From an uncultured Ruminococcus sp. (GTDB lineage Bacteria > Bacillota > Clostridia > RUG12999): a DNA stretch of 64,000 bases. A program made the position numbers and the translations under genes. The notes below the pieces were generated by a model that was not told where the DNA came from, did no database searches, and worked only from the letters and a program-made list of their open reading frames with translations. The stretch spans positions 16,754 to 80,753 of the forward strand of contig CACZWD010000016.1 in the NCBI GenBank assembly GCA_902784805.1. Reading direction: 5' to 3'. Positions 1 to 64,000 of the stretch are shown one piece after another (within the stretch, counting starts at the first letter, position 1; every line of letters starts with the position of its first letter).

Positions 1-716
1 GCGGGCAGTTTTCGGGCAGACTTACAGCGCCTCTTTGTATAATAGGCGGAATATGTATGCAGCTTCTTGAGAAAGAAGGAATATATTTCGGCGCTCACGC
101 CCTTGAAATTCATGGGGTAAGAGATGAAAGCTTTGACGCCGTAAATACAGAAAAAGAGCTTTTTAAAGCTGTTGATGAAAAAGATTTTCCGGTTATTGAT
201 GATAATCGGGGCAAAAAAATGAAGGCGGAAATCGACAGGGCGAGAGAAAACGGCGATTCGGTCGGCGGAATAATTGAATGCGCGGTAACGGGGCTGCCCG
301 GCGGGCTTGGAGGACCTCTTTTTGAGGGGCTTGAAGGAGAGCTTGCGAGAGGAATTTTCGGAGTGCCGGCAGTTAAAGGTATTGAGTTTGGCGCGGGATT
401 TGAAGCGGCAAAAATGTACGGCTCCGAAAATAATGACGGTTTTTATTATGACGGCGATACAGTTAAAACCTATACAAATAATCACGGCGGTTTGCTCGGT
501 GGGATAACGGACGGAATGCCCCTTACGTTCCGCGCTGCAATAAAGCCTACACCATCAATCGCGAAAGAACAAAAAAGCGTTTCTCTCTCAAAAAAGGAAA
601 ATACGGTTTTTTGTGTAAAAGGACGGCATGACCCGTGTATTGTACAAAGAGCCGTGCCGGTTTTGCAGGCTGTGACGGCGGCTGTGATATATGATATGTT
701 TTTAAATATCGGATGA
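1..716 (+). CDS. aroC: chorismate synthase, C-terminal part (5' end lies outside the window; reading frame starts at nt 3)
   Basis: The open frame runs from the window edge with no stop. Motifs GGIIECAVTGLPGGLGGP and KGRHDPC are typical of AroC. Confidence 0.85.
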   Translation, partial: GQFSGRLTAPLCIIGGICMQLLEKEGIYFGAHALEIHGVRDESFDAVNTEKELFKAVDEKDFPVIDDNRGKKMKAEIDRARENGDSVGGIIECAVTGLPGGLGGPLFEGLEGELARGIFGVPAVKGIEFGAGFEAAKMYGSENNDGFYYDGDTVKTYTNNHGGLLGGITDGMPLTFRAAIKPTPSIAKEQKSVSLSKKENTVFCVKGRHDPCIVQRAVPVLQAVTAAVIYDMFLNIG

Positions 717-743
717 TTTTTCAAAAAGAAAGGAAAATTAAGA

Positions 744-1874
744 ATGGAACTTGAGAAAATAAGAAGCGAAATTGACGAAGTGGATAACGAGCTTGTAAAA
801 CTATTTGAAAAGCGTATGCGGGCAGCGGAAAAGGTTGCGGAGTATAAGGCTGAAAAAGGTCTTATGATTATGAATACGGCAAGGGAAAGAGAAATAACGG
901 ACAGGGTAACAAAGGCGGTTTCTCCGGAGCTTGCGATTTATGCGAAAACGCTTTATAACACTCTTTTTGATGTAAGCCGCAGCTATCAGTGTTCTAAAAT
1001 TTATAAAAATTCCCCGTTACTTGAAAAAATAAAACTTACACTTGAAGAAACAGAAAAAGATTTGCCGTCTTCAGCAACGGTAGCTTTTCAGGGTACGGAA
1101 GGCTCATATTCTCAGGCGGCGTGCGAAAAGCTGTTCGCGCTGCCGACAGAAATGTATTTCACGGACTTTAAAGGTGTTTTTGACGCTGTCGGAAGCGGAA
1201 TGTGCCGTTACGGCGTGCTTCCCGTCGAAAACAGTGTTTACGGTTCGGTTACAGAGGTTGTTGACCTTCTCGGCGAATACGGTTTCAGCATTGTTAAATC
1301 TGTAAAAACACAGGTATGTCACGCGCTTCTCGCAAAGCCCGGTCACGGAGAAATAAAAGAAGTGATTTCACATACACAGGCGCTCGGACAATGCACGGAT
1401 TTTCTTAAAAAACTTGGCGTAAAAGTTACGGCGTGCGAAAACACGGCTATTGCCGCTAAAACCGTCGCGCAGTCCGAAAGAAACGATATTGCGGCGGTTG
1501 CTTCGCCCGTATGCGCCGATATTTACGGACTTGAGATTGTTAAGGAAAAAATTGCTGACAGCGACAATAATTATACCCGTTTTGTCTGCATATCAAAAAA
1601 GCCCGAAATATATCCCGGCGCGAACAAAATTTCCGTTATTACAACGCTTTCGCATAAGCCCGGCGCTCTTTATGAGCTTATATCGAAATTCGCGGCGGCA
1701 GGCATAAATCTTACAAAAATCGAAAGCAGACCTATTCCGGGCAAGGATTTTGAGTTTAAGTTTTACCTTGAAATGGCGGTTTCAGTATATTCAAAGGAGC
1801 TTATAAGCGTTCTTTCGGAAATGTCCGTTTTAAACAGCGAGTTTAAGTTTCTCGGAGCGTACAGCGAAATATAG
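744..1874 (+). CDS. pheA: bifunctional chorismate mutase / prephenate dehydratase (P-protein) with C-terminal ACT domain
   Basis: 376 aa. N-terminal CM_2-like helix (LEKIRSEIDEVDNELVKLFEKRM), a PDT core and an ACT-like C-terminus. RBS gaaagga lies upstream. Confidence 0.85.
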   Translation: MELEKIRSEIDEVDNELVKLFEKRMRAAEKVAEYKAEKGLMIMNTAREREITDRVTKAVSPELAIYAKTLYNTLFDVSRSYQCSKIYKNSPLLEKIKLTLEETEKDLPSSATVAFQGTEGSYSQAACEKLFALPTEMYFTDFKGVFDAVGSGMCRYGVLPVENSVYGSVTEVVDLLGEYGFSIVKSVKTQVCHALLAKPGHGEIKEVISHTQALGQCTDFLKKLGVKVTACENTAIAAKTVAQSERNDIAAVASPVCADIYGLEIVKEKIADSDNNYTRFVCISKKPEIYPGANKISVITTLSHKPGALYELISKFAAAGINLTKIESRPIPGKDFEFKFYLEMAVSVYSKELISVLSEMSVLNSEFKFLGAYSEI

Positions 1875-1895
1875 GCAGGAAAGGTATAAAGAGAT

Positions 1896-2366
1896 ATGGA
1901 AAAAAAGTTTGTTGAAATTTTCACGGACGGCGCGTGCAGCGGCAATCCCGGTAACGGCGGTTACGGTGTTGTTTTAAAATACGGTGACGCGAGGAAGGAG
2001 CTTTCGGCGGGTTACAGGCTTACAACAAACAACCGAATGGAGCTTCTTGCCGCGATAACGGGGCTTGAAGCGCTTAAAATGCCGTGCAGGGTTGACCTTT
2101 ATTCCGATTCGAAATATCTTGTCGATTCCGTAACAAAAGGCTGGGTATATGGCTGGCAGAAAAAAGGCTGGAAAAAATCCGACAACAAGCCGGCTTTGAA
2201 TGTTGATTTGTGGCAGCGCTTGCTGGCTCTTTTGCAAATTCACGAGGTGAATTTCATATGGGTGAAAGGGCACGCGGGAAATCCCGAAAACGAGCGCTGT
2301 GATGAGCTTGCGGTTTTGGCAGGCACGTCTGAAAATTTGCTTGTTGATGATAATTACGGCGGCTGA
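1896..2366 (+). CDS. rnhA: ribonuclease HI
   Basis: 156 aa. [23 protein letters not shown] and [16 protein letters not shown] are RNase H motifs. Confidence 0.85.
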
Positions 2367-2432
2367 AATGCTGCCGTAATTAAAACATACAAAAGTTATA
2401 TGAATTTAGACTTTTTTTCGTCATATTTACTA

Positions 2433-2461
2433 TTGCAATTCATACTGAAAAGGTATATAAT
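2433..2461 (+). promoter_or_regulatory. sigma-A type promoter upstream of nifS-nifU
   Basis: ttgcaa (2433-2438), 17-nt spacer, tataat (2456-2461). Confidence 0.4.
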
Positions 2462-2491
2462 GTTTTTAAAGCAAAAAAAGGAATGATTTTT

Positions 2492-3676
2492 ATGAATAAA
2501 AGAACAATATATTTTGACCATGCGGCAACTACGCCGGTTAAGCCTGAAGTGCTTGCGGCGATGTTGCCTTATTTTGTTGAGCACTATGGAAATCCTTCAT
2601 CAATCTACGGTATCGGGAGAGATAACCGTGAAGCGGTAAATGCCGCAAGAGAAAAAATTGCCGCGGCAATCGGCGCGAAAGCAAACGAAATATATTTTAC
2701 AGGCTGCGGAACAGAGGCGGATAACTGGGCAATAAAAGGTACGGCGCGCGCGTATAAGGATAGGGGAAGGCACATTATTACATCGGCAATTGAGCATCAC
2801 GCCGTGCTTCACACCTGCGCGGCTCTTGAAAAAGAAGGCTTTGAGGTAACATATATAAAGCCCGATGAATACGGAATTATAAGTCCGGAGGACGTTGAAA
2901 AAGCGATTCGCCCCGATACCGTGCTTATCAGTATTATGTTTGCGAATAATGAAATCGGCACGGTGCAGGATATTGCGGCGATAGGTGAAATCGCGAAAGC
3001 GCATAAAATTGTTTTTCATACCGACGCGGTTCAGGCGGCGGGAGCGCTTAAAATTGACGTTAAGGAAATGAATATTGATATGATGTCAATGTCGGCGCAT
3101 AAGCTTTACGGGCCAAAAGGCGTGGGAGCGCTTTATATACGCTCCGGTGTACGTCCCGATATTTTCCTTGACGGCGGAGCGCAGGAACGCGGCAGGCGGG
3201 GCGGTACGGAAAATGTTGCGGGCATTGTGGGCTTTGCAAAGGCAATGGAAATCGCAATGGAAGGTATTGAAGAAAAAGCGGCGTATATTTCCACAATGAG
3301 AGATTATCTTATTGAAAAAATTGAGGAAAAAATCCCTTATATAAAACTGAACGGTCACAGAACACAGCGTCTGCCGAATAATGTCAATTTTTCATTTAAA
3401 TTTATTGAAGGCGAAGCCTTGCTTTTAAGCCTTGATTTTAAAGGAATTGCGGCATCAAGCGGTTCTGCCTGCACGTCAGGCTCTCTTGACCCGTCACACG
3501 TGCTGCTTGCAATAGGGCTTCCGCACGAAATTGCCCACGGCTCGCTCCGTCTTACGATAGGCGAAGAAACCACTATGGAGGATATTGATTATGTCGTGGA
3601 AAGCCTTGTTGAAATTGTCGATAGATTAAGAAAAATGTCACCTCTTTATGAAGAAGTAATTAAAAATAAAGCGTAA
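2492..3676 (+). CDS. nifS: cysteine desulfurase (NifS/IscS class)
   Basis: PLP-dependent class V aminotransferase pattern (SAHKLYGPKG, SSGSACTSG). The ATG at 2492 has better RBS spacing than the one at 2483. Confidence 0.9.
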   Translation: MNKRTIYFDHAATTPVKPEVLAAMLPYFVEHYGNPSSIYGIGRDNREAVNAAREKIAAAIGAKANEIYFTGCGTEADNWAIKGTARAYKDRGRHIITSAIEHHAVLHTCAALEKEGFEVTYIKPDEYGIISPEDVEKAIRPDTVLISIMFANNEIGTVQDIAAIGEIAKAHKIVFHTDAVQAAGALKIDVKEMNIDMMSMSAHKLYGPKGVGALYIRSGVRPDIFLDGGAQERGRRGGTENVAGIVGFAKAMEIAMEGIEEKAAYISTMRDYLIEKIEEKIPYIKLNGHRTQRLPNNVNFSFKFIEGEALLLSLDFKGIAASSGSACTSGSLDPSHVLLAIGLPHEIAHGSLRLTIGEETTMEDIDYVVESLVEIVDRLRKMSPLYEEVIKNKA

Positions 3677-3691
3677 AAGGAGAGCAAAAAA

Positions 3692-4123
3692 ATGTATTCC
3701 GAAAAAGTTATGGAAGAATTTAACAATCCCTCGAATGTCGGAGAGATAGAAAACGCGGATGCCGTAGGTGAAGTGGGAAACGCAGTCTGCGGCGATATAA
3801 TGAAAATATATATGAAAATAGATGACGATATCATAACCGATATAAAATTTAAAACCTTCGGCTGCGGAGCGGCAATAGCGACGAGCTCTATGGCAACGAA
3901 GCTTGTAAAAGGCAAGTCGGTTTTTGAGGCTATGAAGCTTACGAATAAAGAGGTTATGGATAAGCTCGGCGGCTTACCTCCTCAAAAAATACATTGCAGC
4001 GTGCTTGCGGAAGAAGCAATCGCCGCCGCTCTTACAAATTATTTTGAAAAAACCGGAAGGGAGCTTCCGGAAGAGCTTGTCGGCAAATGTAAAGGAAACT
4101 GCGAAGCGTGCCACAGGCATTGA
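3692..4123 (+). CDS. nifU: Fe-S cluster assembly scaffold NifU/IscU
   Basis: 143 aa. NAVCGD, FKTFGCGAAIA and IHCSVLA are the three conserved Cys motifs. Confidence 0.9.
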   Translation: MYSEKVMEEFNNPSNVGEIENADAVGEVGNAVCGDIMKIYMKIDDDIITDIKFKTFGCGAAIATSSMATKLVKGKSVFEAMKLTNKEVMDKLGGLPPQKIHCSVLAEEAIAAALTNYFEKTGRELPEELVGKCKGNCEACHRH

Positions 4124-4208
4124 TTTTCCTGAAAACCGCGCCGCTTCGCTGTTAAAACTCTCCTTAGTTTTAAAAAATTAAAAAAAATGAAAAAATTTGT
4201 TAAAATTC

Positions 4209-4237
4209 TTGACATTTACGGCTTTTGGTGGTATAAT
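4209..4237 (+). promoter_or_regulatory. sigma-A promoter with extended -10, driving the leader and ilvE
   Basis: ttgaca (4209-4214), 17-nt spacer, tgg-tataat (4229-4237). Confidence 0.55.
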
Positions 4238-4276
4238 AGATAAAGTATTAATTATTTTGTTAAGGAGTAAACAAAA

Positions 4277-4384
4277 ATGCTTGCAATCGCTTCTATTAAT
4301 GTCATAGCCCTTGCAGTCGTGATATTCGTGAGCCTGATTATTAAGGTCGTGACGAATACCACTGCGAGTTATGCGCTTTTATAG
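4277..4384 (+). CDS. candidate branched-chain amino acid leader peptide (35 aa, MLAIASINVIALAVVIFVSLIIKVVTNTTASYALL)
   Basis: RBS aaggag lies 8 nt upstream. 17 of 35 codons are Ile/Val/Leu. It sits between a promoter and an intrinsic terminator directly upstream of ilvE. It falls below the 60-aa cutoff of the ORF track. Confidence 0.5.
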   Translation: MLAIASINVIALAVVIFVSLIIKVVTNTTASYALL

Positions 4385-4430
4385 AAGATAGTGAATTTGC
4401 TTTTTTCGCATTTTTATTTCTGTCTTTACA

Positions 4431-4461
4431 GCCCGTAACCGCATGGGGTTACGGGTTTTTT
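4431..4461 (+). terminator. intrinsic terminator (attenuator) between the leader ORF and ilvE
   Basis: cccgtaacc / gcatg / ggttacggg, followed by tttttt. Confidence 0.7.
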
Positions 4462-4501
4462 AAATGTAAATAATAAAAATTTTTATAAAGGAGTTTTTAA
4501 A

Positions 4502-5566
4502 ATGGACATCAGAATTGAAAAGACAAAATCACCAAAACAAATTCCGGACTTTAAAGGTCCTCTCGGCTTCGGTAAAATTTTCACTGACCATATGTTCGTT
4601 ATGAACTATACCGAGGGTAAAGGCTGGCATGACGCGAGAGTCATTCCTTATCAGAATCTTTCTCTTTCGCCGGCAAGTATGGTTTTCCATTACGGACAGG
4701 AAATGTTTGAGGGTTTAAAAGCTTATAAGGGAAAAGACGGCAAGGTAAGGCTTTTCCGTCCCGATATGAACGCGAAAAGAGCAAACGCTTCAAATGACAG
4801 ACTTTGCATACCGAGAATCCCGGAGGAGGATTTCGTACAGGCTGTTAAAACTGTTGTTGAGGTTGACAGCGATTGGGTTCCGACAGAGCCCGGAACATCG
4901 CTTTATGTTCGTCCCTTTGTTATCGCGACAGACGATTTTCTTGGTGTTGCGCCTTCAAAAACCTATCTTTTCATAATTATACTTTCTCCGAGCGGCGCTT
5001 ATTACTCAAGCGGTCTTGCGCCTGTCGGCATATGGATTGAGGACGAGTATGTAAGAGCCGTAAGAGGCGGTATAGGCTTCGCTAAAACAGGCGGCAACTA
5101 CGCGGCGAGCCTTGCGGCGCAGGTTAAGGCTCATGACGACGGATATTCTCAGGTACTTTGGCTTGACGGTGTTGAGCGTAAGTATATTGAAGAAGTCGGC
5201 GCTATGAATATCTTCTTCAAAATTAACGGCAAAATTGTTACTCCCATGCTCAGTGGAAGTATCTTGCCCGGTATAACAAGAAATTCCGTTATAAATGTAT
5301 GTAAGAGCTGGGGCTACGAGGTTGAGGAAAGAAAAATATCCGTGGACGAGCTTATCGCCGCGCAGAAGTCCGGCGCTCTTGAAGAAGTTTTCGGAACAGG
5401 CACGGCTGCGGTTATTTCACCTGTCGGCAAGCTTCGTTATAAAGACGATGTTATGACGATAAACGGCGGAGATATAGGACCTGTAAGCCAAAAGCTTTAT
5501 GATACCATAACAGGGCTTCAGAACGGAACTCTTGAAGATACCTTCGGCTGGACGGTAACGCTTTAA
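4502..5566 (+). CDS. ilvE: branched-chain amino acid aminotransferase
   Basis: 354 aa class IV aminotransferase (FEGLKAY, GGNYAASL, EVGAMNIFF, PGITR). Confidence 0.9.
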   Translation: MDIRIEKTKSPKQIPDFKGPLGFGKIFTDHMFVMNYTEGKGWHDARVIPYQNLSLSPASMVFHYGQEMFEGLKAYKGKDGKVRLFRPDMNAKRANASNDRLCIPRIPEEDFVQAVKTVVEVDSDWVPTEPGTSLYVRPFVIATDDFLGVAPSKTYLFIIILSPSGAYYSSGLAPVGIWIEDEYVRAVRGGIGFAKTGGNYAASLAAQVKAHDDGYSQVLWLDGVERKYIEEVGAMNIFFKINGKIVTPMLSGSILPGITRNSVINVCKSWGYEVEERKISVDELIAAQKSGALEEVFGTGTAAVISPVGKLRYKDDVMTINGGDIGPVSQKLYDTITGLQNGTLEDTFGWTVTL

Positions 5567-5570
5567 GATT

Positions 5571-6260
5571 ATGAAAGAAGTTTTAACAGATAAAAGAATT
5601 GTGGTTTTCGCGGGACATTACGGCAGCGGAAAAACGAACATTGCGGTCAACTACGCGCTTGCGCTTCGTGAAAAGTATCCCGGAAAAGCTGTTTCGCTTG
5701 CGGACCTTGATATTGTAAATCCGTATTTCCGGACAAAAGACAGCGCTGATGTGTTGCGTGATAACGGCATAAGGCTTATTTCTTCCGAATTCGCGAATTC
5801 AAATGTGGATTTGCCCGCGCTTCCGCCCGACACCTATGCTATTTTAGATAACAAAGATATGCTTGGAGTTATAGACGTCGGCGGTGATGACAGGGGGGCT
5901 CTTGCCCTTGGCAGATATACGCCCGGCATTTTGGAGGACGGCAGCTACGATTTTATTTTTGTGATAAACAAATACCGCCCGCTTACGGGAACTCCTGAAG
6001 ATACTGCCGAAATTATGCGTGAAATCGAGCAGGCTGCGGGAATGAGGTTTACAGGCATCGCAAATAACTCAAATCTTGGCGATATAACAACGGCAAATGA
6101 TGTTTTATCGGCTGTGCCTTATGCGGAGAAGGTCGCAGAAATAACAGGGCTTGAAATAAAGATGACAACGGTAAAAAAATCTCTTGAAGCCGAGCTTCAG
6201 GGTAAAATTTATAAACTTGCGCCCATGACGCTTTACGTAAAACAGTCTTGGGATGCTTAA
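5571..6260 (+). CDS. P-loop NTPase of unknown function (MinD/CooC-like fold)
   Basis: Walker A motif GHYGSGKT near the N-terminus and DVGGD downstream. It is tightly packed between ilvE and the oxidoreductase genes. Confidence 0.55.
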   Translation: MKEVLTDKRIVVFAGHYGSGKTNIAVNYALALREKYPGKAVSLADLDIVNPYFRTKDSADVLRDNGIRLISSEFANSNVDLPALPPDTYAILDNKDMLGVIDVGGDDRGALALGRYTPGILEDGSYDFIFVINKYRPLTGTPEDTAEIMREIEQAAGMRFTGIANNSNLGDITTANDVLSAVPYAEKVAEITGLEIKMTTVKKSLEAELQGKIYKLAPMTLYVKQSWDA

Positions 6261-6280
6261 GAAAGGAACTGATTTATACT

Positions 6281-6487
6281 ATGGCAAAACCTATCTTTAA
6301 CAAAGATATTTGCAAAGGCTGCGGTTTATGCGTTACAGTATGTCCCAAAGGCATAGTTGCGCTCGCGACCGATGAAATCAACATTAAGGGCTATCACCCT
6401 GCGGGTGTTACCGATGAGGATAAATGTATAGGCTGCGCTTTTTGCGCAACTATGTGTCCCGATTGTGTAATAACCGTTGAAAAATAA
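6281..6487 (+). CDS. 2-oxoacid:ferredoxin oxidoreductase delta subunit (2x[4Fe-4S] ferredoxin)
   Basis: Two CxxCxxCxxxCP motifs (CKGCGLCVTVCP, CIGCAFCATMCP). The ATG at 6281 has RBS gaaagga. Confidence 0.8.
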   Translation: MAKPIFNKDICKGCGLCVTVCPKGIVALATDEINIKGYHPAGVTDEDKCIGCAFCATMCPDCVITVEK

Positions 6488-6506
6488 GAAAGAGAGGAAT
6501 GAAATA

Positions 6507-7568
6507 ATGAGTCATGAAAAAGTTTTGATGAAGGGCAACGAAGCTCTGGCGGAAGCCGCTATTATGGCGGGCTGTCACCACTATTTCGGTTACCCTATTA
6601 CGCCGCAGACTGAAGTTGCGGCTTATATGTCAAAGAGGATGCCGAAAATTGACGGCGGCGTGTTTTTACAGGCTGAAAGCGAAATTGCAGCAATTAATAT
6701 GGTAATAGGCGTCGCGTCAACGGGAAAGAGAGTTATGACTTCAAGCTCAAGCCCGGGCATCTCACTTAAGAGTGAAGGTCTTTCTTATCTTGCGGGCTGT
6801 GACCTTCCGGCGCTTGTTGTAAACGTTCAGCGCGGCGGTCCCGGTCTCGGCGGTATTCAGCCTTCACAGTCGGATTATTTCCATGCCACAAGGGGCGCCG
6901 GTCATGGCGATTTTCATATGATAGTCCTTGCTCCAGATTCCGTTCAGGAAATGGTAAGCCTTGTTTTCCACGGCTTTGACCTTGCGGAAAAATACAGAAT
7001 GACAACGATGATTCTTTCGGACGGTACAATGGGACAAATGATGGAACCCGTAAGCCTTGATATGGGCGAAATCAAGCAGTATGATAAACCGTGGGCACTT
7101 ACGGGCACAAAATGCGAAAGAAAGCCGAATATTGTAAATTCGCTTTATCTTCAGCCCGAAGAACTTGAAAAGCGCAATTTTGAAAGATATGAAAAATATA
7201 AGCTCATTGAAGAAACGGAGCCTATGTTTGAAGAATATAAAATGGAGGACGCAGAGGTTTGCATAGCCGCTTTCGGCGTTGCGGCGCGTGTTTCGCAAAA
7301 TGCAATTGATGAAGCAAGAAAGCAGGGAATAAAGGTCGGTATGATAAGACCTATTACTCTTTGGCCCTTCCCGAAAAAGGCTTTTGCTTCAGCGGCAGAG
7401 AAAGTTAAAAGCTTTGTTTCGGTTGAGCTTTCTATGGGTCAGATGGTTGAGGATATTGAGCTCAGCGTACGCTGCAAACGCCCCGTGCTTCTTTGCAACA
7501 GAGCCGGCGGTATGATTCCGACAACGCAGAACGTGCTTGATAAAATTATTGAAGCTTCAAAGCTTTAA
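6507..7568 (+). CDS. 2-oxoacid (2-ketoisovalerate/2-oxoglutarate):ferredoxin oxidoreductase alpha subunit
   Basis: The N-terminus (KGNEALAEAAIMAGC..YFGYPITPQTE) is typical of KorA/VorA. Confidence 0.85.
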   Translation: MSHEKVLMKGNEALAEAAIMAGCHHYFGYPITPQTEVAAYMSKRMPKIDGGVFLQAESEIAAINMVIGVASTGKRVMTSSSSPGISLKSEGLSYLAGCDLPALVVNVQRGGPGLGGIQPSQSDYFHATRGAGHGDFHMIVLAPDSVQEMVSLVFHGFDLAEKYRMTTMILSDGTMGQMMEPVSLDMGEIKQYDKPWALTGTKCERKPNIVNSLYLQPEELEKRNFERYEKYKLIEETEPMFEEYKMEDAEVCIAAFGVAARVSQNAIDEARKQGIKVGMIRPITLWPFPKKAFASAAEKVKSFVSVELSMGQMVEDIELSVRCKRPVLLCNRAGGMIPTTQNVLDKIIEASKL

Positions 7569-7590
7569 GGAAAGGAAAGGGTTAAATAAA

Positions 7591-8340
7591 ATGATAGTAT
7601 TTGAAAAACCAAAAGCGCTGACAGACGCCGTGCTTCATTACTGTCCGGGCTGCACACACGGTATAATTCACCGTCTTGTGGCAGAAGCAATTGACGACCT
7701 TGGTATTCAGGGAAGGACAATCGGCGTAGCATCGGTAGGCTGTTCGGTTATGGCATATAATTATTTTGATGTTGATATGGTACAGGCGGCTCACGGACGC
7801 GCTCCGGCGGTAGCAACGGGCGTTAAGCGCTCCGACCCGAATAATATTGTGTTTACTTATCAGGGCGACGGCGACCTTGCGGCTATCGGAACGGCGGAAA
7901 CGGTTCATTCCGCAGCAAGAGGCGAAAACATTACCGTTATTTTCGTAAACAACGCGATTTACGGTATGACGGGCGGTCAAATGGCACCCACAACGCTTCC
8001 GGGACAGGTTACGCAGACTTCGCCATACGGCAGAGATGTTAAAACTGTCGGATATCCCGTAAAAATATGTGAAATGCTTTCACAGCTTGACGGCGCGGCA
8101 TATCTTGAAAGAGTAGCGGTAAACAATGTTAAAAATATTAAAAACGCGAAAAAAGCTATTAAAAAAGCGTTTCAGAATCAGGTTGAGGGCAAAGGCTTTT
8201 CGCTTATAGAGGTTGTTTCAACCTGCCCGACAAACTGGGGACTTCCACCCGTTAAGGCGCTCGAATGGCTTGAAGAAAATATGATTCCGTATTATCCTCT
8301 CGGAGTTTATAAGGATAAATACGCTGAGGAGGTAAAGTAA
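7591..8340 (+). CDS. 2-oxoacid:ferredoxin oxidoreductase beta subunit (TPP-binding)
   Basis: CPGCTHG and [20 protein letters not shown] are TPP motifs. Confidence 0.85.
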
Positions 8341-8341
8341 T

Positions 8342-8872
8342 ATGACAACACAGATACTTATTGCAGGCTTCGGCGGACAGGGAATACTTTTTTCGGGTAA
8401 ATTTCTCGCATATGAAGGCTTGATTGAAGGTAAGGAGCTTAGCTGGCTTCCTTCATACGGTCCCGAAATGCGCGGCGGCACAGCAAATTGCAGCGTTATT
8501 TTAAGCGATACAAAGGTAGGCTCGCCGATTGTGCTTAATCCGGACGTGCTTATCGCAATGAACGGTCCCTCGCTCGATAAATACGAGAATGAAACCGTCA
8601 GCGGCGGCAAAATTTTTGTTGACAGCTCACTTATCACGAGAAAGGTTGAAAGAAGCGACGTTGAAGCTTATTATATACCGGCGACAAAAATGGCTTCCGA
8701 CGAAGGGCTTACAGGTCTTGCGAATATGATTATACTTGGGCACGCTATTAAAAAAGCGAATCTTGTGCCGTATGAAAACATTGAAAAGGCAATGAAAAAG
8801 CTTGTTCCGCCCAAAAAGCAGCACCTTTTGGAGCCTAATCTTCGCGCGATTGAGCTTGGTTATAATTATTAA
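8342..8872 (+). CDS. 2-oxoacid:ferredoxin oxidoreductase gamma subunit
   Basis: [13 protein letters not shown] and YGPEMRGG are gamma-subunit motifs. Confidence 0.85.
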
Positions 8873-8886
8873 TTAAGAAAATTTTG

Positions 8887-8919
8887 AGGGGCAAAAACGT
8901 CTTGCTTTTGCCCCTTTTA
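8887..8919 (+). terminator. intrinsic terminator after the oxidoreductase operon
   Basis: aggggcaaaa ... ttttgcccct, followed by tttt. Confidence 0.7.
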
Positions 8920-8944
8920 AAAAAGTAAAGAAAGGGAGATTAAA

Positions 8945-9502
8945 ATGGCTGAAGAACAACAGTTGCGCGACATTGCGCTTCGCATAGCCTCACTCAGAGA
9001 CATCTGCGATCTCAGCCCAAAGCAGATGGCGGAAAAGCTGGGACTTACCGAGGAAGAATATCTGCGTCAGGAAAGCGGCGAAAAGGATTTCGCGATAAGC
9101 TTTCTTTGTAAGGTTGCGGATATATTCGGTGTTGACGTGCTTGACCTTATGTCGGGCGATTCTCCCACGCTGTCACTTTGCTGCGTGGTAAAAAACGGTG
9201 AAGGTTACGATGTAAAAAGAAATAAAAGGTATGATTACAAGCATCTCGCGTTCACATTCAGAAACAAAAAAGCCGAGCCGTTTATGGTAACGGTTGAACC
9301 TAATGACGAGCCTCCTGTTATGAATACGCACGTAGGCCAGGAATTTGATTATGTCGTCTCGGGCACAATGCAGTTTTTTATAGGCGATATTTCATATGTG
9401 CTTGAAGAAGGCGACAGTGTATATTTTGATTCGAGTGTTCCCCATGCCGAAAAGGCTATGGGAAATGAGCCGACAAAATTCATTGCCGTTGTTATAAAAT
9501 AG
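8945..9502 (+). CDS. XRE-family HTH transcriptional regulator with C-terminal cupin domain
   Basis: N-terminal HTH_3-like segment (LSPKQMAEKLGLTEEEYLRQESGE) and a C-terminal cupin (GDSVYFDSSVPH). Confidence 0.8.
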   Translation: MAEEQQLRDIALRIASLRDICDLSPKQMAEKLGLTEEEYLRQESGEKDFAISFLCKVADIFGVDVLDLMSGDSPTLSLCCVVKNGEGYDVKRNKRYDYKHLAFTFRNKKAEPFMVTVEPNDEPPVMNTHVGQEFDYVVSGTMQFFIGDISYVLEEGDSVYFDSSVPHAEKAMGNEPTKFIAVVIK

Positions 9503-9516
9503 GAGGATAAACGACA

Positions 9517-11214
9517 ATGCCAATTTACGAAAAATATATAGGAAGACACAGAGATGATTTTAAATCTCTTGAAGACGCGCAGCAAAATTACAGGCTTCAA
9601 TTTGATGATGATTTTAATTTTGCGTATGATGTTATTGATGTGCTTGGTACGCAGAAGCCCGATAAGCTCGCTATGATTTGGGTATCAAATGACGAGGAAG
9701 TAAAACGTTTTACTTTTAAGGATATTATGCTTATGTCAAACAAGGCGGCAAACTATTTTAAATCTGTCGGTATAAAAAAAGGCGATAGAGTGCTTTTTGT
9801 TTTAAAACGCAGCTATCTTTTTTGGGTTTTAACGCTTGGACTTCACAAAATAGGCGCTGTTATGATACCCGCAACAAATATGCTTAAAGCAAAGGATTAT
9901 ATTTACAGATGTAATGTCGCAAAAATTAAGTGCGTTGTAATAACGGGTGACGGTGACTGTACGCAGTATTATGATGAGGGCGAAGGCAAATACGAAACCG
10001 TTGAGATGAAAATGGTAACAAAGCATAAGGCGGCAGGCGACGGCTGGATTGATTTTGAAGCGGGCTTTGACGCCGCGAGCGATGTATGGCAGCGACCGAC
10101 AGGCGCTGACGCTACCAATATTCACGATATTCAGATGATTGCTTTTTCGTCCGGAACGACGGGATATCCAAAAATTATCACGCACGATTTTACATACCCT
10201 CTCGGGCATATTATGACAGGCGTTTTCTGGCACAGGGTTGTTGACGGAGGCTTGCATTTTACCGTTTCCGATTCGGGCTGGATGAAATGTATGTGGGGTA
10301 AATTTTACGGTCAATGGTTTGGCGAAACGGCGCTTTTCGTCTATGATTTTGAAAAGTTTGACGGCAAAAAGATACTTGAAATGATAGAAAGGTTTAAAAT
10401 TACGACCTTCTGCGTTCCGCCGACAATGTACAGATTTATTTTGCAAAATGATGTTAAAAAATATGATTTGTCATCGCTTGTGCATTGCTGTACGGCGGGA
10501 GAGGCGCTCAATCCCGATATATTTAACAAGTGGAAGGAAGCTACAGGGCTTGAAATTTACGAGGGCTTCGGGCAGAGCGAAACGCCCGTTTGTCTTGCGA
10601 CACTTTATCCGTGGTGCAAGCCTGTTCCGGGTGCTATGGGTTATCCCGTGCCCGGTCTTGATGTCCATGTGCTTGATGAAAACGGAGGTCACTGTCAGAG
10701 GGGTACAACGGGCGAAATCTGCATAAGATACGAAAGCGCCCTGCATCATCCCTGCGGCGTGCTTACGGGTTATAATTTCAGCAAAGAGGATACGGAAAAA
10801 GCCATTCACGACGGCTTTTATCATACGGGTGATACGGCATACCGTGATGAAAAAGGTATGTTCCGCTATGTCGGAAGAAATGATGACGTCATAAAGTCGT
10901 CCGGCTACCGTATAGGTCCGTTTGAAATAGAAAGCGTGCTTATGGAGCATCCTTCGGTGCTTGAGGTTGCCGTAACGGGCGTACCCGACCCGATAAGAGG
11001 CTTTAACGTTAAAGCTACCATTGTGCTTCGTCCCGGATTTCAGGGCAGTGACGAGCTTAAAAAAGAGCTTCAGAACTTTGTTAAAAAGAACACGGCACCC
11101 TATAAATATCCGAGAGTTGTCGAGTTTGTTGATGAGCTTCCGAAAACCTTCAGCGGAAAAATCCGCAGAATTGAAATTCGTGAGAACGATAAGAAGAAGT
11201 TTGAAGGGAATTAG
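9517..11214 (+). CDS. AMP-forming acyl-CoA synthetase (medium-chain/ACSM-like)
   Basis: AMP-binding motifs SSGTTGYPK, YHTGD and GKIRR. Confidence 0.85.
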   Translation: MPIYEKYIGRHRDDFKSLEDAQQNYRLQFDDDFNFAYDVIDVLGTQKPDKLAMIWVSNDEEVKRFTFKDIMLMSNKAANYFKSVGIKKGDRVLFVLKRSYLFWVLTLGLHKIGAVMIPATNMLKAKDYIYRCNVAKIKCVVITGDGDCTQYYDEGEGKYETVEMKMVTKHKAAGDGWIDFEAGFDAASDVWQRPTGADATNIHDIQMIAFSSGTTGYPKIITHDFTYPLGHIMTGVFWHRVVDGGLHFTVSDSGWMKCMWGKFYGQWFGETALFVYDFEKFDGKKILEMIERFKITTFCVPPTMYRFILQNDVKKYDLSSLVHCCTAGEALNPDIFNKWKEATGLEIYEGFGQSETPVCLATLYPWCKPVPGAMGYPVPGLDVHVLDENGGHCQRGTTGEICIRYESALHHPCGVLTGYNFSKEDTEKAIHDGFYHTGDTAYRDEKGMFRYVGRNDDVIKSSGYRIGPFEIESVLMEHPSVLEVAVTGVPDPIRGFNVKATIVLRPGFQGSDELKKELQNFVKKNTAPYKYPRVVEFVDELPKTFSGKIRRIEIRENDKKKFEGN

Positions 11215-11278
11215 CGGATAGTTTGTAGGTCAGGGGACGATGTCCGCATTGTCCCGTGAACAGTAGAGCCTTAAAGTA

Positions 11279-11324
11279 CAAAAAATACCACATCAAGGTT
11301 TGAAACCCGATGTGGTATTTTTTT
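11279..11324. terminator. bidirectional intrinsic terminator between convergent genes
   Basis: aaataccacatc ... gatgtggtattt, flanked by an A-run and a T-run. Confidence 0.7.
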
Positions 11325-11994
11325 ACTGCCCGAAGGAGGGAGGAGTAGTTTTGGTATCTGAAAAAGGATTGCCGCCCGGAGAAGGCTCCGACATACTGAA
11401 ATACATTTTTGCCGCTTTTGTCGTACCGAAATCACGGTTGGAGCCGGTATTCTGAATTTTATTGAAGGCTTCGCGGAACAAGGCGTTATGCGCTTCTTCA
11501 CGGTTAAGCAAAAAATCAATTGTTTCACGGACTTTTTTATCCTCAATCTGTCTGTAAAGGTATTCGTAAACAACCTTTGCTCTTTGCTCCGAGGCAATGT
11601 TTGAAAGAATATCCGCCGCAAGGTCGCCGGTTACGCTTACGTAATCGCCCGTCCACGAATAGCCCGAAGCGTTTACAAGCCCTGGATTAAGCCCGAAAAG
11701 CACATGGGTTTGTATTTCGCCGGCAGGAACCTTTTCGGCGTCAACATCATGACCGTTCAAAAGATTGATTGTCTGCGCCACCATTTCCATATGTCCAAGC
11801 TCCTCGGCGGCAATATCAAGGAACAAATCCTTTATTTCCTGGTCCTTGATTCTGAAGCTTTGCGACAGATACTGTAATGCGGCTTTAAGCTCACCGTTTG
11901 CTCCGCCGAGCTGTTCGTGCATCAGTGCGGCATAAAAAGGATTGGGTTTTTCCACGCCTACAGGGTGAAAAAGCTGTTTTTCATGTTTAAACAT
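11323..11994 (-). CDS. manganese catalase family protein (CotJC-like)
   Basis: N-terminus EKQLFHPV...EQLGGANGELKAALQYLSQSF and the di-metal ligand pattern EELGHMEMV. Confidence 0.8.
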   Translation of the reverse strand: MFKHEKQLFHPVGVEKPNPFYAALMHEQLGGANGELKAALQYLSQSFRIKDQEIKDLFLDIAAEELGHMEMVAQTINLLNGHDVDAEKVPAGEIQTHVLFGLNPGLVNASGYSWTGDYVSVTGDLAADILSNIASEQRAKVVYEYLYRQIEDKKVRETIDFLLNREEAHNALFREAFNKIQNTGSNRDFGTTKAAKMYFSMSEPSPGGNPFSDTKTTPPSFGQ

Positions 11995-12125
11995 ATTATT
12001 ACCTCACTTTCATTTTTTTATATTTTAACCGTTTTTAGAAAAATAATACAAAATATTTTGTTTATGTCATATTTTTAATCTTGTCCTAATAAAATTTAGT
12101 AAGCTTAAAAAAAGGAAATGATAAA

Positions 12126-13052
12126 ATGGTATGTGCGAAAGAAACCAGGGGAATAATCGGGCTTATTAAATATTTTCCATCAAGGATATATTCGTGTCTC
12201 GGACGTGTTCCGCTTTTAAAGCTCATTAAAACCGAGGAAATAAGGTTCGGCGCTGAAAAGCCGCTTATACTATTTATTGAAGGAAAATGCTTTTTTGTAA
12301 AAAACGGCGGAGAATTGACCTTGAACGCTGCGGAGGGCATAAGAACAAGCCTTGATGAAATCGGCGAAATATTCAGAATGTTGCTTGAAGGCTCGGTATA
12401 TGCCGCTGAGGAAAATATCAAAAACGGCTACATAACAGCTGAAGGCGGTCACAGAGTCGGTATTTGCGGCAGTGTTTCGCTTGACGGTGGAAAAATAGGA
12501 AATTTTAAGGATATTTCATATCTTAATATAAGAATTGCCCATGAAATTTTCGGAAGCTCCGAGCTTCTTTTTACGGATATTTTTTCGGAGGGTCCTGAAA
12601 ACTGCCTTATTATTTCACCGCCCGGAGGCGGCAAAACTACCCTTTTAAGGGATATTTGCCGGACGCTCGGCAGCAGTAACAAATTTGACTGTAAAATCGG
12701 TATTGCCGATGAAAGGGGCGAAATTGCCGCTGTATATAACGGTGTAGCAATGAATGATATAGGGGTAAGAACCTGCGTAATTGACGGCTGCCCCAAGGCG
12801 CAGGCTATGGATATAATACTCAGAGGAATGGGCGTTGACGTTGTTGTAACGGACGAAATAGGAAAAAGCGAGGACGAAACGGCAATTAAGAAGCTGATAA
12901 ACTGCGGAGTTAAAATTATCGCTTCAATGCATGCCGCAAAAATTGATGAAGCAAGAAGGCGCCTCGGTGAATTGATTGGTCCGGACGGCTTTAATAATAT
13001 TGTAAGGCTTGAAAATAAACAAATACGGGAGATGATAAGGCTTGACGCTTAA
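12126..13052 (+). CDS. spoIIIAA: stage III sporulation protein AA (ATPase)
   Basis: Walker A motif SPPGGGKTT. It is the first gene of an eight-gene spoIIIA-type operon. Confidence 0.85.
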   Translation: MVCAKETRGIIGLIKYFPSRIYSCLGRVPLLKLIKTEEIRFGAEKPLILFIEGKCFFVKNGGELTLNAAEGIRTSLDEIGEIFRMLLEGSVYAAEENIKNGYITAEGGHRVGICGSVSLDGGKIGNFKDISYLNIRIAHEIFGSSELLFTDIFSEGPENCLIISPPGGGKTTLLRDICRTLGSSNKFDCKIGIADERGEIAAVYNGVAMNDIGVRTCVIDGCPKAQAMDIILRGMGVDVVVTDEIGKSEDETAIKKLINCGVKIIASMHAAKIDEARRRLGELIGPDGFNNIVRLENKQIREMIRLDA

Positions 13053-13530
13053 AATTGTTTCTGCCGCCGTGCTTACGGCAAGCTGTTTTTTTGCCGGAAA
13101 TGCCGCGGGAGACAGGCTTAAAATGAGATGCGAGGATTTGCGTGACCTTATTTCGTCGCTTATAAAAACAGAAAATTATATTGAAGGCTTATCGCTGCCT
13201 TTACCGAGAATATATGAAAGGCTTTCGGGAGAAAGCCGTGTAGGTCAGATGTTTAAAGCCGTTCTTGACGGAAACGGAACCGTAAGGGAAGTTTGGGAAA
13301 ACGGTCTTTCATTAACGGCTCTTTCGGAGGAGGACAAAAAAGAAGTTATGCGGCTTTCAGCCGTTCTCGGCACGGACGGCAGAAAACAACAGCAAAAGCA
13401 TATAGAGCTTTGTCTTTCGGAGCTTGAAAAAAACCTTGAAGCCGCCGAAAAAAGGCAAAAGCTTGACGGCGCTCTTTATAAAAGAATGGGAGCATATATA
13501 GGAGCGCTTGCTGCGATTATACTTTTTTAA
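13042..13530 (+). CDS. spoIIIAB: stage III sporulation protein AB
   Basis: Position in the operon, an N-terminal TM segment and a size of about 160 aa. The TTG start is uncertain. Confidence 0.7.
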   Translation: MTLKIVSAAVLTASCFFAGNAAGDRLKMRCEDLRDLISSLIKTENYIEGLSLPLPRIYERLSGESRVGQMFKAVLDGNGTVREVWENGLSLTALSEEDKKEVMRLSAVLGTDGRKQQQKHIELCLSELEKNLEAAEKRQKLDGALYKRMGAYIGALAAIILF

Positions 13531-13549
13531 AACTTGGAGGAAACGTAAA

Positions 13550-13744
13550 ATGGAAGTCGATTTAATATTTCAAATAGCCGCGGTCGGCATTACGGTTGCG
13601 GTTATATATCAGCTTCTTGTCAGAGCCGGCAGGGAAGACCAGGCTATGCTTATTTCCATTATGGGACTGATTGTGGTTATGACGATGGTGATATCGCAGA
13701 TAAAAAACCTGTTTGATACGGTTAAAATGCTTTTTGACCTATAA
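13550..13744 (+). CDS. spoIIIAC: stage III sporulation protein AC
   Basis: 64-aa two-TM protein at the expected operon position, with a ggagg RBS. Confidence 0.75.
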   Translation: MEVDLIFQIAAVGITVAVIYQLLVRAGREDQAMLISIMGLIVVMTMVISQIKNLFDTVKMLFDL

Positions 13745-13757
13745 GCGGAGAAGTAAA

Positions 13758-14144
13758 ATGGATATTATAAAAATTTTAAGCGTAGGCATAATCGCTTCGG
13801 TGCTTGCCTTTACGGTTGGAAATTTGAAAAAGGAGTTCACGGCGCCTTTGGCGCTTGTCGGCGGCGCCGTGATTTTGCTTGCGGCGTTTCCCGGACTTTC
13901 AAGACTTACGGAAAGCCTTTGGGATTCCGCCGAACAGGCGGGTATAAACTCGTCCTATGTGGGTATTGTTTTTAAAAGCGCCGCGGTTACCTGTATGACA
14001 TCAATCTGCGCCGCAGTTTGCAGAGATATGGGGCAGGGAGGAATAGCCGCGAAGCTTGAGCTTGCGGGGCGAATATCAATTATTGTTACGGCGCTTCCCG
14101 CCATAAACGCGCTTTTGGAGCTTATCGGACAAACAGTTAATTAA
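13758..14144 (+). CDS. spoIIIAD: stage III sporulation protein AD
   Basis: 128-aa multi-TM protein at the expected operon position. Confidence 0.75.
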   Translation: MDIIKILSVGIIASVLAFTVGNLKKEFTAPLALVGGAVILLAAFPGLSRLTESLWDSAEQAGINSSYVGIVFKSAAVTCMTSICAAVCRDMGQGGIAAKLELAGRISIIVTALPAINALLELIGQTVN

Positions 14145-14166
14145 TACAGAGAAAAAAGGAAAAATA

Positions 14167-15282
14167 ATGAAAAAGTTTTTTTTAATATTAATTTGTATAG
14201 CAAGCTGCTTTATGCCTAAATGCTTTGCGGAAAATGATGTAACAGATGACGTTATTGAAGGGCAAATGGAAGCGGCAGGGGTAAATGAGCTTGACGGTCT
14301 TACAGATGGCGCAAGGGAGTTTGATGAACAATTTTCTTTTTCATCACGGGTTAAAGAGGAAATAAATGGCAAAAAAGATGATGAAAGCGGTAAAATACTT
14401 GGCAAAGTTTTAACATTTTTCCTGGGTGGTTTTAAAGAGGCGCTTTCCGGCACGTCAAGGATAATGCTTGCTGTGCTGATTTTTGGAATAATTATGCGTT
14501 TTATTCCCGACGGAGCCTTGAAAAACGTTTCTTTTTACGCCGCGTATGCCGTTATTTTCGCGATAGCGCTTTTTATGTTCAGACAGGCGGAACAGATTGG
14601 CAGAGAGATGACAGAGCAGCTTAATTTTTTTATCAAGGGCGCGGTACCTGTTATGTACACCCTTTCTGTTCCGAGCGGACAAGCGGCATTTTCGGCAGGA
14701 AGCGCAGCAGTAATTATGGGAATATGCGTTTTTACGGATATTGCGGGCAAGGTTCTTATGCCACTTACCTGTATGATGTCGGCGCTCGCCGCGGCAAATA
14801 ATTTATCGGAGGACATATCCTTAAAAGGGCTTGAAAAGTTTTTTAAAAAAATAATAATGTGGAGTATCGGTATTGTAATGACTGTATTTGTTTCGCTGTT
14901 AAAGGTGCGCGGAATAACAGGCAGGGCGCTTGACGGGGTGGCGGGAAAAACAGTAAAATTTGCCGTGGGTAATTTTATACCTGTTGTAGGCGGCATAATT
15001 TCGGATTCGCTTGAAAGCATAATTTTATGCAGCAGAGCGATTAAAGCCGCCTGCGGCGCGGTCGGCATTGTTGCGCTTATTTATATGATAGTGCCGCCGC
15101 TTATGAAAATAGGGGGTATGCTCGCGGCGTTCAGGCTGACGGGGATTATAACCTCTCCTGTGTGTGACAGCCGTATATCGGGAGCAATTGATAATTTTGC
15201 GGATATTGTAAGCCTTATTCTGATAATCAATGTGACGGTAAGTGTTTTGTTTATTACGGCAATGGGGAGTCTTGCGGCATGA
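14167..15282 (+). CDS. spoIIIAE: stage III sporulation protein AE
   Basis: 371-aa polytopic membrane protein with a signal peptide, at the expected operon position. Confidence 0.8.
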   Translation: MKKFFLILICIASCFMPKCFAENDVTDDVIEGQMEAAGVNELDGLTDGAREFDEQFSFSSRVKEEINGKKDDESGKILGKVLTFFLGGFKEALSGTSRIMLAVLIFGIIMRFIPDGALKNVSFYAAYAVIFAIALFMFRQAEQIGREMTEQLNFFIKGAVPVMYTLSVPSGQAAFSAGSAAVIMGICVFTDIAGKVLMPLTCMMSALAAANNLSEDISLKGLEKFFKKIIMWSIGIVMTVFVSLLKVRGITGRALDGVAGKTVKFAVGNFIPVVGGIISDSLESIILCSRAIKAACGAVGIVALIYMIVPPLMKIGGMLAAFRLTGIITSPVCDSRISGAIDNFADIVSLILIINVTVSVLFITAMGSLAA

Positions 15283-15710
15283 AGCTTATAAGCGAATATA
15301 TTTACACATTATGCGTATGTCTGGTGTTGAGCTCGGCAGTTTTTGCGGCAGTACCCGAAAGCACGCTTAAAGCAACATTTAAAACGGCTGTTGGTATAGT
15401 TATTGCGCTTATTGCGGTATCTGCTTTCGCCCGTGTTCCGGAACTGCAAATTCCTTACTCCAGGGGAGATGAAGTTATTGAATATGGGGCTGAAAACGAA
15501 AATATGGAAGAGCTTATAATTGAGCAGACGAAAAAGCTGTCGGAAAATAAAATTTCAAATCAGGTTGGCGGCAAAAAAGTCAGAATTACACTTGAAGATA
15601 ATGGAAATATAGAAAAGGTGGAGATTGAAAATGTTACAAAAGCGGATAAAATCCTGGTTTCAAGAAATAACAAAATTGAAATTGAAAAAATCATGGGGCT
15701 TAATGAATAA
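15279..15710 (+). CDS. spoIIIAF: stage III sporulation protein AF
   Basis: Operon position, ATGA overlap with spoIIIAE, and N-terminal TM segments. Confidence 0.7.
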   Translation: MKLISEYIYTLCVCLVLSSAVFAAVPESTLKATFKTAVGIVIALIAVSAFARVPELQIPYSRGDEVIEYGAENENMEELIIEQTKKLSENKISNQVGGKKVRITLEDNGNIEKVEIENVTKADKILVSRNNKIEIEKIMGLNE

Positions 15711-16167
15711 AACGCCTGTTTTTATTTTTGCGGCAATTATAGCCGCCATTGTTCTTGCAATATCGCCGGGCGATAAAGATGAAAAACCGCCTTTATCCGG
15801 TGAGGTTTCGGCAAACAATTCGGAAATTGAATTGCGCCTTGAAAAAATATTATCGGGAATCAAAGGGGCGGGGAAGGTTGAAGTTATGGTCGTTTTTAAG
15901 GATGACGGAAAAGAGGATATCGCGATGAACCGTGAATATCAGAGAGATAATGCCGGAATGGTTAAAAGCGGCGAAACCGCAGTTATGACAAGCGGCAGAA
16001 ACGCTGTTGTCGTACAAAAAAACCTTCCGAATGTTCAAGGCGTTATTGTTACGGCGGAGGGAGCAAACGACGAAACCGTGAAAGAAAATCTTAAAAACGC
16101 GGTTGCGGCGGCGCTGCCGGTTGCGTATCATCGTATTGAAGTGCTTGAAAAGGAATATAATGGGTAA
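15703..16167 (+). CDS. spoIIIAG: stage III sporulation protein AG
   Basis: The MNK start overlaps the spoIIIAF stop by 8 nt. One TM segment is followed by a soluble domain. The track start at 15625 is the alternative. Confidence 0.7.
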   Translation: MNKTPVFIFAAIIAAIVLAISPGDKDEKPPLSGEVSANNSEIELRLEKILSGIKGAGKVEVMVVFKDDGKEDIAMNREYQRDNAGMVKSGETAVMTSGRNAVVVQKNLPNVQGVIVTAEGANDETVKENLKNAVAAALPVAYHRIEVLEKEYNG

Positions 16168-16219
16168 ACTATACATATATATATTAAAAGAAAACGTCTG
16201 AGAAAGGAAAGTCAAATTT

Positions 16220-16762
16220 ATGGAAAAAAACAGAAAATATATTGTGCTTACAATCCTTGTTGCCATGGTTGCCGTTGCGGGGTATCTTAACAGAAATTAT
16301 AATGACGGACTGCCTGTTGTGAGTGAGGAAACAGCTGCGGAAACCGCCGGGGAAGCAACTATGGTAAGCGCGAAAGCGGGAAAACCGAAGCAGGAAACAA
16401 AAGCGCCGGAAAGCGACGCGCTGAAAGACGCGAAAACCGCGAAAGACACTTCAAGAAGCCGCGCGATGGAGCTTTTAAACAGTATAATAAATGACGAAAA
16501 TTCGGGTAATGAAAACAGAGAAAAAGCAACCGACGAGCTTGCGCAGATGTCAAAAAATATGGAAGCGGAAGGCGTCATTGAAGGTATTTTAAAAACAAAG
16601 GGCTTTGAAAAAAGTGTTGTTTTTATAACAAACGGCATTGCCACCGTTGCTGTGAAAAGTGATAAAAGCCTTTCAGCGTCGGACGTTGCGAAAATTCAGG
16701 ATGTTGTAAAGAATAACGGTAATATATCAGGCGAAAAAATTACAATTACGCAGGTAAAATAA
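16220..16762 (+). CDS. spoIIIAH: stage III sporulation protein AH
   Basis: Last gene of the operon, with an N-terminal TM segment and a C-terminal YscJ/FliF-like domain pattern. Confidence 0.75.
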   Translation: MEKNRKYIVLTILVAMVAVAGYLNRNYNDGLPVVSEETAAETAGEATMVSAKAGKPKQETKAPESDALKDAKTAKDTSRSRAMELLNSIINDENSGNENREKATDELAQMSKNMEAEGVIEGILKTKGFEKSVVFITNGIATVAVKSDKSLSASDVAKIQDVVKNNGNISGEKITITQVK

Positions 16763-16766
16763 AAAT

Positions 16767-17035
16767 GGGGCTGTGAGTTTTGTCACAGCCCCCAGAGCGC
16801 TGACAAACTCGGTCTAACGCAAGCAACTTTATTATTTTAAAACCCGTAACATTTTTTTAATTTTTTTTTCTTTGTTTTATGTGAGCGGCGCGGTTTTCTC
16901 TGAAACCGCGCCGCTGCTTGCTTTTCGCCCTTTAAACCTCTACCGTACACACGTACGCCGCCTTCGTTTTTCAGCCTCTGTTCAGCTTAATGACTTTGTC
17001 ATTAAGCTGGGGGCTGTGAGTTTTGTCACAGCCCC
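16767..17035. repeat. copy 1 of a non-coding repeat element: 217-bp core (16793-17009) flanked by identical 26-bp hairpins (16767-16792 and 17010-17035)
   Basis: ggggctgtgagttttgtcacagcccc is present on both sides. The core is homologous to 25507-25747. Confidence 0.8.
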
Positions 17036-17040
17036 ATTTT

Positions 17041-17946
17041 TTAGATTTCCCAGTAATCCCAGTCTTTTTTATTCTTTTTAAACTTCATAATCAGCTCCGA
17101 TGGTTTTTCGGTAATTGTGGAATTTGCGGGTACCGAATGAGTTATAAAACAGTTTCCGCCGATTATTGCGTTTTTGCCTATGACGGTTTCGCCTCCTAAA
17201 ATGGTCGCTCCGGAATATATGGTAACACCGTCTTCGATTGTTGGGTGACGTTTGACGCCCGCGAGCTTCTGACCGTCTCTTGTTGAAAGAGCGCCGAGAG
17301 TGACACCCTGATATATTTTAACATTGTCACCTATAATTGTTGTTTCACCGACAACAACACCGGTACCATGGTCAATGAAAAAATATTTTCCGATTTCCGC
17401 GCCGGAGTTGATGTCAATTCCTGTACGGCTGTGCGCGTGTTCCGTCATAATTCTCGCGATAAGCGGAACGTCCGCAAGATAAAGCGGATGCGCAATTCGA
17501 TAAACAAAGATCGCAAAAAGCCCCGGATAGGAGTAAATAATATCATCTTTTGTTTTTGCAGCAGGGTCGCCGTTAAAACCCGCTTCTATATCGTAAAGCA
17601 TAAGCTGCTGAATTTCGGGAAGCCGGGCAAAAAAATCATTGCATATTTTTTCGGCGCGCTCTGTCGTATCGCAGTCATCGCAGGTATATTCAAACGCGGC
17701 TTTTATTTCCGCTTTAAGCTTTTCATAAACACGGTTTATTTTGTTTCCGATATAATATTCGTCCGATTTTGGAGCAATTTCATCAAAATACCCCGGGAAA
17801 ACAACCTCTTTGAGTTCGTCTATAATTTCAATAACGGCAGATTTTGAAGGCATTCTCTTACCGTTTTTATTACAGAATACAGGGTCGTTTTTATAGGTAT
17901 AATCAATTTTTTTTATAACTTCGGAAAGCATTTTATTGTTTTTCAT
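17041..17946 (-). CDS. cysE: serine O-acetyltransferase
   Basis: Left-handed beta-helix hexapeptide repeats (GIDINSGAEIGKYFFIDHGTGVVVGETTIIGDNVKIYQGVTLG) and an N-terminal SATase helical domain. Confidence 0.85.
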   Translation of the reverse strand: MKNNKMLSEVIKKIDYTYKNDPVFCNKNGKRMPSKSAVIEIIDELKEVVFPGYFDEIAPKSDEYYIGNKINRVYEKLKAEIKAAFEYTCDDCDTTERAEKICNDFFARLPEIQQLMLYDIEAGFNGDPAAKTKDDIIYSYPGLFAIFVYRIAHPLYLADVPLIARIMTEHAHSRTGIDINSGAEIGKYFFIDHGTGVVVGETTIIGDNVKIYQGVTLGALSTRDGQKLAGVKRHPTIEDGVTIYSGATILGGETVIGKNAIIGGNCFITHSVPANSTITEKPSELIMKFKKNKKDWDYWEI

Positions 17947-18000
17947 ATAATCAGACCTTTCTGAAAAGCGATAATAGGGGAGCAGTTCCGTTCCTTTTGC

Positions 18001-28029: not shown

Positions 28030-29055
28030 ATGAAAGGAAATGATTTGCACTTGCGAAAAATTCTGCTTGATGATAGTAAAAATTATTACAAAACAAATAT
28101 GCACTGCCACAGCACTTTTTCTGACGGTAATATGACAACAGCCGACCTTAAAAAGCACTATGCGGAGAAAGGGTATTCGGCTGTTGTTTTTTCGGACCAT
28201 GAGCATCTTATAGACCATTCTTATCTGACGGATAATAATTTTCTTGCGGTTACCGCCTGCGAAGTTGCCGTTAAAGAATTTAAGGAAATATCCACGCTCG
28301 TAAAGCGGGATATGAAGGTGGCTCATTTTAATTTTATCGCGAAAGAGCCTTCAAATGTTGATACTCCTTGTTACAGTTCGGTTTATGACCACTATATAAA
28401 AGATTTTTACCGTGACAAAATTGTTCATAGCCGCGGCGAATACGCGCGTGAATATTCGGCGGAAGGTATAAACGATATGATCCGCAAGGCAAATGAAAAA
28501 GGGTTTCTTGTGCAGTATAATCACCCCCGCTGGTCGCTCGAAAACGCGTGCGATTATCTTAAATATGAGGGTTTATGGGCAGTTGAGATATATAATCACT
28601 CCGCAAACCTTTGGGGGATTTATGAGTATGATATAAATGCCTATGATGATTTTTTGAGAAGCGGGCAGCGCATTGCCTGTACGATGGGCGATGATAACCA
28701 TGAAATCAGCCATACCTGCGGCGGATATACTATGATAAACGCTGCGGAATTGAACTATACATCTTTTATTGAAGCGCTTGAAAAGCATAATTTTTATTCG
28801 TCAAACGGACCGGAAATTAAAGGGCTTTTTGTGGAAAACGGCATGGCGTACCTTAAATTTCGCGGCGGCGAATACGCGGTTATGTCAACCAAAGGCAGAC
28901 GGACCGAAAGAAAGATGGCGAAAAGTCCGGACAGCGTAAACGAGGTAAGCTTTAAAATACTTGAATGTGACGGATATGTACGCTTTGACGTGGTTGATAA
29001 GTATGGCAGAAGGGCAAACACAAACGCGTATTTTATTGATGAGCTGCCGGTTTAA
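28030..29055 (+). CDS. PHP-domain metal-dependent phosphoesterase
   Basis: The N-terminal motif HCHSTFSDG and later His-rich motifs are typical of the PHP family. Confidence 0.65.
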   Translation: MKGNDLHLRKILLDDSKNYYKTNMHCHSTFSDGNMTTADLKKHYAEKGYSAVVFSDHEHLIDHSYLTDNNFLAVTACEVAVKEFKEISTLVKRDMKVAHFNFIAKEPSNVDTPCYSSVYDHYIKDFYRDKIVHSRGEYAREYSAEGINDMIRKANEKGFLVQYNHPRWSLENACDYLKYEGLWAVEIYNHSANLWGIYEYDINAYDDFLRSGQRIACTMGDDNHEISHTCGGYTMINAAELNYTSFIEALEKHNFYSSNGPEIKGLFVENGMAYLKFRGGEYAVMSTKGRRTERKMAKSPDSVNEVSFKILECDGYVRFDVVDKYGRRANTNAYFIDELPV

Positions 29056-29086
29056 GTCACATGGCTTTTTATTCGTTTAAAGCGCA

Positions 29087-32000
29087 TTACACAATATCAA
29101 GCAAATTAACCTGGCTTGTTTCGGGTATGCCGTCAAGACAGCCTTTTTCCTTCATTACCTGTATAATTGTTTTTGAAACTTTTGTTCTTTTTTTGAAATC
29201 GTCTATTGTAACAAAAGGACCGTCTTTTCTTGCCTTAACAACGCTGTTTGCTGCCTGCACGCCAAAGCCCGCGATTGCGTTTAAGGGAAGCAGTATTCCG
29301 TCCTCTTTTGGCAGGAATTTAACAGCATCGGATTCATAAATATCTATCGGTAAAAAATTAATGCCTCTTGCGTACATTTCATTACACATTTCGAGTATCG
29401 TTACCATATCCTTTTCCTTAACGGTGGCGTCGTCCTTATCCTTAAAGGCTAAAAGATTTTCTTTTACTTTTTCTTTTCCGACAGCCATATATTCGGCGTC
29501 AAAAGCGTCAGCGCGGACAGTAAAATATACCGAGTAATACTCTTTCGGATAATATACTTTAAAATACGCAACTCTGAATGCCATCATAACGTAAGCGACG
29601 GCGTGAGCCTTCGGGAAAAGATATTTTATTTTTTTGCATGACTCAATATACCATTCGGGAACGTTATTGTCACGCATAATCTGTTCTTCTTCGGGAGTAA
29701 GCCCCTTGCCTTTTCTCACGTGCTCCATTATGCTGAACGAATCTTTTTTCGGACAGCCGGCGTATATAAGATAGGTCATAATATCGTCACGGGTACATAT
29801 ACATTCTTTAAGAGTCGCAGTGCCGCTTTTTACAAGATTCTGCGCATTGTCAAGCCACACATTTGTTCCGTGAGAAAGCCCCGAAATACGGACAAGCTCG
29901 GCAAAGGTTGTCGGGTGAGTATCAACAAGCATCTTTCTGACAAAAGGAGTTCCGAATTCCGAAATTCCGTAAGTGCCTGTCGGGCTGAATATTTCCTCGG
30001 GTGTAACGCCAAGAGCCTCGGTGCCTTCAAAAAGCGTCATAACCTTTTTTTCACCTATTTTTATGGTTTTTGAGTCAATTCCCGTAATATCCTCCAGCAT
30101 ACGGATAACAGTCGGGTCATCATGTCCTAAAATATCAAGCTTTAAAAGCTTGCCCGATATTGAATGATAATCAAAATGAGTTGTTATTATATCGCTTGTC
30201 GCGTCATCCGCCGGGTGCTGAATAGGGCAGAAGTTATGTATATCGTTATCTCTCGGTACAACCATAATGCCGCCGGGATGCTGACCGGTTGTCCGTTTAA
30301 CGCCCACACAGCCCTTGGCAAGCCGTTCCATTTCACAGTTTGTGGCGGTAAGCCCATGTTCTTCAAAATATTTTTTAACATAACCGTATGCCGTTTTTTC
30401 AGCAACGGTACCTATTGTGCCTGCGCGGAAAACAAAGCCTTCGCCAAAAAGCACTTCGGTATATTTATGAGCCTTGGGCTGATAGTCGCCCGAGAAGTTG
30501 AGGTCTATATCGGGCTCTTTGTCACCTTCAAAGCCGAGGAAGGTTTCAAAAGGTATATCATGCCCGTCGCCGTACATAAGCTCGCCGCATTTCGGACAGC
30601 GCTTGTCGGGCAAATCCCAGCCGGAGGGCTGTGAGCCGTCGGTTATAAATTCGCTGTATTTGCATTTTTTACATATATAATGCGGTTGGAGAGCGTTTAC
30701 CTCCGTTATGCCCGCAAGGAAAGCAATAAAAGATGAGCCGACTGAGCCTCTTGAGCCTACAAGATAGCCATCCTCATTGGATTTCCATACAAGATTTTTC
30801 GCGATTATGTACATAACGGAAAATCCGTATTTTATAATTGAGCCGAGCTCTCTGTCCATACGGCTCTGTACAATTTCGGGAAGCGGGTCGCCGTAAATCG
30901 AAACCGCTTTTTCTTTTGTGATTTTTATAAGCTCCTCTTCCGCTCCTTCAATTTTCGGCGGTGCCGGCTCTTTTGGAAGAAGCTGTATATCGTCAATCAT
31001 ATCGGCAATTCTGTTCGGAACGGTTATAACAACCTCTTTTGCTTTTTCTTCGCCGAGATAGTCAAATTCTTTAAGCATTTCTTCGGTTGTTCTGAAATAT
31101 AAGGGCGGCTGATAATCGGCATCCTCAAAGCCTTTCGCGTGCATAAGAATACGCCTGTAAACCTCGTCCTTCGCTTCAATAAAATGAACGTCGCAGGTTG
31201 CCGCAACGGGTTTGTTAAGCTTTTCGCCAAGCTTTACAATCCGGCGGTTAAATTCTTTCAACCCTTCATCGTCCGTAACAAAGCCTTCACGCTTCAAAAA
31301 CTCGTTGTTTCCTATAGGCTGAATTTCAAGATAATCGTAAAATTCCGCAATTTTTTCGGTTTCGGTTTCATTCTCACCCATAAGCATTGAGCAAAACAGC
31401 TCACCCGATTCGCACGCGGAGCCCAGAATAAGACCTTCACGGTATTTTGCAAGAGTTTCACGGGTGATAACGGGGTGTTTTTTAAAATGATTAAGGTTTG
31501 AGTCGGATATGATTCTGTACAGATTTACAAGACCCGGCTTGTTTTTCACAAGGAGTATTATATGATAGTCACGCCGTCTTGACGGGTTAAAACCGGCAAG
31601 CTTTTTGTTAAACTCGGTTAAATTGGTTATTTCGTGTTTCTTAAGCAGGTCAATGCAGCGGCGCATAATTTCCGCCGTTGCTTCGGCATCGTCAACCGCT
31701 CTGTGATGATGAAGAAGCTCAATATTAAGATGCTTTGTCATTGCCGCAAGACTGTGAGTTTTGCGCTCATTGTAAAGCGCGCGGCAAAGATTAAGGGTAT
31801 CGACATAGCAGGGCTTAAACGGCAGACCGAGACGGGCGGCATTTACACGAATAAAGCCGACATCAAAAGTCGCGTTGTGCGCGACCAAAACACAGCCGCC
31901 GCAAAATTCAAGAAATTTCGGCAGGACCTTATCAATGGTTTCGGCGTTTTCAACGTCGCTGTCTTTTATCGAGGTAAGCTCTGTTGTTTGCGCGGAAAGC

Positions 32001-33430
32001 TTCATTTCAGGGTTTACAAAGGCGGAAAATCTGTCTGTAATATTGCCGTTTTTAAGCTTTACCGCACCGATTTCAATAATTTTATCCTCCTGACAGTGCA
32101 GTCCGGTTGTTTCAATGTCAAAAACAACAAAATCACCGTCAACGGTATAATCTGTGGCGTCATATACAATGCGCATTTTATCGCCTTCAAGGTAGCCTTC
32201 CATACCGTAAAGTATTTTTATATCGCTTTTTATATCTTTTTTCGCATTAAAGGCGTCGGGAAAAGCCTGTGCAACGCCGTGGTCGGTTATCGCAACAGCC
32301 TTATGTCCCCATTTGGCGGCAAGCTTAACAATATTGCCCGCGTTGCCGATGGCGTCCATAGCGGACATTTGTGTATGCATATGAAGCTCAACACGTTTTT
32401 CTTCGGCATTATCCGTCCTTTCGGGCTCTTTTGCGATTTTAACAATACCCGAACACATAAGCGTAAGCTCTTTCGCAAAACTGTCAAATTCGATTCTGCC
32501 GCTTACCATAAGCCTCATATTTTCTTTCAGCTCCGAAAGAAGCGTTTCAAGCTTTTCTGTTTGTTTCCGCTTTTTGTTTTCGTCCTTTTCGTCGTTTTTC
32601 GCGCCTTCAAACATTTTCACCTTTATGGAGCTTGTATAATCGGTTATATTAAAAGAAACAAGGGTTTTGCCCGATTTAAGCTGTCTTTTTTCAATGTTCC
32701 AGATATCGCCCGCGACAACAATTTTGTCATAGGGACCTTTTACGTTTATAAGCGGAGTAATGTCGGGATTAATGATTTTTTTGCCTTTTAAAACCTTTTC
32801 GGCTTCAATTTCCCCTTCCATTATTTCGGTTGTGTCGGCCTCATGGGCAAGCTCCCGCTGTTCTTTAAGCTGCTGACGCTCAAGATATTTCGTCACATTC
32901 ATTGACGCTTCGTTTAAAGCCGCCTGTTTTTCCTTTTCAAATTTCTCGTATGCCGCTTCGTCATAGTTGCCGCCTATAATAACTTTAAATTTTTTACCTG
33001 TTTCTTCGTAAATAAAATTTGAAATAACACGCTCACAGCCGAACTTCGCGATAAGCTCGCCCATACCGAATTTGGTTGTGATTTTAATAATATCATTGTC
33101 AAGCTGCCATACGGAATCCATAAGCACAAGCTTTAAAATTGATTTTATTTCGCCTATCCGGTTTTCGAGATGAGCCGAGTAAACCGGCAGGTTATGTCGG
33201 TTAATTTCTATGCCCGAATAATCAATATTTACAAAAACATTTTCACAGGAATATTCAGCCGCAAAATCTTTTTTTATAATATCAATATATTTTTCGTCAA
33301 CAACATAAGAAGGTTTTATGCGCAGCATAATACTTCTTTCGGTTAAATTGACTTTTATATCCGAAACATCGATTTTATCAAAAAAATCGGGGGTTTCACC
33401 CGAAAAAAAGCTGCTTAATTTTCTTGACAT
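29087..33430 (-). CDS. polC: DNA polymerase III, PolC type
   Basis: About 1447 aa. PHP domain (ELHMHTQMSAMD), DEDDh exonuclease insert (FVVFDIETTGL; HRAVDDA) and a polymerase core. The ATG at 33430 has RBS gaaggga; the TTG at 33448 is less likely. Confidence 0.95.
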   Translation of the reverse strand: MSRKLSSFFSGETPDFFDKIDVSDIKVNLTERSIMLRIKPSYVVDEKYIDIIKKDFAAEYSCENVFVNIDYSGIEINRHNLPVYSAHLENRIGEIKSILKLVLMDSVWQLDNDIIKITTKFGMGELIAKFGCERVISNFIYEETGKKFKVIIGGNYDEAAYEKFEKEKQAALNEASMNVTKYLERQQLKEQRELAHEADTTEIMEGEIEAEKVLKGKKIINPDITPLINVKGPYDKIVVAGDIWNIEKRQLKSGKTLVSFNITDYTSSIKVKMFEGAKNDEKDENKKRKQTEKLETLLSELKENMRLMVSGRIEFDSFAKELTLMCSGIVKIAKEPERTDNAEEKRVELHMHTQMSAMDAIGNAGNIVKLAAKWGHKAVAITDHGVAQAFPDAFNAKKDIKSDIKILYGMEGYLEGDKMRIVYDATDYTVDGDFVVFDIETTGLHCQEDKIIEIGAVKLKNGNITDRFSAFVNPEMKLSAQTTELTSIKDSDVENAETIDKVLPKFLEFCGGCVLVAHNATFDVGFIRVNAARLGLPFKPCYVDTLNLCRALYNERKTHSLAAMTKHLNIELLHHHRAVDDAEATAEIMRRCIDLLKKHEITNLTEFNKKLAGFNPSRRRDYHIILLVKNKPGLVNLYRIISDSNLNHFKKHPVITRETLAKYREGLILGSACESGELFCSMLMGENETETEKIAEFYDYLEIQPIGNNEFLKREGFVTDDEGLKEFNRRIVKLGEKLNKPVAATCDVHFIEAKDEVYRRILMHAKGFEDADYQPPLYFRTTEEMLKEFDYLGEEKAKEVVITVPNRIADMIDDIQLLPKEPAPPKIEGAEEELIKITKEKAVSIYGDPLPEIVQSRMDRELGSIIKYGFSVMYIIAKNLVWKSNEDGYLVGSRGSVGSSFIAFLAGITEVNALQPHYICKKCKYSEFITDGSQPSGWDLPDKRCPKCGELMYGDGHDIPFETFLGFEGDKEPDIDLNFSGDYQPKAHKYTEVLFGEGFVFRAGTIGTVAEKTAYGYVKKYFEEHGLTATNCEMERLAKGCVGVKRTTGQHPGGIMVVPRDNDIHNFCPIQHPADDATSDIITTHFDYHSISGKLLKLDILGHDDPTVIRMLEDITGIDSKTIKIGEKKVMTLFEGTEALGVTPEEIFSPTGTYGISEFGTPFVRKMLVDTHPTTFAELVRISGLSHGTNVWLDNAQNLVKSGTATLKECICTRDDIMTYLIYAGCPKKDSFSIMEHVRKGKGLTPEEEQIMRDNNVPEWYIESCKKIKYLFPKAHAVAYVMMAFRVAYFKVYYPKEYYSVYFTVRADAFDAEYMAVGKEKVKENLLAFKDKDDATVKEKDMVTILEMCNEMYARGINFLPIDIYESDAVKFLPKEDGILLPLNAIAGFGVQAANSVVKARKDGPFVTIDDFKKRTKVSKTIIQVMKEKGCLDGIPETSQVNLLDIV

Positions 33431-33579
33431 AAAAAATGTTCCCTTCAAAAATTATAACTTAATTATAATTATATATCATTGAATTTTTATTGTCAAGATT
33501 TTTCTGTAAAATGATCTGAAAAGTAAAGAGTGACAGCTCTAATGAAATATATTCTTTTTATGTTATTAAAACTTCTGTA

Positions 33580-35619
33580 TTGAAAGGTAAATATAATGCG
33601 ACCGTTTCTTTCAGTCAAAATGAAGCTTTAAACCGGCAAAGCGTCTATATTGCCGGTAATCCTAACCGTTTTCCGCTGGAGTATTATGATACATACAGCA
33701 ATACTTACCGTGGCGCATTGCCGGCTTTGACGGAAAAGATTTCCGTTAAAACAGGGATAGAATTTTCCTATGTTTATGTCGGAAAAACTGATAGACGTAA
33801 TGAGCTTTGTAAAAACAAGCAAGTTGAAATGTTGTTTGCCTTCTCGGATGAGCCTGATTTATTAGAAAATGCGGTATACAAAACAAAGGTATTTTCGACA
33901 GAAAATAATGGAGCACAATTGGACGTTTACTGTTTATTTACAGCCGCAGCAAACGATAACAAAATAAATATGGTTTTAAATGCACTTTCATCCCTTTCGG
34001 CAGACGAAAAAGCTGTTTTATTTCTTAACGCTGCCCGCGATACAGACAATGCTCCAAAACGCAGAACGGTTCATATATTGATTATAGGGCTGGCAGTTTT
34101 ACTTGTGTTAGCGATTTGTTTATTGATTTTATATCTTAGCAATCGAGATAAGCTAAAGAAAAGTGCGCTGATTGATCCTGTGACAAGAATTGATAATAAG
34201 GAAGGATTTTTGCAAAAGTATCAAGAGCAATTAAATGAAAAAGAACGTCCGCTTTATTTGTTATTGTATATTGGCTTTGATATAGGACAAATTGTTCAGC
34301 TTTATGGTAGAGTAGAAGCAAACTATATTCTGCGGCATACAGCTAAAATTCTGTATAGTGAGAAAAAAATGTGTAAGTTATTTGCGCGTATTGATGACGG
34401 AGCATTTGTAGTAGCATTGTCGAGAGAGGACGCAGGACAGGCGGAAACCTCCGTGCGGTTGTTGCTGCAAAAGCTTAATAATGATCTCAATAAAAACGAA
34501 CGAAAAATATGTTTTCAAGCAGGGGTTTATATATTGGGTATGGGTGATGACAGCTGTGAAGCCGCTATTGAAAATGCAAAGCAAGCCTATCTTGTGGCAG
34601 TCGAGACGTCAGAGCCTTTTGTGTTTGCAAGCGAGCTGATTCTTAAGCGTCAAAAAACCAAGGCGGATATTAGACGGCAGTTGAGCAAAAATGCATTTGA
34701 AATGAGTGAATTTATTCCATACGTGCAGTTTATTTTTAATGCAAAAACCGGTCAAATATGTGGTGGCGAATTGCTTTCGCGTTGGCAAAACAAACAATAC
34801 GGTTTGCTGGCACCCAATATGTATCTTTCAGATGCTACCAAGCTCGGAATAATAGTACAAATTGATCTAAAAATGTTTGAAGAAGCATGTAATCTTTTGT
34901 CTATATGGGAGGATGAAGGGTTGCCTTATTTCTTAACATGTAATCTTTCTCGAAAGACTCTTTCATATGAAAAAAACGTTGATAAAATTATTGTTGTGTC
35001 AAAAAACTACATATTTCCTCATGATCGGCTATTTTTAGAGGTAACTGAAGATACGCTTGAAGAAAACAAGGAAACAGTAAAGAAAAATATTGATAGATTA
35101 AAAAAAGAAGGTTTTCATATTGCCCTGGATGATTTTTCCAGTGGATGTACAGCGGTTACAAATTTGTGTGAGTATGCGGTTGATTTGGTTAAAATTGATA
35201 AAAGTCTGCTTTTGTTAGCAATTGAAGATACGAGAGCGCGCCAATTGCTTAATGAAATCATTACACTGGCACACGATCTTAAAATAGAGGTGATTGGCGA
35301 AGGTGTGGAAAACGCAGAACAAAGAAACTTGTTGAGCAATTCAAATTGTGATTATCTTCAAGGATATTTGTTTGCAAAGCCGATACCGGCAAAAGAAACA
35401 AGGATTTTTATACAGCGTTGTCAAAAAGAATTGTTAGATATTAAGGAGGGAAAAGAATTGATTAATGACGAAACTATAGAAAAAAATGTCAATGAACTGA
35501 TAACAAAAAGTGAAGAGCTTTTGCGGATTCAGTATGGCAATTATTGTCTTGATTTACCAAAAACCGTAGATATTGACGCACTGTCTGCAATTTTGAAATC
35601 TCTTTTGGAAAACAAATAG
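33580..35619 (+). CDS. membrane signalling protein: periplasmic solute-binding-like domain, TM segment, degenerate GGDEF domain, EAL domain
   Basis: The GGDEF position reads RIDDGAF. EAL-domain motifs EVTE, DDFSSG, KIDKSL, EGVE and QGY are present. The start is TTG and there is no signal peptide in this frame (see findings). Confidence 0.75.
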   Translation: MKGKYNATVSFSQNEALNRQSVYIAGNPNRFPLEYYDTYSNTYRGALPALTEKISVKTGIEFSYVYVGKTDRRNELCKNKQVEMLFAFSDEPDLLENAVYKTKVFSTENNGAQLDVYCLFTAAANDNKINMVLNALSSLSADEKAVLFLNAARDTDNAPKRRTVHILIIGLAVLLVLAICLLILYLSNRDKLKKSALIDPVTRIDNKEGFLQKYQEQLNEKERPLYLLLYIGFDIGQIVQLYGRVEANYILRHTAKILYSEKKMCKLFARIDDGAFVVALSREDAGQAETSVRLLLQKLNNDLNKNERKICFQAGVYILGMGDDSCEAAIENAKQAYLVAVETSEPFVFASELILKRQKTKADIRRQLSKNAFEMSEFIPYVQFIFNAKTGQICGGELLSRWQNKQYGLLAPNMYLSDATKLGIIVQIDLKMFEEACNLLSIWEDEGLPYFLTCNLSRKTLSYEKNVDKIIVVSKNYIFPHDRLFLEVTEDTLEENKETVKKNIDRLKKEGFHIALDDFSSGCTAVTNLCEYAVDLVKIDKSLLLLAIEDTRARQLLNEIITLAHDLKIEVIGEGVENAEQRNLLSNSNCDYLQGYLFAKPIPAKETRIFIQRCQKELLDIKEGKELINDETIEKNVNELITKSEELLRIQYGNYCLDLPKTVDIDALSAILKSLLENK

Positions 35620-36099
35620 GATTTCTGAAAAAAGGTTACAGAATTTTAGTGTTCCGGCATTAAAATTCATGGGAAAGTGAAATTGTTCTCTTAGTTTTCT
35701 TATGGATTCGTGATAAAATAACCTCAATATCGATAAAGATGCTTAACACAAGAGTAATCATTGTTTCCAAAGAAGGAAATCAATGATCGTAGATGTAAGA
35801 AAAATATACCTTCGTTTTTCAGCTTTACAAAACATACTATACTACTATGTTTTTCTTTATGCTGATTGCCTTCTTCTATATCTAAAGTCGTTTTTCATTG
35901 AACCGCAGAAAATGCCCTATTGCAGAAGCAACAGGGCATTTTTGTGCGAGTTTTGTTATAAGATTCAATCAAGAGCGCCACAGGTGAAACCGTAAAAAGG
36001 TGGTAGTGAAATGAGAGGCGTTATGCCCGCATTTACAAGGGCATAGACGAAACGAACAAGCAAAAGGAGGAACGATGGTGCGTGTGACTGATTTTTGTG

Positions 36100-36135
36100 T
36101 AAACAAAAATCGGAACGGAGCTTTCGTCCGTTCCG
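36100..36135 (-). terminator. intrinsic terminator downstream of tRNA-Leu
   Basis: On the minus strand: cggaacggacgaaagctccgttccg followed by atttttgttt. It is part of the 65-bp repeat shared with 44210-44274. Confidence 0.7.
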
Positions 36136-36138
36136 ACG

Positions 36139-36223
36139 TGGTGCGGATGACAGGGGTCGAACCTGCACGCCTTGCAGCACAAGAACCTAAATCTTGCGTG
36201 TATGCCAATTTCACCACATCCGC
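36139..36223 (-). tRNA. tRNA-Leu (anticodon UAG), class II with long variable arm, encoded CCA
   Basis: Minus strand GCGGATGTGGTGAAATTGGCA...CAAGA-TTTAGGT-TCTTG...GGTTCGACCCCTGTCATCCGCACCA gives a cloverleaf that folds by hand. Confidence 0.9.
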
Positions 36224-36295
36224 ATAGCAATAATTATAACATATAACGCAAAAATAATCAAGGCTAATTTTGCGTTATATGAATATTTTTAAAAA

Positions 36296-37240
36296 TTAAT
36301 AAAAAGTTGCAACTTCCTGTTCCGGCGCTTCGGATTTTTCTATTGAAATGCAGTTTAGTATAGGACCTTTTTTGCCGTTATAAGCAACGTGTGTACCTTC
36401 TGTAATTTTAGCTGTAAGAATTATCCATTCGCGGCTTGTAAGGTCTGGCTTTTCTTTTGCCACACATACAATGCCTTTAAAAGAAATATCCTCAACGCAG
36501 CAAGTCATTACATGCCTGCCGATTATAAAGCTGTTTTGCGGGATTTTGTTGTTTATCCCGACAATGCCTTTAAATTTAACGGTTTTACCTTGATATTTTT
36601 CGGGTTCTTCCGCAAAATCCCTGAACCAGATTGCAAAGTCACGGTCGGCAATTTCAATTACGTCCGCATTAATATCAAAGGGAAGCGGGTCTTCCATTTC
36701 GTCATACATAATATTGCCGTTTATATCTTCGTATATTATGTCCGTTCTTCTGCTTATTCCGCGTACAATTTTATGAAGTGTTTCCTGATTAATATCGGGA
36801 TTCCAGCGGTTAAAAACAACAAGCTCACAACTGTTAAGCTTATCAACAACAAGATTTCTCATGTTCGCATTGTAAAATTCATAGTTTCTGCTGTCTGCGA
36901 AAGTTATTTCCTGGTAAATGAGCCAGTTTTCGGGCAGCGCGTCAAAAAGAGACTTTAAGAGCCACATTCCGTTATATTCTATAAGCACCCTTTGAGGTTT
37001 ATACTTCATTTCAAAAGCGGCGAATTTTTGCGGCGTTAAAACATCAGAGCTTTCAATATTAACAAAAGCCACGTTTTTTTCGGCAAAACGCTCGGCGTCA
37101 TATTCTTCTTCGCCTTCCTCACATATTATAATAAGAGTTTTTTCACCTGTTTTGAAACGCTCATCTTCAAGCGTTTCCTGAACAAATTTTGTTTTGCCGG
37201 ATTCCAAGAAACCCGTAAAAAGATATACAGGTATATCCAT
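36296..37240 (-). CDS. CobW-like P-loop GTPase N-domain fused to a DUF1980-like C-terminal domain
   Basis: Walker A motif GFLESGKT at the N-terminus. C-terminal GRHVMTCCVEDISFKG and the terminal ATFY resemble the TIGR03943/DUF1980 C-domain. Confidence 0.55.
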   Translation of the reverse strand: MDIPVYLFTGFLESGKTKFVQETLEDERFKTGEKTLIIICEEGEEEYDAERFAEKNVAFVNIESSDVLTPQKFAAFEMKYKPQRVLIEYNGMWLLKSLFDALPENWLIYQEITFADSRNYEFYNANMRNLVVDKLNSCELVVFNRWNPDINQETLHKIVRGISRRTDIIYEDINGNIMYDEMEDPLPFDINADVIEIADRDFAIWFRDFAEEPEKYQGKTVKFKGIVGINNKIPQNSFIIGRHVMTCCVEDISFKGIVCVAKEKPDLTSREWIILTAKITEGTHVAYNGKKGPILNCISIEKSEAPEQEVATFY

Positions 37241-37263
37241 TTTAAAACATTCACCTCTTTAAC

Positions 37264-38370
37264 CTATGACTGTTCGCCAATTCCGAAAAGCTTTGATATA
37301 TCATTTTCGTTTATTTTGGAACCGATAACGCAAATTCTTCCCGTTATATCGGCATTGCCGCTGCGTATGTCGGGCTCTCCGGGAATATAGTCAAAATGAA
37401 TCCAGCTTTCATCGGTTGATTCCACAATTCCTTTCGCGCGAAGAATTGTACCGTATTTTTCGGAATTTTCCAATTCTTTTAAAATATTTTCAAGCTGTCC
37501 TTTGGAAAATTTGTGTGTTGTCTCCGCGCCCCAGCTTGTAAACACATCATCGGCATGGTGATGATGTCCGTGCTCGTGATGGTGTTCATCGTGATGTTCG
37601 TGTTCATGCTCGTCGTGATGGTGTTCGTCGTGATGTTCATGATGATGTTCGTGTTCGTGGTGATGTTCACATTCGTGGTCATGTTCATCATGGTGGTGCT
37701 CATGGTCGTGATGATGTCCGCAAACAGGACAGATTTCCTCCTCATCTTCAAGCTGTTTTAAAACTGCGTCAAGACCGCTTTTACGTTCCATAGCGTCAAG
37801 AAGCTGCAAGCCTGTAAGCTTATCCCACGGTGTTGTTACGATTATTGCGGTTTTGTTATGCTCACGAATAAGCTTGACGCAGGTATCAATCTTTTCATCG
37901 GAAATACCGCCTGTGTGACTTAAAACAATACAACCGGCGTGTTCTATCTGGTCATTAAAAAATTCACCGAAATTTTTCATATACATTTTGCATTTGTTCG
38001 CGTCCGCAACGGTGGTAAACCCGTTAAGTACCGCACCGTGCTCGGCGGCGCCTTGTACAGCGCGGATAACATCGCTGAGCTTTCCTACGCCCGAAGGCTC
38101 AATAAGTATCCTGTCGGGTTTCAGTTCCGAAAGCACTTTTTTTAGAGCTTCACCGAAATCGCCCACAAGGCTGCAGCATATACAGCCCGAATTCATTTCC
38201 GTTATTTCAATGCCTGCTTCTTTTAAAAAGCCGCCGTCAATGCCTATTTCACCAAATTCATTTTCGATTAAAACAACCTTTTCGCCTTTATACGCTTCTT
38301 CAATAAGTTTTTTTATAAGCGTAGTTTTGCCTGCGCCCAGAAATCCTGAAAAAATGTCAATTTTCGTCAT
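37264..38370 (-). CDS. COG0523/CobW-family metallochaperone GTPase with long His-rich insert
   Basis: GFLGAGKTT, the CICCSL (CxCC) motif, and a His/Glu/Asp tract of about 55 aa (HHHDHEHHHDEHDHECEHHHEHEHHH...). Confidence 0.8.
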   Translation of the reverse strand: MTKIDIFSGFLGAGKTTLIKKLIEEAYKGEKVVLIENEFGEIGIDGGFLKEAGIEITEMNSGCICCSLVGDFGEALKKVLSELKPDRILIEPSGVGKLSDVIRAVQGAAEHGAVLNGFTTVADANKCKMYMKNFGEFFNDQIEHAGCIVLSHTGGISDEKIDTCVKLIREHNKTAIIVTTPWDKLTGLQLLDAMERKSGLDAVLKQLEDEEEICPVCGHHHDHEHHHDEHDHECEHHHEHEHHHEHHDEHHHDEHEHEHHDEHHHEHGHHHHADDVFTSWGAETTHKFSKGQLENILKELENSEKYGTILRAKGIVESTDESWIHFDYIPGEPDIRSGNADITGRICVIGSKINENDISKLFGIGEQS

Positions 38371-38391
38371 TATATGTTCATTCCTTATTTT

Positions 38392-39228
38392 CTAAATTTT
38401 AGATATTAAATCTGCGGCGCCTTTTAAAAATTCACCGTTTACAGTTTCAATTTTGCCCTCATCGCAAGCCTTTGCGGCTTCCGGGTCAATGGGAAGCTTC
38501 GCAAGTACAGGCACGCCGTATTCTTTAGCAAGAGCGTCAATGTGACTTTCACCGAACACTTTTATTTTTTTTCCGCAGTCGGGACAAAGAGCAAAGCTCA
38601 TATTTTCAACAAAACCAAGTATCGGTATATTCATAGTCTTAGCCATTTTTACGGCTTTTTCAACAATCATTGAAACAAGCTCCTGCGGTGAAGTCACAAT
38701 TATAATTCCGTCAAGAGGTATAGATTGAAATACAGTAAGAGGCACATCTCCCGTACCGGGAGGCATATCCACAAACATATAGTCCACATCTGTCCATACA
38801 CAATCTGTCCAGAACTGACGTACAAGATTTGAAATCATTGCGCCGCGCCAGAGGATAGGGTCGCTGTCGTTGTCCAAAAGAAGATTTGAGGACATAATTT
38901 GTGTTCCTCCTTCCGAAACAGAGGCAAGAAGCGCGTTTTCATTGCCGACAGCCCGTTCTTTCAGCCCGAAAGCCTTGGGAATTGAAGGTCCTGTAATATC
39001 CGCGTCAAGTATAGCGGTTTTTAAGCCCTTTCTTTGGAGGAGTACAGCAAGCATTGAAGTTACAAATGATTTTCCTACGCCGCCCTTTCCGCTTACAACA
39101 CCAATTATTTTTTTTACAGAGCTTAACTCATGAGGCTTCTCAATTAGACTCTCAGGCTTTTCGCCTTCGGTTCTTGATGAGCAGTTTGCCGAACAAGTGC
39201 TGCAATCATGTGTACATTCTTCACTCAT
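38392..39228 (-). CDS. Mrp/NBP35/ApbC-family Fe-S cluster carrier ATPase with Cys-rich N-terminus
   Basis: SGKGGVGKS deviant Walker A motif, CPDCG motif, and N-terminal CTHDCSTCSANC. Confidence 0.8.
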   Translation of the reverse strand: MSEECTHDCSTCSANCSSRTEGEKPESLIEKPHELSSVKKIIGVVSGKGGVGKSFVTSMLAVLLQRKGLKTAILDADITGPSIPKAFGLKERAVGNENALLASVSEGGTQIMSSNLLLDNDSDPILWRGAMISNLVRQFWTDCVWTDVDYMFVDMPPGTGDVPLTVFQSIPLDGIIIVTSPQELVSMIVEKAVKMAKTMNIPILGFVENMSFALCPDCGKKIKVFGESHIDALAKEYGVPVLAKLPIDPEAAKACDEGKIETVNGEFLKGAADLISKI

Positions 39229-39322
39229 ATATATCAAGTCCTTTCCGTTAATAAACCAACATAAAATATTATACTCTTTTTTTAACCAAAAGTCAACGAA
39301 AATACACTATTTTTGTGTATTT

Positions 39323-40330
39323 TTAAATAATCAGCATTGCGTCGCCAAAACTGAAAAAGCGATAGCGATTATCGACGGCGGCTTTATATGCGGCAAGAAT
39401 GTTTTCTCTTCCCGCAAAGGCACTTACAAGCATTATCAGTGTTGATTTGGGCAAGTGAAAATTGGTGATAAGTCCGTCAATTACTTTAAATTCCTTGCCG
39501 GGATATAAAAATATACTTGTATCAATACCGTCATTCATACCAACGGTTTCAAGCGTTCTTGTACTGGTTGTTCCGACAGCGATAACCCTGCCGCCGCAGG
39601 CTTTTGCTTTATTTATTTTTTCTGCCGCTTCCGCTGTGACGATGTAATGCTCCGAATGCATAATATGTTCTTCAACGGTATCTGCTTTTACGGGACGAAA
39701 GGTTCCGAGTCCCACGTGCAGTGTAAGAAAGGCAATATCAATGCCCATTGACTGTATTTCGTCAAGCAGCTCTTTTGTAAAATGCAATCCCGCTGTGGGA
39801 GCGGCAGCCGAGCCTTCATATTTCGCGTAAACAGTTTGGTAGCGGTCTTTTTCCTTCAGCTTTTCCGTTATATAAGGAGGCAGAGGCATTTCACCGAGCT
39901 TATCAAGTATTTCCTCAAAAATACCATCATATTCAAACTTTATTTTTCTGTTGCCTGTTACATCGACAGATACAATTTTACCTTTAAGCTCGCCGTTTCC
40001 GAAAATCACATATTCGCCGATTTTAACTTTTTTGGCAGGCTTCATAATACAGTCCCAAATGTCGCCCGGCTCCCTCTTTAAAAGCAAAACCTCAACTTCT
40101 CTTGATGAATGTTCTTTTATGCCGTAAAGCCTTGCCGGAATAACCTTTGTATCATTCAGAACGAGGCAATCGCCCGGTTTTAAATATGATTTTATGTCTG
40201 AAAAAATTTTATGACAGGTAGCGCCTGTTTTTCTGTCCAGAACAAGAAGTCTTGAACGGTCACGTTCTTTTATGGGGGTTTGAGCTATAAGCTCCTGCGG
40301 CAAATCAAAATCAAATAAATCTACGTTCAT
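39323..40330 (-). CDS. queA: S-adenosylmethionine:tRNA ribosyltransferase-isomerase
   Basis: [20 protein letters not shown] and [10 protein letters not shown] are QueA signatures. Confidence 0.9.
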
Positions 40331-40385
40331 ATTTCCTCCGGGTTAAAACTTTTACTGCCGCCTTAACGGCGGCAGCAGAAAGGGT

Positions 40386-41585
40386 TTATTCAAGCACTCT
40401 GATAAATTTTTTGAAACCGTTAAGCTTTCCGGTTTTTTCTGCAAGCTCTTTTTCGGTAAGCAGGGGAGTGATAAAAGCAAATTCATCTTCTTTTATTTCC
40501 GTAAAGCTTACATTTCCAAACAATTCTTTCGCGTAAGCTTTGTCTTTTGTATCAGTCCGCACAAACCATATAGATTTTGTGCTTTTAATATCTTCCATAA
40601 TATCATTTTTTGTACGTACCCATTTTATCGGTCTGCTCACGCCGAGCGCGGCGTCTATAATATCACTCACGACAGCGCTTGCGGTCGGCAGCTTGCCTGC
40701 ACCTTTGCCGTAAAACATGGCGTCACCTATCGCGTTTCCGCGCACGAGAATAGCGTTAAACACATCATCAACGCCCGAAAGAGCGGAGCTTTTCGGGACA
40801 AGCATGGGAGATACACGCGCGAAAACCCTTTCGCCGTCCCTTCTGCAGTAACCGATAAGCTTAATAACGCTGCCCAATTTTTCCGCGTATTCAACATCTG
40901 TAAGTTCAATATTTGTGATACCTTCGGTATATATTTTATCCGGATCAAGCTCCTTGCCGAAAGCAAGGTCTGCAAGAATCGCAATTTTGCGGCATGCATC
41001 AATACCTTCAACGTCAGCTTCGGGATTTGCTTCGGCATATCCAAGCTCCTGCGCCGTTGACAGAGCTGCCTCAAAGCTTTTTCCGTTTTTAATCATCTGC
41101 GTTAAAATATAGTTGGTTGTGCCGTTCAGTATGCCGAAAATTTCACTTATCTCGTTCGCTGTCAGGCATTGATGAATAGGATGAATTATCGGGATACCTC
41201 CTCCGACACTTGCCTCGAAAAGATAGCTGACTCCGTTTTTTTCGGCAATTTCGAGAAGCTCCGCGCCGTGAGTCGCGACAAGCTCTTTGTTTGATGTAAC
41301 AACGCTTTTTCCGGCTTCAAGAAGTTTTTTTGTGAATTCGTAAGCGATTTTTGCTCCGCCGATAACTTCAGCCGCAACCGAAATCTCATCATCATTTAAT
41401 ATATCATCAAAATTTTTGGTAAAAAGCTTACTTGCCGGATGCCCGGGAAAATCTCTGATATCAAGAATATATTTAACCTCAACAGGCTGACCGGCACGTT
41501 TTTCAATGCCGCTTTTATTGGTTTTAAGGACTTCGTAAACTCCGCTTCCGACGGTACCGAAACCTAAAATTGCAACTTTTGTCAT
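40386..41585 (-). CDS. hom: homoserine dehydrogenase
   Basis: N-terminal GFGTVGSG Rossmann motif, a catalytic domain and a C-terminal ACT-like region. The ATG at 41585 has a ggagga RBS. Confidence 0.85.
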   Translation of the reverse strand: MTKVAILGFGTVGSGVYEVLKTNKSGIEKRAGQPVEVKYILDIRDFPGHPASKLFTKNFDDILNDDEISVAAEVIGGAKIAYEFTKKLLEAGKSVVTSNKELVATHGAELLEIAEKNGVSYLFEASVGGGIPIIHPIHQCLTANEISEIFGILNGTTNYILTQMIKNGKSFEAALSTAQELGYAEANPEADVEGIDACRKIAILADLAFGKELDPDKIYTEGITNIELTDVEYAEKLGSVIKLIGYCRRDGERVFARVSPMLVPKSSALSGVDDVFNAILVRGNAIGDAMFYGKGAGKLPTASAVVSDIIDAALGVSRPIKWVRTKNDIMEDIKSTKSIWFVRTDTKDKAYAKELFGNVSFTEIKEDEFAFITPLLTEKELAEKTGKLNGFKKFIRVLE

Positions 41586-41785
41586 AGTGTAATCCTCCAT
41601 TTGATATATCAATATATATGATACACCATTTTAATGTAAAAATCAAGTATTTTTTACTATTTTTACTAATGAAGGAGAAATAATAGCAAAGTATTGACTT
41701 TTTTTAAAAATATGTTAAACTATAATCAGTTAAAAATATTAAATTTTTAAAAAGTCATAAAAGCGTAAGGAAGTGGATAATACGT

Positions 41786-42478
41786 ATGAAAATTTTTAAA
41801 AAAATATTTTTGCTGATTTTGATTGCGGGGATTATATTTTGCGGGTATCAGGTAAAGCTCGGATATGAAAAATACTCTGCCGCGCTTGCAGAACTGCCTC
41901 TTGACAGGGCAATCGCGAATCTGCAGGAAAAAGAGCATTATACATATTATGATGACATTCCCGAAATATATTTTAAAGCCGTTGTCGCGGTTGAGGACAG
42001 GCGTTTCTATAAACACAAAGGTTTTGATTTTATCGGAGCCGCAAGAGCAATTTACAATGATATAAGAGCGAAAGAAATGCTTGAAGGCGGGAGCACTATA
42101 TCTCAGCAGCTTGCTAAAAATATGTATTTTCCGAAGGATTATACTCTTCAGCGGAAAATAGCGGAAATTTTTATGGCAAGTAAAATTGAAAAAGAATACA
42201 AGAAAGAAGATATACTTGAATTTTACGCGAATATAATATATTTCGGAAGCGGATATTATTGTATATATGACGCGGCTGAAGGTTATTTCGGTAAAAAACC
42301 CGCAGATATGACGGGCGATGAATGTACACTTCTTGCGGGAGTACCGAATGCCCCGTCGGTTTATTCGCCGAAGGTAAACCCCGGACTTGCAAAAAACAGA
42401 CAGGAAAAGGTTATAAAAAGTATGATTGAATGTGGCTACATATCTGATAAGGGTGATTTGTTAAACAATGAGCGCTGA
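41786..42478 (+). CDS. mtgA: monofunctional peptidoglycan glycosyltransferase (GT51)
   Basis: AVEDRRFYKHKGFD and GGSTISQQLAKN are GT51 motifs, and there is an N-terminal TM anchor. Confidence 0.8.
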   Translation: MKIFKKIFLLILIAGIIFCGYQVKLGYEKYSAALAELPLDRAIANLQEKEHYTYYDDIPEIYFKAVVAVEDRRFYKHKGFDFIGAARAIYNDIRAKEMLEGGSTISQQLAKNMYFPKDYTLQRKIAEIFMASKIEKEYKKEDILEFYANIIYFGSGYYCIYDAAEGYFGKKPADMTGDECTLLAGVPNAPSVYSPKVNPGLAKNRQEKVIKSMIECGYISDKGDLLNNER

Positions 42479-42555
42479 TAACATTTTTTGTTAAAGAACG
42501 CATTATAACGCAGTATATAGTAAAAAACAATTTCAACAGTTGTGGCATTTACAAG

Positions 42556-43215
42556 GTGAGAGCTTTTGTTATTCCGGCAAGAGTTGAGCGCCTCCGGGTT
42601 GAGGGCTTTAAAAGCGTGAAAATACCACAAAAATCATTGACAAATGCGGTAAAGGGTGGTATAATAAAAGAGAGCAGTAAAAAGGGCGTAACAAGCATAA
42701 CGGATTCAGCAATTGAAAAAGTGCCGAAGGTAAGTATAAAAGGCTTTACAGACGAACAGAATACTTTTATACAGCAACAGCATAAAGAACTATTACTGTA
42801 TGCACGTGACGAGAACGAAAGCAAAGAGGTTGCTTTTGTATTTAAAAAAGATTTTTCGGAAAAAATATCTTTTAAAGGCGATGAAGAACATGTAAGTTTC
42901 GGTGCTGCTTTACAAGGTAAAGGTAATAACTTGTTTGTTATGCATAATCATCCGAAAAATAGTGGTTATTCAGATACAGATATTATATTTTTTATAAGTG
43001 ATGAAAGGGTACAAACCTTAACATTGGTAAAGAATAACGGTTCTGTAGAAGTGATAAATAAATTTGAAAAATTTGACCGTCTAAAAGCGACAAATACGTT
43101 TAAAAGAATTTATAAAAAAACAGTAAAAACAGGCACAGAACACGAAAAAGATATGGCAGTTAAAAAGTTTTTAGAAAAAGGATACGGTGGTTTTGAATGG
43201 ATGAAAAAAGAATAA
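42556..43215 (+). CDS. phage-derived protein fragment with JAB/RadC-like motif (possible C-terminal module of a head-morphogenesis MuF/gp7-like protein)
   Basis: GTG start with no convincing RBS. The motif is VMHNHPKNSGYSDTD. The region is AT-richer than its neighbours and lies upstream of a scaffold gene. Confidence 0.35.
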   Translation: MRAFVIPARVERLRVEGFKSVKIPQKSLTNAVKGGIIKESSKKGVTSITDSAIEKVPKVSIKGFTDEQNTFIQQQHKELLLYARDENESKEVAFVFKKDFSEKISFKGDEEHVSFGAALQGKGNNLFVMHNHPKNSGYSDTDIIFFISDERVQTLTLVKNNGSVEVINKFEKFDRLKATNTFKRIYKKTVKTGTEHEKDMAVKKFLEKGYGGFEWMKKE

Positions 43216-43334
43216 ATTTCCTTGATGGGAGTATTGAGGAAAGAGAAAGAGCGGTTAAAGAATTTTTTGGATTAAAACCCGAACAGTCGTTTCAAGATTT
43301 AGAAATTGAAGATGATGAGGAAAACGACGAATAA
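43197..43334 (+). CDS. small acidic protein (45 aa, MDEKRINFLDGSIEERERAVKEFFGLKPEQSFQDLEIEDDEENDE)
   Basis: The ATG overlaps the end of the preceding ORF. Two terminators follow. It is below the ORF-track cutoff. Confidence 0.35.
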   Translation: MDEKRINFLDGSIEERERAVKEFFGLKPEQSFQDLEIEDDEENDE

Positions 43335-43337
43335 AAC

Positions 43338-43369
43338 AGCACTTATCCATATGATAGGTGCTATTTTTA
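43338..43369 (+). terminator. intrinsic terminator (first of a tandem pair with near-identical stems)
   Basis: agcacttatc / catat / gataggtgct, followed by atttttat. Confidence 0.6.
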
Positions 43370-43389
43370 TACACTAATTCAATAATTCA

Positions 43390-43421
43390 AGCACTTACTT
43401 TTACGGTAGGTGCTTTTATTA
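43390..43421 (+). terminator. intrinsic terminator (second of the tandem pair)
   Basis: agcacttac / ttttacg / gtaggtgct, followed by tttatta. Confidence 0.5.
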
Positions 43422-43509
43422 TACCCAAAAATAAGTCCGCAATGACGTAAAACTAAGTGAGCGAGCCAAAGCAACTGGCGTAAAACAGCGTAGCAAAAGG
43501 AAGGAAACC

Positions 43510-44209
43510 ATGACAAGAGAGGAACTTAAAAAAATTGTAGAGGGCGTTACCGATGAGCAGCTTGATAAAATTCTCGGTACCGGTAGGCTGTAACACCTAA
43601 AACTTCACACTATTATCTTTGTATAAGCTGCGTAAGCAGCGTTTTCCTTCTTGACGGGCGTCAGCCCGCCTGCGTCGTCATCCTTGTTTGCACAGCTTAT
43701 ACTTTGATACTAATGCAAACTTTTAGATGCTACAGCCTACTAACGGAGCGGACATCAACAAGGCGAAAAACGGTGTTGACGCCTTAAAGACCGAGCTTGA
43801 AAGCCTTAAAAAGGCGAAGGGTGAGCTTGAAAACAAGGTAAAAGACCTCACAGACAGCGCAAAGACGGCGGACGACTACAAAAAGGAGCTTGAGAAGCTG
43901 CAGAAGGAAGTCAAAGAAAAGGCGGAAGCAGAGGAAAAACAGAAAGCGGATAATGAGCTTACTGCTGCCATTGAAAACTCTTTCGGCGATAAAAAATTCA
44001 GCTCCGATTATGTGAGACGCGGCATAATTGCCGACATGAAAGCCGAGATTGCAAAGCCCGAAAACAAGGGCAAAGGCTATTCAGAAATCTTTGAAGCCTT
44101 AACGAAGGATAAGGCGGGGATTTTTGAAAATCCGAACAAGCCCGCCGATATGGCAGGTATAGGAAAAGCAGAAACTAAGACAGATGAAGCGGCAGCCAGG
44201 GCGGAATGA
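43510..44209 (+). pseudogene. phage scaffold protein (GP20-like) gene interrupted by a 152-bp MITE
   Basis: The 5' part (43510-43593, MTREELKKIVEGVTDEQLDKILGTGRL*) and the 3' part (43727-44209) are in different frames. Deleting 43586-43739 (154 nt) joins them in frame. Confidence 0.7.
43586..43737. mobile_element. 152-bp MITE-like element with 17-bp terminal inverted repeats, flanked by TA/TA
   Basis: Left end ggctgtaacacctaaaa versus the reverse complement of the right end, ggctgtagcatctaaaa (15/17 match). TA at 43584-85 and 43738-39. Nested internal inverted repeats (gtataagctg / cagcttatac). Confidence 0.7.
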
Positions 44210-44235
44210 CGATGCGCGTGTAACTGATTTTTGTG

Positions 44236-44271
44236 CAAACAAAAATCGGAACGGAGCTTTCGTCCGTTCCG
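44236..44271 (-). terminator. intrinsic terminator downstream of tRNA-Pro
   Basis: Same hairpin as at 36111-36135, followed by a U-run on the minus strand. Confidence 0.7.
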
Positions 44272-44274
44272 ACG

Positions 44275-44350
44275 TGGTCGGAGTGACAAGACTTGAACTT
44301 GCGGCCCCTAGACCCCCAGTCTAGTGCGCTACCAGCTGCGCCACACCCCG
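44275..44350 (-). tRNA. tRNA-Pro (anticodon GGG), encoded CCA
   Basis: Minus strand CGGGGTG-TG-GCGC-AGCTGGTA-GCGC-A-CTAGA-CTGGGGG-TCTAG-GGGCC-GCAAG-TTCAAGT-CTTGT-CACTCCG-A-CCA, 76 nt. Confidence 0.9.
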
Positions 44351-44527
44351 ATATTGTAACAAAAAAACATTATTTTCTTTTATCGACCATTATATTATAC
44401 CACATATTAAATTAAAATGCAAGCCCTAATTTTAAAAAAATTAAAAAATTAAATATTTTTCAAATACTTGCATATATATTAAAAATATGATAAAATATTT
44501 ACAAATATTTTGAGGGCGGGTGGTTTT

Positions 44528-45514
44528 ATGAATATTCGTGAAAGAACACAAAGCTTTGAGGAACTTATTCTTTGTCCGGAAGCGACGTTTTCAAAAAATA
44601 CGAAGGGCAGGAAAATTTATGAAGAGCCATGCCCTATGAGAACGGAATTTCAGCGTGACCGCGACAGAATAATTCATTCAAAAGCTTTCAGAAGATTAAA
44701 GCATAAAACTCAGGTTTTTCTGATACCGGAGGGGGACCATTACAGGACAAGACTTACGCATACGCTTGAGGTTGCGCAGATAGCAAGGAGTCTTGCGAGA
44801 ATACTCAGGCTTAATGAAGACCTTGTTGAGGCAATCGCTCTCGGTCATGACCTTGGACATACTCCTTTCGGACATGCGGGCGAGAGGACGTTAAATGAAA
44901 TGTTCGGAAATTTTAAACATGCGGAGCATAGTCTGCGTGTCGCGGAGCTTGAAGGGCTTAATCTTACATATGAGGTGAAAGACGGAATGGCAAATCACCG
45001 TTCGGACGGTAATCCGTCAACGTTTGAGGGAAGGCTTGTACAGCTTTCCGACAAATTTGCTTATGTAAATCATGATGTCGGTGACGCGCTGCGCGCCGGA
45101 CTTATTGTTTTTGAAGATATACCGAAGGAATGTATAAAAGTTTTGGGTGATACACATTCAAAACGCATAAATACGCTTATTACGGATATTGCAAAGCGCG
45201 GCATATCGGGAGGAAAAATTGAGCTTTCGGAAGATGTGAAAACCGCGTTTTTAAGTCTTCGTGATTTTTTGTTTAAAAAGGTTTATACCGATAATGCCGC
45301 AAAAGATGAGGAGGTTAAGGCAAAAAAAATTATTTCCGCGCTGTATTCTTATTTTACCGAACATCCGGAAGATTTGCCGGAGGACGAAAGAGGAAAGATT
45401 GCGGAAGGGCAAGAGGTTTGCCGCACAGTTTGTGATTATATTGCGGGCATGTCGGATTTTTATGCGATAAATGAATTTTCAAAAATATACATACCGAAAG
45501 CGTGGAAAACTTGA
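44528..45514 (+). CDS. dgt: dGTPase-like HD-domain triphosphohydrolase
   Basis: FQRDRDRIIHSKAFRRLKHKTQVF, the HD motif (GHDLGHTPFGH) and YICDYIAGMSD-like C-terminal sequence. Confidence 0.85.
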   Translation: MNIRERTQSFEELILCPEATFSKNTKGRKIYEEPCPMRTEFQRDRDRIIHSKAFRRLKHKTQVFLIPEGDHYRTRLTHTLEVAQIARSLARILRLNEDLVEAIALGHDLGHTPFGHAGERTLNEMFGNFKHAEHSLRVAELEGLNLTYEVKDGMANHRSDGNPSTFEGRLVQLSDKFAYVNHDVGDALRAGLIVFEDIPKECIKVLGDTHSKRINTLITDIAKRGISGGKIELSEDVKTAFLSLRDFLFKKVYTDNAAKDEEVKAKKIISALYSYFTEHPEDLPEDERGKIAEGQEVCRTVCDYIAGMSDFYAINEFSKIYIPKAWKT

Positions 45515-45665
45515 ATTTTTGCAAAAAAGTGCAATAATATGGCAAAAAATTGCAAAGGAAATTTTGAAAGTCTGTTGAAATATGTTCGTGTCAGTGGATT
45601 TATAGGTATTTTAACATATTTTTTGTTTTACAAATGCAAAAATTTATTTAAAAAGGACGGTATTT

Positions 45666-46733
45666 ATGGGCAGTAAAATTTACAATCTTGGAATCATCGG
45701 TTACGGCAGTATGGCGGGAATTCATAAAAAACAGCTTGGCAAAGGTAATGTGCGTGTCAAAATAAAAGGTGTTTATGATATTGATAAGGCACGTATGGAG
45801 CTTGCCTGTGAGCAAGGCTTTAAAGCGTATGCTTCGGCAGAAGAATTGCTTTCCGATACGGAAATAGATATTGTTCTTGTTTCGACAACAAATGAAACAC
45901 ATAAGGATTACGCGATAAAGGCTCTTAACGCGGGAAAGCACGTAATATGCGAAAAACCTGTAACGTTAAGCTCCGCCGAGCTTGAAGAAATAATGAGAGC
46001 AGCCGAAAAATCGGGCAAGGTTTTCACAATTGACCAGAACCGCCGCTTTAACCGTGATTTTATAAACGCTAAACGGCTTATCGAAAGCGGTGTACTTGGA
46101 AGAACCTATATTATTGAATCACGTGTTGAAGGCTCAAGAGGTGTTCCGAGAGGCTGGAGGACGGATAAAAACCGCGGCGGAGGTATGATGCTTGACTGGG
46201 GCGTACATCTTATTGACCAGATAATGCATATGACGGACGAAAAGGTTGTAAATGTTTTTTGTAAAATGTACAGTATAAATTTTCCCGAAGTTGATGACAA
46301 TTTCAGATTAACGCTTACATTTGAAAGCGGTTTTACGGCGCATATTGAAGTTTCTACCAACAACTACATTACAAGACCGAGATTTTATATTTACGGCACG
46401 GAAGGCACTGCGGTCATAACAGATTGGGACGGCAGCGGCGAATATATAAAAAAGCTTACGGACGATAGTAAATGGGATTCTGAGATTTTGCCTGTTAAAA
46501 TGGGTCCGTCAAAAACAATGGCGCCGAGAAATCCGGATACCGTAGAAACCGTTAAGCTTACAGAGCCGAAGGATGTTACGGATAACCTTGACCCTGTTTA
46601 TGAGCAGCTTATAAACGCCATTGAGGGCGGAGAGCTTTACATTAAGCCGGAACAAGCTATGCGGGTTATTAAGGTTATGGAAGCGGCGTTTAAATCCGCT
46701 GAAAGCGGTGAAACGGTTAAAACCGTAATTTAA
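45666..46733 (+). CDS. Gfo/Idh/MocA-family NAD(P)-dependent oxidoreductase
   Basis: N-terminal GIIGYGSMAG Rossmann motif and the EKP motif (VICEKP). Confidence 0.8.
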   Translation: MGSKIYNLGIIGYGSMAGIHKKQLGKGNVRVKIKGVYDIDKARMELACEQGFKAYASAEELLSDTEIDIVLVSTTNETHKDYAIKALNAGKHVICEKPVTLSSAELEEIMRAAEKSGKVFTIDQNRRFNRDFINAKRLIESGVLGRTYIIESRVEGSRGVPRGWRTDKNRGGGMMLDWGVHLIDQIMHMTDEKVVNVFCKMYSINFPEVDDNFRLTLTFESGFTAHIEVSTNNYITRPRFYIYGTEGTAVITDWDGSGEYIKKLTDDSKWDSEILPVKMGPSKTMAPRNPDTVETVKLTEPKDVTDNLDPVYEQLINAIEGGELYIKPEQAMRVIKVMEAAFKSAESGETVKTVI

Positions 46734-46736
46734 CTA

Positions 46737-46765
46737 TTGACATATAGTAAAAAAAGTGTTATAAT
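46737..46765 (+). promoter_or_regulatory. sigma-A promoter with extended -10 for the thiT leader
   Basis: ttgaca (46737-42), 17 nt, tgt-tataat (46757-65). Confidence 0.55.
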
Positions 46766-46774
46766 ATAGCCAAT

Positions 46775-46875
46775 AACCGAATATGGACGCAGGGGAGCTG
46801 TTTTTTACGGCTGAGAGGAAGCTTTAAGCTTCGACCCTTTAACCTGATGTGGATAATGCCAACGTAGGGAAAAGT
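46775..46875 (+). ncRNA. TPP (THI-box) riboswitch
   Basis: cagggg-agc...ggctgagag...gaccctttaacctgatgtggataatgccaacgtaggga matches the conserved THI-element core (CUGAGA; ACCUGAU..GGAUAAUGCC). Confidence 0.85.
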
Positions 46876-46946
46876 TAAATGCATACGAATTTTAAAACCG
46901 GCATTTAGCAAGTTTTACTTTAAAATGTGTTTGTTTTAAATTGTAA

Positions 46947-46983
46947 ACCGAAGGACCTACCGCAGACGTCCTTCGGTTTTTGT
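46947..46983 (+). terminator. riboswitch expression-platform terminator
   Basis: accgaaggac ... gtccttcggt, followed by ttttt. Confidence 0.75.
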
Positions 46984-47031
46984 ATTAAATAAAGGGCGTC
47001 TTGCCCGAAAACAGAAAGGAAAACGTTAAAA

Positions 47032-47694
47032 ATGAACACAAAAACAAACAAACTTGTAGTATCGGCAATGATGTTAGCAATTGCATCAATTCTCTCAATG
47101 CTGAAGCTTTTTGAAATGCCGTTTGGAGGCACAATAACCGTAGCTTCAATGGTTCCTGTTGTGCTTATAGGCTATTTGTACGGTACAAAGCATGGGCTTT
47201 TTTCGGCTTTTGTCTATGGCATTTTGCAGCTTATTTTAGGCGTGGCTACGGGTATAGTTTCACGTATGTTTCTCCCCGGAGATGAGCAGATGGCGCTTGC
47301 CGCCGCGCTTTCAATTTGCCTTTTAGATTATATACTTGCCTGCCTTATGCTCGGTTTCGGCGGTATATTTAAAGATAAATTCGGTAAGCCGGCACTTGAA
47401 ATCGCACTTGGGGCGGTAGTGGCGACAGTTCTTTGCTGGGTTATGCACGTAATATCGGGCTTTATTTTTTACGGCGCGTGGGCGGAATGGTTTTTCTCCG
47501 ACAGTACGGGGCTTTCGCAAATTTCTGCATTTAAAGGCTTCTGCGATTGGGTAATGAATAATATTCACGGCGGAATGCTTGCGCTTTTTTATTCCGCTGT
47601 ATATAATGCGGCGTATATGCTGCCTGAGACAATTATAACGGCGGTTTTTGCTCCGATAATATATATGGCTATAAAAAAATCTGTAAAAAAATAA
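47032..47694 (+). CDS. thiT: thiamine transporter, ECF S-component ThiT/YuaJ family
   Basis: 220-aa six-TM protein directly downstream of the TPP riboswitch, with the N-terminal pattern KLVVSAMMLAIASILS. Confidence 0.8.
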   Translation: MNTKTNKLVVSAMMLAIASILSMLKLFEMPFGGTITVASMVPVVLIGYLYGTKHGLFSAFVYGILQLILGVATGIVSRMFLPGDEQMALAAALSICLLDYILACLMLGFGGIFKDKFGKPALEIALGAVVATVLCWVMHVISGFIFYGAWAEWFFSDSTGLSQISAFKGFCDWVMNNIHGGMLALFYSAVYNAAYMLPETIITAVFAPIIYMAIKKSVKK

Positions 47695-47704
47695 TCAAAA
47701 CCCC

Positions 47705-47733
47705 TTGACAAAACGTAAAATATTGTGTATAAT
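47705..47733 (+). promoter_or_regulatory. sigma-A promoter with extended -10 for the T-box leader
   Basis: ttgaca (47705-10), 17 nt, tgt-tataat (47725-33). Confidence 0.55.
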
Positions 47734-47739
47734 TATTCG

Positions 47740-48037
47740 TAGAATTATAATAAATGCGATGACCGAAAACAAGTAAGCATTTCCTGTACGTTTTCAGAGA
47801 GCTGCCGTTTGGTGCGAGGCAGCAGCGAAAAGATTTGCCGAATACATTTCGAGAGCAGCGCACCGAAAGCATTCCCGCAAGTAGGCTGCGACGGGTGTTC
47901 CCGTTACAGAACTATGGTTTGAAAGAACCTGAAAAGGTCTGCACCGTGAGATGCAGGCGAATTGAGGTGGTACCACGGGTACGGATTTTTAAAATCACCC
48001 GTCCTCTGAAACTATTATCAGAGGACGGGTTTTTGTT
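47740..48037 (+). ncRNA. T-box riboswitch leader, specifier codon UAC (Tyr)
   Basis: Stem I elements: tgcgatga K-turn, AAGUA, AGAGAG bulge, GGUGCGA distal loop, GAA-UAC-A specifier at 47840-47846, and AGAGCA. T-box sequence aattgaggtggtaccacgg (47960-78). Terminator cccgtcctctga...tcagaggacggg plus T-run (47997-48037). Confidence 0.8.
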
Positions 48038-48067
48038 TTGTCCTCAAATGAAAGGAATGGTTTAGGA

Positions 48068-49612
48068 ATGGTTTTGAAGGTAGTATTGTTGTTGGTTTTC
48101 TTTGCGGTTATGGTTGCGGTAGGCGTTGTCTGCCGGAAACAGGCGGCAGATGTAAACGGGTTTGTGCTTGGCGGCAGAAATGTCGGTCCGTGGCTTACGG
48201 CGTTTGCTTACGGTACGTCTTATTTTTCGGCGGTTATTTTTGTAGGCTATGCCGGTCAGTTCGGCTGGCGTTTCGGTATAGCCTCAACATGGATAGGACT
48301 CGGCAACGCGTTTATCGGCTCGCTGCTTGCGTGGGTGGTGCTTGGCAGAAGAACAAGGCTCCAGACACAGCATCTCGGCAGCGCAACGATGCCGGAGTAT
48401 TTCGGAAAAAGATATAACAGCCCTGCGCTTAAAATTTTCGCGTCGGTTATCGTGTTTGTTTTTCTTATTCCTTATACAGCTTCGCTTTACAACGGTCTTT
48501 CGAGGCTTTTTGAAATGGCTTTTCATATTCCGTATGTATGGTGTATAGTTGCGATGTCGGTTCTGACGGGCATTTATGTAATTGCCGGCGGATATATGGC
48601 TACCGCGGTTAATGATTTTATTCAGGGCATAATTATGCTTTTCGGTATTATCGCGATTATTGCGGCGGTGCTTGGTCAGCACGGCGGTTTTATCGGCTCG
48701 CTTACAGAGCTTGCGAAAGTCAGTGACGCGGACGCAGGCAATGTTCCGGGAGTGTTTAATTCCTTTTTCGGACCAAAACCGCTTGACCTTTTGTTTGTTG
48801 TAATACTGACATCGCTCGGCACATGGGGTTTGCCGCAGATGGTACAGAAATTTTACGCTATTAAAAGTGAAAGCGCCATAAACAAAGGTACGGTAATATC
48901 GACCTTTTTTGCTGTTGTTGTTGCGGGCGGCTGCTATTTTCTCGGCGGCTTCGGACGCCTTTTCAGTGATAAAATGGAGGTTGCAAGCGGTGTGCCGGCG
49001 GGCGGATATGACGCGATTGTTCCGACAATGCTTTCAGGTCTTTCCGATATACTTATCGCCGTTGTGGTTATCCTTGTGCTTTCCGCTTCAATGTCAACGC
49101 TTTCGTCACTTGTTTTGACTTCAAGTGCAACGCTTACGCTTGATTTTATAAAAGGAAATATTGTTAAGAATATGAAGCAGAAATCACAGCTTGCCATAAT
49201 GCGAGTTCTGATTGTTTTCTTTATTGCGGTTTCCGCTGTTATAGCTATAATTCAAGCAAACAGCAGTGTGACATTTATTGCTCAGCTTATGGGAATATCG
49301 TGGGGCGCTCTTGCAGGGGCTTTTCTTGCTCCGTTCCTTTACGGGCTGTACTTTAAAGGAGCCACAAAAGCCGCTTGCACCGTGAATTTTGTGTTCGGAG
49401 CAGGTATAATGATACTTAATATGCTGTTTAAGAGCGCATTTCCGCCGATTTTACAGTCTCCGATTAATTGCGGCGTAATCGCTATGGTTGCGGGGCTTGT
49501 TATTGTGCCGGTTGTAAGTGCATTTACCAAAAAACCGGAAAACGCAGATGAAATGTTTGCCTGCTACGAGGTTCCCGTTACCGTTCCGGTTAAGGAAGCA
49601 CTCGGCGAATAA
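48068..49612 (+). CDS. sodium:solute symporter (SSS) family transporter
   Basis: About 514-aa polytopic membrane protein with an SSS-type pattern (GGRNVGPW..A.....S). The ATG at 48068 is preferred over the TTG at 48038, which lies inside the terminator. Confidence 0.75.
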   Translation: MVLKVVLLLVFFAVMVAVGVVCRKQAADVNGFVLGGRNVGPWLTAFAYGTSYFSAVIFVGYAGQFGWRFGIASTWIGLGNAFIGSLLAWVVLGRRTRLQTQHLGSATMPEYFGKRYNSPALKIFASVIVFVFLIPYTASLYNGLSRLFEMAFHIPYVWCIVAMSVLTGIYVIAGGYMATAVNDFIQGIIMLFGIIAIIAAVLGQHGGFIGSLTELAKVSDADAGNVPGVFNSFFGPKPLDLLFVVILTSLGTWGLPQMVQKFYAIKSESAINKGTVISTFFAVVVAGGCYFLGGFGRLFSDKMEVASGVPAGGYDAIVPTMLSGLSDILIAVVVILVLSASMSTLSSLVLTSSATLTLDFIKGNIVKNMKQKSQLAIMRVLIVFFIAVSAVIAIIQANSSVTFIAQLMGISWGALAGAFLAPFLYGLYFKGATKAACTVNFVFGAGIMILNMLFKSAFPPILQSPINCGVIAMVAGLVIVPVVSAFTKKPENADEMFACYEVPVTVPVKEALGE

Positions 49613-49630
49613 GAGCATTTTGGGGGAAAA

Positions 49631-50434
49631 ATGAACATACATAAAATTGATTTTCACACGCATTGTTTTCCTGATAAGCTTGCTGCACGAGCAATTGAAG
49701 CTCTCGGAGCTTGCGCAGGGCTTGTTCCGGTGTCAGACGGCACAGCAGACGGGCTTTTAAACCAAATGAATGAGGGCGGCGTTGATATTGCCGTAGTACT
49801 CGGTATTGCGACAAACGCACATCAGCAAAAATCCGTGAATGATTTTGCTGCGGAGCTTAACAAAAACCCCCATTTTGTAGCCTTCGGCTCTGTTCATCCC
49901 GATGCGCATGACGCAATAGATGAGCTTGAAAGAATTAAGGATATGGGGCTTCTTGGAGTGAAATTTCATCCTGAGTATCAGAAGTTTTATGTTGATGATG
50001 ATAAGATGCGTCCAATATATAAGAAAATTTCGCAGCTTGAATTAATTACGGTGTTTCACGCGGGTGCGGATTATGGCTTTTTGCCGCCTTATCACTGCTT
50101 GCCCATGCATATGGAAAACGCTCTTAAAATGCTTGACACAAAAGTTATTGCGGCGCATTGGGGAGGCGTAATGATGCAGGAGGAGGTATATAAAAGGCTT
50201 TGCGGACTTCCTGTTTATTTTGACACCTCTTTTTCTTACGGAACGACCTGCCTTCAAATGCTTAAAAAAATTGTTCAAAAGCATGGTACGGATAAGCTTC
50301 TTTTCGGTACGGATTCCCCATGGCACGGTCCCGAGGAAGAAAGCAGAGTTATTGAGTTTTTGGAGCTTTCTGAGGAAGAAAAAGAAAAAATATACTATAA
50401 AAATGCGGCAAAACTCCTAAAACTTGACATTTAA
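49631..50434 (+). CDS. amidohydrolase-2 family metal-dependent hydrolase (TIM barrel)
   Basis: The N-terminal IDFHTHCFP motif, plus FH.G and D..W.H patterns. Confidence 0.65.
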   Translation: MNIHKIDFHTHCFPDKLAARAIEALGACAGLVPVSDGTADGLLNQMNEGGVDIAVVLGIATNAHQQKSVNDFAAELNKNPHFVAFGSVHPDAHDAIDELERIKDMGLLGVKFHPEYQKFYVDDDKMRPIYKKISQLELITVFHAGADYGFLPPYHCLPMHMENALKMLDTKVIAAHWGGVMMQEEVYKRLCGLPVYFDTSFSYGTTCLQMLKKIVQKHGTDKLLFGTDSPWHGPEEESRVIEFLELSEEEKEKIYYKNAAKLLKLDI

Positions 50435-50435
50435 C

Positions 50436-50464
50436 TTGACAGTTTGACTGAAAATTAATATAAT
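50436..50464 (+). promoter_or_regulatory. sigma-A promoter upstream of the ligase-iorAB genes
   Basis: ttgaca (50436-41), 17 nt, tataat (50459-64). Confidence 0.5.
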
Positions 50465-50469
50465 ATAGT

Positions 50470-50503
50470 TCAGTAGTCTGAAAACATTTTTTCAGACTAC
50501 TGA
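50470..50503 (+). promoter_or_regulatory. perfect 15-bp inverted repeat at the predicted transcript start (operator or 5' stem-loop)
   Basis: tcagtagtctgaaaa-catt-ttttcagactactga starts 6 nt after the -10 element. There is no U-run after it. Confidence 0.5.
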
Positions 50504-50524
50504 TTATGAAAGGATTTGTGCAGT

Positions 50525-52168
50525 ATGATTATTACAGATTTACTTGAACGCAATGCAAAAGAATATGCAGACGAAACGGCGCTTGTTGAAATTGCGCCTC
50601 ATCTTATGGAAAGCACGAAGCTTACATGGAAGGAGTATGCGCTTATTCAGCCGAATCCGTCGGAAAGCGGCAGGCAGGAAATAACCTGGAAAGAATTTGA
50701 AAAAAAGGCAAACCGTTTCGCAAATCTTCTTTTAAGCAGAGGTGTAAAAAAAGGCGATAAGGTCGCTATACTTCTTATGAATTGCCTTGAATGGCTGCCG
50801 ATATATTTCGGAACGTTAAAAACGGGAGCGCTTGCTGTTCCGCTTAACTATCGTTACGCGTCTGATGAGATAAAATACTGCGTGGAGCTTGCGGAGGCGG
50901 ACGTACTTGTTTTCGGTCCTGAATTTATAGGCAGGGTAGAGGAGGTTTACGACCATATGAATGGTTTAAAACAAACCTTCTATGTCGGCGAAAACTGCCC
51001 GACATTTGCCGAAAGCTATAATACTCTTGTGACATACTGTTCGTCAAAGGCACCTGAAATTCCGCTTACCGAGGATGACAACGCGGCAATTTATTTTTCT
51101 TCCGGTACAACCGGATTTCCTAAAGCTATACTTCATAAGCACAGAAGCCTTATTCATGCGGCAAGGACAGAGCAGGCTCATCACGGTCAGGGCAGGAACG
51201 ACTGCTTTTTATGCATACCTCCTCTTTATCATACAGGAGCAAAGATGCACTGGTTCGGCTCACTTTACGCGGGAAGCCGCGCTGTTCTTTTAAAGGGTGT
51301 TAAGCCTGAATGGATTATAAGAGCCGTTTCGGAAGAAAAATGTACAATAGTCTGGCTGCTTGTGCCGTGGGCGCAGGATATTCTCGACAGCATAGACAGA
51401 GGAGAAATAATCCTTGAGGATTATGAGCTTTCACAATGGAGGCTTATGCATATCGGGGCTCAGCCTGTGCCGCCAAGTCTTATAAAGCGCTGGATGGAAC
51501 ATTTTCCAAATCATCAATATGATACAAACTACGGTTTGAGTGAATCGATAGGCCCCGGCTGCGTACACCTTGGTGTTGAGAATATACACAAGGTTGGAGC
51601 AATAGGAAAAGCAGGTTATGGATGGAAGGTTAAAATCTGTGACGAAAACGGCAATACCGTCAAAAAAGGTGAAGTCGGTGAGCTTGCAGTTTCGGGTCCG
51701 GGCGTTATGACTTGCTATTATAATGATGAGAAAGCCACAAAAGAGGTTTTAAAAGACGGCTGGCTGTTTACGGGAGATATGGCGGAAGAGGACGCTGATG
51801 GCTTTATTTACCTTGTTGACCGTAAAAAAGACGTTATAATTTCAGGCGGTGAAAACCTTTATCCCGTACAGATTGAGGACTTTATCCGTAAAAACAATAC
51901 GGTAAAAGATGTTGCGGTTATTGGGCTTCCGGACGCAAGGCTCGGAGAAATTGCCACTGCGATTATTGAGCTTAAGCCTGAATTTAAGGATAAAGTAACG
52001 AGTGAGGATATTATTGATTTTTGCCAAGATATGCCAAAATATAAAAGACCGAGAAAAATTATTTTTGCGGAGGTTCCGCGTAATCCCACAGGCAAAATAG
52101 AAAAACCGAAGCTACGCAAAATATATTGCGGCGAGAGTGTTGTTGCACAGCAGAATGAGATAAAATAG
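50525..52168 (+). CDS. AMP-dependent acyl-CoA ligase (class I adenylate-forming enzyme)
   Basis: SSGTTGFPK, YGLSE, GWLFTGD and GKIEK motifs. Confidence 0.8.
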   Translation: MIITDLLERNAKEYADETALVEIAPHLMESTKLTWKEYALIQPNPSESGRQEITWKEFEKKANRFANLLLSRGVKKGDKVAILLMNCLEWLPIYFGTLKTGALAVPLNYRYASDEIKYCVELAEADVLVFGPEFIGRVEEVYDHMNGLKQTFYVGENCPTFAESYNTLVTYCSSKAPEIPLTEDDNAAIYFSSGTTGFPKAILHKHRSLIHAARTEQAHHGQGRNDCFLCIPPLYHTGAKMHWFGSLYAGSRAVLLKGVKPEWIIRAVSEEKCTIVWLLVPWAQDILDSIDRGEIILEDYELSQWRLMHIGAQPVPPSLIKRWMEHFPNHQYDTNYGLSESIGPGCVHLGVENIHKVGAIGKAGYGWKVKICDENGNTVKKGEVGELAVSGPGVMTCYYNDEKATKEVLKDGWLFTGDMAEEDADGFIYLVDRKKDVIISGGENLYPVQIEDFIRKNNTVKDVAVIGLPDARLGEIATAIIELKPEFKDKVTSEDIIDFCQDMPKYKRPRKIIFAEVPRNPTGKIEKPKLRKIYCGESVVAQQNEIK

Positions 52169-52193
52169 CAGGTTTGGTTGAAAGGATGATAGT

Positions 52194-53933
52194 ATGAAAA
52201 AATTAATGCTTGGTAACGCGGCGGTTGCGCGGGGAGCTTATGAAGCCGGCGTAACGGTTGTGTCGTCATATCCCGGTACTCCGAGCACGGAAATCACGGA
52301 GAATATTGTTAAATATCCCGAGATTTACGCTGAGTGGGCGCCGAACGAGAAAGTCGCGGCAGAGGTCGCGGTAGGCGCTTCTATGGCAGGCGCGAGAGCT
52401 ATGTCCGCTTGCAAACACGTAGGGTTTAATGTTATGGCGGACCCTGTTTTTACAATCAGTTATATCGGAACAAACGGCGGTTTGCTTTTTTGCGTTGCCG
52501 ATGACCCGGGTATGCATTCCTCTCAAAACGAGCAGGATTCAAGACATTACGCAAAGGCGGCGAAGCTGCTTATGCTTGAGCCTTCCGATTCTTCGGAATG
52601 TAAAGAATATACAAAGAGAGCCTTTGAGCTTTCCGAAAAGTATGATGTTCCGGCGGTACTTCGTCTTTCGACAAGAGTTTCCCATTCGCAGAGTATGGTA
52701 GAAATCAATGAACGCGAGAATTATGAGCTTAAACCGTATGAAAAAAATATCGCTAAAAATGTTATGATGCCGGCAAATGCCATAAAACGGCATATTGAGG
52801 TTGAGAAACGTATGGAGGCGCTTAAAGAATTTGCCGAAAATACAGAGCTTAATACTGTTGAAATTAACGAGGGCAACATAGGTGTTATAACTTCGGGAAT
52901 TTCTTATATGTACGCGAAAGAAGCGCTTGGAAACCGTGTCAGTTATCTTAAACTCGGTATGGTATATCCGCTTCCCGAAAAGAAAATCCTTGATTTTGCC
53001 GCTAAATTCGATAAGGTATATGTGATTGAAGAGCTTGATCCGTTTTTTGAAGAACATTGCAAAGCTGTAGGGGCGAAAAATATAATAGGCAAGGAAGCGT
53101 TTACTTTGCTTGGCGAATATACGCCCGCTATGATTAAAAAAGCCGTTCTCGGAGAGGACAGACCGGAATTTGATGAGAGTGATGAGCAAATTCCCGCACG
53201 TCCGCCTGTTATGTGCGCAGGCTGTCCGCACAGAGGAACATTTTATGTGCTTAAAAAGCTTGGACTTGTAGTTTCCGGAGATATCGGCTGTTATACTCTC
53301 GGCGCCGTTCAGCCGCTTTCAAGCGTTGACAGCACGATATGTATGGGGGCTTCCGTTTCGGCGGCTCTCGGAATGGCAAAGGCGAGAGGCAAGGAATTTA
53401 ACAAAAAGCTTGTTTCGGTAATCGGCGATTCAACTTTTATACATTCGGGTATTACGGGACTTATTGATATTGTGTATAATAAAGGCGCGAATACGGTTAT
53501 TATCCTTGATAATTCAATAACCGGTATGACAGGACATCAGGATAACCCGACAACAGGATATACAATCCGCAAAGAGGAAACAAAACAGGTAAATCTTATA
53601 GCTCTTTGCAAGGCGGTTGGCGTCGGCAGAATAGTTGTTGCCGACCCGTTTGACGTTAAAAATTTTGAAAAGGTTGTAAAAGAGGAAGTCAGCGCAGATG
53701 AGCCTTCCGTTATTATAGCGCAGCGACCGTGCGCGCTTTTAAAGAAGGTTAAATATACGGGACATTGTACCATTACGGATAAATGTAAAAAATGTAAAAT
53801 GTGTATGAAGCTCGGCTGTCCGGCAATATCAAGTGACGGTGACGGAGTAAAAATAGAACTTAACCAGTGTAACGGCTGCGGACTGTGTGTAAATGTTTGT
53901 CCGTTTGAAGCTATTAAGAAGGAGGAAAAGTAG
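52194..53933 (+). CDS. iorA: indolepyruvate:ferredoxin oxidoreductase alpha subunit
   Basis: 579 aa. N-terminus GNAAVARGAYEAGV...YPGTPSTE, a TPP motif (GDSTFIHSG..NSITGMTGHQ) and a C-terminal 2x[4Fe-4S] domain. Confidence 0.85.
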   Translation: MKKLMLGNAAVARGAYEAGVTVVSSYPGTPSTEITENIVKYPEIYAEWAPNEKVAAEVAVGASMAGARAMSACKHVGFNVMADPVFTISYIGTNGGLLFCVADDPGMHSSQNEQDSRHYAKAAKLLMLEPSDSSECKEYTKRAFELSEKYDVPAVLRLSTRVSHSQSMVEINERENYELKPYEKNIAKNVMMPANAIKRHIEVEKRMEALKEFAENTELNTVEINEGNIGVITSGISYMYAKEALGNRVSYLKLGMVYPLPEKKILDFAAKFDKVYVIEELDPFFEEHCKAVGAKNIIGKEAFTLLGEYTPAMIKKAVLGEDRPEFDESDEQIPARPPVMCAGCPHRGTFYVLKKLGLVVSGDIGCYTLGAVQPLSSVDSTICMGASVSAALGMAKARGKEFNKKLVSVIGDSTFIHSGITGLIDIVYNKGANTVIILDNSITGMTGHQDNPTTGYTIRKEETKQVNLIALCKAVGVGRIVVADPFDVKNFEKVVKEEVSADEPSVIIAQRPCALLKKVKYTGHCTITDKCKKCKMCMKLGCPAISSDGDGVKIELNQCNGCGLCVNVCPFEAIKKEEK

Positions 53934-53935
53934 TT

Positions 53936-54502
53936 ATGGCCAAAAACATTATGATAGTCGGAGTCGGTGGTCAGGGTACTCTTCTTGCCAGCCGGATACT
54001 TGGAAATACCGTTATAAACGAAGGATATGACGTTAAGGTTTCGGAGGTTCATGGTATGAGCCAAAGAGGCGGCAGCGTTGTAACATATGTAAAGTATGGT
54101 GATAAGGTATATTCGCCCATAATTGACCGCGGTGAAGCCGATATTATTCTTGCTTTTGAGACGCTTGAAGCATATCGCGCGCTTCCGTATCTTAAAAAAG
54201 GCGGCTGTATGATAATAAACAACCAAAAAATGAATCCTATGCCCGTCATTACGGGCGCGGCAAAGTATCCTGAAAATATAACCGAAAAAATTTCGTCAAA
54301 AGTCAGGACGGAAATTGTCGATGCGGTTTCGCTTGCGAAAGAAGCGGGGAGTATTAAAGCCGTAAACGTTGTCCTTATCGGCATTATGGCAAAATCGACC
54401 GATATTGCTTATGAAAGATGGGTTGAAACAATCAAACAGACAGTTCCCGAAAAATTTATTGATTTAAATTTAAAAGCGTTTGCTTTGGGATATAATTTGT
54501 AA
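53936..54502 (+). CDS. iorB: indolepyruvate:ferredoxin oxidoreductase beta subunit
   Basis: The GVGGQGTLLASR and HGMSQRGGSV motifs, and it follows iorA directly. Confidence 0.85.
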   Translation: MAKNIMIVGVGGQGTLLASRILGNTVINEGYDVKVSEVHGMSQRGGSVVTYVKYGDKVYSPIIDRGEADIILAFETLEAYRALPYLKKGGCMIINNQKMNPMPVITGAAKYPENITEKISSKVRTEIVDAVSLAKEAGSIKAVNVVLIGIMAKSTDIAYERWVETIKQTVPEKFIDLNLKAFALGYNL

Positions 54503-54506
54503 TAAT

Positions 54507-54545
54507 AAAAGCCGCAGACTTCAAACTGCGGCTTTTATTATTTTT
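54507..54545. terminator. bidirectional intrinsic terminator
   Basis: aaaagccgcag / acttcaaa / ctgcggctttt. Confidence 0.75.
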
Positions 54546-54684
54546 CGGAATGGCGTTTGTTATCCGTAAATGAAAAAATAAAATCGTCAACGTCACCTTT
54601 TATATGACTGAAATCTGAGGGCTTTTTAATATCGTTCTTCGGTTTTTTTATTTCATCTTTTTCTTTGCTTTCACACATAATCAT
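54538..54684 (-). CDS. small hypothetical protein (48 aa, MIMCESKEKDEIKKPKNDIKKPSDFSHIKGDVDDFIFSFTDNKRHSEK)
   Basis: A strong RBS (ggaggt) lies 6 nt upstream of the ATG, and the ORF ends in the bidirectional terminator. It is below the ORF-track cutoff. Confidence 0.35.
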   Translation of the reverse strand: MIMCESKEKDEIKKPKNDIKKPSDFSHIKGDVDDFIFSFTDNKRHSEK

Positions 54685-55087
54685 ATACCTCCAACGTGAA
54701 TAAAAAATGAACGGGGCGTATAGTTTTAGTATATGAATTTAAAGCAAAAAAATTACACTTTTTGAAATATTTTTAATATGGATTATTTTATAAGTAAACC
54801 TTGTTTATTGTATTATGTCAGTGAAATTCTTTCAAAGCCTTTTTACTTTTACGTCATTATTGATGGACGCGCGCGGGAACTTATTAGGCTTGGCTTGTCC
54901 GTTATGTCATTAATATAATTAAAACCGCAATAATAAGGATCAAAGAAAACGTATGGAAAAGGGGATAATATCACGGTGTATAAAGCGTCTTCGGAAGTTT
55001 GTTATTTTTGTGTTTTTTCATTTTTTAATAACATAATTTACTTAAAGTATAAATTGTTTATTTATACAATTTGTAAGACTGAAGGAG

Positions 55088-55342
55088 TTATTCAGAAGTC
55101 GGCAAATCAATATCTACCAAAATAAGATCATCTCCTATAATTTTAATTTGATTCCACGCAATTACAATATCTTTCGGCTGCGGTCCCCACGGAAGCCATT
55201 TTCCGCCGCTATTACCGGGCACAACTATTGATTTTAGAACACCCTCCGTGATATCTATCTCAACATCACACACATATCCCAGGCGCCTTCCGTCACGTAT
55301 ATTTATAACCTCTTTGTTTTTAAAATCTGCCGATTTTCTCAT
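55088..55342 (-). CDS. ylmC: YlmC/YmxH-family PRC-barrel sporulation protein
   Basis: 84 aa. KEVINIRDGRRLGYVCDVEIDITEGVLKSIVVPG is the family signature. The start at 55342 has RBS aaaggtg. Confidence 0.8.
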   Translation of the reverse strand: MRKSADFKNKEVINIRDGRRLGYVCDVEIDITEGVLKSIVVPGNSGGKWLPWGPQPKDIVIAWNQIKIIGDDLILVDIDLPTSE

Positions 55343-55483
55343 GTTTTTCAGCACCTTTCTTTTAAATATCAATAATATATATGCAGTAAAACAGTTTTTT
55401 ATGAAAGCAATTTTTATTGTTGACAAAAAATAGTTTTTATTGTATAATTATTTTAAATATAAAAAAGAAAGAGGTAGTTTAAA

Positions 55484-56035
55484 ATGAAAAAATTTGTATG
55501 TCCTGTTTGCGGATATGTTTATGAAGGAAACGAACCGCCGGAAAAATGTCCTCAGTGCGGAGTTGACGGAAGCAGATTTACCGAGGCAGCCGGCGGAAAG
55601 CTTAATTTCGTGTGTGAGCACGTTATAGGCGTTGGCGCAAAAGATAAAATAGATGCTGAAGTGTATGAAGGTCTTAAATCAAACTTTGAGGGAGAATGTT
55701 CGGAGGTTGGTATGTATATCGCTATGAGCCGTCAGGCTATACGCGAAGGCTATCCCGAAATCGGTGAATTTTATATGAGAGCGGCTCTTGAAGAGGCTGA
55801 GCATGCGGCAAAATTTGCCGAGCTTTTAGGAGAAGTTGTAACGCCTTCCACAAAGAAAAATCTTGAGCTTCGCGCAGAAGCTGAGTGCGGTGCGACGGCA
55901 GGCAAGCTTGAGCTTGCGAAACGCGCAAAAGAGCTTGGCTATGACGCGATTCACGACACCGTTCATGAAATGGCAAAAGACGAAGCAAGACACGGCAAGG
56001 GCTTTGAAGGACTTTTGAAGAGGTATTTTGGTTAA
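55484..56035 (+). CDS. reverse rubrerythrin (N-terminal rubredoxin domain, C-terminal di-iron ferritin-like domain)
   Basis: N-terminal CPVCG..CPQCG, then two ExxH motifs (EAEHAAKF; DEARHGK). Confidence 0.8.
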
Positions 56036-56113
56036 TCCAAGATACAATATAAATACGATTTGGTACACTTCAAAAACCGCATAAAACAAGGCTTTAAAGG
56101 CTTAGGTCACGAA

Positions 56114-56151
56114 ACACGATTATTCTCTCAGCAGTTAATCGTGTTTTTTTG
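56114..56151 (+). terminator. intrinsic terminator after the rubrerythrin gene
   Basis: acacgatta ... taatcgtgt, followed by ttttttt. Confidence 0.75.
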
Positions 56152-56257
56152 TATCTATGCGTATTTGGGGTTTTGGTGGGCAAATGGTGGGCAAATCAAA
56201 AAATTTTATTAAAAAAATACCGCATTTTCAATGTTACTTCCGACAGCCTATTTTTTA

Positions 56258-56290
56258 CTCATATATCCTTTATCGTATGCATAAAATATA
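56258..56290 (+). promoter_or_regulatory. candidate sigma-E type promoter for spoIIID
   Basis: tcatata ... 14 nt ... cataaaat resembles the mother-cell sigma-E consensus (ATATT / CATACAnT). Confidence 0.35.
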
Positions 56291-56323
56291 ACAAAGTTTT
56301 CTTTTTAAAAGGAGCTGTTATAT

Positions 56324-56587
56324 ATGAAGGATTATATAGAAAAGCGGTCAATTGCACTTGCGGAATATATTATAGAGCATAAAGCAACCGTTAGGGCTGC
56401 CGCAAAAAAGTTTGGAATATCAAAATCAACTGTACATAAAGATATTTCTGAACGCTTACATGATGTAAGTCCGTCGCTTTCACGTCAGGCAAAAGCGGTA
56501 CTTACAAAAAACAAAAACGAACGTCATCTTAGAGGCGGACTTGCGACAAAGAAAAAATATCTTGAAAAAAGTAAAAAAATAAAATAG
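56324..56587 (+). CDS. spoIIID: stage III sporulation DNA-binding regulator SpoIIID
   Basis: 87 aa. MKDYIEKRSIALAEYIIEHKATVRAAAKKFGISKSTVHKD is near-canonical SpoIIID. Confidence 0.9.
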   Translation: MKDYIEKRSIALAEYIIEHKATVRAAAKKFGISKSTVHKDISERLHDVSPSLSRQAKAVLTKNKNERHLRGGLATKKKYLEKSKKIK

Positions 56588-56612
56588 AGGCGGAAAACCC
56601 GCCTCTATTTTT
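56585..56612 (+). terminator. intrinsic terminator after spoIIID
   Basis: tagaggcgg / aaaac / ccgcctcta, followed by ttttt. Confidence 0.75.
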
Positions 56613-56771
56613 GTATGGAAAACTTAGGATAATCAAGGGGGATATTTAATATTTAAAAGGTAATATCTTATCTTATATCGGTTTATATTTTAGTAATTAC
56701 GTATCAAATATTTGATAATCTTTATTTTTGCCCGTTTTTTTATTTTTTTCTTTATTTTTTAAAAAAAACAC

Positions 56772-56800
56772 TTGAAAAACAAAAAAAAGTATGGTATAAT
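56772..56800 (+). promoter_or_regulatory. sigma-A promoter with extended -10 upstream of the HAD-GRE operon, followed by a leader of about 180 nt
   Basis: ttgaaa (56772-77), 17 nt, tgg-tataat (56792-800). Confidence 0.45.
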
Positions 56801-56983
56801 AAAACCAACAAACAGAAATTCGGCGTTGCCGCAAGAAAAGGTTTTACTGTTTCAAAGCGCTTCGGCACGCTGCGCCTTGCGTACATGAATAATAAAAATA
56901 AAGAATTTTTGTTTATATTTGTTCGTCTTTTTTTGCGAATTTACAAATTACCAATTTATAAAAGGAAAAATATGGTTTGAAAA

Positions 56984-57784
56984 ATGATTAAACTTATTGT
57001 TTGTGATGTTGACGGAACACTTCTTCCGCATGGCGAGAAAAGAATTTCATACGACACTGCGGACCTTATAAAAGAAGCAGAAAATAAAGGTATAAGCTTT
57101 GCGGCCGCGAGCGGAAGAGCTTATCACGAGCTTAAAAGGCTGTTTGAAGGAATAAATGTGTGGTATATACCTTCCGACGGCGCGGCGCTTATATATAATG
57201 AAGAAACGCTTTTTAAAAAAAATATTCCGTTTTTTGCCGCGGATAAGCTTGTAAAAGCTCTTACGGAAACCGAAAAAACAGCGGCTGTCGCCACAGGGAA
57301 ATATATGTCGTACATAATTAAAGGTGAAAATATTGACAATAGTTTTAATCACAGAATAACGTCTGTTTTAAACGGTCATGCCGTACGCGCGGAAAATGTT
57401 TCGGAAGCGGACGAAGATATTTTAAAGCTTTCGTTTTACGGCGGCGCGAAGTCTGTTTTCGGCAAAAAGCTTTTGTCGGGAACTGCCGATAATCTTACCA
57501 AAATTATTTATAAAGACGGTGTATGGACAGATTTTGTTTCTGTAAACGCAGGGAAAAAAGCGGCTGTTTTAAAGCTTATGGAGCTTTTAAAGCTTGAGGC
57601 GGACGAAACTGCTGTTATAGGCGACGGTGATAACGATGCCGATATGCTGAAAATAACAAGAAATTCCGTTGCTGTAAAAGGCGGCAGCGAAAGCGTGTTA
57701 AAAGCTGCAAAGTATATTACTTCCGATGTAAATAAAACACTTGATTTTATCATAAGAAAGGGTGAAATTCGCGATGTCTTATAA
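56984..57784 (+). CDS. Cof-type HAD-IIB phosphatase
   Basis: DVDGTLL motif I, a cap domain and GDGDND motif IV. It overlaps the next gene by 11 nt. Confidence 0.8.
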   Translation: MIKLIVCDVDGTLLPHGEKRISYDTADLIKEAENKGISFAAASGRAYHELKRLFEGINVWYIPSDGAALIYNEETLFKKNIPFFAADKLVKALTETEKTAAVATGKYMSYIIKGENIDNSFNHRITSVLNGHAVRAENVSEADEDILKLSFYGGAKSVFGKKLLSGTADNLTKIIYKDGVWTDFVSVNAGKKAAVLKLMELLKLEADETAVIGDGDNDADMLKITRNSVAVKGGSESVLKAAKYITSDVNKTLDFIIRKGEIRDVL

Positions 57785-60308
57785 AATAGTAGATTTACCG
57801 AAACCTGAAAGAATAACAAGAATGATTGACAGAATGTTTGACCATATGCCCGAAATTGAGGCGGACAGAGCTGTTCTGCTTACGGAATCCTATAAGCAGA
57901 CCGAAGGCGAGCCTGTAATTTTACGCAGAGCCAAAGCGTTTGAGCATATACTTAAAAATATTCCGATTACAATTCGTGATGAGGAGCTTATTGTCGGAAG
58001 CAACGCGAAAACGGCAAGAGGCTGCCAGGTTTTCCCCGAATTTTCGTTTGAATGGCTTGAAAGCGAGTTTGACACCGTGGCAACAAGAACCGCCGATCCG
58101 TTTTACATTTCGGACGAAACAAAAAAGACACTTCATGAGGTATATAAATATTGGAAAGGCAAAACAACGAGCGAGCTTGCGACGGCATATATGGCGCCAG
58201 AAACGCTTACCGCCATTGAACACAATATATTTACGCCGGGAAACTACTTTTATAACGGAGTAGGGCATGTTACGGTAAACTACGCTAAGATACTTAAATC
58301 CGGCTATAAAGGCATAATTGCCGAAGCCGAAGCGGCACTTAAAAAGCTTGATTTCGGCGATGAGGATTACGCGCGCAGAAACAGCTTTTTAAATGCGGTA
58401 ATAATAAGCTGCAAGGCGGCGATTGCTTATGCTAAAAGATATTCGCTTCTTGCGCTTGAGCTTGCTGAAAAAGAGACAAATCCCGAAAGGAAAGAAGAGC
58501 TTAAGGAAATAGCTTCAAACTGTATGAATGTGCCCGAAAACGGCGCTAAAACCTTTTTTGAGGCGTGTCAGTCTTTCTGGTTTGTGCAGATGCTTTTACA
58601 GATTGAGTCAAGCGGACATTCAATTTCACCGGGACGTTTTGACCAATATATGTATCCGTATTTTAAAAATGACCTTGATAAAGGGCTTATTACATATGAA
58701 AAAGCGCAGCTTTTAATGGATTGTATCTGGGTTAAGCTTAACGACCTTAATAAAGTTCGCGACGCCGCGAGCGCTGAAGGCTTTGCGGGATACAGCCTTT
58801 TCCAGAATCTTATTGCCGGCGGGCAGGATAGGTTTGGAGTTGATGCGACAAACGACCTTTCATTTATGTGTATTCAGGCGACAATGCACGTGCGTTTGCC
58901 TCAGCCGTCGTTTTCGGTAAGAGTATGGAACGGCACTCCGCACGACTTTATGGTTAAAGCCGCCGAGCTTACAAGGACAGGCGTGGGACTTCCGGCGTAC
59001 TACAATGATGAGGTTATAATTCCGGCGCTGATAAGCCGCGGTCTTACAATGGAGGATGCGAGAGATTACAACATAATCGGTTGTGTTGAGCCGCAGAAGG
59101 CGGGCAAAACCGAAGGCTGGCACGACGCGGCATTCTTTAATATGTGCCGTCCGCTTGAAATGGTATTTTCAAACGGTATGGAGGGCGGCGTACAGGTTGG
59201 CGTTAAAACGGGCGAAGTTGAAAATATGACAAGCTTTGAGCAGTTTTATGACGCGTATAAACAGCAAATGAATTACGCCATTAAGCTCCTTGTCAATGCC
59301 GACAACGCTATTGACGCGGCTCATGCGAAACGTTGTCCGTTACCGTTTTTGTCAGGTATGGTTGAGGATTGTATCGGCAGAGGAAAAAGCGTGCAGGAGG
59401 GCGGAGCGATATATAACTTTACCGGTCCGCAGGGCTTTGGAATAGCAAATATGGCGGATTCGCTCTATGCAGTTAAAAAGCTTGTTTTTGAACAGAAAAA
59501 GTTTACGCTTTCGGAGCTTAAAGATGCGCTTAAACATAATTACGGCAAGGGCGAGGCAAATGCCGCTAATATTGAAGGAATAACAGCGCTTATCGCGAAA
59601 CAGCTTAAAGATTCGGGCGTAACGATAAACCGTGATGTTGTTGAGAGTATTTATAATGAGGTTAAGAAAAATTCGGGTAATGCCGATAATAACGTAAATT
59701 CAAAATATGTTGAAATTAAAGAGCTTATTGACGAAGTTCCGAAATTCGGCAACGATATTACCGAAGTTGACGAGTTCGCGAGAGACGTAGCTTATACTTA
59801 TACAAGACCGCTTGAAACCTATAAAAATCCCAGAGGCGGTATTTTCCAGGCAGGGCTTTATCCCGTTTCGGCAAATGTGCCGCTCGGAGCGCAGACGGGA
59901 GCGACGCCGGACGGCAGATACGCATATACGCCTGTTGCGGACGGCGTTTCACCTTCCGCGGGCAAGGACGTTAAAGGTCCGACCGCTTCGGCAAATTCCG
60001 TTTCAAAGCTTGACCACTTTATTGCTTCAAACGGTACACTGTTCAATATGAAGTTTCACCCCTCGGCGCTTCAGGGAAAGAGTGGTATAGAGAGCTTTAT
60101 AACGCTCATAAGGGGATATTTTGACCAGAAGGGCAGCCATATGCAGTTTAACGTCGTAAGCCGTGAAACATTGCGTGACGCGCAGGCTCATCCGGAAAAA
60201 TACAAGAGCCTTGTTGTCAGGGTTGCGGGTTACAGCGCGCTTTTCACAACGCTTTCGAGGTCACTCCAGGACGATATAATTAACAGAACGGAACAGATGA
60301 ATTTTTAA
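57774..60308 (+). CDS. glycyl radical enzyme, dehydratase/eliminase class (1,2-propanediol dehydratase-like)
   Basis: 844 aa. Cys-loop IIGCVEPQ, a C-terminal glycyl radical motif VVRVAGYSALF, and the activase gene directly downstream. Confidence 0.8.
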   Translation: MSYKIVDLPKPERITRMIDRMFDHMPEIEADRAVLLTESYKQTEGEPVILRRAKAFEHILKNIPITIRDEELIVGSNAKTARGCQVFPEFSFEWLESEFDTVATRTADPFYISDETKKTLHEVYKYWKGKTTSELATAYMAPETLTAIEHNIFTPGNYFYNGVGHVTVNYAKILKSGYKGIIAEAEAALKKLDFGDEDYARRNSFLNAVIISCKAAIAYAKRYSLLALELAEKETNPERKEELKEIASNCMNVPENGAKTFFEACQSFWFVQMLLQIESSGHSISPGRFDQYMYPYFKNDLDKGLITYEKAQLLMDCIWVKLNDLNKVRDAASAEGFAGYSLFQNLIAGGQDRFGVDATNDLSFMCIQATMHVRLPQPSFSVRVWNGTPHDFMVKAAELTRTGVGLPAYYNDEVIIPALISRGLTMEDARDYNIIGCVEPQKAGKTEGWHDAAFFNMCRPLEMVFSNGMEGGVQVGVKTGEVENMTSFEQFYDAYKQQMNYAIKLLVNADNAIDAAHAKRCPLPFLSGMVEDCIGRGKSVQEGGAIYNFTGPQGFGIANMADSLYAVKKLVFEQKKFTLSELKDALKHNYGKGEANAANIEGITALIAKQLKDSGVTINRDVVESIYNEVKKNSGNADNNVNSKYVEIKELIDEVPKFGNDITEVDEFARDVAYTYTRPLETYKNPRGGIFQAGLYPVSANVPLGAQTGATPDGRYAYTPVADGVSPSAGKDVKGPTASANSVSKLDHFIASNGTLFNMKFHPSALQGKSGIESFITLIRGYFDQKGSHMQFNVVSRETLRDAQAHPEKYKSLVVRVAGYSALFTTLSRSLQDDIINRTEQMNF

Positions 60309-60329
60309 ACTCAAAAAGGCGGAAAATTT

Positions 60330-61118
60330 ATGAATTGGTATGATGAAATAAAGGGCAGGATATTTAATATTCAAAGGTTTTCCATACATGACGGACCGGG
60401 CGTAAGGACGATAGTCTTTTTAAAAGGCTGCGTCCTCAGATGCCGCTGGTGCTGCAACCCGGAATCTCAGAGCCGTGAAATCGAAACAATGGTTTCAGAC
60501 GGAAAAGCAAAAACGGTTGGGCAGGATATAACTGTGAGAGAGGTTATGCAGGAGGTTATACGTGATATGCCTTACTATCGCCGTTCGGGCGGCGGACTGA
60601 CGCTTTCGGGCGGTGAGTGCCTGTGTCAGGCGGATTTCTCGGCGGCGCTTCTTGCGGCAGCAAAAGATATGGGTATAAACACAGCCATAGAATCCACCGC
60701 TTGTATGGAATTTGACGTAATAGAAAAGCTTTTGCCGTATCTTGATTTGTATCTTATGGATATAAAACATATGAACAGTGAAAAGCATAAGGAATTTACA
60801 AAGCGTGACAACAAGCTTATTTTGGAAAATGCCGCAAAGCTTGCCGTAAAAGCAAAAAAGTTGATTATTCGTGTGCCTGTTGTTCCGACTTTCAATGATA
60901 CGGAAGAAGAAATCGGTGATATTGCCCGTTTTGCGGCGGGACTTCCGAATGTAAAGGAAATACATCTTTTGCCGTATCACAGGCTTGGACAGGGTAAATA
61001 CGAAGGTCTCGGAAGGGAATACAGTTTAAAAAATATTGAGCCGCCAAATAGGGAGCATATGGAAAGGCTTGCCCGTGCCGCGGAAAAGACAGGACTTTAC
61101 GTGCAGATTGGCGGATAG
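60330..61118 (+). CDS. glycyl-radical enzyme activating enzyme (radical SAM)
   Basis: FSIHDGPGVRTIVFLKGCVLRCRWCCNPES carries the radical-SAM cluster motif; 262 aa. Confidence 0.85.
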   Translation: MNWYDEIKGRIFNIQRFSIHDGPGVRTIVFLKGCVLRCRWCCNPESQSREIETMVSDGKAKTVGQDITVREVMQEVIRDMPYYRRSGGGLTLSGGECLCQADFSAALLAAAKDMGINTAIESTACMEFDVIEKLLPYLDLYLMDIKHMNSEKHKEFTKRDNKLILENAAKLAVKAKKLIIRVPVVPTFNDTEEEIGDIARFAAGLPNVKEIHLLPYHRLGQGKYEGLGREYSLKNIEPPNREHMERLARAAEKTGLYVQIGG

Positions 61119-61124
61119 AAAGGA

Positions 61125-61514
61125 TTGATTGTATTGGCAGAGCTTAACGATATATTATCGGGTAGTGATAAAGTTAGGATAATTCAGGAGCTTGTACCCG
61201 GTAAGCAGATTACAATAGCGCACATAATCGCCAATCCCGATGAAATTCTGTATAAAAAGCTTGGGCTTGACCCGGCAGTTGATTACTCTAAAAGCGCGAT
61301 AGGCATTGTTACTATGTCACCGGCGGAAACGGCGATTATTGCGGGAGATATCGCAATCAAGACATCGGGCGCGGAGCTTGGCTTTGTTGACAGGTTCAGC
61401 GGAACGCTTATTATAACGGGCAGTGTTTCGGAGGTTGAAGCGGCGCTTATATCGCTTACCGACTATTGTAAAAACAAGCTTGGCTTTACCGTTTGCGACA
61501 TTACAAAAACATAA
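61125..61514 (+). CDS. bacterial microcompartment shell protein, EutS/PduU type (permuted BMC domain)
   Basis: RIIQELVPGKQITIAHIIANPD is the EutS/PduU N-terminal signature. The start (TTG at 61125 or 61134) is uncertain. Confidence 0.75.
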   Translation: MIVLAELNDILSGSDKVRIIQELVPGKQITIAHIIANPDEILYKKLGLDPAVDYSKSAIGIVTMSPAETAIIAGDIAIKTSGAELGFVDRFSGTLIITGSVSEVEAALISLTDYCKNKLGFTVCDITKT

Positions 61515-61637
61515 GTCAAACTGTGTTTTTTTATGTGATAAACAGAGAAAGCGGGCTTAAAAATTGATAAACAAAGATTTTTAAGCCATAAATCAAAAAT
61601 AATCAGATAAAAAAACAGAAAAAAACAGAAAAAACTA

Positions 61638-61666
61638 TTGACAAAACAACATTTTAGTGATAAAAT
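61638..61666 (+). promoter_or_regulatory. internal sigma-A promoter before the aldolase gene
   Basis: ttgaca (61638-43), 17 nt, taaaat (61661-66). Confidence 0.45.
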
Positions 61667-61718
61667 TTATATGTAAAAAATATGAACAAATATATAAAAT
61701 AAGAAGGAGAAATGTAAA

Positions 61719-62519
61719 ATGGTATCGGAATACGAAATCAAGAAACAAATCTGCGACATCGGCAAGAGAATTTATAACAGAGGTATGGTTGCCGCAAACG
61801 ATGGTAATATCTCGGTTAAAATTTCCGATAATGAGTTTCTTTGCACACCGACAGGCGTAAGCAAAGGCTTTATGACACCGGAGTATATCTGCAAGGTTGA
61901 CGCGGAAGGTAAGGTTATTCAGGCAAACCCCGGTTTTAAGCCCTCATCGGAAATAAAGATGCATATGAGAGTTTACAAAAAAAGACCGGACGTTAATTCG
62001 GTTGTTCACGCTCATCCGAGCTATGCGACAGCATTCGCGATTGCGGGTATTCCGCTCACACAGCCGATTATGCCCGAAGCGGTTATCGCTCTCGGCTGCG
62101 TTCCGATTGCGCCCTACGGCACACCTTCAACAGAAGAAATCCCCGACGCGGTAGAAAAATACTTACAGCATTTTGACGCTGTGCTTCTTGAAAATCACGG
62201 CGCGCTTTCATATTCGGATTCACTGCTTAACGCTTATCATAAAATGGAATCGCTTGAGTTTTACGCGGAGCTTCTTTACAAGGCAAATCAGCTCGGCGGT
62301 CCGAAAGAGCTTTCAAAAAACCAGGTTGAAAGACTTTACGAAATAAGACGTCAGTTCGGGCTTAAAGGAAAGCATCCGGCGGATGTTTGCCTTAACGCGA
62401 AAGACGGAAAAGCAAGCTGTCACGGCTGCGGCGGTTCGTGTAAAAGTGCGGGCGGAGATATAAGCTCCGATGTGATTTCGGCAATAACACGTAAGGTTAT
62501 AGAGCAGCTCGGCAAGTAA
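61719..62519 (+). CDS. class II (fuculose/rhamnulose-phosphate type) aldolase with C-terminal Cys-rich linker and encapsulation-peptide-like helix
   Basis: Aldolase_II motifs (AANDGNISV; HAHPSYATAF; ENHG). The C-terminal extension CHGCGGSCKSAGGDISSDVISAITRKVIEQLGK lies beyond the usual fold of about 215 aa. Confidence 0.8.
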   Translation: MVSEYEIKKQICDIGKRIYNRGMVAANDGNISVKISDNEFLCTPTGVSKGFMTPEYICKVDAEGKVIQANPGFKPSSEIKMHMRVYKKRPDVNSVVHAHPSYATAFAIAGIPLTQPIMPEAVIALGCVPIAPYGTPSTEEIPDAVEKYLQHFDAVLLENHGALSYSDSLLNAYHKMESLEFYAELLYKANQLGGPKELSKNQVERLYEIRRQFGLKGKHPADVCLNAKDGKASCHGCGGSCKSAGGDISSDVISAITRKVIEQLGK

Positions 62520-62520
62520 A

Positions 62521-63009
62521 ATGGACAGAAGCGAAATTGAAAAAATCGTAAGCAGTGTTATAAAAGAAAGCTTTATGAAGGCGGATATAAAAGAGATTGG
62601 TCTTAAGCTCGCAAAAAAGCTTGCGGAGAAAATTGAGAAAAAAGCAGCCGAAATAGGAGTTAGGCCTGTTGTTGCAATAACAAATCCCGGCGCAAGACCT
62701 GTTTTGGTCGAATGTACGGACGACTCTTACATAGCAAGCTACGATATAGCGTTAAATAAGGCATTTACCTCGGTCGCGCTTAAAATGCCGACAAAGAAGC
62801 TTAAAGGGCTGGCGCAGCCCGGAGAGCCGCTTTACGGGATTCAGTTTACAAACGGCGGACAAATTGTGGTTTTCGGAGGCGGAGTTCCGCTTATTTACGG
62901 CGGTAAAATAATCGGCGGGCTCGGTGTTTCAGGCGGTTCTGAGGAACAGGATACTTTTCTTGCGGATTACGGAGCTGAAATGCTTGACGAGGTGGTAGAT
63001 ACGCTATGA
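62521..63009 (+). CDS. GlcG/HbpS/PduO-C (DUF336) heme-binding-like protein with N-terminal amphipathic extension
   Basis: DUF336 core (ALNKAFTSVALKMPT; GGGVPL; GGLGVSGG), preceded by MDRSEIEKIVSSVIKESF. Confidence 0.7.
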   Translation: MDRSEIEKIVSSVIKESFMKADIKEIGLKLAKKLAEKIEKKAAEIGVRPVVAITNPGARPVLVECTDDSYIASYDIALNKAFTSVALKMPTKKLKGLAQPGEPLYGIQFTNGGQIVVFGGGVPLIYGGKIIGGLGVSGGSEEQDTFLADYGAEMLDEVVDTL

Positions 63010-64000
63010 GTAAGAAAATTCTTGTTATAGCGGATAAAAACTCTGACCTTAAAAAGCTTGCGAAAAACGCGGAGGAGCTTAAAAAAAACGGCGCGATAAT
63101 TGCGGCGGACAATACAGCGGATGAGCTTCTTTATTATATAATCGAAGAAGGAGCGGCGGCGCTGTCCCGTAGCGAACAAAATAAAAATATACCGGAGTCT
63201 GAAGGGAAATATTTTGCGGCAATAATTTATAAAAATCATCAGCTTATGCGCAAAAACCCGGAAGATATTTTGCGCATAGTGCGCGCGGGCAAGGCGGCAC
63301 AGGCAAAAGAGCTTGCGAAAAGTCTTACACAGTTTGATGAGATTATACCGGCAGAACTCTGGCTAAAAGATAGGAGAGATAAAATGGATATCAGTTCAAA
63401 AGAGATAGAAGATATCGTGCGCAATGTGTTAAACGGTCTCGGAAATGAAACCTCACGGGTAAGAGCTGCAAGTTCTGAGGTTCCGGGTACGGCGCATGTT
63501 GCGATGCTTACTTCGCTTGAACATTTTGACGTTAAAGAATTTCCGATGCCGCCTGTCGGCGATGATGATGTTCTTGTTAAGGTTGAAGGCTGCGGAGTTT
63601 GCGGCACGGATGCTCATGAATTTAAACGCGACCCGTTCGGGCTTATTCCGGTCGCGCTCGGACATGAGGGTACGGGCGAAATTGTGAAAATGGGAAAGAA
63701 TGTCAAGAAGGACAGCGCGGGCAAACCGCTTAATATCGGTGATAAGGTTGTTACCTGTATGATATTTAAAGATAATCCCGATATCACAATGTTCGACCTT
63801 AACAAGCAAAATGTAGGCGGCGCGGACGTTTACGGGCTTTTACCCGACGACGATGTGCATTTAAACGGCTGGTTCTCGGATTACATACTTGTAAGAGGCG
63901 GTTCAACAATATTTAACGTAAGCGACCTTGACCTTGATTCAAGAATACTTATTGAGCCGTGTGCGGTACTTATTCACGCTGTTGAGCGCGCGAAAACAAC
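63006..64000 (+). CDS. open frame running off the window: 126-aa unknown N-terminal region, encapsulation-peptide-like helix, then Zn-dependent (MDR family) alcohol dehydrogenase
   Basis: ATGA overlap with the upstream stop. There is no in-frame stop from 63006 to 64000. An internal ATG at 63384 has RBS aggaga. ADH motifs are GCGVCGTDAHE and GHEGTGEIV. It is absent from the ORF track because it has no stop in the window. Confidence 0.7.
   Translation, partial: MSKKILVIADKNSDLKKLAKNAEELKKNGAIIAADNTADELLYYIIEEGAAALSRSEQNKNIPESEGKYFAAIIYKNHQLMRKNPEDILRIVRAGKAAQAKELAKSLTQFDEIIPAELWLKDRRDKMDISSKEIEDIVRNVLNGLGNETSRVRAASSEVPGTAHVAMLTSLEHFDVKEFPMPPVGDDDVLVKVEGCGVCGTDAHEFKRDPFGLIPVALGHEGTGEIVKMGKNVKKDSAGKPLNIGDKVVTCMIFKDNPDITMFDLNKQNVGGADVYGLLPDDDVHLNGWFSDYILVRGGSTIFNVSDLDLDSRILIEPCAVLIHAVERAKT

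Follow-up and report, generated by a model that had tools for sequence, protein, structure and literature searches.

Directly upstream of ilvE the window, i.e. the whole stretch of 64,000 nucleotides of DNA that was analyzed, carries a leader region which, judging from its sequence and from that of its relatives, is probably a ribosome-mediated (leader-peptide) transcription attenuator. It would sense charged Ile/Val/Leu tRNA and gate an operon composed of ilvE, a P-loop NTPase gene and the genes of a four-subunit oxidoreductase. A leader-peptide attenuator before ilvE had been proposed in a first-pass annotation of this DNA. The proposal is supported by the comparative data, which revealed a conserved ORF with codons for branched-chain amino acids (BCAA) and a structure competing with the terminator. 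The promoter, the ribosome binding site (RBS), the 35-codon ORF with its Ile/Val/Leu content, an imperfect hairpin and the terminator were all confirmed to be present as annotated.

Promoter, leader ORF and terminator

All features of the leader lie on the + strand. The leader promoter (4209..4237) combines a -35 box TTGACA (4209-4214), a 17-nt spacer with TG and a -10 box TATAAT (4232-4237). With 12 of 12 matches to the sigma-70-type consensus it is the sole perfect site within positions 3500-6000, and the start of the leader transcript was predicted at ~4244. The RBS AAGGAG (4262..4267) is located 9 nt 5' of the leader ATG (4277). The ORF MLAIASINVIALAVVIFVSLIIKVVTNTTASYALL (4277..4384) comprises 35 codons with the stop at 4382; it possesses its own RBS and is promoter-proximal, its ATG lying ~33 nt past the predicted transcript start. 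Counting yielded 17 Ile/Val/Leu codons among the 35. The regulatory codon run VIALAVVIFVSLIIKVV (4301..4351) contains these amino acids in 13 of 17 codons. The deduced peptide shows a single membrane-helix-like hydrophobic stretch, and the ORF gave no Pfam match.

The terminator (stem 4430-4457) consists of 11 pairs, 6 of them G-C, and a 6-nt loop, and is followed by a run of six T (4456-4461), the first two of which form the last two pairs of the stem. It is separated from the ATG of ilvE (4502) by 40 nt. No promoter-like site was found between terminator and ilvE (4458-4501), and the same was true for G001, one of the relatives described below. The transcript 4244-4470 folds with a z-score of -4.9 compared to dinucleotide shuffles, and the imperfect hairpin within the ORF (4313-4366) has a folding energy of -18.8 kcal/mol. 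The leader is present as a single copy in the 1.67-Mb, 84%-complete metagenome-assembled genome. A possible CodY box at 4193-4207 was rejected; it has 3 mismatches, which corresponds to chance level (14 such boxes found, 12 expected), and it is not conserved in the relatives.

Alternative pairings in the leader transcript

The leader displays the classical 1:2 / 2:3 / 3:4 layout of an attenuator, again with all regions on the + strand. Region 1 (4303..4330, core GUGAUAUUCGU at 4319-4329), deduced from minimum-energy folds, is the 5' strand of the anti-antiterminator. In region 2 (4352..4378) the part 4352-4366 pairs with region 1, and the part 4359-4377 (CCACUGCGAGUUAUGCGCU) with region 3. Region 3, AGCCCGUAACCGCAUGG (4430..4446), is made up of the 5' arm (4430-4440) and the loop (4441-4446) of the terminator and has either region 2 or region 4 as partner. 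Region 4 (4447..4461) comprises the 3' arm of the terminator (4447-4457) and the six-U run (4456-4461), with the first two U in the arm. A spacer hairpin (4386..4422, -7.3 kcal/mol) lies between regions 2 and 3.

The first-pass annotation had reported no convincing antiterminator. This statement is superseded by the pairing of 4359-4377 with 4430-4446, which represents the minimum-energy fold before the 3' arm of the terminator exists, and which excludes the terminator. Alternatively, 4359-4377, extended by 4352-4358, finds its partner further upstream in the Val/Ile codon run (4303-4330). The resulting three mutually exclusive helices have energies of -24.5 kcal/mol (1:2), -27.2 kcal/mol (2:3) and -19.1 kcal/mol (3:4) and are balanced. 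The value of -27.2 kcal/mol refers to a structure which includes the spacer hairpin 4386-4422, while the 2:3 duplex alone amounts to -17.8 kcal/mol. Across the whole leader, region 2 was the top partner of the 5' half of the terminator in the window's genome and in three relatives, i.e. in 4 of 4 species. An equally good partner was obtained in 4 of 1000 dinucleotide shuffles of the window's leader; the four species gave 4, 14, 18 and 29 per 1000. The antiterminator persisted in folds with the RNA free from position 4364 or earlier, and was lost when the RNA was free only from 4370 or later, which corresponds to a ribosome at the stop codon (4382). The spacer hairpin, stacked inside the antiterminator, may serve as a timing spacer. 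This is the weakest part of the model; a spacer hairpin is kept in G004, with altered sequence.

From this arrangement the following course of events can be proposed. Transcription of the leader would start from the consensus promoter at ~4244, and a ribosome would load at AAGGAG and translate the leader ORF. With ample charged tRNA, the ribosome would pass the Val/Ile run and either cover region 2 (4359-4377) while standing at the stop codon 4382, or depart and allow 1:2 to re-pair. Either outcome would permit formation of the terminator (4430-4457 plus U run), and transcription would end 40 nt before ilvE. A shortage of Ile, Val or Leu tRNA would make the ribosome stall within 4301-4351, leaving helix 1:2 open and region 2 free. 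Free region 2 would then capture the emerging 5' arm and loop of the terminator, the terminator would not form and the polymerase would enter ilvE. Translation of the ORF, stalling of the ribosome and a response of read-through are what we infer from the elements and the exclusive pairings seen in the sequence.

Equilibrium folds were calculated with a ribosome footprint at every codon. The terminator always won in the full transcript, the fold of which consists of a long hairpin plus the separate terminator. In the pre-terminator transcript the antiterminator won even without a ribosome, and the 5' arm was sequestered at almost every footprint position. By equilibrium folds alone the on and off states cannot be told apart, and the model consequently presupposes a certain order of folding during transcription. 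As the folds with ribosome footprint were not discriminating, we relied on conservation and covariation.

The equilibrium folds themselves do not require a ribosome, and this would suit a terminator/antiterminator switch set by an RNA-binding protein, a tRNA or a small ligand, with the ORF being incidental or an aid to RNA unfolding. Such a switch would also agree with the conservation of regions 1-2 and of the loop as RNA, and with the presence of an RNA-only sensor, a T-box, on the same operon in a sister genus. We nevertheless regard it as unlikely. A search of 3600-5000 with the 4227 families of Rfam 15 (E up to 10) gave no match at gathering threshold, i.e. no T-box, riboswitch or known leader. 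The best scores, 23.5 bits for IS128 against a threshold of 80 and 20.4 bits for rli60 against a threshold of 60, were obtained for the minus strand, and the top scores on the plus strand were far under threshold. For the T-box family (RF00230) in particular, neither a match nor a T-box motif was found in this interval at E up to 10. Neither a conserved unpaired pocket nor a repeated protein-binding motif was seen. Moreover, ATG, RBS and reading frame are conserved in 4 of 4 species, with a frame-preserving 3-nt indel, and the Ile/Val/Leu run exactly overlies region 1 in both independent leader families, the one described here and the one of genus g20 described below.

Conservation and covariation within the genus

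The regions upstream of ilvE orthologues were collected and compared. The complete set of promoter, RBS, BCAA-rich ORF, region 2 and terminator was found directly 5' of ilvE in 4 of 5 species of the genus. The small ORF and its BCAA codons are thus kept in the three relatives, namely G004 (MLFTTSLNVIAYAVVIFVSLIIKVVTNTTASYALL, 35 codons, 15 of them Ile/Val/Leu), G001 (MRFIFSFNIIVYVVVLFICLF, 21 codons, 10 Ile/Val/Leu) and G003 (MRSLLSVNFIVVAVIVVFVNLL, 22 codons, 13 Ile/Val/Leu). Their ATGs align, the frame is the same as in the window, and the 3-nt indel within the leader ORF preserves the frame across the four species. All three leaders are preceded by TTGACA and a TATAAT-like box, and GGGAG or AAGGAG is found at the equivalent RBS position. 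A covariance model built from the window's genome, G004, G001 and G003 placed the leader once per genome and always 5' of ilvE in 4 of 5 species of the genus; applied to the 25 genomes of the family, it found no member beyond those four. A scan for the region 1+2 pattern in the genome contig collection returned known members of the genus only. In metagenome contigs, it gave three matches; none of them fits the covariance model, and all three were taken as chance matches.

The constraint was found to act on the RNA and not on the peptide. In G001 and G003 the stop codon TAA aligns with the Lys codon AAG (4343) of the window. Because this stop codon was lost, the 35-codon form is considered a read-through extension, and the last 13 codons of the 35-codon ORF are, as judged from the alignment, the product of a lineage-specific stop loss. 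The regulatory core is formed by leader codons 7-25. The ORFs of G001 and G003 stop 10-13 nt short of region 2 (AAUAGCACUGUGNGUUAUGCC), which is nevertheless conserved. In these two species a ribosome at the stop codon would leave the antiterminator strand uncovered, and termination would have to proceed via ribosome release and re-pairing of 1:2. Comparing the window's genome and G004, the third codon positions of ilvE are 66.5% identical, and leader codons 13-35 differ in one base (P ~0.001 by binomial estimate). Leader codons 1-12 differ in 11 of 36 nt, resulting in 5 amino-acid replacements. For a functional membrane peptide the opposite pattern of conservation would be expected.

For ten pairs the antiterminator can be aligned across the four species; 40 of the 40 resulting cells hold standard pairs, compared to 29-49% when the partners were slid by 1-3 columns. 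One pair shows a two-sided compensatory change from C-G to U-A (CUGCG/CGCAG to CUGUG/CACAG), and two others show compatible one-sided changes. The 3' base of the compensatory pair sits in the loop of the terminator, and the antiterminator appears to be the only explanation for the conservation of this base. The column-shuffle control of the antiterminator was not significant (87 of 500), with four sequences that represent effectively three lineages, and its covariation can be called consistent but thin. The core of the 1:2 helix is preserved in 4 of 4 species according to the RNAalifold consensus, and the stem of the terminator displays compensatory changes across species.

These data also bear on a second explanation, in which the ORF would be an independent gene encoding a small hydrophobic membrane peptide, with no regulatory meaning in its position, and ilvE would be expressed through leaky read-through or from a promoter that escaped recognition. 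Such a gene would account for the one membrane-helix-like stretch and for a strong promoter and a strong terminator of its own; the hydrophobic composition of 21-35 residues alone cannot separate a membrane peptide from a leader peptide, and in G002 an 83-codon relative with two hydrophobic stretches was found. We consider this explanation very unlikely. The peptide is poorly conserved, as seen from the mentioned 5 replacements that distinguish two close species within codons 1-12, and its C-terminal 13 residues are missing in G001 and G003, while region 2, located outside of the ORF there, is conserved. The sequence of region 2 complements that of the terminator, and the two covary at the terminator loop. 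The ORF is single-copy and belongs to no Pfam family. It always precedes an operon led by ilvE, and loci in which ilvE is not the leading gene lack it; no promoter-like site was seen past the terminator. If the attenuator model is correct, the appropriate annotation of the small ORF is leader peptide, not hypothetical membrane protein, for its product. A type I toxin-antitoxin locus, i.e. a hydrophobic toxin mRNA with its RBS hidden by 5'-3' pairing and under control of an antisense RNA, is extremely improbable: the full-length minimum-energy fold of the window's leader does pair RBS and start codon with 4400-4427 in the manner of a toxin mRNA, but this pairing is lost in G004, G001 and G003, the minus strand of 4250-4470 has no promoter-like site, the locus is single-copy whereas such loci often occur in several copies per genome, the peptide is without the charged tail usual for such toxins, and the linkage to ilvE is strict. 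The long 5'-3' hairpin hiding the RBS was treated as incidental, since it is not conserved in the relatives.

The operon downstream of the leader

The putatively controlled operon (4502..8872, + strand) is headed by ilvE, encoding a class IV aminotransferase (4502..5566). It continues with genes for a P-loop NTPase (5571-6260), a 2x[4Fe-4S] ferredoxin subunit (6281-6487), and the alpha (6507-7568), beta (7594-8340) and gamma (8342-8872) subunits of a 2-oxoacid:ferredoxin oxidoreductase. Intergenic gaps are short, or the genes overlap. The gene order 3' of ilvE is identical in every genome carrying the leader. Comparing 27 ilvE loci, the BCAA-rich leader was found only where ilvE heads the ilvE / P-loop NTPase / oxidoreductase operon, and it was absent where ilvE stands alone or comes after another gene.

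A gene of the PF00920 (IlvD) family is absent from 8 of the 9 genomes carrying the operon. The single PF00920 match, in the window's genome, adjoins genes for a KDPG aldolase and a short-chain dehydrogenase. The protein was considered as the IlvD of the ilv pathway and rejected; from its neighbours, it is probably a sugar-acid dehydratase. The near-absence of PF00920 fits organisms without de novo synthesis of BCAA. An operon that is switched on by a shortage of charged Ile/Val/Leu tRNA, and that mostly occurs without a gene for a dihydroxy-acid dehydratase, is most simply understood as BCAA-supplying. The type of sensor would support assigning ilvE and the oxidoreductase to a salvage from branched acids to amino acids, which is of relevance for the nitrogen economy of the rumen.

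Comparison with known attenuators

Leader-peptide attenuation is known in Proteobacteria, in Actinobacteria and in a few Bacilli. The enterobacterial leaders ilvL (of ilvGMEDA) and ivbL (of ilvBN) are leader-peptide attenuators which sense via stalling of the ribosome, and in mechanism and architecture these and the trp attenuators match the proposed attenuator of the window. With ilvL and ivbL it shares a promoter-proximal ORF in which Ile/Val/Leu codons are abundant, an intrinsic terminator, the overlapping hairpins 1:2, 2:3 and 3:4, and BCAA genes as target; their leader peptides are likewise BCAA-rich (PMC5794164). However, the window's leader has neither sequence similarity to them nor an Rfam match, its host belongs to an uncultured rumen genus of Clostridia, and its operon consists of ilvE and a 2-oxoacid:ferredoxin oxidoreductase instead of the acetolactate-synthase pathway. 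Moreover, its ORF crosses region 2 and stops just past it, in contrast to the ORFs of ilvL and ivbL.

The first-pass annotation had described ribosome-mediated attenuation of BCAA genes as unusual in Firmicutes. This holds for Clostridia and for this operon, but not for Bacilli. In Listeria monocytogenes, the 13-residue BCAA leader of Rli60 was tested by mutants in start codon, RBS and terminator (PMC5864092), and for the ilvD leader of S. aureus a 26-residue BCAA attenuator peptide was proposed with genetic support (PMC5794164). Both are examples of ribosome-mediated BCAA attenuation in Firmicutes, with a BCAA-rich peptide followed by terminator and antiterminator hairpins as in the window. 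They differ from it in that they belong to Bacilli, are located before ilvD of the ilv-leu operon and act in concert with CodY, while the window belongs to Clostridia and its leader is unrelated to theirs in sequence. A conserved ORF upstream of a BCAA operon and an attenuator model with several hairpins have also been described for another Gram-positive genus, in the Corynebacterium ilvBNC leader / ilvB-II motif (PMC10272879, PMC11857589). It comes from another phylum and precedes another operon, and its sequence relation to the window's leader was judged by the negative Rfam scan alone. T-boxes (RF00230) also gate amino-acid genes by a choice between terminator and antiterminator which reports tRNA charging; they bind the tRNA directly, whereas the window's leader would sense it via the translating ribosome. 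As no Rfam family matched, we regard the leader as an uncatalogued family of a known kind of attenuator. It would extend leader-peptide attenuation to uncultured rumen Clostridia and to a new type of target operon.

Parallels in other genera

A T-box heads this operon in g3, a sister genus; the Rfam scan that was negative for the window's leader gave it scores of 99.4 bits (G012) and 92.1 bits (G006), the threshold being 93. At its upstream end the operon of g3 has two additional genes, an XRE/cupin gene and one for an acyl-CoA synthetase. By its position in the Rfam alignment, the specifier of this T-box is probably GUA (Val); the loop is atypical, and CUG or UGU are also possible. The T-box at the equivalent place identifies tRNA charging as the signal that controls the operon. 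Cases in which T-boxes and leader peptides replace each other upstream of the same genes have been documented (PMC2965389).

In g20, a genus of another family, the same operon is preceded by a different leader in at least 8 species. Its ORF is Ile-rich and comprises 35-45 codons, e.g. MSFAATYLIDNIIIINALIIVISIISAACCADKFSKVGC. A hairpin GCGCUAAU...AUUAGUGC overlies the Ile codons, region 2 (UGCCGAUAAGUUUU), located near the 3' end of the ORF, mimics the 3' arm of the terminator, and the terminator AAAGCUUACGG...CCGUAAGCUUUUU lies ~40 nt 5' of ilvE. In 8 of 8 leaders, the top partner of the 5' half of the terminator occupies the homologous position. Pairing is complete (100%) in helix 1:2 and in the terminator, and three of the pairs are compensatory (reached in 3 of 500 shuffles). 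By sequence comparison the g20 leader appears as a second, independent family with the same architecture, and this recurrence of the design supports the mechanism.

In uncultured rumen and gut Clostridia the operon is accordingly found with at least three types of putative starvation sensor, namely the Val/Ile-rich leader of the genus, the Ile-rich leader of g20 and the T-box of g3. Tentatively, and with slightly less than even confidence, we suggest that these sensors are interchangeable and that their presence identifies the operon as the pathway leading from branched short-chain fatty acids to Val, Ile and Leu. The reductive carboxylation of branched short-chain fatty acids to BCAA is known from physiology, and to our knowledge no genes have been firmly assigned to it. 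If the suggestion is true, the operon would encode this route, rebuilding Val, Ile and Leu by reductive carboxylation of branched short-chain fatty acids, and the codon make-up of each leader would tell to which amino acid the respective lineage is tuned. Within the genus of the window, the loss of the stop codon shifted the end of the ORF from 5' to 3' of region 2 and represents a natural experiment in attenuator design.

Leader types at the head of the operon in relatives

The homologous operon of the sister genus g3 was found to be headed by a T-box leader in both G012 and G006 (L099:1720-1965, plus strand; L098:1092-1342, minus strand), with T-box scores of 99.4 bits for G012 and 92.1 bits for G006. 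The gene order downstream of the T-box was XRE/cupin, acyl-CoA synthetase, ilvE, P-loop NTPase and oxidoreductase. As the specifier loop reads GUCUGUAG, the specifier of this T-box is probably GUA (Val).

In genus g20, which belongs to another family, the same ilvE operon was preceded by a second, Ile-rich family of leader peptides (L045:57-259, L073:2599-2808, L075:2561-2769, L076:1260-1463, L077:1234-1434, L078:2608-2810, L081:2601-2800 and L096:2633-2840). These ORFs comprise 35-45 codons with the core NIIII(N/S)ALII, and a separate set of 1:2, 2:3 and 3:4 helices was predicted for them. An altered form was observed in one g20 species, G069, about 180 to 40 nt upstream of ilvE (L074). Promoter, RBS, region 2 and terminator were retained, while the run of Ile codons and helix 1:2 were lost, and the remaining ORF reads MNAACFFKQHFVYVVPRSFKSRL. 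This leader may represent a degenerate or constitutive variant.

Within the genus of the window, the leader element was absent before ilvE in the fifth species, G002. There, a unit of promoter, strong RBS, 83-codon ORF and terminator (L100:880-1181, minus strand of the locus) heads a larger operon, starting with amidohydrolase-like, LeuA-like and TIM-barrel/acyl-CoA-synthetase genes followed by ilvE. The encoded N-terminus, MRSFSFSN, resembles the leaders of the congeneric species G001 and G003, the C-terminal end is Ile-rich (LINIISIITLPIIILVVFL), and the best pairing partner of the 5' arm of the terminator was again located close to the 3' end of the ORF.

Genomic context of the leader and the operon

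A CodY-box-like match, AAATTTGTTAAAATT, with 3 mismatches was located immediately 5' of the -35 box (window 4193-4207). Matches of that quality occurred in the window at chance frequency (14 found versus 12 expected), and no conservation of this site was observed in relatives. In G004, another leader-bearing species of the genus, an IS-type transposase gene (L031:2331-3308) lies immediately 5' of the leader promoter, at the position taken by nifS and nifU in the window. The linkage of leader and ilvE was kept despite this upstream rearrangement, and a 22-nt insertion containing TATAAT was found between terminator and ilvE of G004.

In all operon-bearing genomes, ilvE and the oxidoreductase genes were separated by the P-loop NTPase gene (window 5571-6260), for which only weak Pfam matches of the ParA/NUBPL type were obtained. 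The NTPase diverges much faster than ilvE: when the window's genome was compared with G004, identity was 84% for the NTPase and 98.6% for ilvE.

The sole IlvD/Edd-family gene of the window's genome is part of a nine-gene cluster (L101:4843-15398, contig C3, minus strand). Its members include a KDPG aldolase, a short-chain dehydrogenase, an acetate-kinase-family protein, AllG/AllH-like proteins, a CoA ligase and a fumarate-reductase-like flavoprotein. Rather than an ilv operon, this cluster resembles a catabolic one for acid sugars or related compounds.

Follow-up and report, generated by a model that had tools for sequence, protein, structure and literature searches.

The SpoIIIAH gene on the plus strand and an acetyltransferase gene on the minus strand converge within the 64-kb window, by which we mean the whole stretch of DNA that was analysed, and between them lies a 217-bp core flanked on both sides by the same 26-nt hairpin. 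A sequence-only reading of this DNA had described the gene pair as convergent spoIIIAH and cysE. Pfam bears this out for SpoIIIAH, and homologues of the second product, a hexapeptide-repeat acetyltransferase, are named serine O-acetyltransferase in their sources. The locus comprises the following features:

16220-16762, plus strand: SpoIIIAH gene (Pfam E = 1.7e-35)
16767-16792, no strand assigned: left hairpin, first copy of the target duplication; exact 26-nt repeat, with a homologous single hairpin at the same place in the relative L028
16793-17009, plus strand: element copy 1, 217 bp (nhmmer E = 4e-55 against the family profile; compared with L001-L003)
16793-16808, plus strand: left terminal inverted repeat cagagcgctgacaaac = CAGAGCGCTGACAAAC, pairing with 16966-16980 (alignment A1)
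16884-16915, no strand assigned: GC-rich internal hairpin with a 13-14 bp stem, most pairs of which show compensatory changes across copies
16924-16957, no strand assigned: central 17-bp hairpin, represented in copy 1 by its left arm and its tip (cgtac/gtacg) owing to deletion of the right arm
16966-16980, plus strand: right, subterminal inverted repeat gtttttcagcctctg = GTTTTTCAGCCTCTG, at which truncated family members stop exactly
16983-17009, no strand assigned: terminal hairpin belonging to the element (12-bp stem, 3-nt loop), directly adjacent to the right target copy; its stem covaries among copies
17010-17035, no strand assigned: right hairpin copy, exact repeat, followed by the original T-run (terminator scan; L028)
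17041-17946, minus strand: hexapeptide-repeat acetyltransferase gene (Pfam)

Exactly two copies of the 26-nt sequence GGGGCTGTGAGTTTTGTCACAGCCCC, identical to each other, are present in the window (16767-16792 and 17010-17035), as the sequence-only reading had reported. No further match with three or fewer mismatches was found in the 64 kb, and shuffled sequences gave an expectation of 0. Both copies fold as a 10-bp stem with a 6-nt loop, and the combination of a GC-rich stem-loop, a T-run and a position at a gene 3' end is that of an intrinsic (rho-independent) terminator. A terminator scan flagged the left hairpin, with its A-run upstream, as a minus-strand terminator and the right hairpin, with its T-run downstream, as a plus-strand terminator. 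The two copies with their outer runs are read as the halves of one bidirectional terminator.

The undivided form is present in L028, a relative with a SpoIIIAH that is 98% identical in amino acid sequence and with DNA about 91% identical to the window. There, the core is absent, the flanks are as in the window, and the sequence reads aaataaaaat, a single 26-nt hairpin and attttttagatttccc (in full, ...gcaggttaaataaaaat, CGGGCTGTGATAAAATGCACAGCCCG, attttttagatttcccagtaatccc...), giving aaaaat-hairpin-atttttt between the convergent genes, a terminator that the window scan flags in both orientations. This is exactly the empty site with one hairpin that had been predicted from the window. The element is thus carried by strains that are 99.3-99.9% identical and is absent from the 91% relative. 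An 88% cysE orthologue also ends at a single bidirectional terminator, but has a different neighbour gene. The core at 16793-17009 is an insertion, and the earlier proposal that it entered a bidirectional terminator and duplicated the whole hairpin is supported by the empty site, by the multi-copy nature of the core and by the locus-specific repeats described below.

No insertion would be needed if the core were a resident small-RNA gene bounded by two terminators of its own, or if the hairpin had been duplicated in tandem independently. The window region folds strongly (z about -14), and its sRNA-like hairpins ending in a terminator would suit such a gene, yet we consider this most improbable given the exact empty site in a close relative and the recurrence of the same core at about 20 unrelated loci with different flanking hairpins. 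Two hairpins without the core, an arrangement singled out beforehand as speaking against insertion, were seen at no examined locus. Nor did an RNA family emerge from the Rfam/Infernal search that had been suggested: at a permissive E-value, window positions 15500-18500 and the full-copy loci L004 and L005 gave chance matches (E = 0.68 and 0.87), far below gathering scores, with no match to group II introns, retrons, HEARO/omega RNA or known sRNAs.

The element family and its anatomy

BLASTN of the core against the window, a check likewise proposed at the outset, recovered a second copy between ypeB and a gene for a VWA/SLH protein, bringing the window total to two:

25475-25506, no strand assigned: left target duplication of copy 2, AT-rich and partly decayed, ctcagaatttttacattttgagag + ttt, different from the copy 1 hairpin
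25507-25745, plus strand: element copy 2, full length, 239 bp (blastn and nhmmer, E = 6.5e-71)
25746-25777, no strand assigned: right target duplication of copy 2, AT-rich, aac-cctctcaaaatttttacattttgagagg-tt, the same hairpin as on the left side

Contigs with identical YpeB all carry copy 2. It is missing from L035, which is 88% identical at this second locus; the upstream intergenic part is non-homologous there, making L035 an absence allele rather than a clean empty site.

Outside the window, an exact-motif scan of species-representative genomes yielded 3 copies in two rumen MAGs (RUG12999 and RGIG3571), and 15 further loci came from metagenome contigs scanned with a second, independent motif taken from the left end. 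In addition to the two window copies, about 20 copies turned up at distinct loci of rumen MAGs and metagenomes (L004-L022), and many contigs break inside the element, as is expected of a repeat. Searching all collected loci by nhmmer with the family profile returned no additional copies, blastn of a full copy against phage and plasmid collections gave zero matches, and three scans of viral contigs with conserved motifs gave 0. Solo ends or a solo terminal hairpin were sought in the window and none were found besides the two copies.

Isolated fragments were seen at two places. In the window, a 22-nt exact match (aaatataccttcgtttttcagc, 35802-35823) to the right subterminal part of the full-length element lies within the 677 bp that separate a GGDEF/EAL gene from tRNA-Leu (36139-36223, minus strand); it may be the relic of a third copy, with no other element part recognisable there. 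In L030 (895-960; also in L031), a 15-nt left-end fragment, tCAGAGCGCTGACAAc, lies downstream of a 76%-identical SpoIIIAH, flanked by two unlike hairpins, agtgcgg...ccgcact and caactgcct...aggcagttg plus a T-run. It could represent a copy reduced by extensive deletion or the scar of an excision.

Relative to the 240-bp element, copy 1 lacks 24 internal nt near 16960/16961 and has one T more. L001-L003, which come from other samples and are 99.3-99.9% identical to the window, show the same arrangement around an element of 240 bp, and their 24 additional bases, acgagatttaaaggacgaaatata, form the right arm, absent from copy 1, of the 17-bp stem. Because near-identical strains carry this missing arm, copy 1 is a deletion derivative of the 240-bp element. 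The 217-bp core is therefore not a full-length element. The inverted ends noted in the sequence-only reading are both present, although the right arm is subterminal and the terminal hairpin lies outside it. Among the internal structures it listed, the gtac..gtac mini-hairpin (cgtac/gtacg, 16944-16957) and the 27-nt terminal hairpin (16983-17009) stand unchanged; the GC-rich hairpin, given as 12 bp at 16885-16914, has a stem of 13-14 bp at 16884-16915.

Alignment A1 of 14 copies gives the family anatomy, from left to right:

Left end: CAGAGYRCTGACAAACTCGGTCTAMCGCAAGC, nearly invariant; its first 32 nt are the best-conserved segment of the family
AT-rich stretch: about 50-60 nt, variable; another repeat is nested here in L022
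GC-rich hairpin: stem sequence varies between copies, pairing is kept
Conserved linker: TGCTTGCTTTCCG
Central hairpin: 17 bp, tip CGTAC/GTACG
Right subterminal repeat: ATATACCTTCGTTTCTCAGCCTCTG, an imperfect inverted repeat with the left end
Terminal hairpin: TCAGnnTGATGAC-TTT-GTCATCAnnCTGA, inner part conserved, outer part covarying

The imperfect inverted repeat, CAGAG(C)GCTGACAAAC / GTTTCTCAGC-CTCTG, measures 15-16 nt, with the ends CAGAGYRCTGACAAAC ... GTTTCTCAGCCTCTG: the right arm is subterminal and is followed by a hairpin of 27-31 nt with non-conserved outer bases. Right-end deletions are common. The short copies L013, L016 and L017 end exactly at the CTCTG of the subterminal repeat and lack the right repeat, and L007 and L009 represent different deletions at one locus. 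No ORF is conserved across the copies, which at 217-240 bp contain chance ORFs only, and inspection of both strands of the AT-rich segment for promoters gave no more than weak matches at the level of shuffled sequence.

RNAalifold identified 16-18 pairs with compensatory double changes, and the three internal hairpins keep their pairing. The consensus fold reaches -65.7 kcal/mol on the window minus strand versus -42.4 kcal/mol on the plus strand, and wobble pairs in the shared helices fill 30 cells on the minus strand versus 7 on the plus strand (11 versus 6 positions), a count that is somewhat biased because the structure had been predicted on the minus strand. Together, these values hint, with moderate force, at folding of a single strand, either in RNA or in single-stranded DNA.

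Hairpins also occur in flipped form. The GC hairpin of L005 (3894-3922) is the exact reverse complement of that of copy 1, and the terminal hairpin of copy 2 (window 25719-25745) is flipped. Among target hairpins, the repeats of L008 (reverse strand, about 1886-1925) have the loops AAAT and ATTT with a compensating stem change, and the window hairpin is nearer to the inverted than to the direct form of the L028 hairpin (2596-2621). The right repeat of L008 runs on into TCAGACTG, which equals the opening 8 nt of the terminal hairpin arm of the element. Such loop 'flip/flop' may be ordinary for palindromes or may have been left by the way in which the element inserts.

Other repeats and genes were seen in the same material. 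The intergenic DNA of related rumen Clostridia holds further dispersed repeats (L029 1610-1900, L030 630-880, L032 1640-2030, L035 2915-2940 and L022 2700-2970, one of them nested in the AT-rich part of the element in L022), which include the hairpins ggggcggcaaYctgccgcccg, a motif absent from the window, and ggtccccgaaaaatcgtgagattttttgggga. Directly to the right of the truncated element in L013 (reverse strand, about 1135-1370), a ~200-bp segment with repeated CATTTCAC motifs, bounded by two GTTTAGATGCA, resembles a small insertion of another kind that made an 11-nt duplication. A candidate TPP riboswitch, judged by the appearance of the sequence (ctgagagg ... accctttaacctgatttggataatgccaacg), lies at L027 3925-4045, following the 68%-identical acetyltransferase and preceding a thiamine-transporter-like gene (PF09515). 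Two large window ORFs, 18001-22488 (minus strand, 1495 aa, with S-layer homology (SLH) domains) and 29087-33448 (minus strand, 1453 aa), are unrelated to the element.

Duplications match the local hairpin

The direct repeats that flank the element at the nine full-length loci are in every case copies of the local stem-loop, and they differ from locus to locus:

Window copy 1: 26 nt, identical copies
Window copy 2: about 28-32 nt, left copy partly decayed
L004: 26-27 nt, one mismatch
L005: 22-24 nt
L008: 25 nt
L010: 24-25 nt
L014: 19-21 nt
L015: 23 plus 4 nt
L021: 39-41 nt

Since each full copy is flanked by a different local hairpin, the repeats are derived from the target and are not parts of the element. 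Their length (19-41 nt) tracks the size of the hairpin, and their edges lie about 0-4 nt from the first and last paired bases at the nine loci; edges held this closely over such a range mean that the duplication is set by target structure and not by a fixed length. When copies cut by contig ends are included, the CAGAG end begins 0-4 nt past the hairpin 3' foot at 18 of 19 left junctions. The sequences at the hairpin feet, on inspection, show no relationship to one another (GGGG.., CCCG.., GGGT.., GACA.., AGTA..).

The target chosen appears to be the foot of a stem-loop, mostly that of an intrinsic terminator. At most targets other than the bidirectional one, the T-run is on the element's right; by eye, this holds for the one-directional terminators in L010, L015, the L007/L009 locus and copy 2. 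Some targets are not obvious terminators: that of L005, which lies 12 nt upstream of a ribosome-binding site, and those of L008 and L021, which have no T-run.

Long duplications of arbitrary length have been reported for IS1634/IS1549, and the same pattern could in principle arise if duplications of any length were made and selection kept those that span a whole terminator, preserving termination on both sides. Insertions do lie downstream of genes, where preservation of a terminator should matter. Such selection, however, would equally allow duplications larger than the hairpin, whereas the observed edges keep to within 0-4 nt of the feet at nine loci, and the target hairpins of L005, L008 and L021 are not obvious terminators. 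We therefore regard this explanation as very unlikely.

No description of hairpin-length or terminator duplication in bacterial transposons was found in the literature searched. The element family is new, with an unusual, structure-defined target duplication. Our overall reading, to which we assign a probability of about 0.6, is that the core is one copy of a ~240-bp non-coding, non-autonomous, mobile MITE-like family of rumen Clostridia, and that its integration is guided by target structure.

Comparison with known systems

The remark in the sequence-only reading that the insertion fits no familiar IS or MITE class held against Rfam, the phage and plasmid collections and the literature searched. 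Bacterial MITEs and small repeats (Correia/NEMIS, ERIC, RUP, BOX, bcr1, Nezha) come close in appearance, being alike in their ~240-bp size, non-coding, multi-copy and intergenic nature, ends related by an (in the element imperfect) inverted repeat, highly base-paired fold, target duplication and polymorphism between close strains. The element is small and non-coding, with dispersed copies that show presence/absence polymorphism (L028, L035). In known MITEs, the parent transposase determines the duplication, which is short and constant in length (2-9 bp). By contrast, the element has a duplication at 9 of 9 loci but one of 19-41 nt that equals the local stem-loop instead of having a length characteristic of the family, and its right inverted repeat is subterminal and followed by a structural hairpin.

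Casposons make duplications of about 14-15 bp at specific sites. In Cas1-Cas2 spacer integration, staggered attack at the borders of the palindromic CRISPR repeat, followed by gap filling, duplicates the repeat (PMC4940900). The element shares with Cas1-Cas2 and casposon products an insert between two palindromic target units (about 28-37 bp) and AT-rich sequence beside the palindrome. CRISPR repeats have one fixed sequence and length per array, measured by motifs or rulers, whereas the targets of the element are unrelated and variable. The locus does not match a CRISPR array or other Cas1-type product, as the repeats differ per locus, the insert is conserved and 240 bp long, and no cas gene was seen nearby; the resemblance to CRISPR integration appears to lie only in the geometry of the duplication.

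Stem-loops, terminators included, also serve as landing sites for REP-targeting IS elements and class C group II introns. The introns are ribozymes that make no target duplication, and this, with the absence of an Rfam intron match, rules out a group IIC intron. IS elements that target REP or attC hairpins (ISPsy8, ISPa11, ISPpu9/10, ISRm22, the IS1111 group) split or abut the palindrome, make duplications of 0-6 bp and use a particular repeat sequence (PMC1525189); these short duplications and the sequence-specific target exclude them. The IS1202 family resembles the element in its very long target duplications, and some members adjoin palindrome-like Xer sites. Its duplications, however, fall into classes of 5-6, 16-17 or 27-28 bp, its ends begin with TGT, and its members are 1.3-2 kb long with a transposase (10.1101/2022.12.17.520857). 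The element has ends that begin with CAGAG and no conserved ORF, and its duplication varies continuously with the hairpin (19-41 nt), which excludes IS1202.

As in PATEs and REPINs, whose function depends on hairpins rather than on long inverted repeats, folding of the element is strand-asymmetric. PATEs, which are IS200/IS605 derivatives, and REPINs make no target duplication and require a specific tetra- or pentanucleotide beside the hairpin; long duplications at unrelated target sequences set the element apart from both. An integron cassette or attC site was dismissed because the hairpin feet are unrelated by inspection and lack RYYYAAC / GTTRRRY core sites. Site-specific recombination with an attP-like target copy is ruled out by targets that differ at every locus, and capture of a donor flank by rolling-circle read-through by repeats that match the local site and not a donor.

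Proposed mode of integration at a stem-loop and its expected consequences

The simplest and most likely account of the duplication is double-strand integration at opposite feet of the stem-loop. In the form we propose, an integrase acting in trans would recognise the hairpin extruded as a cruciform, a four-way junction, and the two element ends would be joined to both DNA strands at the junction foot. The points of attack would be a few bp apart in space and a whole palindrome apart along the sequence, and gap repair would copy the palindrome with 0-4 nt on either side. Attack spanning the feet of an extruded stem-loop could explain why the 19-41-nt duplication always matches the local hairpin. 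Cruciform extrusion in vivo is an assumption of the model; leaving this detail aside, the ends would be joined at opposite stem-loop feet and the resulting single-stranded hairpins then filled in. The form of the duplication suggests that the enzyme reads DNA shape, probably that of a cruciform. More tentatively, and at rather less than even odds, this would be a new mode of integration, in which a recombinase picks DNA by shape and not by sequence and joins the insert across the foot, leaving a structure-defined duplication of variable length. The integration mechanism behind the family stands a substantial chance of being new in its own right.

Several observations sit uneasily with the cruciform model. 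The outermost right terminus is not conserved in sequence, which is unusual for a DDE-type end, and the short copies L013, L016 and L017 have no right duplication and leave the role of the terminal hairpin unexplained. The orientation bias of the T-run also counts against it, because a perfectly symmetric attack on a cruciform does not predict a bias. The strand-asymmetric wobble pairs hint that an RNA or a single-stranded intermediate is involved, for which the double-strand model has no need.

These observations bear on two rivals. In the first, an HUH/Y1-type enzyme (IS200/IS605- or RAYT-like) would cut single strands at hairpin 3' feet, with the terminal hairpin and the target hairpin as its recognition structures. 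Both types of junction do read 'hairpin 3' foot | next segment', the terminal hairpin is kept in structure and not in sequence, and the T-run bias, the 30 versus 7 wobble cells and the -65.7 versus -42.4 kcal/mol folds fit a single-stranded substrate. Yet known peel-and-paste transposition gives no target duplication and needs a short specific target, whereas here 19-41 nt are duplicated at 9 of 9 loci with unrelated targets, and a true inverted repeat pairs the element ends. Moreover, the favoured folding strand is antisense to the terminators and probably not the lagging-strand template, the direction of replication being guessed from gene orientation. We judge this route unlikely.

Still less likely, in our view, is SINE-like copying through RNA, whereby a transcript of the element would be reverse-transcribed at a nick in the hairpin foot (target-primed) and a second foot nick would generate the duplication. 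Target-primed insertion does yield duplications of variable length, class C group II introns likewise insert just after terminator hairpins, and the strong conserved structure, with compensatory changes and G-U-type asymmetry on one strand, would be natural for an RNA. On the other hand, both ends are precise and form an inverted repeat, with neither a 3' tail nor a series of 5' truncations; no reverse transcriptase gene is nearby, no intron or retron RNA matches in Rfam, and no convincing internal promoter is present. The favoured folding strand would also not be terminated at one-directional sites. As currently known, neither the HUH nor the RNA-mediated mechanism would yield such a duplication, and both remain rivals of double-strand integration at the stem-loop feet.

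A candidate enzyme did not emerge, which likewise counts against the proposed integration. No transposase or integrase gene lies beside any copy or in the examined parts of the window, and Pfam annotation of both neighbours of each window copy and 10 more window proteins gave sporulation, cell-wall and housekeeping functions, with no transposase, Cas1, reverse transcriptase or HUH protein. The autonomous partner whose search had been recommended did not turn up either: the window, the collected loci and the phage and plasmid collections yielded neither an autonomous IS nor any longer element sharing these ends.

For the host genes, integration across the foot would leave the outer tails with the outer copies, the A-run on the left and the T-run on the right; both neighbouring genes would retain a hairpin, and the inner side of each copy would lose its tail. 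With these inner tails lost, transcription entering from either flank would probably continue across the element as far as the opposite hairpin copy. The duplicated unit being a palindrome, its two copies also form long inverted repeats, an arrangement expected to promote precise removal by slippage.

Textbook transposases produce target duplications whose length is dictated by enzyme geometry, and a duplication that follows the secondary structure of its target over 19-41 nt departs from this rule. It is a case of an insert with a duplicated palindrome outside CRISPR and as such bears on the origin of repeat duplication in CRISPR adaptation. If the structure-guided reading is true, the family would reveal a natural, sequence-independent, 'terminator-seeking' integrase, parallel to the Cas1-type reaction and possibly related to it, and an integrase directed to terminators by shape would be a useful safe-harbour tool. 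The repeats of the element break metagenome assemblies of rumen Clostridia. For these bacteria, the family provides a natural example of near-harmless insertion, landing after genes and rebuilding a terminator hairpin on each side.

Follow-up and report, generated by a model that had tools for sequence, protein, structure and literature searches.

A probable IS630-derived MITE interrupts a relic prophage scaffold gene in an uncultured rumen member of the Clostridia

The Interrupted Scaffold Gene and Its Prophage Remnant

The window, i.e., the whole 64-kb stretch of DNA that was analyzed, contains a prophage remnant anchored at a tRNA-Pro gene, and within this remnant a scaffold gene is divided by an insert into a short N-terminal stub and a longer C-terminal open reading frame (ORF) (Table 1). 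This arrangement, a 27-codon stub followed by a later ORF in another frame, had been described in an earlier interpretation based on the letters of the window (hereafter, the sequence-only reading) and was confirmed, together with all the ORF and element coordinates that it had given. The GP20-b RNA motif, known as a leader 5′ of Phage_scaffold/GP20 genes, is intact upstream of the stub and confirms both the identity and the orientation of the interrupted gene. Deletion of 154 nt (43586–43739) generates a protein of 181 amino acids that matches PF06810 (Phage_scaffold) in one stretch over residues 1–166 (E = 2.5e-17) and also matches the head scaffolding protein family phrog_194 (PHROG 194). 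Every parse of the insert restores the frame, because 154, 157, and 160 each leave a remainder of 1 when divided by 3. The scaffold identity proposed in the sequence-only reading was thereby borne out by PF06810, whereas its wording, a split "phage scaffold gene," overstates the damage, because the host gene of the insert is a truncated relic.

Table 1. Features of the interrupted scaffold locus, with positions in the window
Feature	Position	Strand	Description
GP20-b RNA motif (RF03003)	43434..43492	+	37.4 bits (gathering score, 36.2), E = 7e-6; intact, upstream
N-terminal scaffold stub	43510..43593	+	27 aa, MTREELKKIVEGVTDEQLDKILGTGRL; 25 native codons, followed by element-encoded R, L, and stop
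6-nt tandem duplication	43575..43585	+	CGGTAC + CGGTA, completed by the C at 43740 after deletion of the element plus a TA
Alternative element boundary	43583..43740		158 nt, GTAGGCTG...CAGCCTAC; whole palindrome; left flank CG, not TA
Left TA, putative target-site duplication	43584..43585		
Core of the probable MITE	43586..43737		152 nt, GGCTGTAAC...GCTACAGCC; long near-perfect palindrome without transposase coding capacity
Left terminal inverted repeat	43586..43603	+	GGCTGTAACACCTAAAAC
Right terminal inverted repeat	43720..43737	-	reverse complement GGCTGTAGCATCTAAAAG; includes an outward-facing ATG (43727), the start codon of the 160-aa ORF
C-terminal scaffold ORF	43727..44209	+	160 aa, different frame; first four codons (MLQP) from the terminal repeat
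Right TA, putative target-site duplication	43738..43739		TA is the overlap of the two BLAST segments of L036
tRNA-Pro(GGG)	44275..44350	-	anchor of the prophage remnant

The extent of prophage decay is apparent from the ortholog of this locus in a related species (L036), which is 87% identical across the tRNA-Pro gene and the HD-domain gene and retains a minor-capsid-like gene, an intact scaffold gene of 187 amino acids, a 101-aa gene, a holin, and an amidase. In the window, the prophage is reduced to an upstream gene in fragmentary form, an ORF of 45 aa, and the scaffold gene; the 101-aa gene, the holin, and the amidase of L036 are absent from this locus. Furthermore, the 3′ end of the scaffold gene carries a replacement segment of approximately 70–80 nt, which shares 93% identity with sequence downstream of a tRNA-Leu gene at 36072–36152 and was duplicated from there. 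The last few codons of the 160-aa ORF diverge from those of its homologues, and the gene is therefore 3′-truncated at approximately position 44203. Three further loci were reached via the neighboring HD-domain protein: L078 carries a larger piece of prophage at the same tRNA-Pro gene and L071 and L079 carry a different remnant, and none of the three has a scaffold gene, so that they provide no allele free of the insert. The scaffold gene was already, or soon became, a relic without partner genes.

Terminal Repeats and Fold of the Insert

The ends of the insert, GGCTGTAACACCTAAAA and TTTTAGATGCTACAGCC, match each other at 15 of 17 positions, as the sequence-only reading had reported, and at 18 of 21 positions when the outer GTA is counted in. 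Sites of this terminal type are rare: an 18-mer search of the window allowing up to three mismatches retrieved only the two ends of the insert, whereas 0.04 would be expected by chance. The inverted-repeat arms reach 56 nt (43583–43638 and 43685–43740) and are 77% complementary, and a TA dinucleotide is seen on both sides of the insert, also in accordance with that reading. The size of the element, 152–158 nt depending on its boundary, is within the limit for MITEs (less than approximately 300 bp). One forward-strand frame, read straight from the sequence, is open through the whole element for 50 codons, and a protein-database search with the corresponding peptide found no protein that contains it.

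The element region folds into one long hairpin on either strand, with -61.7 kcal/mol (z = -7.9) on the forward strand and -77.4 kcal/mol (z = -9.4) on the reverse strand, and none of 200 shuffled sequences equalled this stability; the predicted folding of the whole insert was thus upheld. The stem of the window copy comprises 49 Watson–Crick and 12 wobble pairs among 76. Given such a structure, one may ask whether the hairpin has been kept for a function, as a structural RNA or regulatory element, be it a transcript-stabilizing stem-loop, a stem-loop processed by RNase III, or an outward promoter with a start codon for a truncated scaffold protein. The 16 kcal/mol by which the reverse-strand fold exceeds the forward one would be in line with selection on RNA from one strand; however, wobble pairs are near-balanced by strand, at 7 versus 5 in the window copy and 5 versus 5 in a second full copy (L046, described below), and strand-specific RNA selection was rejected on these counts. 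One fully compensatory pair (A-T to G-C) distinguishes the two copies, although it is the only one, and a scan of positions 42000–45000 at E values up to 10 returned no Rfam match over the element. A -35/-10-like pair, TCGTCA-17-TATACT (43675–43703), is aimed at the ATG at 43727, but promoter-like sites number 2 against 1.9 expected in shuffled sequence, the ATG is preceded by no Shine–Dalgarno sequence, and the downstream ORF is 3′-truncated and lacks any partner gene. The insertion is fixed in four assemblies, which accords with retention for a function; overall, such retention is improbable, and a regulatory or coding role of the hairpin is unsupported. Likewise, the right-repeat ATG and the -35/-10-like pair might have turned the scaffold C-terminus into an independently expressed coiled-coil protein of 160 amino acids, perhaps retained by the host, but this has little probability.

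Empty Sites in Homologous Genes and Six Additional Nucleotides

Comparison with intact scaffold genes of related phages and prophages, which the sequence-only reading had proposed, revealed nothing equivalent to the insert at its position. Five uninterrupted homologous genes with 83–92% nucleotide identity, including L033–L036, all read through the site. The DNA at the site is attctcggtat[c/t]aacgga in L033–L036, L033–L035 reading attctcggtatcaacgga and L036 reading attctcggtattaacgga, whereas the corresponding site in the window is attctcggta-CCGGTA-[GGCTG...CAGCC]-TA-ctaacgga. Furthermore, the closest database proteins are continuous across the junction (P0001 with 91% identity, P0002 and P0003 with 85%), as are the relatives L024, L025, L027, and L029 in IMG/VR.

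The net excess of the window over the empty sites is 160 nt. Removal of the element together with one TA was said in the sequence-only reading to restore the frame exactly; the frame is indeed restored, but the deletion leaves 6 nt beyond the homologues, the extra sequence being 160 nt and not 154. These 6 nt form a perfect tandem duplication, CGGTAC-CGGTAC, that is absent from all homologues, and in consequence the restored protein reads ILGTGTNG where P0001 reads ILGING, GT having become GTGT. Two origins of the additional nucleotides were considered and rejected. Under the established chemistry of Tc1/mariner elements, excision of an element with GG...CC ends leaves a footprint of TAGGCCTA, whereas TACCGGTA is seen. 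A target-site duplication of 3 nt (TAC) or of the 6 nt themselves would demand asymmetric ends (CGGTAGGCTG... versus ...CAGCC), unlike those of the L046 copy. The additional CCGGTA at the left junction could conceivably record an IS630-type transposase choosing aberrant ends or transducing flanking DNA.

Boundary of the Element

The boundary of the element is ambiguous, since it can be parsed either as 152 nt (GGCTG..CAGCC) or as 158 nt (GTAGG..CCTAC). Five MITE ends are available for comparison, namely both ends in the window, both ends of the L046 copy, and the left end of a truncated copy (L042). TA directly adjoins GGCTG at all five, whereas TA stands before GTAGGCTG at only three; TA flanks both ends in the window and in L046. 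Hence, the 152-nt element with a TA duplication is favored because it fits every MITE end, although it then needs, to account for the 160-nt excess, a single substitution as well as a 6-nt tandem duplication that pre-dated the insertion.

The alternative is that the same MITE is mobile as the 158-nt palindrome GTAGGCTG...CAGCCTAC, which would have entered the TA of att/atc-aac without any prior 6-nt duplication, the left tTA having later mutated to cCG. In this case, 158 nt plus 2 nt amounts exactly to the net excess, and the length of the protein then equals that of every homologue. Full-length IS relatives have termini of the form GTA(G/C)NCTGTAAC flanked by TA (L065, L067, L068, and L070); the longer unit also provides the sole simple account of IS-TA-IS junctions (L067 and L068), and G occupies position -3 at four of the five MITE ends. 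However, three neighboring transitions would be needed within a flank whose conservation is otherwise approximately 92%, and the right end of L046, CAGCCTAG-cc, is compatible only with 152 nt plus TA. Moreover, the element at L059 starts with TA directly followed by GGCTG and lacks the GTA, which shows that both end types occur in this element family. The 158-nt boundary thus retains real weight beside the shorter one, and it is possible, if rather less than probable, that it describes the mobile unit. The termini of the full-length IS relatives begin 3 nt further out (GTA...), a start that matches only some of the MITE ends.

Other Copies of the Element

Further copies were sought in several collections. 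The pattern TAGGCTGTARCAYCTAAAA, run against GTDB with a single genome for each species, yielded 11 loci, of which two, both in the same MAG of Ruminococcus sp. RUG12999, carry the element itself: L046 contains a full copy of 152 nt (1608–1759) that is 90% identical, has TA on both sides, and gives two inverted hits, and L042 contains a truncated left half (4885–4948). The search for other copies suggested by the sequence-only reading was therefore successful, in another genome. Both copies lie in non-coding contexts unrelated to the scaffold gene, amid other short GC-rich hairpin repeats. The exact family amounts to three copies across the collections searched (window, L046, and L042), and its copy number is only weakly established. 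The sequence-only reading had named, as outcomes that would speak against it, equivalent sequence in intact homologues, or the lack of any other copy together with signs of splicing or bypassing; the homologues instead carry empty sites, and further copies were found.

GenBank phages and PLSDB plasmids contain no copy of the element, blastn returning only chance matches of 29–34 nt, and three pattern scans of IMG/VR (one with the terminal repeat and two with internal segments) found no copy either. The terminal-repeat scan of IMG/VR gave 23 single hits without the rest of the element, mostly in one conserved phage gene, and the two internal-segment scans gave 0 and 4 chance hits. A scan of JGI metagenomes retrieved relatives that share the terminal repeats, with no exact copy of the family. 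The remaining loci of the GTDB scan share just the pattern of approximately 19 nt and are mostly chance-like; some of them, L043 and the group L038/L040/L041, resemble related elements.

Palindromes and repeats are often misassembled, and the insert might in principle be a chimeric palindrome made by the assembler. Nevertheless, the identical 158-nt sequence recurs at this very position in L062–L064, three more assemblies of the species that were built independently from different samples (98.9–100% identical overall), and a 90% identical copy is present in another MAG. An assembly artefact, scarcely credible on these grounds, is ruled out by the identity of the allele in L062–L064. The insertion is carried by four assemblies, which shows that it is fixed in this species. 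It persists in these four despite the loss of all other head genes.

Relationship to IS630-Family Elements and Proposed Mechanism of Insertion

The window itself provides no parent for the element; in agreement with the sequence-only reading, which had noted neither a second copy nor a transposase gene there, tblastn with IS630 OrfA and OrfB found no IS630 transposase in the 64 kb (nothing below E = 1). The JGI metagenome scan yielded 14 loci, several of which contain elements with the same terminus. At L060, the sequence GTAGGCTGTAACATCTAAAAC, identical to the left end of the element at 20 of 21 positions (GTA included), is located approximately 70 nt upstream of an IS630-type OrfA of 153 amino acids, which has an HTH_32 domain and a partial match to NF033545 (IS630 transposase); this OrfA is followed by a run of seven A residues, after which the DDE region begins in a different frame. 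With the L060 OrfA as query, over 1,000 relatives from gut and rumen metagenomes were recovered at E < 1e-30; a conserved two-ORF subgroup of IS630 is indicated, as 153 amino acids is the length of most OrfA relatives among the matches listed. From the contigs of these relatives, a complete IS of approximately 1.23 kb was obtained at L070 with GTAGACTGTAACAACTAAAAC at both ends, which is identical to the left end of the element at 19 of 21 positions. It is flanked by C-TA and TA-G; a CTAG target with duplication of the TA is the classical site of IS630. Its OrfA (HTH_32) and OrfB (DDE_3) overlap at a slippery run of eight A residues, and the fusion of both, OrfAB, reaches 172.6 bits with NF033545, the model for IS630 family transposases, whose cut-off is 100. 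More distant IS relatives with the same architecture are represented by L065 and L067–L069. A shorter MITE of approximately 100 nt with like ends was also observed at L058.

An IS630-like parent family with matching ends, which the sequence-only reading had proposed to search for, was thus identified at L060 and L070, and the classification as an IS630/Tc1-type MITE is supported by the terminal repeats, the TA flanks, the further copies, and the IS630 ends. The assignment to IS630 accordingly stands on computed results, beyond resemblance. An origin from the IS5 family (IS427/ISL2), prompted by ends of the GG...AAAA type, was dropped on the ground that such ends sit on IS630-family elements. 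The kinship is confined to the termini: the interior of the element is not recognizably derived from any recovered IS, the shared part being the first 21–30 nt only.

These ends also bear on the idea that the insert is taken out or passed over when the gene is expressed, as a self-splicing intron or through translational bypassing of the kind seen in T4 gene 60, and that the scaffold protein is still made. Removal of 154, 157, or 160 nt does restore the frame, and a stop codon soon follows the break. Nonetheless, the ends of the element are transposon ends, the same element occurs in non-coding contexts of another genome, and the gene is a truncated relic; moreover, the Rfam scan, which gave tRNA, GP20-b, and noise, placed neither an intron of group I or II nor any other family over 43583–43740. 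To our knowledge, 152 nt is too short for any known self-splicing ribozyme, and it is approximately three times the gap of T4 gene 60. Splicing or bypassing is therefore very improbable.

Taken together, the element has the small size, terminal inverted repeats, copies in unrelated contexts, and empty sites of a MITE and the termini and TA flanks of an IS630 derivative, and the insert is very probably a MITE, i.e., a non-autonomous derivative of an IS of the IS630 family (Tc1/mariner superfamily), in the scaffold gene of a prophage. The split scaffold ORF is explained in this manner by transposon insertion, not by recoding or by a sequencing error. As to mechanism, the geneless element would have kept terminal repeats of the form (G)(T)(A)GGCTGTAACAYCTAAAAC, the putative binding sites of a transposase, and would be moved in trans, by cut-and-paste, by an IS630 transposase supplied from another place in the genome; a putative parent IS with ends GTAGGCTGTAAC... 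would be expected in the same genomes. Presumably, the element entered a TA dinucleotide, which was thereby duplicated, within codon 25/26 of the scaffold gene, the prophage being integrated at tRNA-Pro. The likeliest target is a TA within GGTAC, in an allele in which the 6 nt CGGTAC had previously been duplicated in tandem, and such a pre-insertion allele would read GGTACCGGTAC. The frame is shifted as a result, the protein ends after 27 codons, and the 160-codon ORF starts at the right-repeat ATG by happenstance. The insertion was most likely neutral, since the gene lies in a remnant without capsid, tail, and lysis genes and without the last scaffold codons.

Comparison with Known Bacterial Elements

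The class to which the element is assigned is well known among mobile DNA, and no new mechanism is opened by it. Bacterial MITEs typically comprise 100–200 bp with a long stem-loop and TA termini, and IS630-Spn1/RUP provides a precedent for their derivation (PMC2229807). RUP of Streptococcus pneumoniae, which is linked to IS630-Spn1, is the closest such case: both elements are found in Firmicutes, are non-coding and approximately 100–150 bp in size, have IS630-like terminal repeats and a TA target, and are presumably mobilized in trans, and RUP is known to inactivate the genes that it enters (PMC2229807). The element in the window differs from RUP in its length (152–158 nt versus 107 nt), in its copies (very few known so far versus approximately 108), and in its hairpin, which covers almost the whole element, unlike that of RUP. 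Its IS relatives form a two-ORF IS630 subgroup (OrfA of 153 amino acids plus OrfB, with a frameshift at an A-run) in rumen and termite-gut metagenomes. According to the review of these elements (PMC2229807), RUP was the only bacterial repeat element with terminal repeats tied to an IS; for the element in the window, an IS630 parent family was identified.

The sequence-only reading had additionally called the architecture Correia-like. This is apt as an analogy of architecture, since Correia/NEMIS elements of Neisseria have a common size class with the element in the window (107–155 bp), TA termini with duplication, a long stem-loop, and locations in or beside genes (PMC2229807), but it does not extend to family membership: Correia/NEMIS constitute another sequence family, with an IHF site of their own and documented promoter and RNase III functions. 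In a comparison limited to architecture, the element appears to belong to neither named family, RUP nor Correia. The terminal repeat sequences of RUP and of Correia/NEMIS presumably differ from those in the window as well.

Relative to full IS of the IS630 family (NF033545), the element has 19–20 of the 21 terminal nucleotides in common with L060 and L070, and TA flanks, those of L070 being within CTAG; it has no transposase, is one eighth as long, and is unrelated in its interior beyond approximately 30 nt. A previously undescribed MITE family is thereby defined in uncultured rumen Clostridia and is tied to a widespread two-ORF subgroup of IS630. Furthermore, the insertion serves as a dated marker: this species has it, relatives at 87–90% identity lack it, and it helps to trace the stepwise decay of the prophage at tRNA-Pro. 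Finally, the element resembles the Rickettsia palindromic elements (RPE) in that both are palindromic repeats of approximately 100–150 bp inside protein genes; RPE insert in frame, whereas the element in the window is out of frame and adds a stop codon.

Prophage Decay at the tRNA-Pro Locus

The tRNA-Pro(GGG) gene is a hot spot of prophage integration in this group of rumen bacteria, as found in the window and in the tRNA-Pro loci of four relatives (L036, L071, L078, and L079). A larger piece of prophage is present in L078, the prophage is partly deleted with an intact scaffold gene in L036, and an unrelated 139-aa gene is located in L071 and L079; taken together, the loci of the relatives form a stepwise decay series. 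In the window, a segment of approximately 80 nt directly 3′ of the tRNA-Pro gene recurs with 93% identity directly 3′ of the tRNA-Leu gene, and the copy at tRNA-Pro contains a hairpin terminator. This segment occupies the place where L036 has the scaffold gene's 3′ terminus, a holin gene, and an amidase gene, and may therefore be the trace of a deletion or recombination by which the prophage was trimmed.

Features at the prophage site and its surroundings (window positions)
Feature	Position	Strand	Remark
Prophage remnant at tRNA-Pro	42556-44260		
tRNA-Pro	44275-44350	-	adjoins first segment copy
~80-nt segment, first copy	44209-44288		
Hairpin terminator	44245-44273		
tRNA-Leu	36139-36223	-	adjoins second segment copy
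~80-nt segment, second copy	36072-36152		
Terminator-like hairpins	43338-43362, 43389-43415	+	in succession (43338-43415)
GP20-b RNA motif (RF03003)	43434-43492	+	37.4 bits
CGGTAC duplication	43575-43585 and 43740		

Scaffold Gene Leader and Insertion Site

The GP20-b motif, scoring slightly over the gathering score, is located 5′ of the scaffold gene. Alignment of the window with three loci carrying an uninterrupted scaffold gene (L033–L035) revealed paired differences in the stem region (gCCAaagcaacTGGc vs. gTCTaagcaacAGAc), which look like covariation. The stretch separating the GP20-b leader from a 45-aa ORF contains two terminator-like hairpins of related sequence (AGCACTTA...TAGGTGCT). 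The MITE insertion site coincides exactly with a perfect tandem duplication of 6 nt, CGGTAC-CGGTAC (GT to GTGT), that none of the homologues has; the duplication additionally generates an 8-nt palindrome, TACCGGTA.

Reading Frames and Termini of Related Elements

Read outward, the terminal inverted repeat contains ...TTTTAG ATG (C/T)TA CAG CC followed by TA (ATG at 43727 in the right repeat of the window and at 718 in L060, a locus with a related element), so that, in one frame out of three, an ORF reading out of the element begins with MLQP. Such a start leads into the 160-aa C-terminus of the scaffold protein in the window and a 98-aa ORF in L060, probably by coincidence, because the chance is one in three on each occasion.

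In the IS630 subgroup, OrfA (153 aa) stops at a run of seven or eight A residues (L060, ~215–235; L070, ~505–520), beyond which the DDE domain continues in a different frame. Most of the listed matches among 1,067 OrfA homologues found are 153 aa long, which favors a programmed frameshift over a sequencing error. IS630-family ends also adjoin head-to-head or in tandem with one TA between them (...GTAC-TA-GTAC...; L067, ~3527–3560; L068, ~2400–2445; L059, ~1230–1265), suggesting either repeated insertion at the TA beside an existing copy or tandem/dimer forms.

Beside the MITE copies in the Ruminococcus MAG (L042, ~4700–4800; L046, ~1440–1560), a short hairpin rich in GC (GGGCGGCAGATTGCCGCCCCTACGG, with variants) recurs several times; these repeats may constitute a separate REP-like family. 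Three Bacteroidota MAGs (Chitinophagaceae, Sediminibacterium; L038, L040, and L041) carry the same 17-nt terminus as the MITE, TA followed by GGCTGTAACATCTAAAA, and subsequent ATTTGAAAATTTGA repeats, and their left flanks (ttctttta) resemble one another. Another element with this terminal inverted repeat, or else an orthologous locus, could account for the similarity.

Follow-up and report, generated by a model that had tools for sequence, protein, structure and literature searches.

Known systems

The leader of Bacillus subtilis tyrS, reportedly described by Grundy and Henkin, is said to be the founding tyrosine (UAC) T-box. The leader described here follows the same logic, with a K-turn in Stem I, a UAC specifier followed by a purine, pairing of UGGU with the ACCA end of the tRNA, and a terminator competing with an antiterminator. 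Unlike in B. subtilis, the genes under its control do not encode an aminoacyl-tRNA synthetase or a biosynthetic enzyme; its targets are a sodium:solute symporter family (SSS) protein and an Amidohydro_2 enzyme, joined in relatives by a CoA ligase with indolepyruvate:ferredoxin oxidoreductase (IOR). T-box-regulated amino acid transporters are also said to have been catalogued in silico by Vitreschak et al. in 2008. As with those transporters, the upstream specifier codon is used here to infer the cargo, but the likely cargo of this symporter is a precursor acid rather than an amino acid.

The T-box-regulated transporters reported by Wels et al. 2008 (PMC2494555) belong to the ABC, APC, DAACS, LIVCS, MFS, NHAC and NSS families, and a "sodium symporter", its family unnamed, is mentioned among genes located far downstream of a T-box; a term search of that text found no "SSS", "CoA ligase" or "oxidoreductase". 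Publication of the Tyr T-box/symporter/ligase wiring presented below was not found in a literature search.

On the metabolic side, Methanococcus maripaludis has a second route to aromatic amino acids, which starts from aryl acids and runs via IOR (Porat 2004, as cited in PMC4162585), and in rumen bacteria phenylacetate is a source of phenylalanine (Allison 1965, as cited in PMC7356843). Formation of p-hydroxyphenylacetate from tyrosine in the rumen has been described as well (PMC5897657). As far as the citing papers describe them, the M. maripaludis and rumen routes lead from aryl acetate to its CoA ester, to the arylpyruvate by IOR and to the amino acid by transamination, and coexist with the de novo shikimate route; the pathway that we propose from genes alone would share these features. 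Compared with the routes as given in those papers, the locus differs in being bacterial, in having a dedicated sodium symporter and a FadD-like ligase besides PaaK, and in being placed under a tRNA-Tyr-sensing riboregulator.

The leader RNA

The window, a 64,000-nucleotide stretch of a contig from an uncultured Ruminococcus sp., was analysed with cmscan. The leader matched Rfam RF00230 over the full model (positions 1-219) with 118.2 bits (E 1.5e-25), the gathering score being 93 bits, and Stem I, the Stem III region and the antiterminator are all present (Table 1). Stem I contains the GA/K-turn (GAUGA), the lower helix CGAAA/UUUCG, the AGUA/GAA specifier loop, AGAGA, and the distal loop GCUGCC...GGCAGC. 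An earlier, sequence-only reading had described the K-turn, the lower helix, the S-turn and the T-box bulge, with UAC-A as the specifier, and all of these elements were found where it had placed them, both in the sequence and in the covariance-model alignment, in which UAC falls in the specifier position. This triplet is complementary to the anticodon GUA of the single tRNA-Tyr of the genome (C35:333-417). The tRNA gene encodes the CCA, its 3' end reading ...CCUCUCC-A-CCA, and the discriminator base is therefore A, as had been predicted from the match between the UGGU of the bulge and an ACCA end. The leader is the sole Tyr T-box of the assembly; neither tyrS (C3:37940-39142) nor the tyrA-type prephenate dehydrogenase gene of this genome has a T-box.

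Table 1. Features of the locus. Positions are those of the window.
Feature	Position	Strand	Basis
Predicted sigma-70-type promoter, TTGACA-17-TATAAT, 12/12 consensus matches	47705-47733	+	consensus scan
T-box leader RNA	47750-48009	+	Rfam RF00230
Stem I	47756-47858	+	cmscan alignment, covariation
K-turn GAUGA, within GCGAUGACC	about 47756-47764	+	
Lower Stem I helix, CGAAA with UUUCG	47764-47768, 47847-47851	+	
S-turn of the specifier loop, AAGUA and GAA	47771-47775, 47840-47842	+	
Specifier UAC (Tyr; U47843, A47844, C47845) and conserved purine A47846	47843-47846	+	cmscan alignment, complementarity to tRNA anticodon
Antiterminator, helix GAGG...CCUC around the 7-nt bulge UGGUACC	47964-48006	+	cmscan alignment, folding
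T-box sequence GGUGGUACC; UGGU of the bulge at 47968-47971	47966-47974	+	
Intrinsic terminator, 13-bp stem and 8-nt loop (hairpin 47997-48030), then U-tract UUUUUGUUUUG	47997-48040	+	folding
SSS family protein, 514 aa	48068-49612	+	PF00474
Amidohydro_2 metal-dependent TIM-barrel enzyme, 267 aa	49631-50434	+	PF04909
Predicted internal promoter, TTGACA-17-TATAAT	50436-50464	+	consensus scan
Perfect inverted repeat, 15-bp arms, 4-nt loop	50470-50503	+	at predicted +1 of internal promoter
FadD-like acyl-CoA ligase, 547 aa	50525-52168	+	PF00501 and PF13193
IorA, IOR alpha subunit	52194-53933	+	TIGR03336
IorB, IOR beta subunit	53936-54502	+	NF005325

The position of the promoter ahead of the leader is kept in the aligned relatives. 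The antiterminator with its 7-nt bulge folds with -13 kcal/mol and the terminator hairpin with -25.1 kcal/mol (z -7.19). The 5' arm of the terminator overlaps the 3' strand of the antiterminator, CCCGUCCUC being common to both hairpins; the two structures would be mutually exclusive, a layout that fits a working attenuator.

Seventeen related leaders were aligned and another five were found outside the alignment, 22 in total. The specifier is invariant in the alignment (columns T94, A95 and C96) and is also UAC in the other five, i.e., in 22/22 related leaders, and Tyr T-boxes in all of these leaders would imply that the operon is induced under tyrosine scarcity. The Stem I helices framing the specifier covary in the 17 aligned leaders, with 99.5% of the cells paired and 9 of 12 pairs changed on both sides, a value reached by 0/500 shuffles. 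A Tyr T-box lies directly upstream of an SSS orthologue in 15 of 80 loci (14 at or above the Rfam gathering score, one at 92.8 bits), so that the association of T-box and transporter, the conservation of which the sequence-only reading had left to be checked, is indeed kept. The leader is probably a T-box attenuator of the class I transcriptional type that responds to tRNA-Tyr and gates genes of aryl acid uptake and salvage. The RNA element itself is an ordinary, textbook T-box; the interest lies in the function suggested for the genes downstream. A T-box specifier is among the few sequence features that directly name the amino acid served by a gene set.

Genes downstream of the leader

The product of the first gene matches PF00474 with 177.6 bits (cut-off 22.8) and scores just under the cut-off of the superfamily model TIGR00813 (164.4 and 184 bits, respectively). 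Identification as the proline equivalog PutP (TIGR02121; 189.4 bits vs a cut-off of 515.5) or the pantothenate equivalog PanF (TIGR02119; 137 vs 328) was rejected, and the score against the ActP equivalog profile is also below its cut-off. By sequence, the nearest curated families are PutP, an amino acid carrier, and PanF, members of the same SSS/LeuT-type family, and not the acetate/monocarboxylate ActP/MctC branch. The phenylacetate permease of Pseudomonas putida is another SSS family member. The symporter belongs to a distinct, highly conserved clade, with about 70% identity across Clostridia, Selenomonadaceae and Treponema, and among the 249 genomes of the class that were sampled, 65 have an orthologue (54-76% identity). 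From its gene context and regulation, we propose that it imports 4-hydroxyphenylacetate or a related aryl acid. The sequence-only reading had expected import of tyrosine or of a tyrosine precursor; this still stands, and the linkage to the ligase and IorAB described below would favour a precursor.

The amidohydrolase gene starts 18 nt after the symporter gene. Its product matches PF04909 with 88.8 bits (cut-off 26.4), and the AlphaFold2 model (pLDDT 95) has a (beta/alpha)8 fold. Among PDB structures, the fold comes closest to that of ACMSD-type hydroxy-aromatic acid decarboxylases, with TM scores of about 0.7 and 15-22% identity. Residues H9, H11, K111, H113, H143, H176 and D228 are invariant in 13 homologues and include the intact metal-ligand pattern HxH, His, His, Asp (H9, H11, H143, H176 and D228). 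The TIM-barrel fold and this pattern are shared with gamma-resorcylate decarboxylase 2DVT, 5-carboxyvanillate decarboxylase LigW, ACMSD, LigJ and the uncharacterised BB4693 (3IRS), with TM scores of 0.66-0.77; all of them are longer (about 330 vs 267 aa). The protein called an amidohydrolase in the sequence-only reading is of this ACMSD-type class, in which characterised members are mostly decarboxylases, hydratases and lactonases, not amide hydrolases. Its substrate is probably the hydroxy-aromatic compound taken up by the symporter, or a derivative. The salvage route proposed below holds no step for it, a point that counts against that route.

Next lie the ligase gene, iorA and iorB, the adjacency expected of the aryl acid route. 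The closest solved relatives of the ligase are FadD13, FadD5, feruloyl-CoA synthetase and 4-coumarate-CoA ligase, and we propose that it is a 4-hydroxyphenylacetate-CoA ligase. IorA and IorB score above the cut-offs of their equivalog models (733.4 vs 650.9 bits and 293.8 vs 230 bits, respectively), and a tblastn search found no other iorA in the assembly. The sequence-only reading was correct in that the regulated genes are not tyrS and encode an SSS transporter and a TIM-barrel enzyme, but it ended the regulon too early. No canonical terminator was found 3' of the amidohydrolase gene, and T-box control therefore probably reaches the ligase gene and iorAB. In this genome, the 81-nt spacer ahead of the ligase gene carries a predicted internal promoter that is specific to it among the relatives compared. 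The inverted repeat at the predicted +1 of this promoter is present in a single copy in the genome, and its RNA hairpin has a folding energy of -21 kcal/mol; it may serve as an operator or form a 5' hairpin, and might also partly halt read-through. The inserted promoter and the strong hairpin make T-box read-through into the ligase gene and iorAB only putative here.

Operon linkage in relatives and possible cargo

The comparison with relatives indicates that the regulon is larger than first thought and extends to the ligase gene, iorAB and, in some cases, paaK. In these genomes the symporter gene, with or without the amidohydrolase gene, lies 1-45 nt from the gene for the FadD-like ligase, followed by iorAB and often paaK. 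The spacing in relatives points to one operon: the gap between amidohydrolase and ligase genes is 1 nt in two loci (L028 and L074), and that between symporter and ligase genes is 23-45 nt in four others (L050, L053, L063 and L067). In genome G165 (L100) the order is T-box, symporter, ligase, iorA, iorB, paaK, without an amidohydrolase gene; its ligase is 85% identical to that of the window, and about 25-27 nt separate the symporter and ligase genes. In 8 of another 9 genomes, iorA comes directly after the ligase gene. Other products encoded in these clusters are a PaaK-like ligase, an ACT protein and a PaaI-like thioesterase, and the neighbours would fit (hydroxy)phenylacetyl-CoA chemistry. 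Why both a FadD-like and a PaaK-like ligase would be needed is not accounted for, which counts against salvage. A PaaK-like ligase of this genome is encoded on contig C17.

The symporter could carry tyrosine itself, as a PutP-like amino acid:Na+ carrier, in which case the ligase and IOR would belong to general aromatic amino acid metabolism and say nothing about the cargo. We consider this unlikely, even though PutP and PanF give the best family scores, both under cut-off, and amino acid importers are the commonest T-box-regulated transporters (PMC2494555). The T-box precedes the symporter gene alone in six related genomes, one of which (G002) has iorA but no ligase orthologue at E <= 1e-30; these six relatives and the proximity of the symporter to PutP and PanF are also points against salvage. 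What import of tyrosine leaves unexplained is the linkage to the ligase. Orthologues of the latter (62-85% identity) are encoded within about 6 kb of the symporter gene, mostly directly adjacent to it, in 36 of 80 loci, and of the 57 sampled genomes with both genes, at least 32 have them side by side. The ligase is present in 57 of 65 symporter-bearing genomes (88%) as compared with 60 of the 184 symporter-less ones among the 249 sampled (odds ratio 14.7, p 3.6e-15, a statistic that ignores phylogeny). Furthermore, four other genomes have a Tyr T-box directly ahead of the ligase gene itself, which is followed by the symporter gene in L016, by paaK in L088 and by iorA in L101, the fourth being L091. 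An acid-activating, AMP-forming ligase would have no role in the import of free tyrosine.

Alternatively, the cargo could be another tyrosine-yielding compound that needs the Amidohydro_2 enzyme, e.g., a conjugated or carboxylated hydroxy-aromatic acid, N-acyl-tyrosine, or 4-hydroxyphenyl-pyruvate or -lactate, the symporter and amidohydrolase genes being the true module in this genome. Even taken together, these candidates seem improbable to us. Out of 80 loci, about 13 have the two genes directly side by side, in several cases with no ligase gene nearby (L017, L029, L046, L054, L070 and the Selenomonadaceae loci L040, L045 and L052); moreover, the enzyme has intact metal ligands, its nearest folds act on hydroxy-aromatic carboxylates, and in the window the internal promoter parts the pair from the ligase gene and iorAB. 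On the other hand, the amidohydrolase gene is missing at the majority of symporter loci, among them 12 of the 15 led by a T-box, which makes it an accessory rather than a core part. Where the 1-nt gap occurs it is translationally coupled to the ligase gene, as fits a single pathway, and its identity to characterised enzymes is too low for naming a reaction.

A role in tyrosine breakdown, in which tyrosine would be converted via 4-hydroxyphenylpyruvate to the acyl-CoA by IOR and the acid exported by the symporter under a decayed or non-canonical T-box, agrees with the PaaI-like thioesterase of some clusters and with IOR being best known as an oxidative enzyme in aromatic amino acid fermentation, but is very improbable. 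The T-box has all its parts and, with its covariation, is under purifying selection; a pathway that degrades tyrosine would need the reverse of induction by uncharged tRNA-Tyr; the activation of acids is what AMP-forming ligases do; and SSS proteins are sodium-coupled importers.

Proposed switch and salvage pathway

The conserved ties to a CoA ligase and IOR suggest that, when short of tyrosine, this gut or rumen anaerobe most likely forms it anew from scavenged 4-hydroxyphenylacetate. Starvation-induced uptake, CoA activation and carboxylation by IOR to yield tyrosine is the best reading of the locus, with a probability of about 0.6, the cargo being deduced from context and regulation. Transcription would start at the promoter ahead of the leader and stop by default at the terminator hairpin and U-tract. 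Uncharged tRNA-Tyr(GUA) would pair through its anticodon with the UAC of the specifier loop, and its free ACCA end with the UGGU of the bulge, stabilising the weaker antiterminator so that RNA polymerase continues. Read-through would express the symporter and the Amidohydro_2 enzyme and probably also the ligase and IorAB, whose genes in this genome have the inserted, predicted promoter as well. The symporter would then import 4-hydroxyphenylacetate, a tyrosine fermentation product common in gut and rumen, and the FadD-like ligase would make 4-hydroxyphenylacetyl-CoA from it. Working backwards, IOR would use reduced ferredoxin and CO2 to carboxylate this ester reductively to 4-hydroxyphenylpyruvate, from which an aminotransferase would form tyrosine. 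An AMP-forming ligase and induction by uncharged tRNA would fit synthesis rather than breakdown. Since genes for chorismate synthase, prephenate dehydratase and prephenate dehydrogenase are present in this genome, salvage would be a cheap supplement to the de novo pathway, as in M. maripaludis.

A more far-reaching version, which we offer tentatively and with the odds against it, is that the Tyr specifier gives a function to two very widespread but unnamed families of gut and rumen Clostridia, as Na+/4-hydroxyphenylacetate symporters and anabolic 4-hydroxyphenylacetate-CoA ligases, that IOR of these bacteria runs backwards on demand, and that the module has been rewired here. Uptake and the new Amidohydro_2 enzyme would have stayed under strict Tyr control, and the promoter with a palindromic operator would have freed the ligase and IOR for control of another kind; the Amidohydro_2 enzyme may make a second hydroxy-aromatic substrate, conjugated or carboxylated, ready for use.

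The Tyr T-box labels a symporter and a CoA ligase that are at present annotated only generically; the symporter occurs in roughly a quarter to one half of the genomes sampled from the class, and the ligase in about half. It would also provide regulatory evidence that IOR, usually read as fermentative, runs synthetically in many gut and rumen anaerobes. If the salvage pathway is confirmed, the genes behind the aryl acid cross-feeding of rumen bacteria, described in the 1960s, would be identified, with a bearing on the fate in the gut of 4-hydroxyphenylacetate, a precursor of p-cresol. This compound, favoured by the gene context, was already among the substrates named in the sequence-only reading.

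Leader RNA and its specifier

The window includes a leader RNA that is a textbook member of the T-box family RF00230. The covariance check proposed in the sequence-only reading covered the model end to end and gave 118.2 bits (gathering score 93), and the elements on which that reading had based its tyrosine call, namely the GA/K-turn motif (GAUGA), the lower Stem I helix (CGAAA/UUUCG), the specifier loop flanks AAGUA and GAA, and UAC followed by A (47843-47846), were all seen where it had placed them. The AGAGA and distal-loop motifs were also found. The antiterminator (−13 kcal/mol) is weaker than the terminator, has a 7-nt bulge, UGGUACC, and shares a segment with it, its 3′ strand overlapping the terminator 5′ arm. 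The assembly (1.67 Mb, 41% G+C, 84% complete) has one tRNA-Tyr (anticodon GUA, C35:333-417), the acceptor end of which, ...CCUCUCC-A-CCA, is complementary to the UGGU of the bulge, in line with the pairing first suggested from the leader. Judged by these sequence features, the element is a tyrosine-specific transcriptional T-box. Coordinates are collected in the table.

Features of the proposed salvage unit and its surroundings, and other T-box leaders of the assembly (coordinates without prefix are those of the window; C numbers are contigs of its assembly, L numbers fetched loci)
Feature	Coordinates	Strand	Remarks
TPP riboswitch	46781-46888		68.1 bits, above gathering score
ThiT/YuaJ-like ECF thiamine S-component gene	47032-47694		after TPP riboswitch, directly upstream of T-box promoter
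Sigma-70 promoter of leader	47705-47733	+	12/12 consensus matches
T-box leader	47750-48009	+	RF00230, whole model, E 1.5e-25
Specifier UAC	47843-47845	+	A47846 next
T-box sequence GGUGGUACC	47966-47974	+	sequence inspection and RF00230 alignment
Terminator hairpin, 13 bp	47997-48030	+	−25.1 kcal/mol (z −7.2), then UUUUUGUUUUG
Symporter	48068-49612	+	514 aa, PF00474
Amidohydro_2 protein	49631-50434	+	267 aa, 18 nt after symporter gene
Internal promoter, perfect	50436-50464	+	directly 3′ of amidohydrolase stop
Perfect inverted repeat, 15-bp arms	50470-50503	+	RNA fold −21 kcal/mol
FadD-like acyl-CoA ligase	50525-52168	+	next after inverted repeat
IorA	52194-53933	+	TIGR03336, 733 bits
IorB	53936-54502	+	follows IorA
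PRC-barrel gene	55088-55426	−	after iorB
Rubrerythrin gene	55484-56035		after iorB
Thr (ACC) T-box	C15:24117-24317		L002, before thrS
Trp (UGG) T-box	C19:36026-36278		L003, before BMP-type ABC transporter
Trp (UGG) T-box	C21:24964-25188		L006, before TrpB2-like tryptophan synthase beta gene
Near-duplicate T-box leader	C12:2491-2746	−	L004, 86.9 bits, below gathering score
Near-duplicate T-box leader	C50:593-847	+	L005, 79.3 bits, below gathering score

Using the symporter as query, 80 related loci were gathered. The pairing of T-box and transporter, the conservation of which the sequence-only reading had left to be checked, recurs in 15 of them as a tyrosine T-box directly 5′ of the symporter gene, and in one more (L016) the T-box is 5′ of the ligase gene with the symporter after the ligase. 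Rfam supports all 16 leaders, 15 at 96-126 bits and the other (L077) at 92.8 bits. With five further leaders found elsewhere in those genomes or in the class sample (L088, L091, L099, L100, and L101), the specifier position is UAC in 22 of 22 leaders, the window counted, which bears out the codon read from the window. A Stem I alignment of 17 sequences showed U, A, and C to be invariant and the helices to covary: 99.5% of the cells pair, 9 of 12 pairs have double-sided changes, and 0 of 500 shuffles were as high, while sliding the structure by 1-3 columns left only 25-53% of the cells paired. The tyrosine assignment is solid because the UAC triplet is invariant and the helices framing it covary, and this alignment indicates that selection maintains the leader as a structured RNA.

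Genes behind the switch

As had been read from the sequence, the downstream genes are not tyrS, which has no T-box of its own, but a symporter and an amidohydrolase, confirmed here as members of PF00474 and Amidohydro_2. The symporter matched no PutP, PanF, or ActP equivalog in a profile search. Further downstream are the ligase and the two subunits, IorA and IorB, of an indolepyruvate:ferredoxin oxidoreductase (IOR). The operon of the window is split ahead of the ligase gene by an inserted 81-nt spacer that includes a consensus promoter together with a palindrome unique in the genome; both are absent in the closest relatives, in which 1-27 nt separate the amidohydrolase gene from the ligase gene, the gap being 1 nt in L028 and L074. 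No canonical terminator was found at the amidohydrolase-ligase junction, and a genome-wide search for the 15-bp-arm palindrome revealed none of the further copies that would have pointed to a regulon. As a consequence of this split, only the symporter and the amidohydrolase are certain to be under tyrosine control; in the window the T-box may also allow read-through into ligase-iorAB, and the palindrome hairpin could serve as an operator, as a 5′ stabiliser, or to stop part of the transcription. The position after iorB, taken here by the PRC-barrel and rubrerythrin genes, is occupied in relatives by paaK and an ACT gene, a pair found in this assembly on another contig (C17:32536-34205).

The AlphaFold2 model of the amidohydrolase (pLDDT 95) has as its closest solved folds those of the ACMSD type: 2,6-dihydroxybenzoate, 5-carboxyvanillate, and 2,3-dihydroxybenzoate decarboxylases, ACMSD, LigJ, and the uncharacterised BB4693, with TM scores of 0.66-0.77 and identities of only 15-22%. 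The fold search thus set the protein in this class and pointed to no reaction; a PDB sequence search gave weak C-terminal matches only. Across 13 homologues the metal ligands do not vary. In about 13 loci, a number of them with no ligase nearby, the gene adjoins that of the symporter, and its product may be read as an accessory enzyme acting on the imported hydroxy-aromatic compound or on one of its derivatives.

Gene order in relatives and the symporter-ligase link

Gene order was compared over 81 loci, neighbours being counted by tblastn or ORF clustering. The commonest neighbour of the symporter is the ligase (36 of 80 loci, 62-85% identity), followed in the tblastn counts by the amidohydrolase (19 loci), iorA (18), and iorB (15); ORF clustering added a PaaK-like ligase in 12 loci and the ACT-pair protein in 8. 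The symporter and ligase genes are separated by 23-45 nt in L050, L053, L063, and L067, and in genome G165, where the ligase is 85% identical, T-box, symporter, ligase, iorA, iorB, and paaK form one run. Among nine further genomes of the class sample iorA directly follows the ligase in eight, the ninth having no iorA in the fetched stretch. A second symporter clade, 40-52% identical to the window protein, is represented by L099 (G058:C19:35300-41000), in which the symporter lies between a tyrosine (UAC) T-box and ligase-iorA; this dates the pairing to before the 70%-identity clade. In Lachnospiraceae-type clusters without a T-box (L043, L075, and L085) the ligase is preceded by a 133-aa hotdog thioesterase, the best match of which is the hydroxyphenylacetyl-CoA thioesterase PaaI (TIGR02286, 75 bits, below cut-off).

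In six relatives the T-box precedes the symporter and no ligase is nearby. A ligase orthologue is present elsewhere in five of these genomes, one being without it, and iorA in all six, so that the counter-example sought, T-box and symporter in a genome that lacks IOR, was not found among them. In two of the six the separate ligase has its own tyrosine T-box (L088, at 101 bits and with paaK behind the ligase; L091, at 66.8 bits), and the same arrangement, T-box directly before ligase, is found in L101 as well as L016. Over 249 genomes of the same class, orthologues of the symporter (at least 54% identity) were found in 65 and of the ligase in 117. Both genes were present in 57 of the 65 symporter genomes (odds ratio 14.7, Fisher's p 3.6e-15, with phylogeny ignored and the MAGs incomplete), and a reading of the coordinates places them side by side in at least 32 of these 57. 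Carriers of the symporter orthologue include two strains in culture, Yeguia hominis NSJ-40 (L057) and Ruminococcus sp. JL13D9 (P0078). The comparison shows a predicted regulon across several families of the class that consists of the symporter, the FadD-like ligase, and IorAB, often PaaK, and sometimes the Amidohydro_2 protein.

Some copies are interrupted: the G006 ligase (L091, G006:C60) has an in-frame TGA, iorA of the same genome is in two pieces (G006:C70:2995-4714), and that of G002 has an in-frame TAG (G002:C3:25834-27561). These could be either MAG errors or pathway decay.

Proposed route to tyrosine

An importer, a ligase, and an IOR under a tyrosine T-box suit one known physiology, the reductive carboxylation of aryl acids, from which we infer the following route. 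Uncharged tRNA-Tyr would turn on a sodium-coupled importer, an acid-activating AMP-forming ligase, and the IOR; the aryl-acetyl-CoA would be reductively carboxylated to the arylpyruvate, which would then be transaminated to the amino acid. For tyrosine the imported acid would be 4-hydroxyphenylacetate. An aryl-acid pathway via IOR has been described in M. maripaludis (Porat 2004, as cited in PMC4162585), rumen bacteria build phenylalanine from phenylacetate (Allison 1965, as cited in PMC7356843), and tyrosine is known to give rise to p-hydroxyphenylacetate in the rumen (PMC5897657).

Tyrosine auxotrophy is ruled out, as chorismate synthase, prephenate dehydratase, and prephenate dehydrogenase are all encoded. 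The genes for the first two open the window (1-1604; C16:16417-18357), so that these de novo genes are located about 46 kb from the salvage unit. No T-box was present before either tyrS (C3:37940-39142) or the prephenate dehydrogenase gene, and thus the salvage unit is the only tyrosine T-box target in the assembly.

The transporters listed in a 2008 survey of T-box regulation belong to the families ABC, APC, DAACS, LIVCS, MFS, NHAC, and NSS, and a term search found "SSS", "CoA ligase", and "oxidoreductase" nowhere in the searched text of that survey (PMC2494555). The literature searches brought up no paper in which IOR or aryl-acid salvage is described as under T-box control. The value of the finding is that of a function prediction rather than a new mechanism.

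Other T-boxes of the genome

The two near-duplicate leaders on C12 and C50 sit before genes for 767-794 aa proteins in which an HTH_XRE domain and a cupin are fused to an AMP-dependent ligase. Both leaders have a UGGU bulge, and in the specifier loop, which reads ...AAAUGACCCAUCC ahead of the helix, either AUC (Ile) or CCC (Pro) could be the codon. If it is that of isoleucine, a parallel theme of acid salvage, from 2-methylbutyrate to isoleucine, would be possible. As candidates for the symporter-adjacent ligase these fusions were rejected, since the identity is only 22-29%. A transposase-like ORF follows the C50 copy.
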